This document shows positions 1-64,000 of a stretch of DNA of 64,000 nucleotides, piece by piece (positions within the stretch are counted from its first letter, which is position 1; each line of letters opens with the position of its first letter). Location: assembly GCA_950097015.1 (NCBI GenBank), contig CATNEN010000031.1, positions 2,976,001 through 3,040,000 on the forward strand. Reading direction: 5' to 3'. The notes beneath the pieces are model-generated. The model saw only the letters and a program-made list of their open reading frames with translations. It ran no database searches and had not been told where the DNA came from. The position numbers were made by a program, and so were the translations under genes. This DNA comes from Macrostomum hystrix. Lineage: Eukaryota > Animalia > Platyhelminthes.

Positions 1-29
1 GAGCCCCAGCTGGGCCACAAAAATCTCAC

Positions 30-2066
30 CTGATCGCAGGTGTGGCCGCCCGCACGGCAGACAGTTTCCCTAGAGACGGCGTTCAACAATACCAGCTTGT
101 CGGATGGCGCCGCCGCCTTCTCGGCGTTGCTGCAGACTCGACCGCGCGGCTTCGGCGCGTCAGAATACAGAGGCCAGCAGATCCGAGTGGAGCTGGCCAT
201 CATGGCCTGGACGCCAAGCGGATTCTGGCCCAGATTGGCCAGTATCCAGGTGGCCAAAGGCCGGCAGGCGAAGCTGCGCGACAGCTTGCTGTACCCGCTG
301 CTGGCTGCGAGGCGCGGCTGCGAGCCCAGCTCCTGCGGCGGAAAATAGGGGCGTCGAATTTATTGGTTTTTGTGATTCTACCTGACTTTGTACCTTATAC
401 TCCTGGATCCTGCCGGATTCTCTCGATTACTCCTAGATTCTCCTAGATTCTCCTAGATTCTCCTGGATTCTTCTAGATTCTCCTAGATTATCCTGGATTC
501 CCTTGGATTCTATTGGATTCTCCTAGATTCTCCTAGATTCTCTTGGATTCTCCTAGATTCTCTTGGATTCTCCTATATTCTCCTATATTCTCCTGGATTC
601 TCTTAGATTCTCCTGGATTTTCTTGATTACTCCTAGATTCTCCTAGATTCTCCTGGATTTTCTTGGATTCTCTTGGATTGTCCTGGATTCTCATGGATTC
701 TCTTGGATTGTCCTGGATTCTCTTGGATTGTCCTGGATTCTCTTGGATTGTCCTGGATTCTCCAAGATTCTCCCAGATTCTGCCTTTTACCTAAGTTACT
801 GACTGATCTACTGACATTAGCAAGCAAATATTCTGAAAGAAATGAACAATAAATATTGAAATCGCAGACCTGGACGGTGCGCACTGTACGGCCGCCATCG
901 TCGGAGCCGGCCAGCAGGAGGCGCAGAGCATCGGCGGCCTCCCTGGACAGCTGAGAATTGTCGCTGTAGGCGTCCGACTCCACTAGCAGGTCTAGCAGTT
1001 CGCGCAGATTCTCCTGCACAAATGCCATGTGAGTCTGCTCGTCCTGGCTTTTGGCAGCCGACGAGGCTGTGAGGGAGGCGGCCAAACTGCCGCCTTGGCT
1101 GAAGTCGCCGGATTCGCCCTCCGATCTGGGCCACTCGGCGCTGGTCGTCTGGTGACTGCGGCGCGGATTTTCCACGGATACGCTTGTAGCTGATTTGCTG
1201 TTTTGAAATCTCTCGCTAATCTTCCTTGCTTGTCAATCCGGACGCCTTCATCTCACTCCTCATGCCTTCATCTCACTCCTCATGCCTTTATCTCACTCCT
1301 CATGCCTTTATCTCACTCCTCATGCCTTTATCTCACTCCTCATGCCTTCATCTCACTCCTCATGCCTTCATCTCACTCCTCATGCCTTCATCTCACTCCT
1401 CATGCCTTCATCTCACTCCACATGCCTTCATCTCACTCCTCATGCCTTTATCTCACTCTTCATGCCTTCATCTCACTCCTCATGCCTTCATCTCACACCT
1501 TATGCCTTCACCTCACCTTTTATGGCTACATTTAAAAGACAAATACAAGGTATTTCTTCTCACCTACGCCTTAGATTAATGCTATTAATCTTCTGCATGT
1601 ACAGGAAGATGACAAAGGTGAACAGGTCCACGCTCTGCTGGTTGCGCACAGCCTCCTGGGCAGATCCTGGAGCCTCCTCGTGCAGCCGGCACTCTAGCTC
1701 GCTCAGCCGGTCCTGGTTAGTGCCGCAGGTCATCAGGCAGGCGTGGAACACGAGCCAGGCCACATCCGGCCCGGTGGCCAGGTGCTCCATTGCAAACAGT
1801 CGCCAGACGGGAAATGTTAGCTGGGGAAATCCGCTTGCGCCTTTGCTCCGCGCGTGCAGCACAAGCTTGCGCAGGTGCTTGGGTGTCAGCCGCTGGCAGG
1901 GGCTGACTGGGAACACGGCGAATGTCAACGGCTCGAAGCGCACCCAGAAACTAATAGAAGATTTGCCGCCGCCGGTTGCCGACAAAGTCGACGCCGCGGT
2001 GGAGCTTGAATAGGACACACCGCTGGACGAATTCCGGCTGCCACTGTACTGGAAGTTTGCCGACAT
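30..2066 (-). CDS. TBCCD1: TBCC domain-containing protein 1 (centrosome/cilium), 5' part; gene continues beyond the left edge
   Basis: Exons 2066-1564, 1197-870, 332-30 joined by GT-AG introns in consistent phase. Peptides FWVRFEP..KHLRKL, DVAWLVF, RNQQSVDLFTFVIFLYMQKIN, HMAFVQENLRELLDLL, SREAADAL and SGYSKLSRSF..LATWILANLGQNPLG match the human TBCCD1 N-terminal half as I recall it. Confidence 0.9.
421..780. repeat. 10-bp minisatellite (TCCTAGATTC and variants) in TBCCD1 intron 2
   Basis: Directly visible tandem units. Confidence 0.95.
1245..1520. repeat. 20-bp minisatellite (CATGCCTTCATCTCACTCCT) in TBCCD1 intron 1
   Basis: About 13 visible tandem units. Confidence 0.95.
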
Positions 2067-2128
2067 GCTTGGGGCTGTTCTGGCTGACTGCCGGCGGCTG
2101 CAAATTAATGCGCTTAGGTATGAGCGAT

Positions 2129-2196
2129 TGGCTGCAGTGGTCAGAGCACAACGGGGTCAGATCTCCTACCGGGAGGTCTTCAGTTCGAATCTTGGA
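2129..2196 (+). mobile_element. tRNA-like Pol III head (SINE-type A-box/B-box) directly upstream of the 35-bp satellite
   Basis: TGGCTGCAGTGG (A-box-like) and AGTTCGAATC (B-box, 2182-2191); no complete cloverleaf. Confidence 0.5.
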
Positions 2197-2329
2197 CCAC
2201 AGGAAAAAATTAGCATGCTATAATGATCCCTTCCTATGCAACTATAATTCCGCATACTTCCTTAATTCTATTAGACGGAACTTTAATCCTACTCGAAAAA
2301 TCCTCTTGTTGGAACTTTGATCCTACTTC

Positions 2330-5300
2330 AATGATCCCATTCATGTGGCTTTAATCCTACTCCAAAGATCCCTTCCATGTAGCTTTAATCCTACTCCAAA
2401 GATCCCTTCCATGTAGCTTTAATCCTACTCCAAAGATCCCTCTCCATGTAACTTTAATCCTACTCCAAAGATCCCTTTCCATGTGGCTTTAATCCTACCC
2501 CAAAGATCCCTTCCATGTAACTTTAATCCTACTCCAAAGATCCCTTTGCATGTAACTTTAATCCTACTCCAAAGATACCTTTCCATGTAACTTTAATCCT
2601 ACTCCAAAGATCCCTTTCCATGTAACTTTAATCCTACTCCAAAGATTCCTTTCCATGTAACTTTAATCCTACTCCAAAGATCGCTTTCCATGTAACTTTA
2701 ATCCTACTCCAAAGATCCCTTTCCATGTAACTTTAATCCTACTCCAAAGATCCATTCCCATGTAACTTTAATCCTACTCCAAAGATCCCTTTCCATGTAA
2801 CTTTAATCCTACTCCAAAGATCCCTTTCCATGTAACTTTAATTCTACTCCAAAGATCCCTTTCCATGTAACTTTAATCCTACTCCAAAGATTCCTTTCCA
2901 TGTAGCTATAATCCTACTCCAAAGATTCCTTTCCATGTAACTTTAATCCTACTCCAAAGATCCCTTTCCATGTAACTTTAATCCTACTCCAAAGATCCCT
3001 TTCCATGTAACTTTAATCCTACTCCAAAGATCCCTTTCCATGTAGCTTTAATCCTACTCCAAAGATCCCTTTCCATGTAACTTTAATCCTACTCCAAAGA
3101 TCCCTTTCCATGTAACTTTAATCCTACTCCAAAGATCCATTCCCATATAACTTTAATCCTACTCCAAAGATCCCTTTCCATGTAACTTTAATCCTACTCC
3201 AAAGATCCATTCCCATGTAACTTTAATCCTACTCCAAAGATCCCTTTCCATGTAACTTTAATCCTACTCCAAAGATCCCTTTCCATGTAACTTTAATCCT
3301 ACTCCAAAGATCCCTTTCCATGTAACTTTAATCCTACTCCAAAGATTCCTTTCCATGTAACTATAATCCTACTCCAAAGATCCCTTTCCATGTGGCTTTA
3401 ATCCTACCCCAAAGATCCCTTCCATGTAACTTTAATCCTACTCCAAAGATCCCTTTGCATGTAACTTTAATCCTACTCCAAAGATCCCTTTTCATGTAAC
3501 TTTAATCCTACTCCAAAGATCCCTTTCCATGTAACTTTAATCCTACTCCAAAGATCCCTTTCATGTGGCTTTAATCCTACTCCAAAGATCCCTTTCCATG
3601 TAACTTTAATCCTACTCCAAAGATCCCTTTCCATGTGGCTTTAATCCTACTCCAAAGATCCCTTTGCATGTAACTTTAATCCTACTCCAAAGATCCCTTT
3701 CCATGTAACTTTAATCCTACTCCAAAGATCCCTTTCCATGTAACTTTAATCCTACTCCAAAGATCCATTCCCATGTAACTTTAATCCTACTCCAAAGATC
3801 CCTTTCCATGTAACTTTAATCCTACTCCAAAGATTCCTTTCCATGTAACTTTAATCCTACTCCAAAGATTCCTTTCCATGTAACTTTAATCCTACTCCAA
3901 AGATCCCTTTCCATGTAACTTTAATCCTACTCCAAAGATCCCTTTCCATGTAACTTTAATCCTACTCCAAAGATCCATTCCCATGTAACTTTAATCCTAC
4001 TCCAAAGATCCCTTTCCATGTAACTTTAATCCTACTCCAAAGATACCTTTCCATGTAACTTTAATCCTACTCCAAAGATTCCTTTCCATGTAACTTTAAT
4101 CCTACTCCAAAGATTCCTTTCCATGTAACTTTAATCCTACTCCAAAGATCCCTTTCCATGTAACTTTAATCCTACTCCAAAGATCCCTTTCCATGTAACT
4201 TTAATCCTACTCCAAAGATCCATTCCCATGTAACTTTAATCCTACTCTAAAGATCCCTTTCCATGTAACTTTAATCCTACTCCAAAGATCCCTTTCCATG
4301 TAACTTTAATCCTACTCCAAAGATTCCTTTCCATGTAACTTTAATCCTACTCCAAAGATCCCTTTCCATGTAACTTTAATCCTACTCCAAAGATCCCTTT
4401 CCATGTAACTTTAATCCTACTCCAAAGATCCCTTTCCATGTAACTTTAATCCTACTCCAAAGATCCCTTTCCATGTAACTTTAATCCTACTCCAAAGATC
4501 CCTTTCCATGTAGCTTTAATCCTACTCCAAAGATCCCTTTCCATGTAACTTTAATCCTACTCCAAAGATCCCTTTCCATGTAACTTTAATCCTACTCCAA
4601 AGATCCATTCCCATATAACTTTAATCCTACTCCAAAGATCCCTTTCCATGTAACTTTAATCCTACTCCAAAGATCCATTCCCATGTAACTTTAATCCTAC
4701 TCCAAAGATCCCTTTCCATGTAACTTTAATCCTACTCCAAAGATCCCTTTCCATGTAACTTTAATCCTACTCCAAAGATCCCTTTCCATGTAACTTTAAT
4801 CCTACTCCAAAGATTCCTTTCCATGTAACTATAATCCTACTCCAAAGATTCCTTTCCATGTAACTTTAATCCTACTCCAAAGATCCATTCCCATGTAACT
4901 TTAATCCTACTCCAAAGATCCCTTTCCATGTAACTTTAATCCTACTCCAAAGATACCTTTCCATGTAACTTTAATCCTACTCCAAAGATCCCTTTCCATG
5001 TAACTTTAATCCTACTCCAAAGATTCCTTTCCATGTAACTTTAATCCTACTCCAAAGATCGCTTTCCATGTAACTTTAATCCTACTCCAAAGATCCCTTT
5101 CCATGTAACTTTAATCCTACTCCAAAGATCCATTCCCATGTAACTTTAATCCTACTCCAAAGATCCCTTTCCATGTAACTTTAATCCTACTCCAAAGATC
5201 CCTTTCCATGTAACTTTAATCCTACTCCAAAGATTCCTTTCCATGTAACTTTAATCCTACTCGAAAGATCCCTTTCCATGTAACTTTAATCCTACTCCAA

Positions 5301-8300
5301 AGATCCCTTTCCATGTAACTTTAATCCTACTCCAAAGATCCCTTTCCATGTAACTTTAATCCTACTCCAAAGATCCCTTTCCATGTAACTTTAATCCTAC
5401 TCCAAAGATCCCTTTCCATGTAGCTTTAATCCTACTCCAAAGATCCCTTTCCATGTAACTTTAATCCTACTCCAAAGATCCCTTTCCATGTAACTTTAAT
5501 CCTACTCCAAAGATCCATTCCCATGTAACTTTAATCCTACTTCAAAGATCCATTTCCATGTAACTTTAATCCTACTCCAAAGATCCCTTTTCATGTAACT
5601 TTAATCCTACTCCAAAGATCCCTTTCCATGTAACTTTAATCCTACTCCAAAGATCCATTCCCATGTAACTTTAATCCTACTCCAAAGATCCCTTTCCATG
5701 TAACTTTAATCCTACTCCAAAGATCCCTTTCCATGTAACTTTAATCCTACTCCAAAGATCCATTCCCATGTAACTTTAATCCTACTCCAAAGATCCCTTT
5801 CCATGTAACTTTAATCCTACTCCAAAGATCCCTTTCCATGTAACTTTAATCCTACTCCAAAGATCCCTTTCCATGTAACTTTAATCCTACTCCAAAGATC
5901 CATTCCCATGTAACTTTAATCCTACTCCAAAGATCCCTTTCCATGTAACTTTAATCCTACTCCAAAGATCCCTTTCCATGTAACTTTAATCCTACTCCAA
6001 AGATCCATTCCCATGTAACTTTAATCCTACTCTAAAGATCCCTTTCCATGTAACTTTAATCCTACTCCAAAGATCCCTTTCCATGTAACTTTAATCCTAC
6101 TCCAAAGATCCCTTTCCATGTAACTTTAATCCTACTTCATAGATCCCTTTCCATGTAACTTTAATCCTACTTCATAGATCCCTTTCCATGTAACTTTAAT
6201 CCTACTTCATAGATCCCTTTCCATGTAACTTTAATCCTACTCCAAAGATCCCTTTCCATGTAACTTTAATTCTACTCCAAAGATCCCTTTTCATGAAACT
6301 TTAATCCTACTCCAAAGATTCCTTTCCATGTAACTTTAATCCTACTCCAAAGATCCCTTTCCATGTAACTTTAATTCTACTCCAAAGATCCCTTTCCATG
6401 TAACTTTAATCCTACTCCAAAGATCCCTTTCCATGTAACTTTAATCCTACTCCAAAGATCCCTTTCCATGTAACTTTAATCCTACTCCAAAGATTCCTTT
6501 CCATGTAACTATAATCCTACTCCAAAGATTCCTTTCCATGTAACTTTAATCCTACTCCAAAGATCCATTCCCATGTAACTTTAATCCTACTCCAAAGATC
6601 CCTTTCCATGTAACTTTAATCCTACTCCAAAGATACCTTTCCATGTAACTTTAATCCTACTCCAAAGATCCCTTTCCATGTAACTTTAATCCTACTCCAA
6701 AGATTCCTTTCCATGTAACTTTAATCCTACTCCAAAGATCGCTTTCCATGTAACTTTAATCCTACTCCAAAGATCCCTTTCCATGTAACTTTAATCCTAC
6801 TCCAAAGATCCATTCCCATGTAACTTTAATCCTACTCCAAAGATCCCTTTCCATGTAACTTTAATCCTACTCCAAAGATCCCTTTCCATGTAACTTTAAT
6901 CCTACTCCAAAGATTCCTTTCCATGTAACTTTAATCCTACTCGAAAGATCCCTTTCCATGTAACTTTAATCCTACTCCAAAGATCCCTTTCCATGTAACT
7001 TTAATCCTACTCCAAAGATCCCTTTCCATGTAACTTTAATCCTACTCCAAAGATCCCTTTCCATGTAACTTTAATCCTACTCCAAAGATCCCTTTCCATG
7101 TAGCTTTAATCCTACTCCAAAGATCCCTTTCCATGTAACTTTAATCCTACTCCAAAGATCCCTTTCCATGTAACTTTAATCCTACTCCAAAGATCCATTC
7201 CCATGTAACTTTAATCCTACTTCAAAGATCCATTTCCATGTAACTTTAATCCTACTCCAAAGATCCCTTTTCATGTAACTTTAATCCTACTCCAAAGATC
7301 CCTTTCCATGTAACTTTAATCCTACTCCAAAGATCCATTCCCATGTAACTTTAATCCTACTCCAAAGATCCCTTTCCATGTAACTTTAATCCTACTCCAA
7401 AGATCCCTTTCCATGTAACTTTAATCCTACTCCAAAGATCCATTCCCATGTAACTTTAATCCTACTCCAAAGATCCCTTTCCATGTAACTTTAATCCTAC
7501 TCCAAAGATCCCTTTCCATGTAACTTTAATCCTACTCCAAAGATCCCTTTCCATGTAACTTTAATCCTACTCCAAAGATCCATTCCCATGTAACTTTAAT
7601 CCTACTCCAAAGATCCCTTTCCATGTAACTTTAATCCTACTCCAAAGATCCCTTTCCATGTAACTTTAATCCTACTCCAAAGATCCATTCCCATGTAGCT
7701 TTAATCCTACTCCAAAGATCCCTTTCCATGTAACTTTAATCCTACTCCAAAGATCCCTTTCCATGTAACTTTAATCCTACTCCAAAGATCCATTCCCATG
7801 TAACTTTAATCCTACTTCAAAGATCCATTTCCATGTAACTTTAATCCTACTCCAAAGATCCCTTTTCATGTAACTTTAATCCTACTCCAAAGATCCCTTT
7901 CCATGTAACTTTAATCCTACTCCAAAGATCCATTCCCATGTAACTTTAATCCTACTCCAAAGATCCCTTTCCATGTAACTTTAATCCTACTCCAAAGATC
8001 CCTTTCCATGTAACTTTAATCCTACTCCAAAGATCCATTCCCATGTAACTTTAATCCTACTCCAAAGATCCCTTTCCATGTAACTTTAATCCTACTCCAA
8101 AGATCCCTTTCCATGTAACTTTAATCCTACTCCAAAGATCCCTTTCCATGTAACTTTAATCCTACTCCAAAGATCCATTCCCATGTAACTTTAATCCTAC
8201 TCCAAAGATCCCTTTCCATGTAACTTTAATCCTACTCCAAAGATCCCTTTCCATGTAACTTTAATCCTACTCCAAAGATCCATTCCCATGTAACTTTAAT

Positions 8301-11300
8301 CCTACTCTAAAGATCCCTTTCCATGTAACTTTAATCCTACTCCAAAGATCCCTTTCCATGTAACTTTAATCCTACTCCAAAGATCCCTTTCCATGTAACT
8401 TTAATCCTACTTCATAGATCCCTTTCCATGTAACTTTAATCCTACTTCATAGATCCCTTTCCATGTAACTTTAATCCTACTTCATAGATCCCTTTCCATG
8501 TAACTTTAATCCTACTCCAAAGATCCCTTTCCATGTAACTTTAATTCTACTCCAAAGATCCCTTTTCATGAAACTTTAATCCTACTCCAAAGATTCCTTT
8601 CCATGTAACTTTAATCCTACTCCAAAGATCCCTTTCCATGTAACTTTAATTCTACTCCAAAGATCCCTTTCCATGTAACTTTAATCCTACTCCAAAGATC
8701 CCTTTCCATGTAACTTTAATCCTACTCCAAAGATCCCTTTCCATGTAACTTTAATCCTACTCCAAAGATTCCTTTCCATGTAACTATAATCCTACTCCAA
8801 AGATTCCTTTCCATGTAACTTTAATCCTACTCCAAAGATCCATTCCCATGTAACTTTAATCCTACTCCAAAGATCCCTTTCCATGTAACTTTAATCCTAC
8901 TCCAAAGATACCTTTCCATGTAACTTTAATCCTACTCCAAAGATCCCTTTCCATGTAACTTTAATCCTACTCCAAAGATTCCTTTCCATGTAACTTTAAT
9001 CCTACTCCAAAGATCGCTTTCCATGTAACTTTAATCCTACTCCAAAGATCCCTTTCCATGTAACTTTAATCCTACTCCAAAGATCCATTCCCATGTAACT
9101 TTAATCCTACTCCAAAGATCCCTTTCCATGTAACTTTAATCCTACTCCAAAGATCCCTTTCCATGTAACTTTAATCCTACTCCAAAGATTCCTTTCCATG
9201 TAACTTTAATCCTACTCGAAAGATCCCTTTCCATGTAACTTTAATCCTACTCCAAAGATCCCTTTCCATGTAACTTTAATCCTACTCCAAAGATCCCTTT
9301 CCATGTAACTTTAATCCTACTCCAAAGATCCCTTTCCATGTAACTTTAATCCTACTCCAAAGATCCCTTTCCATGTAGCTTTAATCCTACTCCAAAGATC
9401 CCTTTCCATGTAACTTTAATCCTACTCCAAAGATCCCTTTCCATGTAACTTTAATCCTACTCCAAAGATCCATTCCCATGTAACTTTAATCCTACTTCAA
9501 AGATCCATTTCCATGTAACTTTAATCCTACTCCAAAGATCCCTTTTCATGTAACTTTAATCCTACTCCAAAGATCCCTTTCCATGTAACTTTAATCCTAC
9601 TCCAAAGATCCATTCCCATGTAACTTTAATCCTACTCCAAAGATCCCTTTCCATGTAACTTTAATCCTACTCCAAAGATCCCTTTCCATGTAACTTTAAT
9701 CCTACTCCAAAGATCCATTCCCATGTAACTTTAATCCTACTCCAAAGATCCCTTTCCATGTAACTTTAATCCTACTCCAAAGATCCCTTTCCATGTAACT
9801 TTAATCCTACTCCAAAGATCCCTTTCCATGTAACTTTAATCCTACTCCAAAGATCCATTCCCATGTAACTTTAATCCTACTCCAAAGATCCCTTTCCATG
9901 TAACTTTAATCCTACTCCAAAGATCCCTTTCCATGTAACTTTAATCCTACTCCAAAGATCCATTCCCATGTAACTTTAATCCTACTCCAAAGATCCATTC
10001 CCATGTAACTTTAATCCTACTTCAAAGATCCATTTCCATGTAACTTTAATCCTACTCCAAAGATCCCTTTCCATGTAACTTTAATCCTACTCCAAAGATC
10101 CCTTTCCATGTAACTTTAATCCTACTCCAAAGATCCATTCCCATGTAACTTTAATCCTACTCCAAAGATCCCATTCCATGTAACTTTAATCCTACTCCAA
10201 AGATCCCTTTCCATGTAACTTTAATCCTACTCCAAAGATTCCTTTCCATGTAACTTTAATTCTACTCCAAAGATCCCTTTCCATGTAACTTTAATCCTAC
10301 TCCAAAGATCCCTTTCCATGTAACTTTAATCCTACTCCAAAGATCCCTTTTCATGAAACTTTAATCCTACTTCAAAGATCCCTTTCCATGTAACTTTAAT
10401 CCTACTCCAAAGATCCCTTTCCATGTAACTTTAATCCTACTCCAAAGATTCCTTTCCATGTAACTTTAATTCTACTCCAAAGATCCCTTTCCATGTAACT
10501 TTAATCCTACTCCAAAGATTCCTTTCCATGTAACTTTAATTCTACTCCAAAGATCCCTTTCCATGTAACTTTAATCCTACTCCAAAGATTCCTTTCCATG
10601 TAACTTTAATCCTACTCCAAAGATCCCTTTCCATGTAACTTTAATCCTACTCCAAAGATTCCTTTCCATGTAACTTTAATTCTACTCCAAAGATCCCTTT
10701 TCATGAAACTTTAATCCTACTCCAAAGATTCCTTTCCATGTAACTTTAATCCTACTCCAAAGATCCCTTTCCATGTAACTTTAATCCTACTCCAAAGATT
10801 CCTTTCCATGTAACTTTAATCCTACTTCAAAGATTCCTTTCCATGTAACTTTAATCCTACTCCAAAGATCCCTTTCCATGTAACTTTAATTCTACTCCAA
10901 AGATCCCTTTTCATGAAACTTTAATCCTACTCCAAAGATTCCTTTCCATGTAACTTTAATCCTACTCCAAAGATCCCTTTCCATGTAACTTTAATTCTAC
11001 TCCAAAGATCCCTTTCCATGTAACTTTAATCCTACTCCAAAGATCCCTTTCCATGTAACTTTAATCCTACTCCAAAGATCCCTTTCCATGTAACTTTAAT
11101 CCTACTCCAAAGATTCCTTTCCATGTAACTTTAATCCTACTCCAAAGATCCCTTTCCATGTAACTTTAATCCTACTCCAAAGATCCCTTTTCATGAAACT
11201 TTAATCCTACTCCAAAGATCCCTTTCCATGTAACTTTAATCCTACTCGAAAGATCCCTTTCCATGTAACTTTAATTCTACTCCAAAGATTCCTTTCCATG

Positions 11301-11624
11301 TAACTTTAATTCTACTCCAAAGATCCCTTTCCATGTAACTTTAATTCTACTCCAAAGATCCCTTTCCATGTAACTTTAATCCTACTTCAAAGATCCCTTT
11401 CCATGTAACTTTAATCCTACTCGAAAGATCCCTTTCCATGTAACTTTAATTCTACTCCAAAGATTCCTTTCCATGTAACTTTAATTCTACTCCAAAGATC
11501 CCTTTCCATGTAACTTTAATTCTACTCCAAAGATCCCTTTCCATGTAACTTTAATCCTACTTCAAAGATCCCTTTCCATGTAACTTTAATCCTACTCCAA
11601 AGATCCCTTTTCATGAAACTTTAA
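2330..11624 (+). repeat. 35-bp satellite array, about 265 copies, with higher-order repeats
   Basis: Unit TTTAATCCTACTCCAAAGATCCCTTTCCATGTAAC; diagnostic variants recur at 1680-bp and 2275-bp spacing; degenerate units at 2220-2330. Confidence 0.98.
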
Positions 11625-12995
11625 TCCCAACACACAGGCCTCCTATGTGATGAAACCTTTCCTTATCAGTGGGCTCCTAACCAGTTCTGAAGTGCCAAAT
11701 CGACAGATAAGTTTTCCTGATCCTAATAAGCAAAAGAAATGAAATATAAAAATGCAGGAAATTCCATCGCTAAGCGAAAAAAAGACTCACCAAACAATCT
11801 GAATTGTCGCACTAAAAATCTGATAAAGCATTAAAAGTACACAATCAACTGTCAAGAGAACATACTTCTTTATCTGGCAATAATTTAATAATTAAACTAA
11901 ACTTAAAAGTTAGCATTACTAGTAAAGCAAAGTTGATAATGCATCACAGAAGGACAAGAATAAAATATCTGCAAGCATATAAGCAAAGCGCACAGAAGAC
12001 AAGACAGTGAAATCAGATTAGAAAGATTTAGTGTGCCGGACCAGACTTGATTAATGCGCTAGTTGAAAACCATATAGAATATGAATAATGCTACATTGCG
12101 TGCTGGCAATTGCGAGTTAAAATACGGAAATAACGCAATTTGATATACCGAACATTAATTGTAGCCAAACGAAGCCTATGTCTGAAACATTATGGAGGAA
12201 GACGTCTGTAATTGGAAGAAATAGATAAATAGATGAATAGGTTTTACTTCGTAACTATGGAAGAAGTGCATAGAGACTAGCTTCACAAACTGTCGAACAG
12301 TTAAACATAGGTAACTATGAAAATAAATCATGCTCACATGCTCACACCGAACGGAATCACCTAGAAGGTGCCCTGTAAAAAATTCGGCTGCTTCTTCGGC
12401 GGTTTTTTTTGCAAAATAGGAGTGGAATCTACCGAAATTCCCCCTATCTCGCAAGAGTTAAAGAAACCACCCAGGAAGCAGCCGATGTGATCGTAAAGTG
12501 TGCGGAAACCGCCGAAAAATCACCCGAACCAGTGGCCCATGAGACAACCAGAGAATTCTTTACGGTCGATTCCTCGGCGGTTTCTGAGCATGGAATCTCA
12601 CGAATTGGATGATTCTTTGGGTGATTCCATTTCGCCACCAAGAAGTACCGAGAAACCGTCCAGTTGGGTAGATTCCAAGCATGGAATAATCCCATTGGTC
12701 AGTTTCCAGCGTTCGGCTGTTTCTTTTTCTGGAAACACCGCAGATTCCAACTGGAATCACCCAAAGAAACATCATAATTTTTTAGCGGGTGTAGCGAATT
12801 ACCTCCAACGAATTGGGGAATGAGAAGAAACAAATGGGATAATATAAGGATGGGAAGTGGGCCTATAATCAAATAGATATAGGAATGAGATATAGGGATG
12901 GGGGAATGTGGAGAGCTGTTAACAGTAGGACTAAACCAAGCCATTTTGCCACCGTTTTTATCCCAAGGGGAATTTCCTCCCCCTGACAATTTTTG

Positions 12996-13629
12996 TGCTG
13001 CACCCGAACGGAGCATCGCAAGCACACGAAACTCAAGAACACGGGCCAATTTTTTGTTGCGCATCTTCTGGAACCAGAATCAAGTCGCCAGCCCTTCTGA
13101 CTGTCGAGGTTTTCAACGGTTCTGGCCGAAGGTCCAATTTTTCCCATAAGCGCTAGTGTATTTCATACACCCCAATACACGAATTAGCACTGTGCCTCAG
13201 TGCGGCCTTGCCAGGCTTTCAAACATTATCAGAATGTCACTCGAATGTGCCTGCATCATCTCCGGCTTCGGTGTTCAGCCACTTTTATCCATACGGAGCT
13301 GCTGGATCTTCAACAAGTGGACACACTGGTCCAAATTCCTCCTATTTCGCTGATCAAGCCTCAAAAAGGGACAAAGCTCAACCACAGGACCCTCGCCGTG
13401 TCTGTCAACGAGTCAGTCGCCACCCCCACGCTGTCAGCACCGTCATCAGGGTGCCTCAAGCTGGCTATGGAGTCCCTAAAGCGAATTTTTCTACTTTCGC
13501 TGATCAAGCCTCGATAAGCTCAACTAATATTTTTTTAAACAAGACTTGATTCTTGTTTCAGAAGATGCGCAACAAAATGATTGTGTTCTTGAGTTTCGTG
13601 TGCTCGCGTTGCTCCGTTCGGGTGCAGCA
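12996..13629. repeat. About 90-bp inverted repeat pair (12996-13086 / 13543-13629) enclosing a 456-bp segment
   Basis: TGCTGCACCCGAACGGAGCA..GAATCAAGTC is matched by its reverse complement with few mismatches. Confidence 0.9.
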
Positions 13630-13692
13630 TATATGGTTATCAGGGGGGCCTTCGGTAGTTCAACTGTTAAGAGGGCCAGTTGTATGCTCAGT

Positions 13693-16600
13693 CTAGCCGA
13701 GGTAGCCAGCCGACGGAATCCGTCGAAGGTCCAGCCGACGGTGCAGACGGACCAGGGCCAGCAGAACCAGCAGTACGGATAGCAGCAGCAGCAGGTACTG
13801 ATAGGCGGCAGATAGGGTGCTGCTGCGCCGGCCTCTGTGCCGCTGACGGTCCAGCTCGAGGCGTTGGACCTCCCTGAGCGGGCGGAGATGGGAAGTATGA
13901 GTAGTTTCTGATGAGTAAAGATATGCTGACGAGTAAGCTTATTAAATCATATTTTCTATTTAGCTTTTAACGAACCTGAGTGGAAAGTATCTGGTCCTAT
14001 GCAGAATGGCGCCCAATGTCCATTGCACCTCGGTGCCAGCAATGGCCGATACCGATTGAAATCGGCGATAATTTCGCGGAAATCGAAGGCCGTAGTGCAG
14101 AACAGCCAGAATCCAGGCCGATTTAAAGCATTGGAATCTGCGAAATAGGAACAGCTGATTGAGAATCAATAGAGCCTAGTAACAACATAGGAAGAAATTG
14201 AAATTACACCTTAACCAGTTGAGCTATAGCAAATTTATAGCTACTTTATAGAGTAGGAGTAGAGTAATTTATAGAGTAGGATTAAAGTTACATGGAAAGG
14301 GATCTTTGGAGTAGGATTAAAGTTTCATGGAAAGGGATCTTTGGAGTAGGATTAAAGTTACATGGAAAGGGATCTTTGGAGTAGGATTAAAGTTACATGA
14401 AAAGGGATCTTTGGAGTAGGATTAAAGTTACATGGAAAGGGATCTTTGGAGTAGGATTAAAGTTACATGGAAAGGGATCTTTGAAGTAGGATTAAAGTTA
14501 CATGGAAAGGGATCTTTGAAGTAGGATTAAAGTTACATGGAAAGGGATCTTTGGAGTAGGATTAAAGTTACATGGAAAGGGATCTTTGGAGTAAGATTAA
14601 AGTTACATGGAAAGGGATCTTTGGAGTAGGGTTTAAGTTACATGGAAAGGGATCTTTGGAGTAGGGTTTAAGTTACATTGAAATAGATCTTTGGAACTTC
14701 AGCAATCAGGATTATCTGTTCTCTTAAGCTAAGATTCGAACTCCCGACCTTTAGACCAGAAGTCCAAAGTTCTTATCACTGGGCTACAAACTTTGTAAGA
14801 AAAGCAAACTTGCAGATTCGAAAACATAAGATCGAAAGGGAACCCATAATTAAATTTGAGTATCTTACTACACATTGGAATGAGGCAAATATTACTTAAA
14901 AGTAGTACCACAAGAGTTGTATTTTGGTTAATAAATTTTTGTATAAAATCCAGAATGAGAATTTCAACTAGCCAAAGAAACACTGCGTTTATTAAAAGGA
15001 TATTAAAAGGCGAGGGTTGCCAGCCTCTCTAAAAAGAAGAAATGTAATAATAGTTCATAATAAATTACGAATTAGACTGCTGATAACTAGAAGTCACGAT
15101 AAACAACAGCACATTAGACAACAAATGTCATATTCTACTAAGGCAGTAGTGATAATGAGTACTAGTTGTTTTAGGCAAAAAATGTCAGCTAGCATTAATG
15201 ATGGATTAAGAAGGCACACAAACTTATTTGTTTATGCAACTTGACACAAAGTCATGCTTAGTTGGGCACTTTTTATGTAGGTAAAACAATAGAGAAAAAT
15301 TCCATACAGCCAATTAAATAAAATAAGTAATCTGAGTAAATGAGGAACAAGAAAAAGTGCAGGTCATAAACTATTTAAAACTTTTACTCTAACTAAACAT
15401 ATCCATAGCTTACATCCAATATAGCTCTACGTTAAAACCCTACTCAATCTAGGTCTACTACACACCCTACTCAATCTAGGTCTACTACACACCCTACTCA
15501 ATCTAGGTCTACTACACACCCTACTCAATCTAGGTCTACTACACACCCTACTCAATCTAGGTCTAACATGCACCCTACTCAATCTAGGTCTACCACACAC
15601 CCACACCCTACTCAATCTAGGTCTACCACACACCCAAACCCTACTCAATCTAGGTCTACCACGCACCCTACTCAATATAGGTCTACCACACACCCTACAC
15701 ACGCTGGTCGATTCCCCAACCTACTCAGGATTGTCTATTCCCCAACCAACTCAGGCTCATCTATTCCCTAACAAACCCTTGCTCATATATTCCACAACCT
15801 ACTCAGGATGTATTCTACAACCTGCTCAGTTTGGCCTATAATCTAAACTACTCAGGATGGTCTATTCCCAACCTACTCACGCTGGTCTACTCGTATTCTC
15901 TAACCTACTCACGCTGGTCTATTCCCAACCTACTCAGGATGGTCTATTCCCAACCTACTCAGGCTGGTCTATTCCCAACCTACTCAGGCTGGTCTATTCC
16001 CAACCTACTCAGGCTGGTCTATTCCCAACCTACTCAGGATGGTCTATTCCCAACCTACTCAGGCTGGTCTATTCCCAACCTACTCAGGATGGTCTATTCC
16101 CAACCTACTCAGGCTGGTCTATTCCCAACCTACTCAGGATGGTCTATTCCCAACCTACTCAGGCTGGTCTATTCCCAACCTACTCAGGATGGTCTATTCC
16201 CAACCTACTCAGGCTGGTCTATTCCCAACCTACTCAGGCTGGTCTATTCCCAACCTACTCACGCTGGTCTATTCCCAACCTACTCAGGATGGTCTATTCC
16301 CAACCTACTCAGGATGGTCTATTCCCAACCTACTCAGGATGGTCTATTCCCAACCTACTCACGCTGGTCTATTCTCTAACCTACTCACGCTGGTCTATTC
16401 CCAACCTACTCAGGCTGGTCTATTCCCAACCTACTCACGCTGGTCTATTCCCAACCTACTCAGGCTGGTCTATTCCCAACCTACTCAGGCTGGTCTATTC
16501 CCAACCTACTCACGCTGGTCTATTCCCAACCTACTCAGGCTGGTCTATTCCCAACCTACTCAGGCTGGTCTATTCCCAACCTACTCAGGCTGGTCTATTC

Positions 16601-19600
16601 CCAACCTACTCACGCTGGTCTATTCCCAACCTACTCAGGATGGTCTATTCCCAACCTACTCAGGATGGTCTATTCCCAACCTACTCAGGATGGTCTATTC
16701 CCAACCTACTCAGGATGGTCTATTCCCAACCTACTCAGGATGGTCTATTCCCAACCTACTCACGCTGGTCTATTCTCTAACCTACTCACGCTGGTCTATT
16801 CCCAACCTACTCAGGCTGGTCTATTCCCAACCTACTCAGGATGGTCTATTCCCAACCTACTCAGGATGGTCTATTCCCAACCTACTCAGGATGGTCTATT
16901 CCCAACCTACTCAGGATGGTCTATTCCCAACCTACTCAGGATGGTCTATTCCCAACCTACTCACGCTGGTCTATTCTCTAACCTACTCACGCTGGTCTAT
17001 TCCCAACCTACTCAGGATGGTCTATTCCCAACCTACTCAGGATGGTCTATTCCCAACCTACTCAGGATGGTCTATTCCCAACCTACTCAGGATGGTCTAT
17101 TCCCAACCTACTCAGGATGGTCTATTCCCAACCTACTCAGGATGGTCTATTCCCAACCTACTCAGGATGGTCTATTCCCAACCTACTCAGGATGGTCTAT
17201 TCCCAACCTACTCAGGCTCATCTATTCCCTAACCAACCTATGCTCATTTATTCCACAACCTACTCAGGCTGATCTATTCCTTAACAACCTACTTTAAGCA
17301 CTTGGCAAAGGGACAAGACACGGTACGAATGCACAATAAAGCTATAACAATGCCAGACTCATCACGTGACTCATCAGGAGAAAAATAATTGCCATTCGGG
17401 TTTACCTTTTGAACCTGAGCAGGGTGCGCAAGGAGCGCTCTAGCCTCCGCTTTGAACGCCGTCTGTAACAGCCAATTTAGTCAATTTCTTCGCTTTTTCT
17501 GTGTTGCTTTCAGCAGAAACCGAACTAATAGTCTATTAATATATTTCTAATAGTCTAATAATCTAACTAGAAGCAGTCTACTACGAGTATTAAGCGCCAT
17601 TATTAAAGACTAGCAGCTATCACCAGTGTGTGAGTGGGAATAAAAAGATATAAACATAAAAAATAGCGGTAAAAGGGTGAAGTCTAGGGCCACTGCAACT
17701 ACGATATCTACTAGATGCAATTTAAACTTTACTGGTATTTATCCAATTAAATTATTTCTTTCTAGGAAAACATCAGAAGTAAAAGAAATTAGCGGAAGCT
17801 ACTTACTTTAGTCGATGATGATCTGCCTTGGGGAATTTTTTCTCCCTATAGTCCTGCTCTAGCTGAGCCCAGTCGGTGGCGCAGTACCTGGCCGCTGCGG
17901 CCCGATAGCTCAGGTAGTCATAGTGACCGCCCATGCCAAGGATGTCAGTCATGCAGTACCAGTACTCGGAGAAGCCGACAAATTCAGTTTTAACAAAGTC
18001 AATGGGAGGCTGGTGCCGGCCGAGTAGGCTGCAGGGCTCCAGCTCGCAGAGTCGCTCCCGGCCCAGCAGAGGCAGCAGTCGCTGCATGCAATGGCTAAAG
18101 TTGCCGCTGCCAATCAGGTTGCCGCCTGGCCTGGCAACCGACATGCCGGGCGGTAGGCAGGGATCGTCTATGGCCAAAGCTGGAGTCGGCTGAACGACTG
18201 GCGGCACCGGAGCCGCTACAGCTATGCGCGTGGCGTTGCTGAAACATTTCAACAAGGATTGGGTCAACACAGACCAGACACTGAATCAGGCACTGACCAG
18301 ACACTGAATCAGACACTGACCAGACACTGAATCAGACACTGACCAGACACTGAATCAGACACTGACCAGACACTGAATCAGACACTGACCAGACACTGAA
18401 TCAGACACTGAATCAGACACTGAATCAGACACTGAATCAGACACTGACCAGACACTGAATCAGACACTGAATCAGACACTGACCAGACACTGAATCAGAC
18501 ACTGACCAGACACTGACCAGCCACTGAATCAGACACTGAATCAGACACTGAATCAGACACTGAATCAGACACTGAATCAGACACTGAATCAGACACTGAA
18601 TCAGACACTGACCAGACACTGAATCAGACACTGACCAGACACTGAATCAGACACTGAATCAGACACTGAATCAGACACTGAATCAGACACTGACCCCGAA
18701 TATAGAAGGCAAGTAAACCTACGTAGTCGTGTTTTTAGCAGCAGCAGCAGCCGCCGCAGCCTTCACCACAGCAGCCCGCTCGGCCAGCAGATTCTCCTCG
18801 TATCGATGCCTGGCTGAGTTGGCGCCGTAGCCCAGGAAGGTGGTGACATAGAGTGTGTGCGAGTGCAGCGAATCACTCTGCCTGCAGCCCAGGTTGAATT
18901 CGGCCACATAGTCGCGCGCAGACGGCACAGCGGCTGCTGCATCCGGGCTAATCTCGTAGGCGATCTGAAAACTGCCGCCGCCCATATCGATAACGCCAAC
19001 GGTGCGCTTGCGCAGGTGGCCGCCGGCGCCGTCGTAGGACACCAGGCCGACGCCGTCACCGACTGAGTGGCCGAAGCGACCCAGCAGGAAATTAGTAGTG
19101 ATCCAGGCGTACACTCCCTCCTGCTTGCCAGAGATCACCTCTGCGTGAGTGTCCGAGAATAGGAAATTGTAGTTCCGCTTGATGCCGAGCCGGACACTTG
19201 ACAAGATGGCCTCCTGGCTGGCTGCGGGCAGCAGTCGCATGCCGGCGGTGCACAGAATGTACAGCGGCGTCTCCACAAGTTTGGCGCGCGGCACAGCCGA
19301 GCTGGCAAAGTCCAGGAGAGGCGTCAGATAGTCGAAGGCTGCCGACGGCTTGCCGGCAAAGTCTGAGATGCCCGGAGTCACCTTGGATGTTGAAGGCGGA
19401 AAGTCTTTTAGCTCTTAATTACGAATATAAATATCTAGAGACTAGATCCAATCTAGAGACTAGATCCAATCTAGAGACTAGATCCAATCTACAGACTAGA
19501 TTCTATCTAGAGACTAGATCCAATCTAGAGACTAGATCCAATCTAAAGAAAACGTTTAATTAGAGAATACGTATAATCGAGAGACTAAATCCATCTAGAG

Positions 19601-20100
19601 ACTAGATCCCATCTACATCGAATCTAGGAAGCAGGCACGTCAGCATCTAGCACCTTTTTGACGATCCGCTTGCCGTTGGGCGCAGCCAGCGGTCTTATAT
19701 TGAGCAGCTGGTGCTCGTTGCCGCTGTGTGTTGGCCAGGCGTACACAAACAGCCTAGAGCCGCTGCTGCCGCAGTCGATCACAACACCAAAGTGCAGATC
19801 GAGATGCTCGTCATTCAGGGTATAGTAGGTGCGCGACTCGGCTGCCCCAGAGCCCGGTCGTCTTTGTTCCCGACTGTCGGCTGATGCCGAGTGATAAGAG
19901 GAAAATGCGGCTAGCAGGCGCGATCTGAGACCGCCACCCCCTCCGCTGCCGCTTTCACTGCCGCCTCCGCCGCCAAACATCAGAGCCGAGAAAGCGTCAG
20001 GAGCGGCCAGTCGCAGAATAAGGCCACCAATGAGCAGCGTCAGGCACAGCAGGCAGGCTTTGAGCACAGCCGGCCTGGGCGGCTTCACCCGGCACCGCAT
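13693..20100 (-). CDS. ENTPD4: Golgi/lysosomal apyrase (UDPase), ENTPD4/ENTPD7 family, about 626 aa, 5 exons
   Basis: Exons 20100-19654, 19381-18723, 18238-17807, 14137-13976, 13873-13693 (1881 nt, phases consistent). Apyrase conserved regions VIDCGSSGSR, CTAGMR, EGVYAW, DMGGGS, QCFKSAW and WTLGA; N- and C-terminal transmembrane helices. The paralogue (4 vs 7) and any upstream exon are uncertain. Confidence 0.93.
14274..14697 (-). repeat. Second array (about 12 copies) of the same 35-bp satellite, inverted, in ENTPD4 intron 3
   Basis: GTAGGATTAAAGTTACATGGAAAGGGATCTTTGGA is the reverse complement of the 2330-11624 unit. Confidence 0.97.
14730..14788 (-). mobile_element. tRNA-like SINE head (resembles family A head) directly upstream of the inverted 35-bp array
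   Basis: Minus strand TGTAGCCCAGTGATAAG..AAAGGTCGGGAGTTCGAATC resembles the head at 25384; T-stem and acceptor stem are degenerate. Confidence 0.55.
15438..15700. repeat. 27-bp minisatellite (CCCTACTCAATCTAGGTCTACTACACA)
   Basis: Visible tandem units that degenerate rightwards. Confidence 0.9.
15850..17225. repeat. 25-bp minisatellite (GGTCTATTCCCAACCTACTCAGGAT), about 55 copies, ENTPD4 intron 3
   Basis: Visible tandem units; they explain the repetitive ORFs in the track. Confidence 0.97.
18272..18694. repeat. 11/12-bp minisatellite (CAGACACTGAC / CAGACACTGAAT), ENTPD4 intron 2
   Basis: Visible tandem units. Confidence 0.95.
19434..19626. repeat. 18-bp minisatellite (CTAGAGACTAGATCCAAT), ENTPD4 intron 1
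   Basis: Visible tandem units. Confidence 0.9.
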
Positions 20101-20176
20101 GCTGCTTGATTTGCCAGACGCTGTGGTTCCCAACTGGGGCGATAGGTCCGGCCGCCGGATGGGACTGGAAAATTGT

Positions 20177-22676
20177 CATGGATTGGTTAGGGACTGGTCA
20201 TGGATTGGTGAAGGACTGGTCATGGATTGGTTAGGGACTGGTCATGGATTGGTGAAGGACAGATTATGGATTGGTGAAGGACTGGTCATGGATTGGTGAG
20301 GGACTGGTCATGGATTGGTTAGGGACTGGTCATGGATTGGTGAAGGACAGATTATGGATTGGTGAGGGACTGGTCATGGATTGGTGAGGGACTGGTCATG
20401 GATTGGTGAGGGACTGGTCATGGATTGGTGAGGGACTGGTCATGGATTGGTGAGGGACTGGTCATGGATTGGTGAGGGACTGGTCATGGATTGGTGAGGG
20501 ACTGGTCATGGATTGGTGAGGGACTGGTCATGGATTGGTGAGGGACTGGTCATGGATTGGTTAGGGACTGGTCATGGATTGGTGAAGGACAGATTATGGA
20601 TTGGTGAGGGACTGGTCATGGATTGGTGAGGGACTGGTCATGGATTGGTGAGGGACTGGTCATGGATTGGTGAAGGACTGGTCATGGATTGGTGAAGGAC
20701 TGGTCATGGATTGGTGAAGGACAGATTATGGATTGGTGAGGGACTGGTCATGGATTGGTGAAGGACAGATTATGGATTGGTGAGGGACTGGTCATGGATT
20801 GGTGAAGGACTGGTCATGGATTGGTGAAGGACAGATTATGGATTGGTGAGGGACTGGTCATGGATTGGTGAGGGACTGGTCATGGATTGGTGAGGGACTG
20901 GTCATGGATTGGTGAGGGACTGGTCATGGATTGGTGAGGGACTGATTATGGATTGGTGAGGGACTGGTCATGGATTGGTGAGGGACTGGTCATGGATTGG
21001 TGAGGGACTGATTATGGATTGGTGAGGGACTGGTCATGGATTGGTGAAGGACAGATTATGGATTGGTGAGGGACTGGTCATGGATTGGTGAAGGACTGGT
21101 CATGGATTGGTTAGGGACTGGTCATGGATTGGTGAAGGACAGATTATGGATTGGTGAGGGACTGGTCATGGGTTGGTGAAGGACTGATCATGGATTGGTG
21201 AGGGACTGGTCATGGATTGGTGAAGGACAGATTATGGATTGGTGAGGGACTGGTCATGGATTGGTGAGGGACTGATCATGGATTGGTGAGGGACTGGTCA
21301 TGGATTGGTGAAGGACTGATCATGGATTGGTGAGGGACTGGTCATGGATTGGTGAGGGACTGATCATGGATTGGTGAGGGACTGGTCATGGATTGGTGAA
21401 GGACAGATTATGGATTGGTGAGGGACTGGTCATGGGTTGGTGAAGGACTGATCATGGATTGGTGAAGGACTGATCATGGATTGGTGAGGGACTGGTCATG
21501 GATTGGTGAGGGACTGGTCATGGATTGGTGAGGGACTGATTATGGATTGGTGAGGGACTGATTATGGATTGGTGAGGGACTGATTATGGATTGGTGAAGG
21601 ACTGATTATGGATTGGTGAGGGACTGGTCATGGATTGGTGAAGGACTGATTATGGATTGGTGAAGGACTGATTATGGATTGGTGAAGGACAGATTATGGA
21701 TTGGTGAGGGACTGGTCATGGATTGGTTAGGGACTGGTCATGGATTGGTGAAGGACTGATCATGGATTGGTGAGGGACTGGTCATGGATTGGTGAGGGAC
21801 TGGTCATGGATTGGTGAAGGACTGGTCATGGATTGGTGAAGGACTGGTCATGGATTGGTGAAGGACAGATTATGGATTGGTGAGGGACTGGTCATGGATT
21901 GGTGAAGGACAGATTATGGATTGGTGAGGGACTGGTCATGGATTGGTGAAGGACTGGTCATGGATTGGTGAAGGACAGATTATGGATTGGTGAGGGACTG
22001 GTCATGGATTGGTGAGGGACTGGTCATGGATTGGTGAGGGACTGGTCATGGATTGGTGAGGGACTGGTCATGGATTGGTGAGGGACTGATTATGGATTGG
22101 TGAGGGACTGGTCATGGATTGGTGAAGGACTGGTCATGGATTGGTGAGGGACTGATTATGGATTGGTGAAGGACTGGTCATGGATTGGTGAGGGACTGGT
22201 CATGGATTGGTGAAGGACTGGTCATGGATTGGTGAGGGACTGGTCATGGATTGGTGAGGGACTGGTCATGGATTGGTGAGGGACTGGTCATGGATTGGTG
22301 AGGGACTGGTCATGGATTGGTGAAGGACTGGTCATGGATTGGTGAGGGACTGATTATGGATTGGTGAAGGACTGGTCATGGATTGGTGAAGGACTGGTCA
22401 TGGATTGGTGAAGGACTGGTCATGGATTGGTGAGGGACTGGTCATGGATTGGTGAAGGACTGGTCATGGATTGGTGAGGGACTGGTCATGGATTGGTGAG
22501 GGACTGGTCATGGATTGGTGAGGGACTGGTCATGGATTGGTGAGGGACTGGTCATGGATTGGTGAAGGACTGGTCATGGATTGGTGAGGGACTGATTATG
22601 GATTGGTGAAGGACTGGTCATGGATTGGTGAGGGACTGGTCATGGATTGGTGAAGGACTGATTATGGATTGGTGAA
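20177..22676. repeat. 22-bp minisatellite (CATGGATTGGTGAGGGACTGGT), about 113 copies, upstream of ENTPD4
   Basis: Visible tandem units with a few variant types. Confidence 0.98.
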
Positions 22677-23965
22677 GTGCAACTGTTCAGTGTTGACAAA
22701 AAATCAAGCCTTAATTGTTGAATTGGTTTTTTTAATCACAAATAATTAACGCTAGCTTACTGGGTTGCGCGAAATCCGTTGTTTGCGAATATTAAATTTG
22801 TTAAGAAAAGCGCATTATTAGGAACTCTAAGAGGACCCAAGAACGGTACTAAGAAGAGCTTAACTATTTTATTGTTTTATTTACAAAACAAAGCTGAATG
22901 CCCAGAATGTCTGGGTGCTCAAAAACGGAGCAAAGAACTGGCCTCCGCTCAGTCCGCAGTCGCCCAACTTGGCAATTGAAAGGGCCTGTCAAAGCGGGCT
23001 ATCGACATGCGAATGTGCACACATGTTAGTCTCAGAGCTAAACGCACACCAAATACGCGCGCGTATGCTTTTATATTATTAGCCCTACCAAATGTGAAGC
23101 ATTACGGATCGATATTTTTCCAAACAGTTTTAAACTGACTCAACTGGGTTCGATGGCGGAAAGCATTTCGTTTTTTCTCCGAAACGGAAAAATGGACACA
23201 GCTGTCCGCTGGGTGCAGATCGCGGCCAGTGACTCTCGTGAAACTATTTTTGCACTAAAAAATTGCCACGTTGGCATCAGCAACAATTTAATAAGGCCCC
23301 AAATTACCATTGCTATCCAAGAATTGAACGAACTATAACAACCGAGGCATTGTAACCAACTTTAATATTTTCTTTGTTTTTTAAGAAATCGAGAGACCAG
23401 ATTAAAGTTTAAAGTAAAACTTCATAAAAATCGTTATGCTCCGAATAATTGAGAAAACATTTTTAATTACACTACTTTTTAAACAGTATTAGTAGCATAA
23501 CAAGCATTTTCCAGCACCAAATTTCAAAATTAAGCGAATATTGTGTTACGTTACCTTAAATGAAAAGCGGCAGACTGAAAAATAATAATAAAACTATTCT
23601 AAAGAAATATACGCATGGATGTCACTTTAAAAAGACAATTGTGTTCACAGCATTCGACGAGCATTTGATTTTTCTTTAATTAACTCTGGGACTTACCTAA
23701 TTGGACCCCATTTCAAGAATGCGTCTGCAGCAGTCATGCGGGCTGGCCTGATGTGATTGGCCGACAAAGCAGATGAGATCAGTTCACGGAGGCTGGAATG
23801 TCCAGATAGCCAATCGATGTCATGGAAGCTGAAATGAATGCGGAAATGGATATTATACAAATACCAGAAATAAAAAAATTTGTGACCCTACAAAAATAGA
23901 TCTAATACAGACTGTACTAAAGGATATAAGGATTATTAGGGAGATCAACTGGGAGACATACTAAA

Positions 23966-24500
23966 GGGACCATTCTATAGACATACTGGACACCATTCTA
24001 TGGACATACTAGAGAAAAATTCTATGGACATACTAGACAGCAATTCTATGGACATACTAGACACCATTCTATGAATATACTAGACACCATTCTATGGACA
24101 TACTAGACACCATTCTATGGACATACTAGACACCATCCTATGGACATACTAGACACCATTCTATGGACATACTAGACACCATTCTATGGACATACTGGAC
24201 ACCATTCTATGGACATACTAGAGAAAAATTCTATGGACATACTAGACAGCAATTCTATGGACATACTAGACACCATTCTATGGACATACTAGACACCATT
24301 CTATGGACATACTAGACACCATTCTATGGACATACTAGACAGCAATTCTATGGACATACTAGACACCATTCTATGGATATACTAGAGAAAAATTCTATGG
24401 ACATACTAGACACCATTCTATGGACATACTAGAGAAAAATTCTATGGACATACTAGACAGCAATTCTATGGATATACTAGACACCATTCTATGGACATAA
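23966..24500. repeat. 23-bp minisatellite (CTAGACACCATTCTATGGACATA)
   Basis: Visible tandem units. Confidence 0.95.
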
Positions 24501-25383
24501 TAGAGACCATGGACATTCTAGAGAACGCTAGACAAAGCAGACATACTGAAAAATAAAACTTGAAAAAGTTTCATAAAATGATTAGAAGTACTTCATGCAA
24601 ATCTGGCAAATTATGTAATGCATTACAAGTACAAAACCTAATATTTGCAGACAGCCTTGTTAGAAGGGCTCTGCGCACTTTTATCTAGTTTAATTTAGAC
24701 AAATCTAGAATACGGAAAATATAGCTGAACGTGTGACAGAAAACAGAAAGAAGATTACTCTAACAAGAAAACGACAGAATCTGTGCTCACTATAAATCAG
24801 AAAACCACTGCTACCAGAGTATCAGAGAGGTAAGAAGCAATGCTAGTAAGCAATATAATTTGATGCAATATAATCATACTAGGCAGCACAAATTTATTGT
24901 TATAGTGAACAATTTTCATTAAAAATGCTATAACCAACTGAAGCTACTGTGCGTGAGAAACGTGATACTAAACTGTCACGACTTACGGGTCTAATTATGA
25001 TCTAAGGATGAGAATTGTAATTTTTTGAACATTTTGGCACGCTGTACTATAAATAACAGACTGCAACGGAAACATGACTGTATTATCGGCTAGAAGTTGT
25101 TACATAATTATATTCCAATTAGTTTTAACAGGAAAACAAGGGCTCTGGATAAAACCAATGGCTTCAGAGAGCTGCACGAACCACAGGTCTCTGACAACAA
25201 ATAAACGGCTAATAGCTGTCCTTATAACTTCTATATTTGTTATCGGAACTGGTTAGACAAGTGAGGCAATAAATAACCTCAAATTATCTAATCAGTAATC
25301 CAGATAATAAACGAGAATTACCCAATTCGGCATTTTATTTTTCATATAAATGCTAACTGGCATTCATCACGAAATGGCAGTCA

Positions 25384-25695
25384 GGTGTTGTAGCCTAGTG
25401 GTGAAAGCGTCGGACTCACCGAGTCCGAAAAGGTCGGGGGTTCGATTCCCGACTCCACTGGAACAAATTGTGTCATTTAGCAAGACACTTAACTCCGCAT
25501 TGCTTCAATTCACCCAGCTGTTAAATAATGGGTACCAGCATTAGCTGGGGTAATTTAGGGTGGGTTTGGCATCCCCCCTGTCCATGGACTGAACAGCCGT
25601 ACGCAGCCTCCAGATGCGCCGCGCAATAGCTGCGGCTGTGCTGTCGGCTGCACATCTGACCTAATCGGGGCAGGTGTAATCAATTATTATTATTA
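25384..25695 (+). mobile_element. tRNA-derived SINE, family A, apparently full length
   Basis: A-box TAGCCTAGTGG, B-box GGTTCGATTCC, central GCAAGACACTTAACTC..CAGCTGTTAAAT..GGGTACC (reminiscent of CORE/V/Meta-type SINE cores), (TTA)n tail. Related copies at 26195-26296 and 52996-53252. Confidence 0.8.
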
Positions 25696-25803
25696 AGTCT
25701 GGTCTCACTTAGCTAAGCACCCATGACAAACTAGGAGTTAGACAAAGCTTTCGAATCCCAAACAATACCCAGTTGTCTTCAACGATATTAAAATGAATAA
25801 AAT

Positions 25804-28088
25804 TCAAGAGCCATAGAAGAATAAGGCCACTGGATAGCGCACAGCGAAAGCTAGCAGAGTGCAGGCCAGCTGCAACAGCAGCAGCAGCCTAGTCAGCTTG
25901 GCCTCGTGCATTGGGCCAAAGATAACCAGAGCCGCATTGATGAGGGTTAGGTTAGTGAGGCTGGCCCATTCCTCGCCGTCGCGAGCCTCAACAGTGCAAG
26001 CGACGATGCGCAGCGGGGCGAGAATCCGGCTAGCAACCAGGTAGCAGAGGCGGCCGAGCAGGCTGAGCCGGGCCGGACAGAACTCCACAGTGCTGGGCTG
26101 CAGGCGATCGCTAGCGGAGTCGTATCTGGAACCAGGCAAAATTAATGGACTATTGAGCCTTATCTCCTAACTGAGAGAACTAGGGAATTCCCATTTTCGT
26201 CCATGGACTAAAGACTGGTACACAGCCCTTAAATGCGCCGTTGAATAGCTGCGGCGACTGTGACACTGGCTGTACAACAGGGTTTAATAATAATGACTAC
26301 TTTTATTATTGCTATTACAACAGGAGGGCTGCGGGCAATGGCACATCACTTGGTGACATTAGACACGCAGCCAGCGAGGAGGCAATTCTGCCCCATTTCA
26401 CTGACTCGCACACACACGCACACAGGTACTGTACGCAGACACAAACTCACACAGGTGTGTACATCTGCCCTGACTTTCTAGTCGTCAGGCAGGTACATAC
26501 ACTCTTACTGTGCATTGGAGGTTGGCCCTCAAGGGCGTAAATTACACGACAAGCTCTCAAGCCTTCTCTACGCGGCTGCGCCCCAAATTAATGTGGCCTC
26601 GCCGCGGAATCGAACTCAGGGACCTTGGTGCGAGTGGCAAACCCGTTAGACCGCTCTGACAATCCCCCCTGTAAAACTGAGTTAAGTCTACTTGCTATTC
26701 AATCAAATTTCTATTATTGGACTAGCAATGCTAAGCGCTGCCGAACTAGGATATATTTCTTATTTGATTTCACCTGGCTCCGGTAAGAAGAAAAATCAAA
26801 TCGAGAGCAAGTCTAGATGGAAAATACATCCAATCCGAAGAAGCCATTGCATTGGAGGGGCCGTTACAAAGGACTTAATTATGACAGCGCTGAAAATAAA
26901 ATCTGATTCACACCTGCACGTTCTCAAAATTTCGCAAGCCCTGCGAATTTCACAAAGTCAAAAAAGCACTACAGAGATCCCTTAGAGTTGAAGCACTGAA
27001 AGAAAATTCTTAGGTAAATTTTGGGTCTTTGAAAACGCGCTACGCGCCACTAAACAGACCTGGGCAGTCGGTGTCTCGGGCAGGGCAGCACCCTGAACAG
27101 CTGCGGCATTGACAGGGCAAAGTTGGCAACCTGGGGCAGCTGGAACAGCAACAGAGTCTTGCTGTAGTGGCCCAAAATGCCGGCCACAGCGAAGAGCATG
27201 CCGGAGAAGTAGCAGAATGTGTCGCCGACGAACACCTGGGCCGGATAGCGATTGAAGCGATACAGAGCGGCACAGACGCCAGCGTAGGGCAGCAGCAGGT
27301 GCAACGACAGCCGGTGCCAGTGGCCGAACTCGCCGCCAGCCTCGACAGTGTTGAATGCGATCAGCGAGCCGGCTATTAGCAGGCTCTGGCCAGACTCCAG
27401 ACCGTTGACGCCGGCGTAGATGTTGATAGCGTTGGTGCAGAACACGGCCAGCATGCCCATGTATGCATAGTACACCGGGCCTAGTTCGCAGCTCTCGATG
27501 CCCAGTAGAGGCCTCAGTGGCAGTGGCACAACTACGCGAGTCCAGCCGCGATTCACGTAGTAGACCATGAGCAGGGGCAGTGAGGCCACACAGGGCAGAA
27601 CCAGTTTAACTAGCCAGCGCAGATTCAAAGCATCATCGGCGAAGCCTAGGAACAGCATGCAGCAGACGCACAGCAGGGCGGTGATAAATAGTACAAAATC
27701 GGCGTGCGGAAATTCCACCGGATTAGAAATCATAGCCTCGGCGAATGGCAGAGGAATGAATGCGAACAATAAGCAGAGATACACAGCTCCAGCTAGCACT
27801 CCCTGCGCCTCTGGAATCACCCGGCCATCCCGCTTGGCCATGTCCCTGCCAGACAGGCGGGCATCAAGGAACAGCTGGCGACAGCGGGGCATCAGCCAGG
27901 TCAGGCAGGCAAAGCCAGCAACGCACAGGCCGGCAGAGACGCCGACTAGCCAATTGGGATAGGCCTGCGCCGATTGGCACAATGGGGAGAGTGCAAAGGT
28001 TTAATGGTGAATTTTACTATAGAAAACCTTCTAGACAAAAAGAATGATTATTTTTTGTTAGCAGGACTTCTTATAAAGCTACCATCAT
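25804..28088 (-). CDS. DPAGT1: UDP-GlcNAc:dolichyl-phosphate GlcNAc-1-phosphotransferase, about 410 aa
   Basis: Exons 27964-27060 and 26125-25804 (phase-consistent). Motifs IPEAQGV, LGFADDALNLRW, FCTNAINIYAGVNGLE, VFVGDTFCYF and PCPRHRLPR. The start is inferred as an ATGATG micro-exon at 28088-28083 (less certain). Confidence 0.95.
26195..26296 (+). mobile_element. SINE family A 3' fragment in the DPAGT1 intron
   Basis: GTCCATGGACT..ATGCGCC..AATAGCTGCGG matches the 3' part of the 25384 copy. Confidence 0.6.
26300..26668 (-). mobile_element. tRNA-derived SINE, family B
   Basis: Head GTCAGAGCGGTCTAACG..GAGTTCGATTCC; body shared with copies at 40226, 46890 and 53295. Confidence 0.85.
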
Positions 28089-30621
28089 GTAACATGTGTA
28101 ATAATAATGTAATATGTCATAGATGACATATTGTTATAGACTTATTTACATGAAGTCTTTACAAATAGCATGAGACTTAACATTTCTAATCACTATACTT
28201 CACAGTTCTACATGGTTAAAGTAATTAAAGCAACATAAGTAATATCTTTATTAAAGATCAGTATAAAGCTAACTTAATAGCTAAATATTTAAATACAAAA
28301 CGTCAAGAAGAATTTGTCTTAAAATGCTTGTTTGCACTTAAGAAAAAGTTAGACTAAAGAAAGTTAAATATTAAAGACAAAGTATTATTTTTTAAATAGA
28401 CAGCCAAGCAATTCCTAGCTAATTAATTAAAATTCAAAAAATTCAAGATTATCTTAATTCTTACCCTGTGAACTTTTCTATTCAATTAAATTTTTCGCTA
28501 GGCCCACACTCCTAGGCCCCTACCTTTGTCCTATTACATCAAGAAAGAGAATGAGTTTAAAAAACTTAATTGGATCTAGTAGTATTTAGTACTTATTAAA
28601 TTATGTATAGCTTGTAAATTTAATACATTTTATGAAATACGTATTTTCATTTTAAACAGAAAAATACCATTAAAGTGTTTTGATCATTTAATATTATACA
28701 AAGGGATTAGGTCCTAATTCTAATTTTATATTGTAATAGCAATACAATAGAATGGCAAAATTGTAAACAAACAAAAGCAAGTTTATTAAAGTAGTAAAAC
28801 AGGTCATAGTGCTTGAGAAACATTATTACACAGCACAGTAATTGGTCAGCCAGTACATAAAGTTGCCCAAACTCATCTCTGGGTAGAGTTGGTACCAGAG
28901 GTACTTGCTGAGGTGGGAGTCAAAAGTAGTCACTAGTGCCATGCTGACTATAGAACTTTGCCTACACATGTGCCTAGGTGCCTTAAATGGTATTCATGTG
29001 CATGGTTAGGTCATTTGGACCAACAAAGTGTAGACTGATTGATGAATGTAAACACAGTAAAAATTTTAAATGATTAATTGATAAGAAGTTTCTAGACCTG
29101 CATGGCAACTTTAATGACATAAGTAGCTATATAATGATTTAATGGCATAAGTATGGTTTCGTTTGTTAAACTCAAATTCTCGTGAAAATCGATAACTGGC
29201 GTAACAAGGATAACGGGTAACATTTAGAAATGTCAGAATAATGTCCTTTGGGTAGAAGCTACAGCGGGTACTGCTCCATGATACAGCGCAGGAAGTGCGC
29301 CTCGAAGCCCACCTCGTTGGCTGGGATGAGGACAATTGGTGCTGATGGGCATCCGCCAGCCATATTGATAAGTATCTGATTTGAATTTGAAATCGTGCTC
29401 CTCACCAGCGCAACTGCCACGTCAGCGCCACCGACCATGGGGTATATTTTGGCCAGAGACACTGCCACATCAAGTACTTAAATTTCTAATTGTGTATCAT
29501 TACGGTCTTAGATTTCGATTTTCGCCCAAATTTGAGTTTAACGAAAGAAACCATACTTATGCCAATTTAATTATAAGATTAGCCCTCTATACATTATAAG
29601 TTATAATACTATAATATAGCCATAGCTATATTATTATGGCTATATGAGACTATTCGAATGCAATGAAAACAAAGAAAAACGGATCAAAATATTTTAACAT
29701 GGGAAACTAGGACATTGCCAATAGAACATTACAGCAGGAAAATTGCATGGTTTACATAAACTGGCTACAGCAGTTTTTTATAATGAAAATTTAAAATATA
29801 TAAAATATTGTATTGAAAAATATTCAACTAATGCTGATGCCTCAGCCCTCGGCCTTTGCTGTAAGCACGATGGCAAGGCCAATATTCCAAAATTTCCAAT
29901 AGGCAATTAATACTGGTATTGTATAGCATTAGGCTTACTGCTTAGCACAGAAAATCATAATTCTACGCTAAAATAAATATCTAAAAAGTCTACAAAAGAT
30001 TCATTTGATAATAAACACTGTAAACGGACGAAAATGTGCTCTTATTTCAGATATATTAAGTCTGAAATAAAGATGATAAGAACGGCGGGACGGTTAACAC
30101 GATAAAATATCATGACGCTTAGACTGTCATATCCGCGCCTTAACACATTTAATTCAGTAAAACAACTTTTACATCGATTATGTTGTCAGACCTACTCAGG
30201 TAAGAAAAAATAAAAATAAAAAAAGAGAAGACATTACTTAGTCAACCAGTTTTTTATTATACCGCAAACTGTAATCAAACTCTAAGCATTGTCTTCGCAT
30301 TATATCTATTTACATGTAGTGAACATCACCACCAATCGCACTTTCCCAACTTGTAGCAGGAGCATCACCACTAGTTAGGTCGAAGTGCAGTCCGGAAAAA
30401 TTGCCAACGAGGAGCGAAGCGAGCGAAGCGAGCGTAGCTCCTCGTTGGCAATTTTTTCGGACAAACGAGACCGATATAAGATTGCCCGGAGACTCCCCCA
30501 ACGTAAAATCAACGTTTTAGAAACTAAAATTGATGCAGAATTAAAACCACTTGAGATGAAACCATGTGTGACCCCTCTATGGACGTAAAACATTTAGGGC
30601 TACAAGATGAGCGACGTGAAA

Positions 30622-30656
30622 GTTACATAGCAACGCGTCTTGGTTGCCATGGCAAC
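30622..30656. promoter_or_regulatory. Tandem RFX X-box motifs (GTTACATAGCAAC and perfect palindrome GTTGCCATGGCAAC)
   Basis: Exact match to the canonical X-box consensus at 30643-30656 and a 13-nt variant at 30622-30634; function unproven, and they may be TE-borne. Confidence 0.45.
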
Positions 30657-31487
30657 AAAAAAGTGACTTTTTTTAGACCCGTCGAAATCTTGAATCTCAA
30701 AAAATAAGGATTCACAATATGGAGTCAAAAATTGATTGAACCCAACTTTTAGCGAATTTTCAGACCTTCAAGACACTGATTGATTATTTTCCGCTAAATG
30801 CTTACCTTGATAGGTAATTCTGTAAAAGTGTGTTTTTTAAGTGTCAAAAAATGCGCATTTTTTTTAAACTTTCAACTGACGCAGCTCAAAGGTCGCGCGT
30901 CAGCGCGACCTTTGAGCTGCGTCATTCTAATCGATGGCACCTGGGACTCTTACATGACGCACGACTTTAACCAAGATACTCACTTTAACTGTACATTCGC
31001 ACCTGTTAATTACATTCGAATATTCGACGGGTAGGTATTCGAACCGAAATAAAGGAAATTCAACCTTGTTGCGAGGACTCTAAAAAGTACATGAATGCGG
31101 TCATTTAGGTAAGATCTACATGTTTATAATACATTTTGAGCCGTTTCGTTGCCACTGACTCTGAGCCATACACTGCTAAAGTCGATAAACGTGATTTAGG
31201 CTATTTTTATGCATTTTTCATGATACAAATGTACAAAAAATAAGCAACGACGACATGCTAGGAAAATCAGACTTTTTAGGCAAGGTGCACAACTAAATTC
31301 CGCACAATATGTATATCCTTGAAATTTCGTCTTAGTTTATTGAAGTCGCTGCCGGTACAGAAATGTACTTTAACGACGGTACGGGGGGCTTGCATATCGA
31401 ACATACTTTTTAGCCTGTAACTTTTGAAGCGGATTACCGGAGCGCGACGCACTTGGTGTCATTGAACTACATTTTAGATGTACTTTA

Positions 31488-32530
31488 ATTTGAATGTATG
31501 TTCGCTGTCATTGCACGATGCGTTGTACACCTCAGGTCAGGTCACGTGACTTGCTGGAAATGAAATAATGACTTTGTACCTATACTAAGGATAGGTGAAG
31601 CGTAAGAATGAACCAAAATTTGTACTTATTAGAAACACCTAGATGACTACTGTCAGAAAAAATGATATTCACGTCTGTCAGTTGCAAAATTTTGTTATAA
31701 TTGACTTTTAAAATCGAAAAACGTGATTTTGTGCAAAAACAACCCATATGAGCACACATAGGGTGAAAAATTTATTGATTTTCGCTATGAGGTTCTTAGC
31801 TTCCAAGAGCACTATTGTGCCCAGTAAACACGTACAGATGACTGCTATCTTCGTTAGTGTGCGAAAATTCGTATTTTTACGCTAATAACATTTACGGAAT
31901 TACGAGGTTCCGGTGTTATGCGTTTTTTTGCTATATTTCACGCTGCCATTTATTAACGATGCTACGCCAGGCCTTCAGTGTGGTGTCAATAATTAGCATT
32001 TAAAAATTGCTTTAATTTGAGTGCATGTTCGCTGGCATTGCACGATGCGTTGTACACCTCAGGCCAGGTCACGTGACTTGCTGGAAATGAAATAATGACT
32101 TTGTACCTATACTAAGGATAGGTGAAGCATAAGAATGACCCATATTAGTACTTATTAGAAACATCTAGATGACTACTCTCAGAAAAAGTGACATTCACGT
32201 CTGTCAGTTGCAAAAAAATTTTATAATTGACTCTCAAAATCGAAAAACGTGATTTTGTACAAAAACAACCCATTTGAGCACTACATAGGGCGGAAAATAT
32301 ATTTATTTTCGCTATGAGGTTCTTAGCTTCCAAGAGCACTATTGTGCCCAGTAAACACGTACAGATGACTGCCATCTTCGTTAGTGTGCGAAAATTCGTA
32401 TTTTTACGCTAATAACATTTTACCGAATTACGAGGTTCCGGTACTATGCGTTTTTTTGCTATATTTCACGCTGCCATTTATTAACGATGCTACGCCAGGC
32501 CTTCAGTGTGGTGTCAATAAATAGCATTTA
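31488..32530. repeat. Tandem duplication with a period of about 527 bp (probably the interior of a non-autonomous DNA transposon)
   Basis: 31488-32014 closely repeated at 32015-32530. Confidence 0.85.
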
Positions 32531-33466
32531 GCAAGTGCTTTAAGATGACATTATGCACATTGCGTTGCGTAAAAGTGTAGGTCCACAGTTTCGTAATAAG
32601 TTAAAAAGACCTGATTTCGCAAAAATCTTTAAAAGAAGAAAATACCAAATAGGTAACTAAAAAGCCTTTTGAAACTGAATAAAAAATGCACATAAAAGTG
32701 CTATTTTGTAACGTAAAAAGTCTTGCGTCCTGCAAAAATCTTCTATGGTGACTTTTTGGAGCCGTGAAGTGAAAAAACGTGCGCATTTTTAAAGCTCTTG
32801 AACTTACTTTTTGAGTGGATATTTTGAAAATAAGCATTTTAAAAATTGTATAACAAAATTTAATTGAAGAAAGAAATAAGTTGCTTCGAAACCTGAATTA
32901 AAATAATTTTGAAATAATCAAATTGTACATTTCAGTCGTTCTGTTTCATATGGTTTATACAAGAAAATAAAATTTAAATCGACTATGTTAACAGTAGCAT
33001 TCGAAATGTTTGTCGTACGGCAAATTTGACATAAAAATTTCAAAGCAAGTTAACCAAGCAATCACTATCTAAATATGAATTTTTTTCAAGCCTTTAAACT
33101 GTAGCTATTATATTCGCTTTTTACTCTATATATTAGTATCCTACTACCTTATAAATACTTGTTTTACAATATATTGTATTCTACAAGTACAAGTTTTACT
33201 TGTAAATAATTCAATTGTTACATAGGCCTATTTTACATTGTAAGTGTAAGCTTATAGTTTTCTTTTAAATACTAACTGATATATAGTTTTTGAGTAATAT
33301 TTTATTATTCAAACATTCTTTACTTTTATAAGGCGTAGATAATTAAGCAGTAAGTGTTTATGTATTAAACGAGATTCTTAACAGTTTAATGCAATAATGC
33401 AGTTTTAAGATTGATAGTTGCTGAATTTTTACCAAACCAAAGCTCTTGAAATGCACCATTTGCATT

Positions 33467-33983
33467 TTTGCAATTAATTGCCTTTTGGCAATTTATAGTG
33501 CAATTTGGGCTGCAATGGCTGCAGAATTATTATAAGCAAACAGCAGCAACAACAAAGTACGCTGTCAGGTGGAAAAGGCAGTGTCACAGTGCACGCTTCA
33601 GAGCCTGGGCGCAAACAAAGGCCACACCGCTGGCAGTGTCCGGGGCGCCAGCATCGGCCAGCAGGCAGTCGACGAAATGCCGAGTTCGGGCCTGGCCGCA
33701 CCGGTAGGGTGCCTGCAGCATTAGCAGCAGCACCTCCTGCACCGGCTGCAGGCAGTAGGACTCGGTGCAGGTGATGTGGCCTGCAAGCTGGAGTCGCCGA
33801 AGTCGCAGCAGTTCACTCGGATGGGCCAGGCCGGCGCGACGATAGAGTGCCGCGTTAGTGATCCACTCGTTGCTGATCTTAAAGGCGGCACGCAGCAGGC
33901 CAGCGTGCGCCGCATTGACTATAAGCAAAGCACTTACAAAACAAACCATTTGACTGTTTGGCAATTAACTGCCTTTAGGCAAT
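33467..33983 (-). mobile_element. 5'-truncated RTE-like LINE 3' fragment with about 26-bp flanking direct repeats
   Basis: ORF 33584-33964 contains ITNAALYRRAGL..LRLRRLQLAGH, typical of the region C-terminal to RTE-clade reverse transcriptase; short TAA tail; flanking direct repeats at 33467-33492 and 33957-33983. Confidence 0.75.
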
Positions 33984-35799
33984 AACTACTATGAGATTAG
34001 TTAAATGCTCAATGCTTTTTGTTTTAGGCCTGGCAGTACTTTTCTCTCAACATTGATTTGGATATTGATTGATTGATTTGATTTGTTTTGCATTTTTAAA
34101 GATACTATGTCTAATTATGGACTTAGCTAAATAATTAGCCTAGGCCTACCTAATGTTGGGTAACTTGTATTGAATGGCAAAGCATTTCACTGCAAAGGCA
34201 TATCTTGTGGTTTCACGTACCTGTGGGTGTTAAAATATACATTTAAAATATAAAGACACAGTGAACAGAATCCGAGGGTAAAAAAGTTTTTGAAACCTAA
34301 TTATGTTGTTAATTATAAGACTATTTTTTACAGAAATTTTCAATTTATTAAGGTAGCATGTTCACTTTCAACTTTGTAAATTTATAACCATTGCTAGCTA
34401 TTCTACTTAGCCCATTTGTAGAAGAACTAGTAAACAAGATTTAGTTTTTTTATCTAATTTTAAATATATTTATTACTTGGTATTTTTCTACCAATAGCAT
34501 AAATTGTATTGTTCAGATTTTCATCTTAAGAATTCCTAATCCAAATATACAGAATGTCCAAGATTTTCTATTATGAGTATTATTTATTGGACCTTAGTAT
34601 ATGATGTTAATTCATGTGGCTCACTTTGATTTTTAAGTCTATTTAATAAAACTTTGTGATAAAAAATTTATGAATGGTAAATTATAATTAATTAGGCCTA
34701 GTCACACAGGACATCTGTAACTAAAAAAACCTAGCATCTAAGTAGTTTACAATATTTTAGCATTTTTAGGGTTTTATGTGTTGCAAAACTGTTTGCTTTC
34801 TACAGTATTTGGCTTAGGGCTGCTTCCATAATTGGAAACAATAAGCTTCTAGATATGTACATTAGAGACATATCTAGTATGTCTCTAATGTCTCTAGCTG
34901 TAACAAAAGAAAGAGCTTGTTACAGCTGGTGGTGTGTCTATGACGGATTTCACGATCTACTTCAAATTAAAAATAAGACTTCCCAACTTCAGCAATCCTG
35001 CCAAAACAAAGAAAATGAATGCAACTCACAAAGATCTGCGATCTGTGATTTGATCTGCAAATTCCAAGATCGAACAACAGGTATCTACTTGAGTTAGAAT
35101 TGAGTGATTTTAGAGACTTGTCAACATATATATTTGCTTCTTGGAGTCAATCGATACAAAATACAACATAAAGTTATTGTCAAAATAATGAATATAAAAT
35201 ACGAAAATAAATCGACAAGGTAAAAACAAGCACTATTTTTAATCTGCACAAGGCATGCTGTCCACAAAGAATGACTATTATGAAATTTAAAAGTACACAA
35301 AAAAACCTTAAACATAAAGATTTGTCCAATTTACAACTGCAATAAGGCGGAAAGCCTTTTTGTTTACGAGTTGGAGTGGCAGCAAAGTTTGTGTGCTGCA
35401 TTGCACGTATATTTATATACAACACGAGAGCGAGATAGAGGGGTCTAGGGAGGTGCGAACTGGTGGCGTGACTTCATACCCCGACTTAGCAAGCCGGCTG
35501 GCTGGGTGCACCAACCCCTAGACTAAGGTTGAGGGGTTTTGGGTGCGGCTGCACTGGCACTGGCTGATCGCGTGTTGACTCTCCGCCACAGCAAAGTATT
35601 ATTCTTTTAGTTTCGATGACAAAAAGAAATTCTCGTGGTGGAGAGTTCCAAGGCAAGGATGAAATGCAAAGATACATTTCTACACATTGCCATCATTTCG
35701 AAGAAATAAGCATATTGGCAGGAGTAAGTCATGAAATAAAATCTTATTGTTGACACTTGGAAGCAATAACCAAAGCACAGGCACAAACTTTGTCACTTC

Positions 35800-36817
35800 T
35801 GAGATGCTAATTAACCCTGAACACAGATTGACATTCAAATAAAAACTGTTGATTTCGTTATTTAATAACAATATTGGCAAATTAAAAGCTGAAAATTGAG
35901 CAAATGTTCTATCGATCAGGCACAAGGTTCGATTAAAATCAATTGATGCAGCCATATAAAATTGAACTAAGAAGACTAAAAAACTAAAAAGACAGGGGGA
36001 AGCTAAAAACATAAAATAAATCATAAAAACAACATTGGACAGCACAAAGGACATAAGATCTAATTGATTTTAGCTGGGGAAGCGATACCAAGCAAGGGGC
36101 ACCTTAATTTTTTGTAAAATGACACACACAGTAGCAACCAACATTAATAGTGCGCTAGGTCCCACACAACTAGTTTCCAAGCAGTCAATTAGACCCTGAC
36201 TGGCCAGCGGCCATGGCTAGACTGGTCCACAATGTGCCTATATTGTTACTGATGGTGACACGCAGGCCGCCAGTGTTGGCCTCGCCGAGGTGCACCAACT
36301 GACAGGGCAACTCCTCGTCGCTTTCCTCATCGACTCTGATAACAGACAGACAGACCCGCTGCCGCTGCTGCTTATAATCAGACTGATAATAGTTGGCATT
36401 CTCATCTCGGCTCTGAGAAGACTGAATAGTAGTGTAGCGCGGTTTAAAGCGACTGTGAAGCTTCTCCTGCTGGAGTGCATGCTGGCCAAAGCTCTGCGAT
36501 CGAAAAGCGCCACCACCTCGACTAGCACCTTGGTTGGCGCCGCCTGTTCTCTGTCGCTGGATAAGCGAGCAGATGTGGCTTGTCTCCTCTGTTTCTCGAC
36601 CAAATGCGACTAACTAGCCATTCACTAGGTGGATGTAGCCTACATTAGGCAAGCTGCGCATTAGTGAAGTCACATTGTCATGTCCAGCCAGATCGAGGGC
36701 GTGCCCGGCCAGGGCCCTGTACTGAGCCTGCAGCTCGCATAGTCAGACACCATTCTTAGTGCTGAGAAGTACAGCCTGAAGCAGGCTGTCTTGAGCAGTG
36801 AGGCTGGGAGTCGACAT
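35800..36817 (-). pseudogene. eLOTUS(-Tudor) TDRD5/TDRD7-like pseudogene with in-frame stops
   Basis: From ATG 36817: LLQAVLLSTKNGV*LCELQAQYRALAG..LMRSLPNV..NG*LVAFGRETEETSHICSLIQRQR, closely like the TDRD7 eLOTUS domain (LRAVLQSHKNGVALPRLQGEYRSLTG..TETARIAQLVARQR). Stops at 36745-36743 (TGA), 36616-36614 (TAG) and 36187-36185 (TGA). Downstream Tudor-like remnants VGCYCVCHF and a frameshifted WYR. Confidence 0.75.
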
Positions 36818-37564
36818 GAATAAACAGCTGAAAATCAATATATAAGGATTAGAGCAAAGAGGCTAGCTAAGGAAACATATATAAATATTTATAGAAATTG
36901 ATTTATTAGGCCTAGTCTAAGTGCTAATTAGACAATAAAAACAATTGAAGTATGCAGCTAAATATTTTGAAAAGCCTACTCCTAACATTTACCAAACTAG
37001 TGTTTAGCATTAAGAAAGTATATTTGCCTGTTTAAATTGCACTTTTTGTTGTTGTGATTTGGAATCACATTAACAACAATTATAACACAGCTGTTTTTAA
37101 TAACAAAATGAATAATAAATAATACACAAATGAAGAAAAATAATTTAAACAATCCATTTTCGATTTAAGACTATAAATGATTATAATGTTAAAGTTAGAA
37201 GCATTATATGTCTATAGGGCCTATGCTTTGTTTTTATAATAATAATATAGACAATATGATATTTAAGCCTAACTATCTTTGTTTGTTCCTTTTTAAACAG
37301 CTATAACAGTGTAATATGACAATATAATATGGTGCCTAGAAAATGTAGTGTCCTAGTTGTGCCACTATCAGTAGGCCTAGGCCTATTTGATATCATTGGA
37401 TGAGATGCCTAAGCAACAAGATAAGCAAAGGCAAATTAGCAGTTTTGTTATTGACAAAGTTAATAGTACTAGGTGTACAGGTGGATAGTAGCATGGCCAA
37501 TATAGCATTGGGGCCTAGTCAGTAAAATTAGTAAAATTTTACACCACTTCACACCTCTTCAGAT

Positions 37565-37705
37565 GCAATGCCAGGCCTACAGAGATCACGTTAGAAAACC
37601 TCTGGACTGATCCTGTTAAGGCCGCCACCTTCCTGAGACTACCGACGAGCGAGGTAGAGTGTGAGCGTCCCGAACTAGCCTAAAGGAAGGCTACAACATA
37701 CAACA
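37565..37705 (+). mobile_element. Short non-LTR retrotransposon 3' end relic
   Basis: Translates LENLWTDPVKAATFLRL (LWxxPxxxAxFL, a common C-terminal LINE motif) followed by an ACAAC-type tail. Confidence 0.4.
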
Positions 37706-39333
37706 CATTGCTAATCCGGGCTGCATCTCGCTGCTTTTATATATTTTTTGTTAATTAAAAGTAAAGTACTTGTCTTCGTTCCTCGAACCCAGTTTCTGTT
37801 TAAGGCAGTGTTTTCACAGTGTACTCTTTGAGCACTCTTAAGTACTCGTACTCTGGTACTCTTTAAGGGCGTAGCAATAGAGTACTCTGGTATTCATTTA
37901 AAGTGCGTACTTTGAAGTGGGCGAGTACTTTTTAAAGTGCAACGCATTTCAGTCTGTCATCATCAATCCTAATTTTGTACTATATGAAAGTGTCAATAAT
38001 CGCTGGTACATTAGTACATTCTCGCAACGTAAAATTAGTATATTTATTATTATATGCATTTTAAAGATACGTTGCTTAGTAAATAACAGATATGTTATCA
38101 GTCCCATTAATTATACCCTACGTACTGAAGTAACACAACATAATATATATGGTAACGTGGCTTGATGGCACTGCTAATGTGTGTGTCTGCCCATTCGTGT
38201 TGTTGCATGTACAAAACAAGTGCTGTTTGGATAAATCTTTCCTTTAATTATGTTTTACGTTTTTTGACAGATGGGCATAGATAGATAGGTAGATAGATCT
38301 CATACTGTCTCTCTCACTCTCCGATTCTCCGCGCTCCCTCCCGCTGTTTTAATTTTGTTTATTTTGTTCCCTAATAAAAACAAAAATTCACCCTCTCCCT
38401 CCATATGTGGGTCCCACATTCGGCTGTCAGTCAGTCAAGGAGATATTAGCGCTCATCAAGATTTTGATACAGGAGTCAATGATGCAGTAGTCTGCTCTAT
38501 TAAAGTGCTTCAGTGAGTATCCTCAGTACAAAGGCCGCAAAGTTTTGGAATATTTATTAAGTTTTTTGTTCATTTTATTGGGTGACATGATCAGAAGCAA
38601 AAAATAATTTCGAAATATTGAGCAATTAATGCACTTCGACCTGCTAAGGTGGCACACCTTCAATCTAGTTAGTTTAATTAATTCACATTGCCCTGTCGTA
38701 TCCATTTATTATATATCTTAATAAGGATTTGGATAAAAATGCCTGGTAATAAAAAACGGCAACATTTTACGCTACATATTTTAAGCCAATCTCAACAGCA
38801 TGTCTATACTCAAACTCTATACTCTTCATCATGTCTATACTCAATACTCAAATGAGTCTATACTCATACTCAAACAATAAGTCAGGGACATATCCTTACA
38901 GTTTTTATTTTTTCCGATAAATTTCTTGAAGTTATAATACTGTACCTTTGACATCTTATAACTGTATTAAATTGCCTTTTTCTGTGCAAATGTGAAAAAC
39001 GATTTTCTATGTATATTTTAAGTGCCATAGAGCTTTTGAAGGTATACATAATTAGCATAATGTAAAAAACTTATAATCGCGTGCAATTGATAAAACAGTA
39101 AGGCTAATTGGTCGAATTTTCCTAAATGATGAGACCGACATCGTCGCAGACGATATCTGTCAAAAAAAGAAAAAGCCTATGGAAGCAGCTGATTTAAGGC
39201 TATAGATGTAATGGTGATTACGACATGTACACACTACACTCAGTGGAATACCTGATAAATTAGGAGCGAGTTATGCTCGGCACGTTATTCAATCTGTTAA
39301 GTAAATGAATAGACTCATTTGCAAATTTGATTG

Positions 39334-42300
39334 TTACTCGACAGCAACTGGCAGCACTGGCACAGAGAACTGGCCAATCATAGGCAGCGCCACCTCGTCC
39401 ATTGAGAACGGCTCAAAGATCAGGTCGGCCGCCAGGCTGAAGTTCACGCCGCTCTGATCTGTGGCGATCTTTCGAAGAAAATCTTGAATCTGGTTGGCTC
39501 GAAACTGCAAGAACGGGATATTGAGAATGTTAGGTAAAATATGAACTTATAAAGTGATTGGGATTTTTTATCAAAAAGCGTCTTGCATGAGCATTACCTG
39601 TTCCTGAGTCTTGTTGCCAAACGCGTACGGCTGAAAGTCCTTCAGTTGATGGACGAAGTAAGTGGATTTCACAATTCTAATGAACTCCTGCTTCATCACT
39701 TCTGATGCCACTGGTTTCTGTTGAATTCGTTTATTTGATAGAAAATAAAATTTGAAGTTAAATTGCACAGGAATCATGATTTTGTGAATCGTTCGTGTGA
39801 ATGAATAAATTTCTGTCTCACTTACCCTGAAAGCTCGATCTCGTTTAGCGAATTCGTTCCAGCGTCTCTGCAGAATGCAATGACAAAAATTTAGATTTAA
39901 CTTTAGATCGAAATTATGAGCACTAAGTTCAAACCCCAGTGTAAAGTCACTAGCCTCACCCGCACGACATCCATGAGGTCCGGCTGGTCGGCCATTGCGG
40001 GAAACTGCACCAAGTGAGGCGCGTAGATGTCGCTGGCGCTGCGCTCAGTTGCCGGGTTGCCAAGGCTGATCTCTGAGGCCAGGACGTGTCTGTATAGGCT
40101 GTGCAACTGCAGATTGGCCAGGTTGCCCACTATTGTTGTTGGACAGGTACTAAAAAAATTCAATACGAGATTGCGAGTGCTTCTTTGGACTGAAACATGA
40201 AACATTACTCAAAACTATGAAACGGTCAGGGGCAGTGGCAATGCGCTCGGGCGCGTTTGCCTCCCGAACTCGATTCCGCTGCGAGGCCACATTCATTTGG
40301 GGCGCAGCCGCGGAGAGAAGGCTTGGAGGCTTGTCATGCAATTTACGCCTTTAAGGGCCAAGGCCTCCAAGGCACAGTGAGAGTGTACACTGCCAGACGA
40401 TGAGAAAGTCAGTGCAGATTTACACACCTGTGTGAGCGTGTGCCTGCGTACAGTACCTGTGTGCGTGTGTGCTCAGGAGTCAGCGAAATGGATAACATTG
40501 CCTCCTCGAGGCTCAGAATCGAACTCGAGACCTCTCGGTTTGGAGACCGAAACTCTTAACCAAGTGGAATGAAACCTTCGTAAATCATATAAACCGTGTT
40601 TGTTTAAACTATCCAAGAAGCTTAAGAAGTTTAATCAGCATGCTTTCCAACTCACTCCATAAATTCTTTGGTCTCCTTGTTGGGCAGTGACAGCTTCAAC
40701 TGAATGTGCGGTTGAGAGCGGGCTCCGCGCTGACTTCCCGATTGGCCTGCTCGACACAATGCGAAGTGTGCATGGGAGATATTATGCGACTGCTTATATG
40801 ATAACAATGCCAGCAAAAATAAAGGAAAGCTTCGAGGTTAGCTTAAGCCACTGGTAGTTTGTGTAAGACTGCAAAACGGGATCTTTATGGCGCTTTTTTG
40901 GCGCCAGATCTGCTCAAGTTGTCCCTGAAAAAGGAACATGATGGTCATCGTTTAAATAGAGGATCAACGCAATGCCTTCTTAATGGACACCAGACCTCAA
41001 ATTGAGTAAATTGTTTGAAATGTTTCAAATTGTCAAAAAACTGACAACAAGTAATTTACATTTTTAGGGCAATCAAATTTCGGGGCTAAAGTAGGTCACC
41101 TGTGTTAAAATTAGTTTAACGGGGTTTTCCAAAGCTGTCTAAAAATAGCAACAGCTCATTCCTCATCGACCAATCGAATTAGCTGAAGTCAGTCACGTGC
41201 TTGGTTTCGGATAGGTTTAAGAGTGATTTTCCAGTGGATTTTCTAAAAATAGCAACAGCTCATTCCTCATCGACCAATCGAATTAGCTGAAGTCAGTCAC
41301 GTGCTTGGTTTCGGATAGGTTTAAGAGTGATTTTCCAGTGGATTTTCTAAAAATAGCAACAGCTCATTCCTCATCGACCAATCGGATTGGCAGAAGTCAG
41401 TCACGTGTTCCATTTCGAATAAGTTTAAAAGCGGTTTTTCAGATTCCTGTATAAGAAAGTAATCCTTGACAGTCTCCGTGTAGATTTTTTGGTGATCGCG
41501 TCCCACTGTTTTCATTTGGAAATTAACTTCAGATTGGCCTTAAGATTTTGACTTGTCTATTTGATTATTTTTTGGCTAATATTAATGGGATTTAGAGTGC
41601 CCTAAATATTTATGATGTTTTGTTAAAAATATAAATAGAAATAATTAAAAGTGGCTCCTACCAAGCTTCGAATCCACTTCTTGCTTCTGATCAAATGGGG
41701 TACCACCCTCGAGCTGCAGATCGAATGCCCTGAAAAATAAAAATAAAAAAATGACTGACTGACTGACTGACTGACTGACTGACTGACTGACTGACTGACT
41801 GACTGACTGAAGTCAACTACTCACTTGGCCGGGGTTGGGCCACCGTTTTCGTCGAATAGAGGAACAGTCACGTGACCAATGCTAAGCTCAATCGGCTCCG
41901 AGTTCTGAAAAATGTTAATAAAGATTATTATAAGTTGAAATGAAATGAACACATGACTGCCATCCTTAATAACTTAACTCCCTGCAACCCACACAGCCCC
42001 GCAACACTGCTTCACCAAGCGGGACTTGCCTCGCTTTTGCATATAACAGTGGCTTCCAGCAACAGCTGGACATTGTTACGAGCGCCGCCGTAGCGCATGT
42101 ATGCCTCGCCATAGTCCAGGCCGGAAACAGCATCGGTGGCTCGCGTGCCGAACGTCCAGACGCGTTCGTCCTTCGGCGTCACCGCGGCTCGCACGGTGTG
42201 CACGTTTGACACCGGGCCCTGGCCATCGAAGAGGCACATGCGAACGAACCGGTCGATAACTTGTGCCGCTAAGGGGTACAACAGTGGGATCAAAGCTCGA

Positions 42301-45300
42301 ATTACCTGATTGAAACTGTGTTCACGGGGATTGGAGCTGTGTTCACGGGGATTCGAGCAGTGTTCACGGGGATTGGAGCAGTGTTCACGGGAATTGGAGC
42401 AGTGTTCACGGGGATTGGAGCAGTGTTCACGGGGATTGGAGCAGTGTTCACGGGGATTGGAGCTGTGTTCACGGATATTGGAGCTGTGTTCTAGGGGATT
42501 TGAGCTGTGTTTAAGGGGATTGGAGCAGTGTTCACGGGGATTGGAGCAGTGTTCACGGGGATTGGAGCAGTGTTCACGGGGATTGGAGCAGTGTTCACGG
42601 GGATTGGAGCAGTGTTCACGGGGATTGGAGCTGTGTTCTAGGGGATTGGAGCAGTGTTCACGGGGATTGGAGCTGTGTTTATGGGGATTGGAGATGCGTT
42701 CACGGGAATTGGAGCTGTGTTTATGGGGATTGGAGCAGTGTTCACGGGGATTGGAGCAGTGTTCACGGGGATTGGAGCTGTGTTCACGGGGATTGGAGAT
42801 GCGTTCACGGGAATTGGAGCTGTGTTTATGGGGATTGGAGCAGTGTTCACGGGGATTGGAGCTGTGTTCACGGGAATTGGAGCTGTGATCACGGGACTCA
42901 CTCACACGAGCTCACAAAGGTCACAGGCAACTTACGCAATCCCGCTGGCATTAGCTGGCATTTCTGCAGGTGCACGAGCTTCTCAATACGTGACGCAACG
43001 GGTCGAACCTTTTTCAGTGAAATTAAGGGTGTGCAAGTGACTGTACACTTATCGAATTCTAGCACATTAGTAAATTAAGCTGCAAATGCATTATTATAAT
43101 TTATAGTTGAAAAAATGTTACCATGCTGCTACAAAATACTTCAATGCAAAAATAAGTAGTGGTTTGAAATTTAAGGTTCTTATATATTAATAATATAAGA
43201 ACCTGTAAGTTATATCAATGGTTGCTGTATATAATACAGGAGATTGACTATATGGTTTGTGTTTAAAATTATAAAACAAAAGCATTACATATAATTTATT
43301 TCATTTTCGGCGTCGTTCGGTTAAAATCAAATAACTCTACTGTTAGTAGCACGAGTTAGTTGTGAAGCATTCATGACGGTTAGTGTGTGAACAGAACATT
43401 AACTCACAATATACACAAGCTTTTTCTTAGAACGCTGCCAGATAAAGTCAAATATATTTAAACAGAGGCACGTGTGTGTAGGCATTCAAGTTTATAACTT
43501 AGGTCATTGTGGTTATTTTTCGGAAATCTAGTATATCTAGCTAGTATTGGTTTTGTCGCGCTATGTGGAACCAAGGACCCCTGAATAGAAGCATAGAAGC
43601 ATAGATGCTATTTATAGAAGTCCTTGTGTGGAACAGTGGACATGCAAAACGGAACGGCCCATGGAATTCTATGGCCGAGCGTTTTAATTAACACGAGAAA
43701 GTAAGCCAAGTAAGACAACTCAAATTGTCATGCTGAGCCATGTTCCATGAGCCATGGAACGATGAGCCAGAATAGAATTCCATGGGCCGTTCCGTTTTGC
43801 ATGTCCACTGTTCCACATAGCGCGACAAAACCAATATCTATGGGCTAATCACGGTTGTTCTGACGATTTCACTATTTCTGTTATCAATTTGTTTATAATC
43901 TGTGGCAGTTCTGACATGTACAAATACAATATGCTTAAAATGGCACTTCATCATTCTATTTTTTAATTACTATTCGTCGGTTACCATAGTGCGTTAAGAA
44001 AGCATAAATATTCTTAATTTATTTATCTAAATAACCTTTGTTAAGCAACCGCTTTTTATTAATATTATACCTGAGGCGTGCAGCCCCAGCCATCCTGCAG
44101 CGACATGCAGGAGGCTGCGAGCTTCGGATGAAGCATACTCTGCAGTGTGAACTGCTGGCCTGGATAGCGCTTGGTGCCTATTAGTTGTGCGGGTGTTCGG
44201 TTTGGTAAGCCTGCGACACTGCGACACGCTTACTTTAGGGAATGACTTTAAGTCATAATATTTATCTTTGATATTAGATGTAATATTGACGCTCCCATAA
44301 CTGAACTTTTATTTATCAAGTTTTATTGTGGCAGCTATTTTTAACAGGGATTTCCCACAGGGTTTTTTTTTAAATAGCTACGACCGGTTCTCTGACTGCT
44401 AGGGAATTCCAATCAGGGTTTCTAAAAATAGCAAATTCCACACTTTTTTCTTCAGTAGTAGACCACGCTATTTTCACCCCCAGGGGGGGTAATTTAAATA
44501 CACACTGCCTACTTCACGATTTCTCCGAAACCGAATGACCGATTTTAGTCAAATCACACCGTTAATGATTAAAATTTCCAGCCATTTATAATTAACTAAC
44601 TTTCGAAGCCGTCCGACGTCAGCATAGTCGAGATATTCAAGTGATTCTTGTCGAAGACCCTGGTGACAAGGACAACTAACATTGCTCTGTATAAAACTCT
44701 ATGGAGAATCCAGGAAAAATTGGGGGTTATTTGGAATACCCAATCCTTCTGCGGTTAAGGGACTAGGTAAATGCCAATTTAAACCTAAGTAGAATATCGT
44801 TACTTTCTACAGAAAATCTCCCCCGAGTACAGCTTGTGACACAATAGCTCATAATTTCAAATTATTTAAACATTTATTTTTGTAGGCCGATGCATTTTAG
44901 TTCGCTCACCTTCGTAGAACCACCTGGCCAGGCTGCTCACGCGGAAGCCGGATGGCATACCGGGCGGCGGCTGATGCGTGGCGGCGATCATTTGCTGCAA
45001 TTTTTCAGGATCAGGGTCAGGGATTTTTGTTAGTCACGGAGGATTACTAAGGACACATTTTCCGTTTGGTAATCACGAATGTGAAACTTGTGCGGGTTTG
45101 TGTTTTCGAAGTGTCACAACCTATTAATAATTCACACTATTATTTAGCTACTGGCAGTAGTGAAGTTTAAAATCGAAAGGCTCTATGGATTGCTGCTATT
45201 TTTAGCATCTGCACGGCCAAGTTAAGGAAACTAATTATGGTGATGCGCTAAGCATGCCATTGTTAACAGAAATAGGAGTGAGTTCTACAAAAGCGCGATA

Positions 45301-48300
45301 GGCATGGAAGATTTTCGATAAAAGAAATTTGTGGTCAAAACTTCAGATTTCTGAATCAGAATCAGCACAAATTTCTGAAAACGGAGTGCGGTAGAGCTGA
45401 CGGGTTGAGGGTTGGCAGGGAGTGAGGTGGAGCTTACGGGTTAAGGTTTGGCAGGGAGTGAGGTGGAGCTGAGGGGTTGGGGTTAGCAGGGAGTGAGGTG
45501 GAGCTGAGGGGTTGAGGGTTAGCAGGCAGCGAGGTGGAGCTGAGGGGTTGGGGTTAGCACGGAGTGAGGTGGAGCTGAGGGGTTGGGTTTAGCAGGGAGT
45601 GAGGTGGAGCTGAGGGGTTGAGGGTTAGCAGGCAGCGAGGTGGAGCTGAGGGGTTGGGGTTAGCACGGAGTGAGGTGGAGCTGAGGGGTTGGGGTTAGCA
45701 CGGAGTGAGGTGGAGGTGGATCAGACTGCAAGCGCATGGTGTCACTCGGGCAAAGCGAGATGAATACGCATGAGTTTACCGCCACAGTGAAATATGCTGA
45801 CCGGCCAAGCCACACCAATTTAAGCTCTATCGCTAGATCGCGCCTCACATTCATATTCTAAGATTTCCTACGGATAAAAATACCTGGACCAAGTTCAGTG
45901 CAGCAGACAATTCTACCTCAGTAGCTAGAGCACCAGATTCGTCGTCATAATCGACATCGTCCTCAGATTCTTCACCCTTTTTATGTTTGACGAAGTTGTT
46001 CTTTAATTGGGTTTGAAATTCAAGATAAAAGGACAAAAAGACAGAAAGTGATGCTCTCAAGATTCAGAGCAGTTGACGTACCTCGGCTTCACCTGTTCCA
46101 TGGGACGCATCGTGTATAATCCTGAAAATTTTCAGATTTGAAGTTTAATTGGACTTTTTTAAAAACTTATTTCTTAAAAAATAGAAAGATCACGCCATTT
46201 TCCTAGACCACAGGTATTTTAAATACACGCTGCCCACTTCACGCCAGCTCCCAAACCGAATGACCGATTTTTTGTGAAAGTCCACAAAATAGATCACAAT
46301 TTTCTGGTGACAAGGATGACTAACATTGCTCTGTATAAACTTCTATGGCGAATCCTTATTGGTTCAAGTATATAATAGTTAAGTATAAGCAATACAATAT
46401 ATAAAAAATGATGTCAGAATGGTTACATCATGAAATTTTGTAGGCAAAACAATTGCGAGTATATTGGTGGCTTTTGCCCCGTCGAGAATCGTTGAATATC
46501 TCGAAAATGACGACACTTTGTGATTTTAGTCTTTGTTTTGGATTTTCATGACAATTGGTGGAATATTTTGGAAGATGAAAATGAAAAATATAAATTTATT
46601 ATTTGAACTTCCCGTGTGGTCTTTCTGCTTTTAAGCAGCCATTTACAGATATTAAACTCACCCAGTAGCAGCCGACGTCGTGTCAGCCTGTGTGACCTCC
46701 TCGAACTCGGAGCCGTCATCCGTTTCATCCTCGAAGTCGTCATCTCTAGCGGCTTGAGGGACCAGACGAAGATAGTTTCCGGGCACCAGGCCCTCGTGAC
46801 CCCGGGCGTTCCTGGCCAGCCACCATCCATCGGGGCTGGCACAATTTTTGAAAAGCGAGGCTTGCAATAAAACGGAGCCAATAGCGATTTTCTGTACGCA
46901 GGTACACACTCGCACAGGTGTGTACATCTGCCCTGACTTTCTCATCGTCAGGCAGTGTGCACTTTCACTGTGCCTTGGAGGTCGGCCCTCAAGGGCTTCA
47001 ATTGCACGAAAAGCCCCCAAGCCTTCTCTCCGTGGCTGCGCCCCAAATAAAAGCGGCCTCGCCGCGGAATCGAACTCAGGGACCTTAGCGCGAGACGCGT
47101 TAACCACTCTGCCACCGACCCCCTGCGAAGATCGTTAGTTTATCAAAGCATATTCACCTAACAAAAACTAAACTTTATCAATGAATTCCAAAAGATTTTA
47201 ACTGATGAATTTTAACATTTTGAACAATGCCCCACTGCCTATTAGCAAAATATTATTGACTTCGTTGCCAACAATGTCTCAAGATATTTGGCTCTCAGTC
47301 GATCAGCAAACGTTTCCAGGCTACTAACCCGACTTTGAGCACAGTGAGCAGCTCGCCCCTCTGGATGGACATTATGTCCGGATCGCTGTCAGAGTGCGCC
47401 TGCAGCGCCTCGTATCTGTTGGGCTGCGGGAGTGGTTGCGAATCAGTTGACAAAGCTTGCCTTCACCTGCTGCCAGGTGGCCGATGCACTTTATGCTCTC
47501 GCTGAGGATACTTCTAAAATCGCTCACCTCATTCGGTCCTAGAGTGCGCATATTCTCGAAATCGTACTCGCTTGTCTCCTCCTCTTCCTCGTCCTCTTCG
47601 TCGAAGTCATCTCCGCCTTCCTCCAACTGTCCGACGGCCGAAGTTCCCGGCGTCGATGTCGACGATTGGGGCATGGCGACTTCCTTCTGACGCGGCGCGG
47701 GCGTAGGCGGCGCAGCTGGAGCCGGTGCAGTCACCGTGGTGTGAGAAGTGGAAGGCGCGGCAACTGATGACTGAAGCTGCGTTGCCTGCTGAGTCATTAT
47801 CATGTCGTAGGTGGCACCACCGTCCTCGGGCTCGCTAGAAAATTCCTCATCCTCTTCCTCTTCATCCTCTTCATAATCGTTATTTGCCGAGCTTGATGGC
47901 GGAACCGCGGCGGCAGCCGCGGCTGACACAGTGTGGTCCTTGGTTGGGGCAATCACCGCCTCATTCACCTCTGACTCTTGAACTTTCTTTGCTTTCGAAT
48001 CTTTATCAGAATCTTTCTTGTTCTTCTTGTCCTCCTTCGGCTCCTCGACCTCCTTGCTCTTCCGCTTATCTTTCTTGTCCTCTTTTGATTCCTCGATTTT
48101 CTTCTTGTCCTTCTTATCCCTGTCCTTGTCCTCCTTCGGCTCCTTCGGCTCCTCGACCTCCTTGCTCTTCCGCTTGTCTTTCGTGTCCTCTTTTGATTCC
48201 TCGACCTTCTTCTTGTCCTTCTTGTCCTTGTCCTTCTTGTCCTCCTTCGGCTCCTTCGGCTCCTCGACCTCCTTGCTCTTCCGCTTGTCTTTCTTGTCCT

Positions 48301-49959
48301 CTTTTGATTCCTCGACCTTCTTCTTGTCCTTCTTGTCCTTCTTGTCCTTCTTGTCCTCCTTCGGCTCCTCGACCTCCTTGCTTTTCTTCTTGTCTTTCTT
48401 GTCCTCTTTTGATTCCTCGACCTTCTTCTCGTCCTTCTTGTCCTTGTCCTTCGTGTCCTTCTTGTCCTTCGTGTCCTTCTTGTCCTTCGTGTCCTTCTTG
48501 TCCTTCGTGTCCTTCTTGTCCTTCGTGTCCTTCTTGTCCTTCGTGTCCTCTTTCGTCACTTGTTCACCCTCTTCCTCCTCCTCCTCTTCCGCCTCCGTCT
48601 TCTTCGACTTAGCAGCTTTAGACTTCGCCTCCTTCGCTTTCTTGTCCTTCTTGCCTTCCTTTGATGTCTTTGATTTGACACCGTCCTTCTCGTCGGCAGC
48701 ACCATCGTCTTCTTCGGCGTCAACCTTTCCTTTCTTTCCGCTGTCTTTCTTTTTCTTGTCGTCGTCTTTCTTTGGCTTCTTCTCCTCCCCGGCTGTTGAC
48801 TTCTCCGAATCTTTTCGCGACTTTTTGTCGTCTTTTTTGCTGTCATTCTTGTCCTTCTTCTTTGATGCCTCAACCTCTTGCTTGTCTTTCTTTTTGTCTT
48901 TTGACTTCTTGTCCTTCTTGTCAGACTTCTTGTCCTCTTCCTTTCCTTTTACGGAATCCTTCTGCTTGGCTGTCACGGTCTTCTCTTGGGATTTTTCATC
49001 ATCATCATCATCTTCTTCTTCTTCGTCCTGTTCTTCAAGTTGTTTCTTATCTACTTTGGGACCCTCTTGTTCCTCTTCATCGGTGTCCTCAAAGTCATTT
49101 TCGATCTCAGACTTCTTGGCGGATGTGACAGACTTTCTGTCTTCGTCGTCAACTTCCACTTTGTTCTTTCCCTTCTTGTCGTCCTTTCCTCCCTTGCCTT
49201 TACTAGAATCTTTTTTATCCTTTTTACTCTTGTCCTTGCCATTATCCGTCTGCTCATTGTCTTTTTTCTTTTTCCCCTTCTTATCGATCGACTTCTCCGG
49301 TTCATCTTCATCTTCATCCTTTGGCACCTCGATTTGCAGTTTGATCATGGCCTTCTCTGCCTTCGTCTTGAAAATTGATTTAAAAGTTAATCCATAAAAT
49401 GTTATTAGAATAAATATTCGATTCATATTTCATATTTTAAAACGCTCTTACCAGTTCGTCCTGAAGCGACTTTAATAGTCCAGACTTCTTGGAGTCGAGC
49501 ATCAGTATCTTCTTCGATGGCTATAAACGAAGACGATAAAGCCCATTTCGTGCTTGGAAAAATAATGACAGTAAGTTAGTTTAAAACTAATTTAAGGTAA
49601 AAAAAATACCTCGAAGTCTTTTATTTCTTGAGCGTACTCTTTTTTCTTGTCTCGAAATTCGGAGTACCTGAAAATTGAAAATCAGGGCAAGGGCAAGAGT
49701 TCATTCTAGTTCGTTTAAGTAATCTATAGAATCTAAAACTAATGGTATTATCAAAAGAACCTTTTCTGTTGCTTCTCCGCATCATCATCAGGTAGTGACG
49801 CACAGAAAGCCTTAATCTGAAAGGTAAATCAATCGATACACAAATAATTTCACAATTTGTGAAGCTGGAAAGTATGCATAAGAGTCCCCAACAATAGACA
49901 AAAAATACCTCTTTAGCAAAAGTGTCCACTTGTTTTTTTAACCCACTGAAGTCACTCAT
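39334..49959 (-). CDS. NPHP1: Nephrocystin-1, about 1265 aa, 20 exons
   Basis: Exons 49959-49909, 49816-49761, 49667-49610, 49520-49452, 49366-47528, 47423-47329, 46835-46662, 46121-46082, 46000-45884, 44994-44910, 44210-44071, 43008-42936, 42268-42030, 41904-41825, 41729-41662, 40746-40656, 40149-39960, 39867-39826, 39717-39598, 39504-39334; all phases consistent. SH3 (YEAL..IQRGELLTVL / PDGWWLARNARGHEGLVPGNYL) and nephrocystin homology domain motifs (PSGFRVSSL, RFVRMCLFDG..SNVHTVRA, LFDENG, EGGTPF, QPDLMDVVR, FEPFS). Confidence 0.93.
40226..40508 (+). mobile_element. SINE family B copy (degenerate head, 3'-truncated) in an NPHP1 intron
   Basis: Body matches the other family B copies; abutted at 40510-40568 by another tRNA-like head on the minus strand. 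Confidence 0.8.
41141..41420. repeat. 104-bp tandem repeat, about 2.7 copies
   Basis: AAAAATAGCAACAGCTCATTCCTCATCGACCAATCG starts at 41141, 41245 and 41349. Confidence 0.9.
41752..41810. repeat. (TGAC)n microsatellite filling most of a short NPHP1 intron
   Basis: About 14 perfect units. Confidence 0.97.
42312..42896. repeat. 21-bp minisatellite (GATTGGAGCAGTGTTCACGGG) in an NPHP1 intron
   Basis: Visible tandem units. Confidence 0.96.
43545..43836. mobile_element. MITE/foldback element with about 65-bp TIRs, left TIR interrupted by a 55-bp nested insertion
   Basis: TATTGGTTTTGTCGCGCTATGTGGAAC..GGAATTCTAT is matched by a perfect reverse complement ending at 43836. Confidence 0.8.
43572..43626. 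mobile_element. 55-bp hAT-like mini-element with 7-bp TIRs and 8-bp TSD
   Basis: CAAGGAC..GTCCTTG flanked by TGTGGAAC duplicated at 43564-43571 and 43627-43634. Confidence 0.75.
44460..44712. repeat. Dispersed interspersed repeat; related copy at 46203-46352
   Basis: Shared blocks TAGACCAC, TTTAAATACAC, AAACCGAATGACCGATTTT and CTGGTGACAAGGA..CTAACATTGCTCTGTATAAA. Confidence 0.7.
45395..45716. repeat. G-rich 35/36-bp minisatellite (GGGAGTGAGGTGGAGCTGAGGGGTTGGGGTTAGCA)
   Basis: About 9 visible units. Confidence 0.92.
46890..47123 (-). mobile_element. SINE family B copy in the intron that splits the NPHP1 SH3 domain
   Basis: Head GGTGGCAGAGTGGTTAACG..GAGTTCGATTCC; body matches the other family B copies. 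Confidence 0.85.
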
Positions 49960-50261
49960 TTTGATGGGCGGAATGTTAATGAGCTGATAAAAATGGTTAG
50001 AAAAAGCATGTCAAAAAACCGATGTCGCTATTATGCCAATTTAATTTTGCAAAAGTTATTAGCGATATAAAAGCAGCTCTGTACTTTTTTTACCAATAAT
50101 TAGGTGAGAGTATAATATATTTAGGTTTGAAAGATTGCAATTTCATAGTGTTTGTTATACTTAGTATCTAAGTTAAGCGAAGTAATTTGGATTCGGGTAT
50201 TTTTTCGTTTTTCAAGTCGGCGTGATCGACATTTTTGGATTTATTTTGATTTTTATTCACC

Positions 50262-53200
50262 ATGACTGGTTGGTGTACTAAGCTTGCTTTTTTATTGACC
50301 ATTTGCACAACGGTTCTGTCTCAAGGTACTTAGCATTATTATTGTCAATCTTTTTTTCCTTTCCCATTTTTACTAATCACGGTTACATGGTTTGACTTAT
50401 CTGTAAAATATAATAATCCGTTTCCAAGAATTAATCATTTATTGCTCTTTACCAAATTTATTTTTAACTCTGTTAACAGTTTTGAGCCCTTACGCAGCAA
50501 TAGTTTTAACACTCAACGAATATTATTATAAAATCAAAAATATATAGTACAAGCACAAATAGCAGGTGAAACCTATCACGGTACTTCTTATTGTTATATA
50601 ATATTTATTTGCTTATAAAAACATGCAATAGAAAAAACGATATTTTTTCCTTTTCTTTATAAGCAAAAAGTTATAGGCAAATTATTATTATTGTATATGA
50701 CTAAGAGATCAACCAAGTGACATAATAGCTAAAGAAAAAACTGTTTACCTTGACTGAAAAAATGAATATGCCTAGAGTTGTCTCACATTGCCCTCATAAG
50801 TTTATGAGAGTTGTCTCATAAAACCCATGGGGTTTTATTGAACACTTTTACGTTTTATCTAATTCTCTAAAAGCAATACAGTATTTCTACATGGTTGTCA
50901 AGTCTAAAAATGAGTGTATATACAAAAGATATAATGTGCATTTTTATTTAAAATTTTCGTAGCTACCTGATTCAGAAATTGTAAAAAAACAAGTATCTTT
51001 AACTTATCTATACTAATCTACTATGCCAAAATTGAATTTTAGATTTTCTCGGATCTTGCACTTGCGATTTGACTAGCAATGCTTGTGACATGAACTGCTG
51101 CTGCGACCCGGACTGTTCGGTGGACATCAAGCAGACTTTTTCTGCCTGTTTTTCAACATACAAATAGTGGGTGCAGTGCCTCAGTTAAAAATATACACTC
51201 ATTCACAATTTTAAAAAACGTTAATTTTACTAATTTCAGTGAGAATGCGTTATCGTGCGATCAATCAGCGGTACTTTATCGGAACTTCACATCATATACG
51301 TCCAATACTACTAGCAGTAACCTTTTCTGCGTCTACTTGGATCGATGTAAGAAGCGTCAAAAAGGAAAACTTTTCTATTTCCTCTTATCTCTTAGCAATA
51401 TGAATTTGGTGTTAAAAATATTATTGACTGTAAATAATCCATACACTACGCCTTTTTAAGACTCCACCAGGAACTATTACGCATCTACGTCCATCGACCC
51501 GACCAGTGAGACAAGCGTTTCCACTGCCGTGAACACCTATGGCGCATCAACTGCCTTCAGTAGCGCAACTTCAGGCGTTGATCCCGCTTCGTTAAGAACT
51601 AATTATAGGGTCAGTGCAGCATTTTCTCGCATTAATCACTCTTAATTCCCACTCCCATCCTGAGCTCGAATCTCTACTGTCATCCTGAGCTTAAATCTCT
51701 ACTGTCATCCTCAGCTCGAATCTCTACTGTCATCCTGAGCTCGAATCTCTACTGTCATCCTGAGCTCAAATCTCTACTGTCATCCTGAGCTCAATTCTCT
51801 ACTGTCATCCTGAGCTCAAATCTCTACTGTCATCCTGAGCTTAAATCTCTACTGTCATCCTGAGCTCAAATCTCTACTGTCATCCTGAGCTCGAATCTCT
51901 ACTGTCATCCTGAGCTCAAATCTCTACTGTCATCCTGAGCTCAAATCTCTACTGTCATCCTCAGCTCGAATCTCTACTCCCATCCTGAGTTCAAATCTCT
52001 ACTGTCATCCTCAGCTCAAATCTCTACTCCCATCCTGAGCTCGAATCTCTACTCCCATCCTGAGCTCAAATCTCTACTGTCATCCTGAGCTCGAATCTCT
52101 ACTGTCATCCTGAGCTCGAATCTCTACTGTCATCCTGAGCTCGAATCTCTACTGTCATCCTGAGCTCGAATCTCTACTGTCATCCTGAGCTCGAATCTCT
52201 ACTGTCATCCTGAGCTCGAATCTCAATTTTACCCTGAGCTCAAATCCTCACTTCCTATCCTCCTGAGTTCAAAACTCAGTCTTGCCATCAGTCTCAAACG
52301 TCAGCTTTCATCGTAAGTCATGACATTAAATTTGGGCAACAATTTAATTAAGCCTAAACTTTTATTTATGCTGGTAGAGTGCCATCTAAATATTCTCCTC
52401 TCCTCCAACCAAGATCAACGTGCCAGTGCAGGTACTGTACTCCTTGGGCAGCGGAGTCCTACCCGGCTTCCTGCCTCATCCGCGATCGCCAGGTGGGCCC
52501 GACTGCAGCTACGCCAATCCGGCTCTGTTTCTCGACTCCTCAAACAGCAGCTGCGCGAAGCAAATCACTAGCGCAAACTGCCCCACTGAACCAGTTGTGG
52601 ACCTGACCAACTTTGTGTCCAACTTTCGAGTGGCCAGGTAAACCTGATATTCCCATATTCTTGCTCGCGAGGCACAAACTTCACCCGAGACTGAGTATCA
52701 CGAAGATGGTTAAATGTGACAATAAAAATCTGCACGACAGGCAGCCCAGTCTGTTGAGCGCCTCTACAAACTACAATGGCACAGACTTGGTCGACATCAG
52801 CCAAACCTCCATCATCTGCTTGAACGCTTCTGGGGGCAGAGTCGACTGCGCAGGCGAACCGAAGCCCACACTGAGCGGCAGCGAATGCGCCAACTTGCTG
52901 AGCGAGGTTCGTCACAATAAACCAATGCTGCCTAGACCAGTTTGATTTAGACATCATTCAGCAACCAATTCTGTTTAACACCTTCACTCACAGCTTGAAG
53001 TTCGGGGGTTCGACTCTCCATTGTACTGAAATATATTTTTTCCTTCAGCAAGACAATTAACTCTGCATTTCTTTAGTTCAAACAGCTGTTAAATGGGTAC
53101 CCGCATTGGCTGGGATAATTAAGGGTGGGTGTGGCGTGCCCCCAGTTCATGAACTGAACACAGCCTTCACATGTGCCTCGCAATAGCTGCGGCTGTGCTG

Positions 53201-55070
53201 TCGGCTGCATATCTAGCCTAATTAGGGCTGGTGTAATCAGTTATTATTATTATTATCATATTATCACTAAGACCAGAAACCATCTGCACCATTCGGAGGT
53301 TGAGTGGCAGAGCGGTCTAACGCGTTTGCCTCTCGCACCAAGGTCCCTGAGCTCGATTCCTCGGCGAGGCCACGTTCATTTGGGCGCAGCCGCGGAGAAA
53401 GGGCTTGGAGGCTTGTCATGCAATCTCCAAGGCACAGTGAAAGTGCACACTGCCTGACGATGAGAAAGTCAGGGCAGATGTACACACCTGTGTGAGCGTG
53501 TGCCTGCGTTCGGTATCTGTGTGCGTGTGTGCTCAGGAGTCAGCGAATCGGGCAGAATTGCCTCCTCGCTGGCTGCGTGTCTAGTGTCACCAAATGATGT
53601 GCCATTGCCCGCAGCCCTCTTAAAATTAAAATTATTATTATGTGCACCATTGCAGCTGAAGTACAATATACAGTACACACACGGCACTGGCATCACGGCC
53701 GTGACCTACGACGCTGTGCTGCGCACCGTTTCGGTTGGCTCATACCTGCAGCAGACATTCGCGCTTAGCTACAATTTTGTAAGCCACTTTTTCGTTATCT
53801 TGTCCAGCATTTTACGCACATAGATCAAGGGGCATATAGAAAAATGAATAAAATAATACGATATTTATGTTTGCACAAATAAAGCTTGACAAGCATCCAT
53901 GGAGTCATTTACAAGGAAGCTAATATCTTCCAAACACTCTACAAAGTTTGTGCTGAAAAAAAGTAAAAATCTCCGTAGTGTATTTTTCCAAGAAACTTAA
54001 ATTACCGTCATTCTACTCCTAGAGGTTCCTGCTATTTGTATCCGTATTAGCTATTATCATTGTCTGTTTGCACTATATCGAATGATTATGCACTTCCTCA
54101 GAGCGGCAGCGGGTCTAGCGACCTGTACGATAGAAGCGGCAATCCGGGCTACTTGACGGGCCGGCCGCTACTCGCCGGCCAGGTGAGCGTTAATTCGACC
54201 GTTGGCCCGGTTCCCAACCCCAGCCGATGGCGCGTCACCCTGCCACCAGTGAGCGCCGACGGGTCCTGCAACGACGCAGAGATCGGTGTCACAGCCGGCC
54301 AGACGGTTCTGTTCGGCGAGAACATTCGCGCCACCTGTCTGCGCAGCCTGTCGTGGAACTCCACAGTCAAACAGCTGACGACCGCGTGCTCCGATGTGAA
54401 CGCTGCAATTCAGCGCTCGCTAATCAGTTTGGGCTCTGCGGGCAATATTGCGCTGGCCGCGTTCGGCAACGCCAGTTCTAGCAGCTCGGGCGACTGGTTC
54501 AGGATCAGCGTGGATTCCTGCAGCGGGGTTCCTTCTTCGACTGCAACAGCCTGCACTGGCATGATCCTGGGCGGTCGACTGGAGATCCTGATGGCCCGAG
54601 CCGGCTCTGTGTCCAATGCGCAGAACAAGCTGGTGGCAGCCCGATTGTCCTGCGAGGTTGGAACGATTGCGTTTCCTGTAAGTTGGCGCCTTGACAACAA
54701 ATCTGTCGGAGCTGCTGCATTTACTTGCTATTAACACCTTCAAATGGTTGTCAGTCAAAGTTTAAAATGACCGTTACTTCACGCCAATCCGCTTCTCCAG
54801 TGCGCTGCCGGCTCCTGCACGGCAGCCACCGCGACCCTCAGCAGGGTGAACTTTCTGACTTCGTACACCGTAGCTTTCATCGACGTGAGCGATCAGCCGC
54901 TGGAGGGCGCGAAGCAGCGCCCGGTCTACCTGCTCAGGCTGCCCACCGACTTTTTCTATCCACTCTACACTAGTGGAGGCACTGCTACCACTGGATACTC
55001 ACTCATGTCCCACTGCCTTCTACCGCTGCTACTTCTGGCTTCAGCTGCCACCAGCAGCAACTGGCTGTAG
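50262..55070 (+). CDS. TCTN1: Tectonic family protein (transition-zone MKS module), about 600 aa, 9 exons
   Basis: Exons 50262-50325, 51043-51166, 51240-51346, 51461-51609, 52414-52637, 52741-52906, 53656-53778, 54102-54677, 54801-55070 (1803 nt, phases consistent). Signal peptide, CTCDLTSNACDMNCCCDPDC, RSGNPGYLTGRPLLAG, VLFGENIRATC, AFIDVS and RLPTDFFYPL, plus a hydrophobic C-terminal tail. The paralogue number is uncertain. Confidence 0.93.
51655..52224. repeat. 25-bp minisatellite (CATCCTGAGCTCGAATCTCTACTGT) in TCTN intron 4
   Basis: About 22 visible units. Confidence 0.96.
52996..53252 (+). mobile_element. SINE family A copy (5'-truncated) in a TCTN intron
   Basis: B-box GGGGGTTCGACTC, core and (TTA)n tail match the 25384 copy. 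Confidence 0.8.
53295..53641 (+). mobile_element. SINE family B copy, apparently full length
   Basis: Head GTGGCAGAGCGGTCTAACG..GAGCTCGATTCC; (ATT)n tail ends about 14 nt before the next exon. Confidence 0.85.
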
Positions 55071-56052
55071 ACAATTACAGAGCTAGGCGTTGCCTCGAAA
55101 AGGTCGCGAATCTTTCGTCGCGTTTTTCTGACATAATTATTATTGTAAACTGTATGGAAATACTACGGAGGGTATAGCACATGCCTACATATTTTCAGTG
55201 CTCCAAAAATGTTCAACCAATCGCTATTTAAATTCAGAAGACGGGCTAAATTTGTACATTTCTCTATCCGATGAAACAACTTCCAACTCCCGTGGTTTTC
55301 CCCCAGGGGTAAAATTACCTTGTCTTACTACTGTTAGTGACCTAGACATTGATAATAAAGAATATTCGTTAATAAAGAAAATTAAATATTTGTGAATATT
55401 TTATCTGAAACATAAAACTATATAGAGCGCAGGCGCTCATTGTCGTATGATACGTACACATGCCTAACAGAACCGCGTTGTACAATTAAGCTGTGCATAT
55501 AATCGATATTTTTTGCTAATCTTTAAATGTCTGTCTGTGTATTCCTCTAGCATTCCTTAAATTAATGTAAACAAAAATACTTGGTTACAGAAAATAATTT
55601 TACGAGGTTGTTACATGCAGATGGCCCAAAAGCACATACTGTCCCCATGCATACAAATTTAAATTGAGATCGATGTCTGTGACTATTTTATTTGCGTATT
55701 TGATATATCACAAAGCATGTTAGTTCTCGCTGTTTCGATTAGTTGCAGTAAGTGTCAACTGTCCCTATATGCTTTGTATACACCAACTAAAATATATATC
55801 TATTTAACAATGTGACGCGAAAATTTAAAATTTCTATAAGAATTAACTATGCTACTCGTAATAGCAGTTGATCATACCGAAGCATGTAAAAGTAAATCCG
55901 AAAACCATCCAAATGAGAAGCCACAGATTGTATATAAAGTAGTGATTTTTTCTAGTGTACTGTTTGTTATGTAGTGAACGAAGGGAACAACGGATTTGTT
56001 GGCAGATTCCAAATTGAGCAGTTATCCTTTTTGTGATAGCTTTGTGTCCGTA

Positions 56053-56144
56053 TATTTATAGGTAGCTGATGTTAAATCGAAAGTTCTAGAAAACACGGAC
56101 TATAGAAGGTTCTAGAATATTCTGGCCACAGAAGGTTCTAGAAA
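56053..56144 (-). promoter_or_regulatory. Heat-shock-type promoter: three perfect HSEs plus TATAAATA
   Basis: cGAAa-gTTCt-aGAAa (56078-56092), aGAAg-gTTCt-aGAAt-aTTCt (56104-56123), aGAAg-gTTCt-aGAAa (56130-56144); TATAAATA on the minus strand at 56060-56053. Confidence 0.7.
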
Positions 56145-56739
56145 CTACTAGCTTCCTCACTGCACTACTCATAGTGGCAGTATGCGTAAATTAGCATTCA
56201 GTCAGTCAATACACAACACTGTTTTGTGGTACAGTACCTGTATAATAATGCAGAAAAAAAAGACATGTAGATCCTATATATGAAGCTCCCCCCCATCTTG
56301 CTTATTTTATAACAAGCAGACAAACCAATGCAGCTTACTATAAAAGATCTATAAAAGAACCAGCTTTATGAATCGAGCAAAAGTCGTGGCTTAACATTCT
56401 GGCAATAATTTATATGCTAAAATACAAAACTAGCCGTTATTGCAAGCTATAGACAATACAATTTTGGTTGTGTTTAAAGTGACATTATACAAACTATATT
56501 AGTTCGCGTACAGCTCGGCTTATGGTGCAAAACTGAGTACAAAAATGTCGGTCCAGTATAGAAAAGAGCCATCATGCAGCCGCGATTAATTAGTTGTACA
56601 CACAGACGTGAACTGCGCGCAGACATACAAAAAAAGAATATAGGCCAAATATACGTTGTGTAAATACGTTGTACATAGGTTTAGTTTGTTAATGTGCAAT
56701 CCAACGATGCTAAACATGTCTGAAAGTAACGTGAGAAAG

Positions 56740-57100
56740 GCGAAATTCAAGCAGCTGCAGCATTCTGAATTAGCGATTCCGATCGCATTCCATGCATGGC
56801 TGGGTGTTCGATTCGCGTTTTCTGACCGATTGCATAAGCTGCATGCGTCAGCCAGGCAGGCTTTCCAACATAGCGAGCCCGCGTCCCGCCCACGATCGCC
56901 AACATATAGCAGCGCTGATCTCGCAGTGGGCACGAAGGTGAGCAGCGGCTTTGGACATCCAGAACGGCTGTACTTGGCAGTACGAATCCATGCGTTTTCC
57001 GGGCATGTGTCCTGCAAACTGCAGTCGCCGCTTCTGGAAGTCCCATTGGGTGTGGCTGTTTCGAGAGCTACGGGTAATGGATGCCAAGAGTGGCGCCTGG
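56740..57100 (-). mobile_element. Degenerate RTE-like LINE 3' fragment
   Basis: Translates RRLQFAGH..SYCQVQ, homologous to the RRLQLAGH..SYCLQPVQ motif of the 33584 copy; frameshifted. Confidence 0.6.
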
Positions 57101-58726
57101 GTGACATTAATTTGTTTAAACTTCAAACAAAAAAGAAGCTGATAAAAATATTGTACTTTTAATGTTAAGTCGTGAATATCGATCGTTATAGTGCCAAAAA
57201 TGACCTAATCTTAATATTTCCTTATGCATGAATAGCCTTTTTCCTACACCACCGTGTAATACACTATCACTTTTGAAAGTGCATTGTCAACGTAAGCATC
57301 GTATTTTATGATTTCCCACCCATCAGAATCCTTGAATTGGTCATAACGCAATTTGTCGTAATCCTTTTTTCTTCGATTCATTTTTAAACCTCGCGCGACT
57401 TATTTCATTTCAAAATTCTGCATTTGCAGCACGGGCACATTCATGCTTTTTTACAAATAGACATTTCGTTTCGTGTTTGCCCCAAAAGGCTTATTGTCTG
57501 ATCCAAAGCGTCTATCTAGTATCTAGATATCTATCTATATAAAAAACCTATGGAAACTTATAGCCATAGGTTTAAATGTAAAAATACACATGTACAGCAC
57601 TACAGCTACAGTAAGTAATGTAGCTAAAATGTGTAGAATATTTTTACTTATATGCTGCTCATTATTCTCACAAGTAAAATGTAAAAATGCTTTATTATCA
57701 GTGGCACAGTGTGTAAGCTTCGATATTTACATCGCTATGCATTGTGTAAAAATACAGACAAATATATGAATTATTTTTAACCCACTATATAAGGCCTAGG
57801 CCCTATTCCTAAAATGTTATTTTTCACTCATCTAGAATCATAGAATGTAATGATAGCTAATTGACTAATGCTAATTTATAGAAACAGTAAAGGAAGGATC
57901 GAGATAGTATTTTTATGTCTGTAGGATTGCTGAATCATCAAGTTTGCAAGCACTTTTTGCTTTTTTTAGTTTGTAGGCCTAGCACTGCTGCCTAGGCCTA
58001 GTTAAAAAAAAGCATAGTATTTCAGCTATCTTTCTGGTTAATATTACTAATGTGAATCATTACTGCAATTTTCAACTTCTTATAATTTTGCCTTAGACCC
58101 CCTGGTTATATTTTATGTGGTTTGGAAAATTATAGAACTCTTATGCGAAATCTGTGCCAAATATTTCTACTACAAGTGCTAGGCCTATGGGTGCAAATAC
58201 TGAATAGTATCCAAAAATTAGGATGCACATCCACATGACATAGGATGTGAAGTCACTTTAAGATTTTTCACTGGGATACACAATTCTTTTGATGGTATTT
58301 TTGGATTGCCTAGATTCCTGATTAGGGTAGGTGTCAAGGAAGTGAAAAATGTCTGTGAGGGGCACTTAGTTACCAATTAATGGGCTGCCATAAAAAGATT
58401 TTCTAACAGTTTCCTGTCCCTCACTCCTAGTGATCCTTGCATAGAACTGGCTGGTTATGAGCGCTGTTTTTTTAGTTTGATCATTGTGTGTGCTGTTTAA
58501 AAATATTTAAAGATATTTGATGGGTATAGCCTGAATTACAAGTCACAGCGAACAGTTGACAGGCCTAAGCATACTATAACTTTCTTATGTGCAATATGTA
58601 CTTTTTACCAAATACCATTTATTAAAGTCTAATTGTAGCTCGTAGGCATAAAGGGCTTTACCATCGCATAGCAAATCAATAAACCCACAAGATTTGATCC
58701 CTCACTATTTCAGCCATCCATTTCAA

Positions 58727-59209
58727 ATGAGCCACCAATTGCTACACTTGAAGGATCTGCGCCCAATGCAGAAGAATGTCAATGTTCAGTTCATTGTGCT
58801 AGATGTGTACGAACCGACCCGCACCAAGGACGGCAGCGAGGTGCGCAATGTGAGCATCGCCGATCGCACTGGCCGCATGACACTCGCTCTGTGGAATGAA
58901 TACGGTCGCCAAGTTCATCCTGGTGACATTTGCCGCGTCCTGAATGGCTTAACCACCCTGTTCAAGCAGGAGATGACGCTGAATGTTGGCAAGAATGGCG
59001 AGTTACAGAAGACCGGCGATTTCATGATGGTATTCTCTGAGAAGCCCAACCTTAGCGAAGTGTCACCGGAGATTCTGGCCAAATATATGGAGATGAATGC
59101 TGGCATATCTGTGCCTATAGCTGCCACAGCTGGCGGCTCATCCGCCTCCGCCCCCGCCTCCAGATCGCGCGGCGGACCCTCGTTTGGCAGCGGCTGGGGC
59201 AAGGCTTAA
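58727..59209 (+). CDS. NABP2: SOSS complex subunit B (single-stranded DNA-binding OB-fold protein, NABP1/2 family), 160 aa, single coding exon
   Basis: LKDLRPMQKNVNVQFIVL, TKDGSEVR, ADRTG, GDICR and LQKTGDFMMVFSEKPNLSE match hSSB1/2. ATG at 58727 (the track's start at 58694 is a TTG upstream of a splice acceptor). Confidence 0.93.
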   Translation: MSHQLLHLKDLRPMQKNVNVQFIVLDVYEPTRTKDGSEVRNVSIADRTGRMTLALWNEYGRQVHPGDICRVLNGLTTLFKQEMTLNVGKNGELQKTGDFMMVFSEKPNLSEVSPEILAKYMEMNAGISVPIAATAGGSSASAPASRSRGGPSFGSGWGKA

Positions 59210-59480
59210 TAACCTTATCTAGGGTTATCCACCGCCTTCAGTGGGACAGACAGCTAAAACTGTCGTTCTATCCAACCCTCGGTTATTCCCGTGGATTATC
59301 CTCATCCATCGCAGTCAGTTCCATTCAACACTCCATTATTCCATTGGATAATCCTTATCCACCGCAATCGTTTCTAAATGACCCTAGGTTATTCCCTTGA
59401 ATAACCCTTTATCCATCGCTGTAAGTTCTATCGAACGCTCCATTATTCCTTTGGATTATCCTTATCCATCGCTGTCAGCA
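59210..59480. repeat. Degenerate about 53-bp repeat (dimer of about 107 bp) immediately after the NABP stop codon
   Basis: Recurring TTATTCC..GGATTATCCTTATCCATCGC blocks. Confidence 0.7.
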
Positions 59481-60791
59481 TTTAGTTGCATATTCAAGTC
59501 AGCAGCCTGCCACAATCTGAAATTATTTTTCAATTATTTGGTTGGTTTATTGGTTTGAATTTGTAAATGTTTGTAAATACGAAGTACTTTCTAATTTTGG
59601 AGGCATCTGTTTCAATTTTAAACTTGAAAACAAATTGGTCTATAATTAGATGAAAAAATTATATTGTGTAATACTTCAATAATTACTGTAGTTCATTAAT
59701 TGTTCTGACATGTAAAATCGCGTTTTTTTTAAATATACTCTTTCCTATCATTGGTCTAAGTCTGAGTCACTTCTGTATAAATTGTATAAATCGTATATTT
59801 TGTATAAATCGGCGATTAAAATTAACTAACATGCTTTTGTTTTTAATTTGGACTATTATACTGCATGTAGGTAGAAACATAAAGATAGAATTGTCAACGA
59901 ACCCAGTTGGGTCAGATGTACAGTCAGTCTTGCTCAAGTACTAATAATTTCGCCAGGTTTGAGGTTTGAGCTATTAGTGCTTTTGTTGAATAGTTAGGAG
60001 CTCTGGTCACTTTTTAGGCTACAGCTCCTTTAAAGGCGAAAAAATTGCATGTAAAGTGTCTGTTATATTAGAATTAGAACCATTTTAGTTCTAACAAACC
60101 GACAAACGAGTTGCTTTATTTGCTCGCTAATAAACTATCGAATACGTATGTACATGTGCGTGCGTGGACATCAGCTGTAATTGGAGCTAAATACGGTTGT
60201 CAATTCTGACCAGAATATGGTCGGCGCTATTATAGTCGTGACTTTTAAAGTACTGATAACTGCGAGATGTATATAAAAACATTGGCAAGAAATGTAAAAA
60301 AATTGTAGTATGGAAAATACTATTGTAACGATGCTTTACGAGCTGAGTAAATTATGCTGTTCGCTCACAACGGATTCGAATTATTTATTTATAAGCGGCA
60401 GGCTATATTGTAATGTTTCGCAATGTGAGGTGCGTGATTAATTCCAGAATTTATTTTGTATCCTTTAGAGCCTTGTTTTCCATGCAAACAGTTGTTTAAA
60501 ATTTTTGTCGTTAAAAGTCGGCACATTTTTGCGAATAATTAAAAAGCACTCACTTAGAAGCAAAACTTAGAGCCTTTTCGACATCATTTGCACATTTTAT
60601 TTTCATCGAAGTGTTTTATTAGTCAGCACTTAATCAGTCGCACTCAAATAAACTGCGGATCATTTTAGATTTCTTGATCAAACACAGCGCGAGAGAAAGA
60701 ATTAAAAGCCGTTGACGTTTCGTGCATAAAATATAGGCCTAGCTAAATTAACTTCTTAATACAAGTTCATTATATAGTTATTTATATTGCT

Positions 60792-63700
60792 ATGGAAAAC
60801 GGCTTTTCAGAGGAAGACGATGGAAAATATTTATGGTTAGTTATATTTATATACAGTATTCTTTCCAGCAGACATTATTAACATTATTTTTTATTTAATG
60901 AGCATATAAAATTTTCTAATCAGTCAAGTGTACCATTATTTAGGCTAACAAAAATGTAAGTAGTATACAGTTCTGACCTGCTAACAATAACCCAGTTTTG
61001 TAAAGCAAGGTAGCTAGAGCCTAGAGATGCCTAGTAATTAGTTTAAGGACACCTGACAAGATTATTTTATACATATTTTTCTAGCTTTTGTTAGCCTTGG
61101 CTTAAATTACATTAAATAATTTAAATATTGCATTATTTTTTATCTATCTGTGTTAAACAGCTAGAAGCTCAATTTACTTCAACACAAGCACAAAAATATC
61201 ATATTAGCTCATAATTGCTTTAATTTTCTGTTTTGCACGTAGCCCAGTGTCAGTATCGACTATCGTGTGCTGGTGTATGCCAGAATGAAATTTGATTCCC
61301 TAGCTCCTGTACCCCAATGTACCCCAGCAGATTTATGTTGCTCAAAAAATATGCCAAGCAAAATTTGCACTTACTTACTTTATTGTATAACTTATAACTT
61401 ATAACTTTATTGTATATTTTATGTTCGCATGTATCTATCAGAAAAAGGAATTATAAAGTCTATTAAGTTTATGACTGACCGACCATAAAAAAAGATTTTG
61501 AAAAAATGATGTTGGTTAACAATATTAAACAAAGTGTTGACGGTAAAAATGTAATTTAGTAAAGACGATTTTTATCTTTCAAATATTGTATATTTAAATA
61601 ACAAATAAAAGGCTTAAAGAAAAATTTCAGTAATTGTTAGTACTGCACTTTTGAAAATTGACGTGATGTTGGTTGCAGAGTGGCAGAATTTTGAGAACTA
61701 TTACTCTGTCAATGTTATGCCATTAACGCCATACACCAAGTTATGCTGTTACACCAGAGATAGGTATACACCAAGGCGGGTGTATGCCAAGCTGTATGCC
61801 AATGGGGTATGCCAGACCCCTCTGTACGCTGGAATTTTCCGGCGTACATGTATACTATCCGGAGTCTGGCATGTAGCAAAGAAAATATTATAGATTGATA
61901 AAAATTACAATGTACTATTCTATTGTACTGGTTAGGTTGTAAAAAAAGAAAATCATGAATACAATTATACCTTTGTTGTATATATAACAAACCTCAAAAC
62001 AATTGTGAATATAATTTTAGTTAATTTATGCATTGTTTTCATAATAAGAAGCAAATCATTAATGCTGTTTTAGTAAACATTTGCTTTAAACAGCTACCAT
62101 TTTTATGTACTCACTATTGCCAAAACCATAAAAAGAAAGAAGTAAATAAAACTATCATAAAAAGTATTTGTTATGTTACTTCAGTTAAATGACAATGCAG
62201 TGTATAGGGATACAAAAGGCAGAATAGCACTTATCACAATGATCAGCAAGACAATGTAATTGGTATTGGCTGGATGGCCTAGTTGTCTAGTCTTAACAAT
62301 TTAATAAGTTTCATTTCTATAGACCTATTGATTTTCCTGCTAGAATACATGTAAGTATACATATAAGTGTACAAACTTATATATACAAATCTAAGTATCT
62401 GTGTGATTTTATTTATGCACTATGCATTAAAATTTGGCATCCCTACATATTCACCCACAGGTCTCACATTCTTGAGGAGGTGCGCTCAAATGCAACCCAG
62501 AGTCTGCCAGCTCCCAAGAGTCTCCTGGTTCTAGGCGATGTCAGCTCAGGCAAGTCGGCTTTAGTTGCCCGACTAAAGGGCGAAGAAGGTCTCAGCAAAG
62601 GCCACGGCCTGGAGTATCACTACCTGGATGTGACAGACTCAGCTGGGCGCGAAGCCGACAGTCGGCTTGGCGTCTGGATCCTAGACGGCGATCCGTTTCA
62701 CCAGAATCTGCTGCGCTTCGCGCTGACCCGGGCCAACTTTTCCGACACCCTTGTGCTGCTAGTGGGCAGCGCCGAGTCGCCCTGGTCGCTAATTGAGTCC
62801 CTTCAGCAGTGGGCAGACATTCTGACGCGCTTTATTGACCGTCTCGGCCTAGACGCCGACGAGTTAAAAGAGGCTCGCGACTCTCTGGCGCGCCAGTTTG
62901 TCGACTACGTCGAGCCAGATGCCGACTCGGCTAATGCGCAACAAGCTGCCGCTGCCGCCGCCGCAGCCGCCGCCGCTGCTGCTGCAGCTACTCCCAGCGT
63001 TGCTTCCTCGACAGCCTCCTTGGCGGCAAGGAGGGCACCAAATCCATTGCACCCGCCAGCTGATCCAGATAAGGTGGCCCTGCCCCTGCCAGAGGGTGCT
63101 CTCATTAACAATCTGGGCCTACCGTTAGTTGTCGTGGTAACCAAAAGCGACGCAATGGCAGGCGTGTTAGAAAAAGAGTTTGATTATAAGGAGGAACACT
63201 TTGACTTTTTGCAGTATCATCTGCGCTGCTTCTGTCTCAAATGTGAGTGTTAAAATCGATTCTAAATATGTGCTAGATTTTTCTCATTGCGATTAAGTGA
63301 CCAAGTGCGCCCTTTGTCATTCGCTTCTGTTTTCAGACGGCGCCGCCCTAGTCTATACTTCCGTGCGCGAAGACAAAAACTGCGCCCTACTGCGCAGCTA
63401 CCTACTCCATCGGGCCTACGGCTCGCCGTGTCCACATGCACCATACGTTGTTGAACGCGACTGCGTGTTTGTGCCAGCTGGCTGGGACAGCCAGGCCAAG
63501 GCCTACCTGCTGGCTGCCAGCACCGGCTCGCTCACTAAGGATCTGTCTAATACGCCCTTCAGTGACGTCATCGCCAGGCCGCCCGGCTTCGCCGGCGGAG
63601 TCCGACGGGCCGCCGGCTCAACGCCCGGCCGTGGTGGCGGTGGCGGCGCCGGCGGTGGTCAGGCAGGCGCTGGCGGAGACGCCGAGCAGGCCGAGGATGA

Positions 63701-64000
63701 GCAGGTGTTCCTGTCCAGACTGCAGGCCGCCCTGCTCAAACAGTCGGCTGCTCCGGTTGGAGGCGCCAGTGTCGGCGTGTCATCCGCTGCGCCTGGCGTT
63801 GTCGGTACCGGCGCGCCCGGAGCAACCCGTTCCAGCGTCGGCGGCGGCGGCGTCGGCCCAGTCAAGCCGGGCGGAGCTGCCGCCGGCCGCCTGCCGCCTG
63901 GCGCCGCCGGCCAAGGCCAAAGCGCAGCGATGGGCGCCAACGACGGAGTGCTGGCGAACTTCTTCAATTCGCTGCTATCGAAGCGATCTGGCGCCGGCGT
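60792..64000 (+). CDS. DYNC1LI1: Cytoplasmic dynein 1 light intermediate chain (DYNC1LI1/2 family); runs off the right edge
   Basis: Exons 60792-60835, 62461-63242, 63337-end, phases consistent. LWSHILEEV, P-loop GDVSSGKS, KGHGLEYHYL, WILDGD, NLGLPLVVVVTKSD, EHFDFLQ, YGAALVYTS, FVPAGWDS and GVLANFFNSLLSK. Confidence 0.95.

What the first reader, a model, noticed from the sequence alone, without database searches (positions are those of the whole stretch)
55400..56360. Orphan heat-shock promoter: three perfect HSEs and a TATAAATA with no downstream ORF
Seen: three perfect inverted nGAAn arrays (3+4+3 units) within 67 bp (56078-56144), with TATAAATA 17 nt away on the minus strand. Established: this is the layout of HSF-driven hsp70-type promoters. 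Seen: no ORF of 60 aa or more lies downstream on the minus strand before the 3' end of the convergent TCTN gene. Inference: it drives a heat-induced non-coding RNA antisense to the TCTN 3' end, or it is the relic of a lost hsp gene. Alternatively, via the plus-strand TATAAAA pair at 56339 and 56350, it could drive a long outron to the SOSS-B acceptor at 58713.
Basis: partly seen in the sequence, partly recalled or inferred. Interest (0 to 1): 0.75.

Follow-up and report, generated by a model that had tools for sequence, protein, structure and literature searches.

The report
Solo LTR carrying a heat-shock promoter
The "orphan" heat-shock promoter is real, but it is the leftover 254-bp end piece (solo LTR) of a young jumping gene of the flatworm Macrostomum hystrix, and close relatives of that element in M. 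lignano were shown in 2025 to be switched on by heat, so this is a new member of a known kind.

Summary
Three perfect HSEs (3+4+3 units, 56078-56144) lie 17 nt from a minus-strand TATAAATA, and no ORF of 60 aa or more follows.

It is not an orphan gene promoter. The block lies inside a 254-bp solo LTR (56218->55965, minus strand sense). The LTR has TG..CA ends and a perfect 5-bp target-site duplication.

The genome, identified as Macrostomum hystrix by exact assembly statistics, holds at least 25 LTR hits of this family:
- nine LTR-flanked copies of a compact Ty3/gypsy element (up to 4516 bp) with one gag-PR-RT-RH-IN ORF and a tRNA-Ser(GCU) primer site;
- four solo LTRs;
- one fragment and older relatives.

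LTR pairs differ by 0-2 nt. Every young copy keeps all HSE units, and all but one also keep the TATA box.

The closest protein relative (60% identity) is an M. lignano element. Its homologous 245-bp LTR also has three HSEs, and they fit the motif published for Mlig-id115|Mag. That family is heat-induced more than 250-fold in an HSE-dependent way (PMC12801592).

No ORF follows because LTR-LTR recombination removed the element's interior.

The lost-hsp-gene reading is refuted. A heat-induced read-through RNA at this locus remains possible but untested.

The scan has flagged similar HSE-bearing LTRs elsewhere in this genome; the followed-up ones belong to a different family (332-bp LTR).

The parts
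55965..56218 (-). Solo LTR, 254 bp. Its sense strand is the window's minus strand. Termini are TGTTG...ATAACA (TG..CA).
   Evidence: It is 98-99% identical over its full length to the paired LTRs of nine LTR-flanked copies elsewhere in the genome. The boundaries were read.
55960..55964 (.). Target-site duplication, one copy (CTGTT on plus, AACAG on minus)
   Evidence: The identical 5-mer lies directly on both sides of the LTR. The other copies have their own, different 5-bp duplications.
56219..56223 (.). Target-site duplication, second copy (CTGTT)
56130..56144 (-). Distal HSE, 3 perfect units (LTR positions about 75-89)
   Evidence: Conserved in all young copies and aligned with an HSE in the M. 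lignano LTR.
56104..56123 (-). Middle HSE, 4 perfect units
56078..56092 (-). Proximal HSE, 3 perfect units
   Evidence: The core TTTCTAGAACTTTC is identical in the M. lignano relative.
56053..56060 (-). TATA box TATAAATA (LTR positions 159-166), which marks the U3/R border region
   Evidence: The block ATAAATATACG is conserved in the M. lignano LTR.
56025..56034 (-). Predicted transcription start, about 26-35 nt after the first base of the TATA box. This is inferred, not shown.
   Evidence: Inferred from TATA spacing only. There are no RNA data.

Best explanation
Window 55965-56218 is a solo LTR of a young, compact Ty3/gypsy LTR retrotransposon of Macrostomum hystrix. The family's U3 region is a self-contained heat-shock promoter: three HSEs in 67 bp, then TATAAATA 17 nt downstream. 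In full copies this promoter drives a single gag-protease-RT-RNaseH-integrase ORF that starts inside the primer-binding site. The most likely mechanism is that heat-activated host HSF trimers bind the LTR's HSEs and fire transcription of the element's genomic RNA. This ties replication to stress, as shown experimentally for homologous or analogous elements in M. lignano. At this locus an element inserted into single-copy intergenic DNA between the tectonic-like and SOSS-B-like genes, antisense to both. Recombination between its two LTRs then deleted the interior. That left one LTR, both target-site duplicates, and therefore a complete promoter with no ORF behind it. Shown here: repeat status, LTR boundaries, TSD, element anatomy, HSE conservation, and homology to the M. 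lignano LTR. Inferred: HSF binding, heat induction, and the transcription start.
For: Repeat status: the block has 24 hits and the whole LTR 25 hits in the genome. Most are direct pairs 2.9-4.3 kb apart.

LTR boundaries: the match to other copies stops exactly at 55964/56218. The termini are TG..CA and the 5-bp TSD is perfect. The flanks are single-copy.

Element anatomy: a full copy is 4516 bp with a 1320-aa ORF. Pfam finds, in order, protease 297-376, RVT_1 475-634, RNase H 697-829, Integrase_H2C2 934-986 and rve 1012-1100. A polypurine tract sits just before the 3' LTR. A 15-nt primer site matches the 3' end of four host tRNA-Ser(GCU) genes.

Recent activity: LTR pairs differ by 0-2 nt, and the TSDs are distinct and perfect in all pairs but one, where they differ by 1 nt. 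Three more solo LTRs have perfect TSDs.

HSE conservation: all 23 young LTRs, from 95% identity up, keep all four overlapping 3-unit HSE matches, and 22 of the 23 keep TATAAATA.

Host factor: the genome encodes at least 4 HSF DNA-binding-domain genes.

M. lignano relative: the closest protein is from M. lignano at 60% identity. Its locus has a 245-bp LTR with three HSEs, the same primer site and the same TATA block. Its LTR aligns to the window LTR 6 SD above shuffles.

Experimental precedent: PMC12801592 shows more than 250-fold heat induction of four HSE-bearing M. lignano families and loss of reporter induction when the HSEs of Mlig-id115|Mag are mutated.
Against: There are no expression data for M. 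hystrix, so heat induction here rests on homology and motif conservation. The M. lignano paper itself notes that two HSE-bearing copia families were not induced, so HSEs alone do not guarantee a response. That L041 is a copy of the tested family Mlig-id115 is inferred. The inference rests on the HSE count and the published motif nTTCnaGAAnnTTCc. The LTR has no AATAAA or ATTAAA, so the R/U5 borders are unknown.
Confidence: 0.9

Rival explanations
1. The solo LTR has been co-opted. On heat shock it fires a non-coding RNA along the minus strand towards the 3' end of the tectonic-like gene, or its HSEs act as a bidirectional enhancer on the SOSS-B-like gene 2.5 kb away. Either way a host gene gains heat regulation.
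For: The promoter is complete, with all HSE units perfect and the TATA box intact. It sits in unique intergenic DNA. Solo LTRs elsewhere are known to drive read-through transcripts (general knowledge).
Against: The first minus-strand AATAAA is at 55692. The tectonic-like gene's plus-strand poly(A) signals are at 55354-55381. A normally terminated LTR transcript of about 350 nt would therefore not overlap that mRNA. The insertion is very young (98-99% identical to active copies), which leaves little time for selection. In M. lignano only two solo LTRs of such families lay within 2 kb of host genes, and those genes were only mildly induced. No Rfam family matches here.
Confidence: 0.08
2. The block is the relic promoter of a lost host heat-shock gene.
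For: The layout resembles the host hsp70 promoters: three HSEs, then TATAAAA 14 bp after the proximal 4-unit HSE.
Against: The block has sharp LTR boundaries, TG..CA ends and a TSD, and at least 24 near-identical copies that flank gag-pol ORFs. Similarity to the four hsp70 upstream regions is limited to the HSE motifs themselves, at most 15 nt.
Confidence: 0.01
3. The HSE-like arrays are functionless sequence in the LTR, and the element is transcribed constitutively or by other factors.
For: Two HSE-bearing copia families in M. lignano were not heat-induced.
Against: The HSEs and the TATA box are the best-conserved blocks between the M. hystrix and M. lignano LTRs, while most of the rest has diverged. 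All young copies keep every unit. A more distant M. lignano relative (43% aa) has the same primer site and TATAAATA but no HSE, which shows the array is a lineage-specific, retained feature. Mutating such HSEs abolished induction in M. lignano.
Confidence: 0.08

Closest known systems
Mlig-id115|Mag and the other HSE-bearing Ty3/Mdg4 LTR retrotransposons of Macrostomum lignano (Ustyantsev et al., Mob DNA 2025, PMC12801592)
   Same: Same genus and same superfamily. Both have three canonical HSEs upstream of a TATA box in a short LTR. The nearest M. lignano element (L041) shares 60% protein identity, the tRNA-Ser primer site, a start codon inside that site, the LTR termini and the TATA block. Its HSEs fit the published motif nTTCnaGAAnnTTCc.
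   Different: Different species; the paper does not mention M. hystrix. The middle HSE is widened to 4 units and the box is TATAAATA rather than CATAAATA. The LTRs have diverged strongly outside the motifs. Heat induction is untested here. The window holds only a solo LTR.
ONSEN (ATCOPIA78) of Arabidopsis and other Brassicaceae
   Same: An LTR retrotransposon whose LTR carries HSEs and is activated through the host heat-shock factor pathway (as summarised in PMC12801592).
   Different: It is Ty1/copia, from a plant, and has unrelated sequence. This is convergence, not homology.
Helitron1_CE of Caenorhabditis elegans
   Same: A transposon that disperses HSEs around the genome and is heat-activated via HSF (cited in PMC12801592).
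   Different: It is a rolling-circle DNA transposon with no LTR.
Second HSE-bearing Ty3/gypsy family of the same genome (334-bp LTR; L038)
   Same: It also has three HSEs (3+3+4 units) followed by TATAAATA, and its LTRs begin TGTTGTG. It is young: the two LTRs of the copy examined are 100% identical.
   Different: The polyproteins share only 29% identity. The LTRs share nothing beyond HSE and TATA motifs of at most 16 nt. The arrays were therefore either gained independently or are very old.
Host hsp70 promoters (four intronless genes on contig C33)
   Same: Three HSEs, including a proximal 4-unit array, 14 bp before TATAAAA.
   Different: The HSEs are spread over about 165 bp rather than 67 bp. 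They are followed by a 640-aa HSP70 ORF. They show no sequence homology to the LTR outside the motifs.

Membership tests
Solo LTR of an LTR retrotransposon | Sequence identical in extent to the terminal direct repeats of full elements elsewhere in the genome | tested here: met
   Window 55964-56218 matches both LTRs of eight paired copies at 98-99%, and the match ends at the LTR borders.
Solo LTR of an LTR retrotransposon | TG...CA termini and a short target-site duplication directly flanking a single LTR | tested here: met
   Termini are TGTTG...ATAACA. The 5-bp AACAG (minus strand) lies on both sides. Three other solo LTRs have their own perfect 5-bp TSDs.
Solo LTR of an LTR retrotransposon | No element-internal sequence adjacent to it | tested here: met
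   BLAST of window 54501-58500 against eight full loci finds only the LTR. The flanks are single-copy.
Ty3/gypsy (Metaviridae) LTR retrotransposon | Pol domain order protease - RT - RNase H - integrase | tested here: met
   Pfam positions on the 1320-aa ORF: 297-376, 475-634, 697-829, 934-1100.
Ty3/gypsy (Metaviridae) LTR retrotransposon | tRNA primer-binding site after the 5' LTR and a polypurine tract before the 3' LTR | tested here: met
   A 15-nt match to the 3' end (+CCA) of host tRNA-Ser(GCU) starts 2 nt after the LTR. A purine run abuts the 3' LTR.
Mag clade of Ty3/gypsy | Phylogenetic placement of the RT with GyDB Mag references | not tested
   No reference sequences were to hand. The assignment is only inferred, because the nearest M. 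lignano relative fits the description of Mlig-id115|Mag.
HSE-driven heat-activated LTR retrotransposons (Mlig-id115 / ONSEN kind) | Canonical nGAAnnTTCnnGAAn elements in U3, upstream of the TATA box and start site | tested here: met
   Arrays of 3+4+3 units at LTR positions 75-141, with TATA at 159. Present in all 23 young LTRs.
HSE-driven heat-activated LTR retrotransposons (Mlig-id115 / ONSEN kind) | Strong transcriptional induction by heat | not testable with these tools
   No M. hystrix expression data are available here. Induction is shown only for M. lignano families.
HSE-driven heat-activated LTR retrotransposons (Mlig-id115 / ONSEN kind) | Induction depends on intact HSEs and on HSF | not testable with these tools
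   Shown by HSE mutation in M. lignano. The host has at least 4 HSF-domain genes.
Host heat-shock gene promoter (hsp70 type) | A heat-shock protein ORF downstream, at a unique host locus | tested here: not met
   No ORF of 60 aa or more lies downstream. The block is a multi-copy repeat. There is no homology to hsp70 upstream regions beyond the motifs.

The most novel reading that the evidence does not exclude
The three-HSE promoter was already present in the common ancestor of the M. hystrix and M. lignano elements and has been kept by selection while the rest of the LTR diverged. Heat-coupled replication would then be an old, stable strategy in Macrostomum rather than a recent gain in M. lignano. 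In addition, solo LTRs such as this one would seed new heat-inducible transcription units next to host genes. Here those genes are a ciliary tectonic-like gene and a SOSS-B-like DNA-damage gene.
Probability: 0.35. Interest if true: 0.45.

Novelty: new member of a known kind. Interest (0 to 1): 0.3.

Why it matters
The result removes a false lead: there is no orphan heat-shock gene and no dedicated heat-shock lncRNA here.

It also adds a second species to the only animal case in which canonical HSEs in an LTR have been shown to confer heat induction. The M. hystrix family is homologous to a three-HSE M. lignano family at protein, primer-site and LTR level. The HSE and TATA blocks are the conserved islands in an otherwise diverged LTR. 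This argues that the HSE array is maintained by selection across species, a point the 2025 paper does not address.

The M. hystrix genome holds at least three separate HSE-bearing repeat families. Four-unit HSEs occur 163 times per strand, against 24 for the reversed-pattern control. Transposons therefore supply a large share of this genome's strongest HSF sites. That matters for any annotation of its heat-shock regulon.

Tried and rejected
- **Capture of a host hsp70 promoter by the LTR.** Rejected. Short-word BLAST of the LTR against all four hsp70 loci gives only matches of 15 nt or less, which are the HSE motifs themselves.
- **One HSE-LTR family in the genome.** Rejected. The 334-bp-LTR family (L038) shares 29% polyprotein identity and no LTR homology with this one.
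- **A known structured RNA in 54900-58800.** None found at E <= 0.1.
- **An insertion into another repeat.** Rejected. The flanks are unique, apart from a short high-copy repeat about 700 bp away.
- **Supplementary sequences of the 2025 paper.** Not held, so the identity of L041 with Mlig-id115 could not be checked base by base.
- **Literature check of primer tRNA use in the Mag clade.** It gave nothing usable.
- **Earlier-findings look-ups by sequence and by specific words.** Both were blank.
- **Operators' rules.** Copies were only compared pairwise. The contig is not human.

Full report
**1. The observation**

A pattern search finds four GAAnnTTCnnGAA matches in the whole 64-kb window. All lie in 56079-56143. 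The expectation is 0.88 per window, and no shuffle out of 100 reached four. With their flanking bases the arrays are:
- 56078-56092, 3 units;
- 56104-56123, 4 units;
- 56130-56144, 3 units.

TATAAATA is on the minus strand at 56060->56053, 17 nt from the nearest HSE. The longest minus-strand ORF downstream is 46 aa.

**2. The block is a repeat, and the window copy is a solo LTR**

A 131-bp query around the block finds 24 places in the genome at 85-100% identity. Most are direct pairs 2.9-4.3 kb apart.

BLAST of window 54501-58500 against eight such loci matches only 55964-56218. Read on the minus strand, the unit starts TGTTG and ends ATAACA. The same 5-mer, AACAG (CTGTT on plus), lies on both sides at 56219-56223 and 55960-55964.

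The flanks are single-copy, apart from a short high-copy repeat near 55145-55290. This is the signature of a solo LTR: an element inserted, duplicated 5 bp of target, and later lost its interior by recombination between its two LTRs. That explains why no ORF follows the promoter.

**3. The element**

In LTR-flanked copies the LTRs enclose one long ORF on the same strand as the TATA box.

The longest form is 4516 bp with a 1320-aa ORF. Pfam finds, in order:
- aspartic protease, 297-376;
- reverse transcriptase, 475-634;
- RNase H, 697-829;
- integrase zinc domain, 934-986;
- integrase core, 1012-1100.

This is the Ty3/gypsy domain order. Upstream of the protease the ORF has Cys/His knuckles typical of gag.

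Two nucleotides after the 5' LTR lies a 15-nt primer-binding site that contains the start codon. It is complementary to the 3' end plus CCA of four host genes that ARAGORN calls tRNA-Ser(GCU). A purine run abuts the 3' LTR.

**4. Census and age**

| Class | Count | Notes |
|---|---|---|
| Uninterrupted LTR-flanked copies | 8 | Two of 4516 bp; four of about 4008 bp; one of 3511 bp; one of 3148 bp |
| Interrupted LTR-flanked copy | 1 | On C41, about 10.8 kb, shared TSD; it also lacks element positions 3260-3760 (integrase region) |
| Solo LTRs with perfect TSDs | 4 | Includes the window copy |
| 3' fragment | 1 | |
| Older relatives | 2 | LTRs 73-78% identical, retaining one or two 3-unit HSE matches |

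In the one ~4008-bp copy whose protein was read (L011), the in-frame deletion removes 169 aa covering the integrase core. The other three have ORFs of the same length (1150-1151 aa) and sit at different sites with different TSDs. They were therefore probably mobilised in trans. All shortened forms keep the frame open.

The LTRs of a pair differ by 0-2 nt out of 256, so the family has been active very recently. The window LTR is 98-99% identical to these copies and carries a private 2-bp deletion between the proximal HSE and the TATA box.

All 23 young LTRs keep all four overlapping 3-unit HSE matches. All but one keep TATAAATA.

**5. Organism**

The tools report the genome as 220,453,370 bases in 42 contigs, with one contig of 13,505,968 bases. 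Table 1 of Wiberg et al. 2023 gives exactly these figures for Macrostomum hystrix: total length, contig number and N50 (PMC10468722). The genome is therefore the M. hystrix assembly. Earlier notes of this scan had suggested this; here it was checked. The contig is not human.

**6. What is already known**

Ustyantsev et al. (Mob DNA 2025, PMC12801592) report for M. lignano that Ty3/Mdg4 families of the Mag, CsRN1 and Gmr1/Osvaldo clades carry canonical HSEs in their LTRs. Four such families are induced more than 250-fold at 37 C. Mutating the HSEs of the Mlig-id115|Mag LTR (three HSEs, motif nTTCnaGAAnnTTCc) abolishes heat induction of a reporter. They also discuss ONSEN in plants and Helitron1_CE in C. 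elegans. The paper does not mention M. hystrix.

**7. Link to the M. lignano elements**

A word-based protein search with the 1320-aa ORF gives a partial M. lignano protein as the best hit (60% identity). A second M. lignano protein follows at 43%. Below these come many compact gypsy elements of other animals at 40% or less.

*Closest relative.* The first protein's locus (L041, NIVC01002686.1) holds two element units in tandem that share an LTR. That LTR is 245 bp and begins with the same 12 nt as the window LTR. It has three HSEs that all fit nTTCnaGAAnnTTCc. It has the block ATAAATATACG where M. hystrix has its TATA box. It is followed by the same tRNA-Ser primer site with the start codon inside it.

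A global alignment of the two LTRs scores 6 SD above shuffles. The identical islands are the termini, the HSEs (the proximal one 14 of 14) and the TATA block. L041 is therefore very probably a copy of, or close kin to, Mlig-id115|Mag. This is an inference, because the paper's sequences are not held.

*More distant relative.* The element at 43% identity (L042) has the same kind of primer site and a TATAAATA, but no HSE. The array is therefore a derived feature of the lineage that includes the M. hystrix family and L041.

**8. Comparison with host promoters and other families**

The four intronless hsp70 genes on contig C33 have three HSEs spread over about 165 bp. The proximal one is a 4-unit array 14 bp before TATAAAA. 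The layout is alike, but BLAST finds only the motifs themselves, at most 15 nt. There is thus no sign that the LTR captured a host promoter.

The genome also encodes at least four HSF DNA-binding domains.

A second young gypsy family has a 334-bp LTR, a 1420-aa ORF and 3+3+4 HSE units plus TATAAATA. It shares only 29% polyprotein identity with this one and no LTR homology. This is the family that earlier agents of the scan followed up elsewhere in the genome.

A third dispersed repeat carries a 5-unit HSE about 70 bp before a TATA-like run.

Genome-wide, four-unit HSEs occur 163 times per strand, against 24 for the reversed control. Many of these sites lie in such repeats.

**9. Mechanism and what remains open at this locus**

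The most likely working is that heat-activated HSF trimers bind the three HSEs in U3. Transcription then starts roughly 30 nt after the TATA box, near window 56030 on the minus strand. In full copies the RNA serves both as gag-pol mRNA and as the replication template.

The solo LTR keeps a complete promoter, so it may fire on heat shock and read into the left flank. The first minus-strand AATAAA is at 55692. The tectonic-like gene's own poly(A) signals are at 55354-55381 on the plus strand. A normally terminated RNA would therefore be about 350 nt and would not overlap that mRNA.

An enhancer effect on the SOSS-B-like ORF at 58694 is possible but untested. That ORF's OB-fold match is only weak, below the Pfam cut-off. 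No Rfam family matches the region.

**10. Verdict**

The feature is a solo LTR of a heat-shock-promoter retrotransposon. This kind was proven in the sister species in 2025, so it is a new member of a known kind.

The modest new point is cross-species homology of the three-HSE LTR, with the HSE and TATA islands conserved.

Noticed in passing
L011, L013, L014, L018 (G000 contigs C15, C1, C7, C39): Four copies of about 4008 bp have ORFs of the same length (1150-1151 aa). In the copy whose protein was read (L011), an in-frame 169-aa deletion removes the integrase core. The four copies sit at different sites with different perfect TSDs and near-identical LTRs. An integrase-less derivative that keeps its frame open has therefore probably spread in trans, and it outnumbers the two full-length copies.
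   Followed up: partly
L038:2566-7633 (G000:C1:3620565-3625632): A second young Ty3/gypsy family has a 334-bp LTR with 3+3+4 HSE units and TATAAATA. Its 1420-aa ORF is only 29% identical to the family studied here. Its four-unit HSE recurs in pairs about 4734 bp apart on several contigs.
   Followed up: partly
L039:4229-4340 (G000:C1:8280228-8280340) and at least 40 further places: A third dispersed repeat carries a perfect 5-unit HSE about 70 bp before a TATAAAATTATAAA run. Copies are 95-98% identical. The element type was not determined.
   Followed up: partly
window 55145-55290: A short dispersed repeat of about 100-140 bp lies just downstream of the tectonic-like gene's last ORFs. It has at least 405 first-look candidates genome-wide at 74-83% identity, and looks MITE- or SINE-like.
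   Followed up: no
L041:1-8266 (M. lignano NIVC01002686.1): The M. lignano relative occurs as two element units in tandem that share an LTR (period 4281 bp, 99.9% identical), followed by a short tandem repeat of about 62 bp.
   Followed up: no
L019 + L004 (G000:C41:2823244-2834018): One copy of the family is split by an insertion of about 6.5 kb inside its ORF, while its outer TSD (TTTGT) is intact. The inserted sequence was not examined.
   Followed up: no
G000:C33:3867893-3873260 (L026/L027): Two intronless hsp70 genes lie head to head, 1.7 kb apart, with near-identical promoters. Two more copies with the same proximal promoter are on the same contig.
   Followed up: partly
window 2000-12000: A long stretch has extreme GC skew (about -0.68) at 36% GC, which suggests a satellite or a strongly strand-biased tandem repeat.
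   Followed up: no
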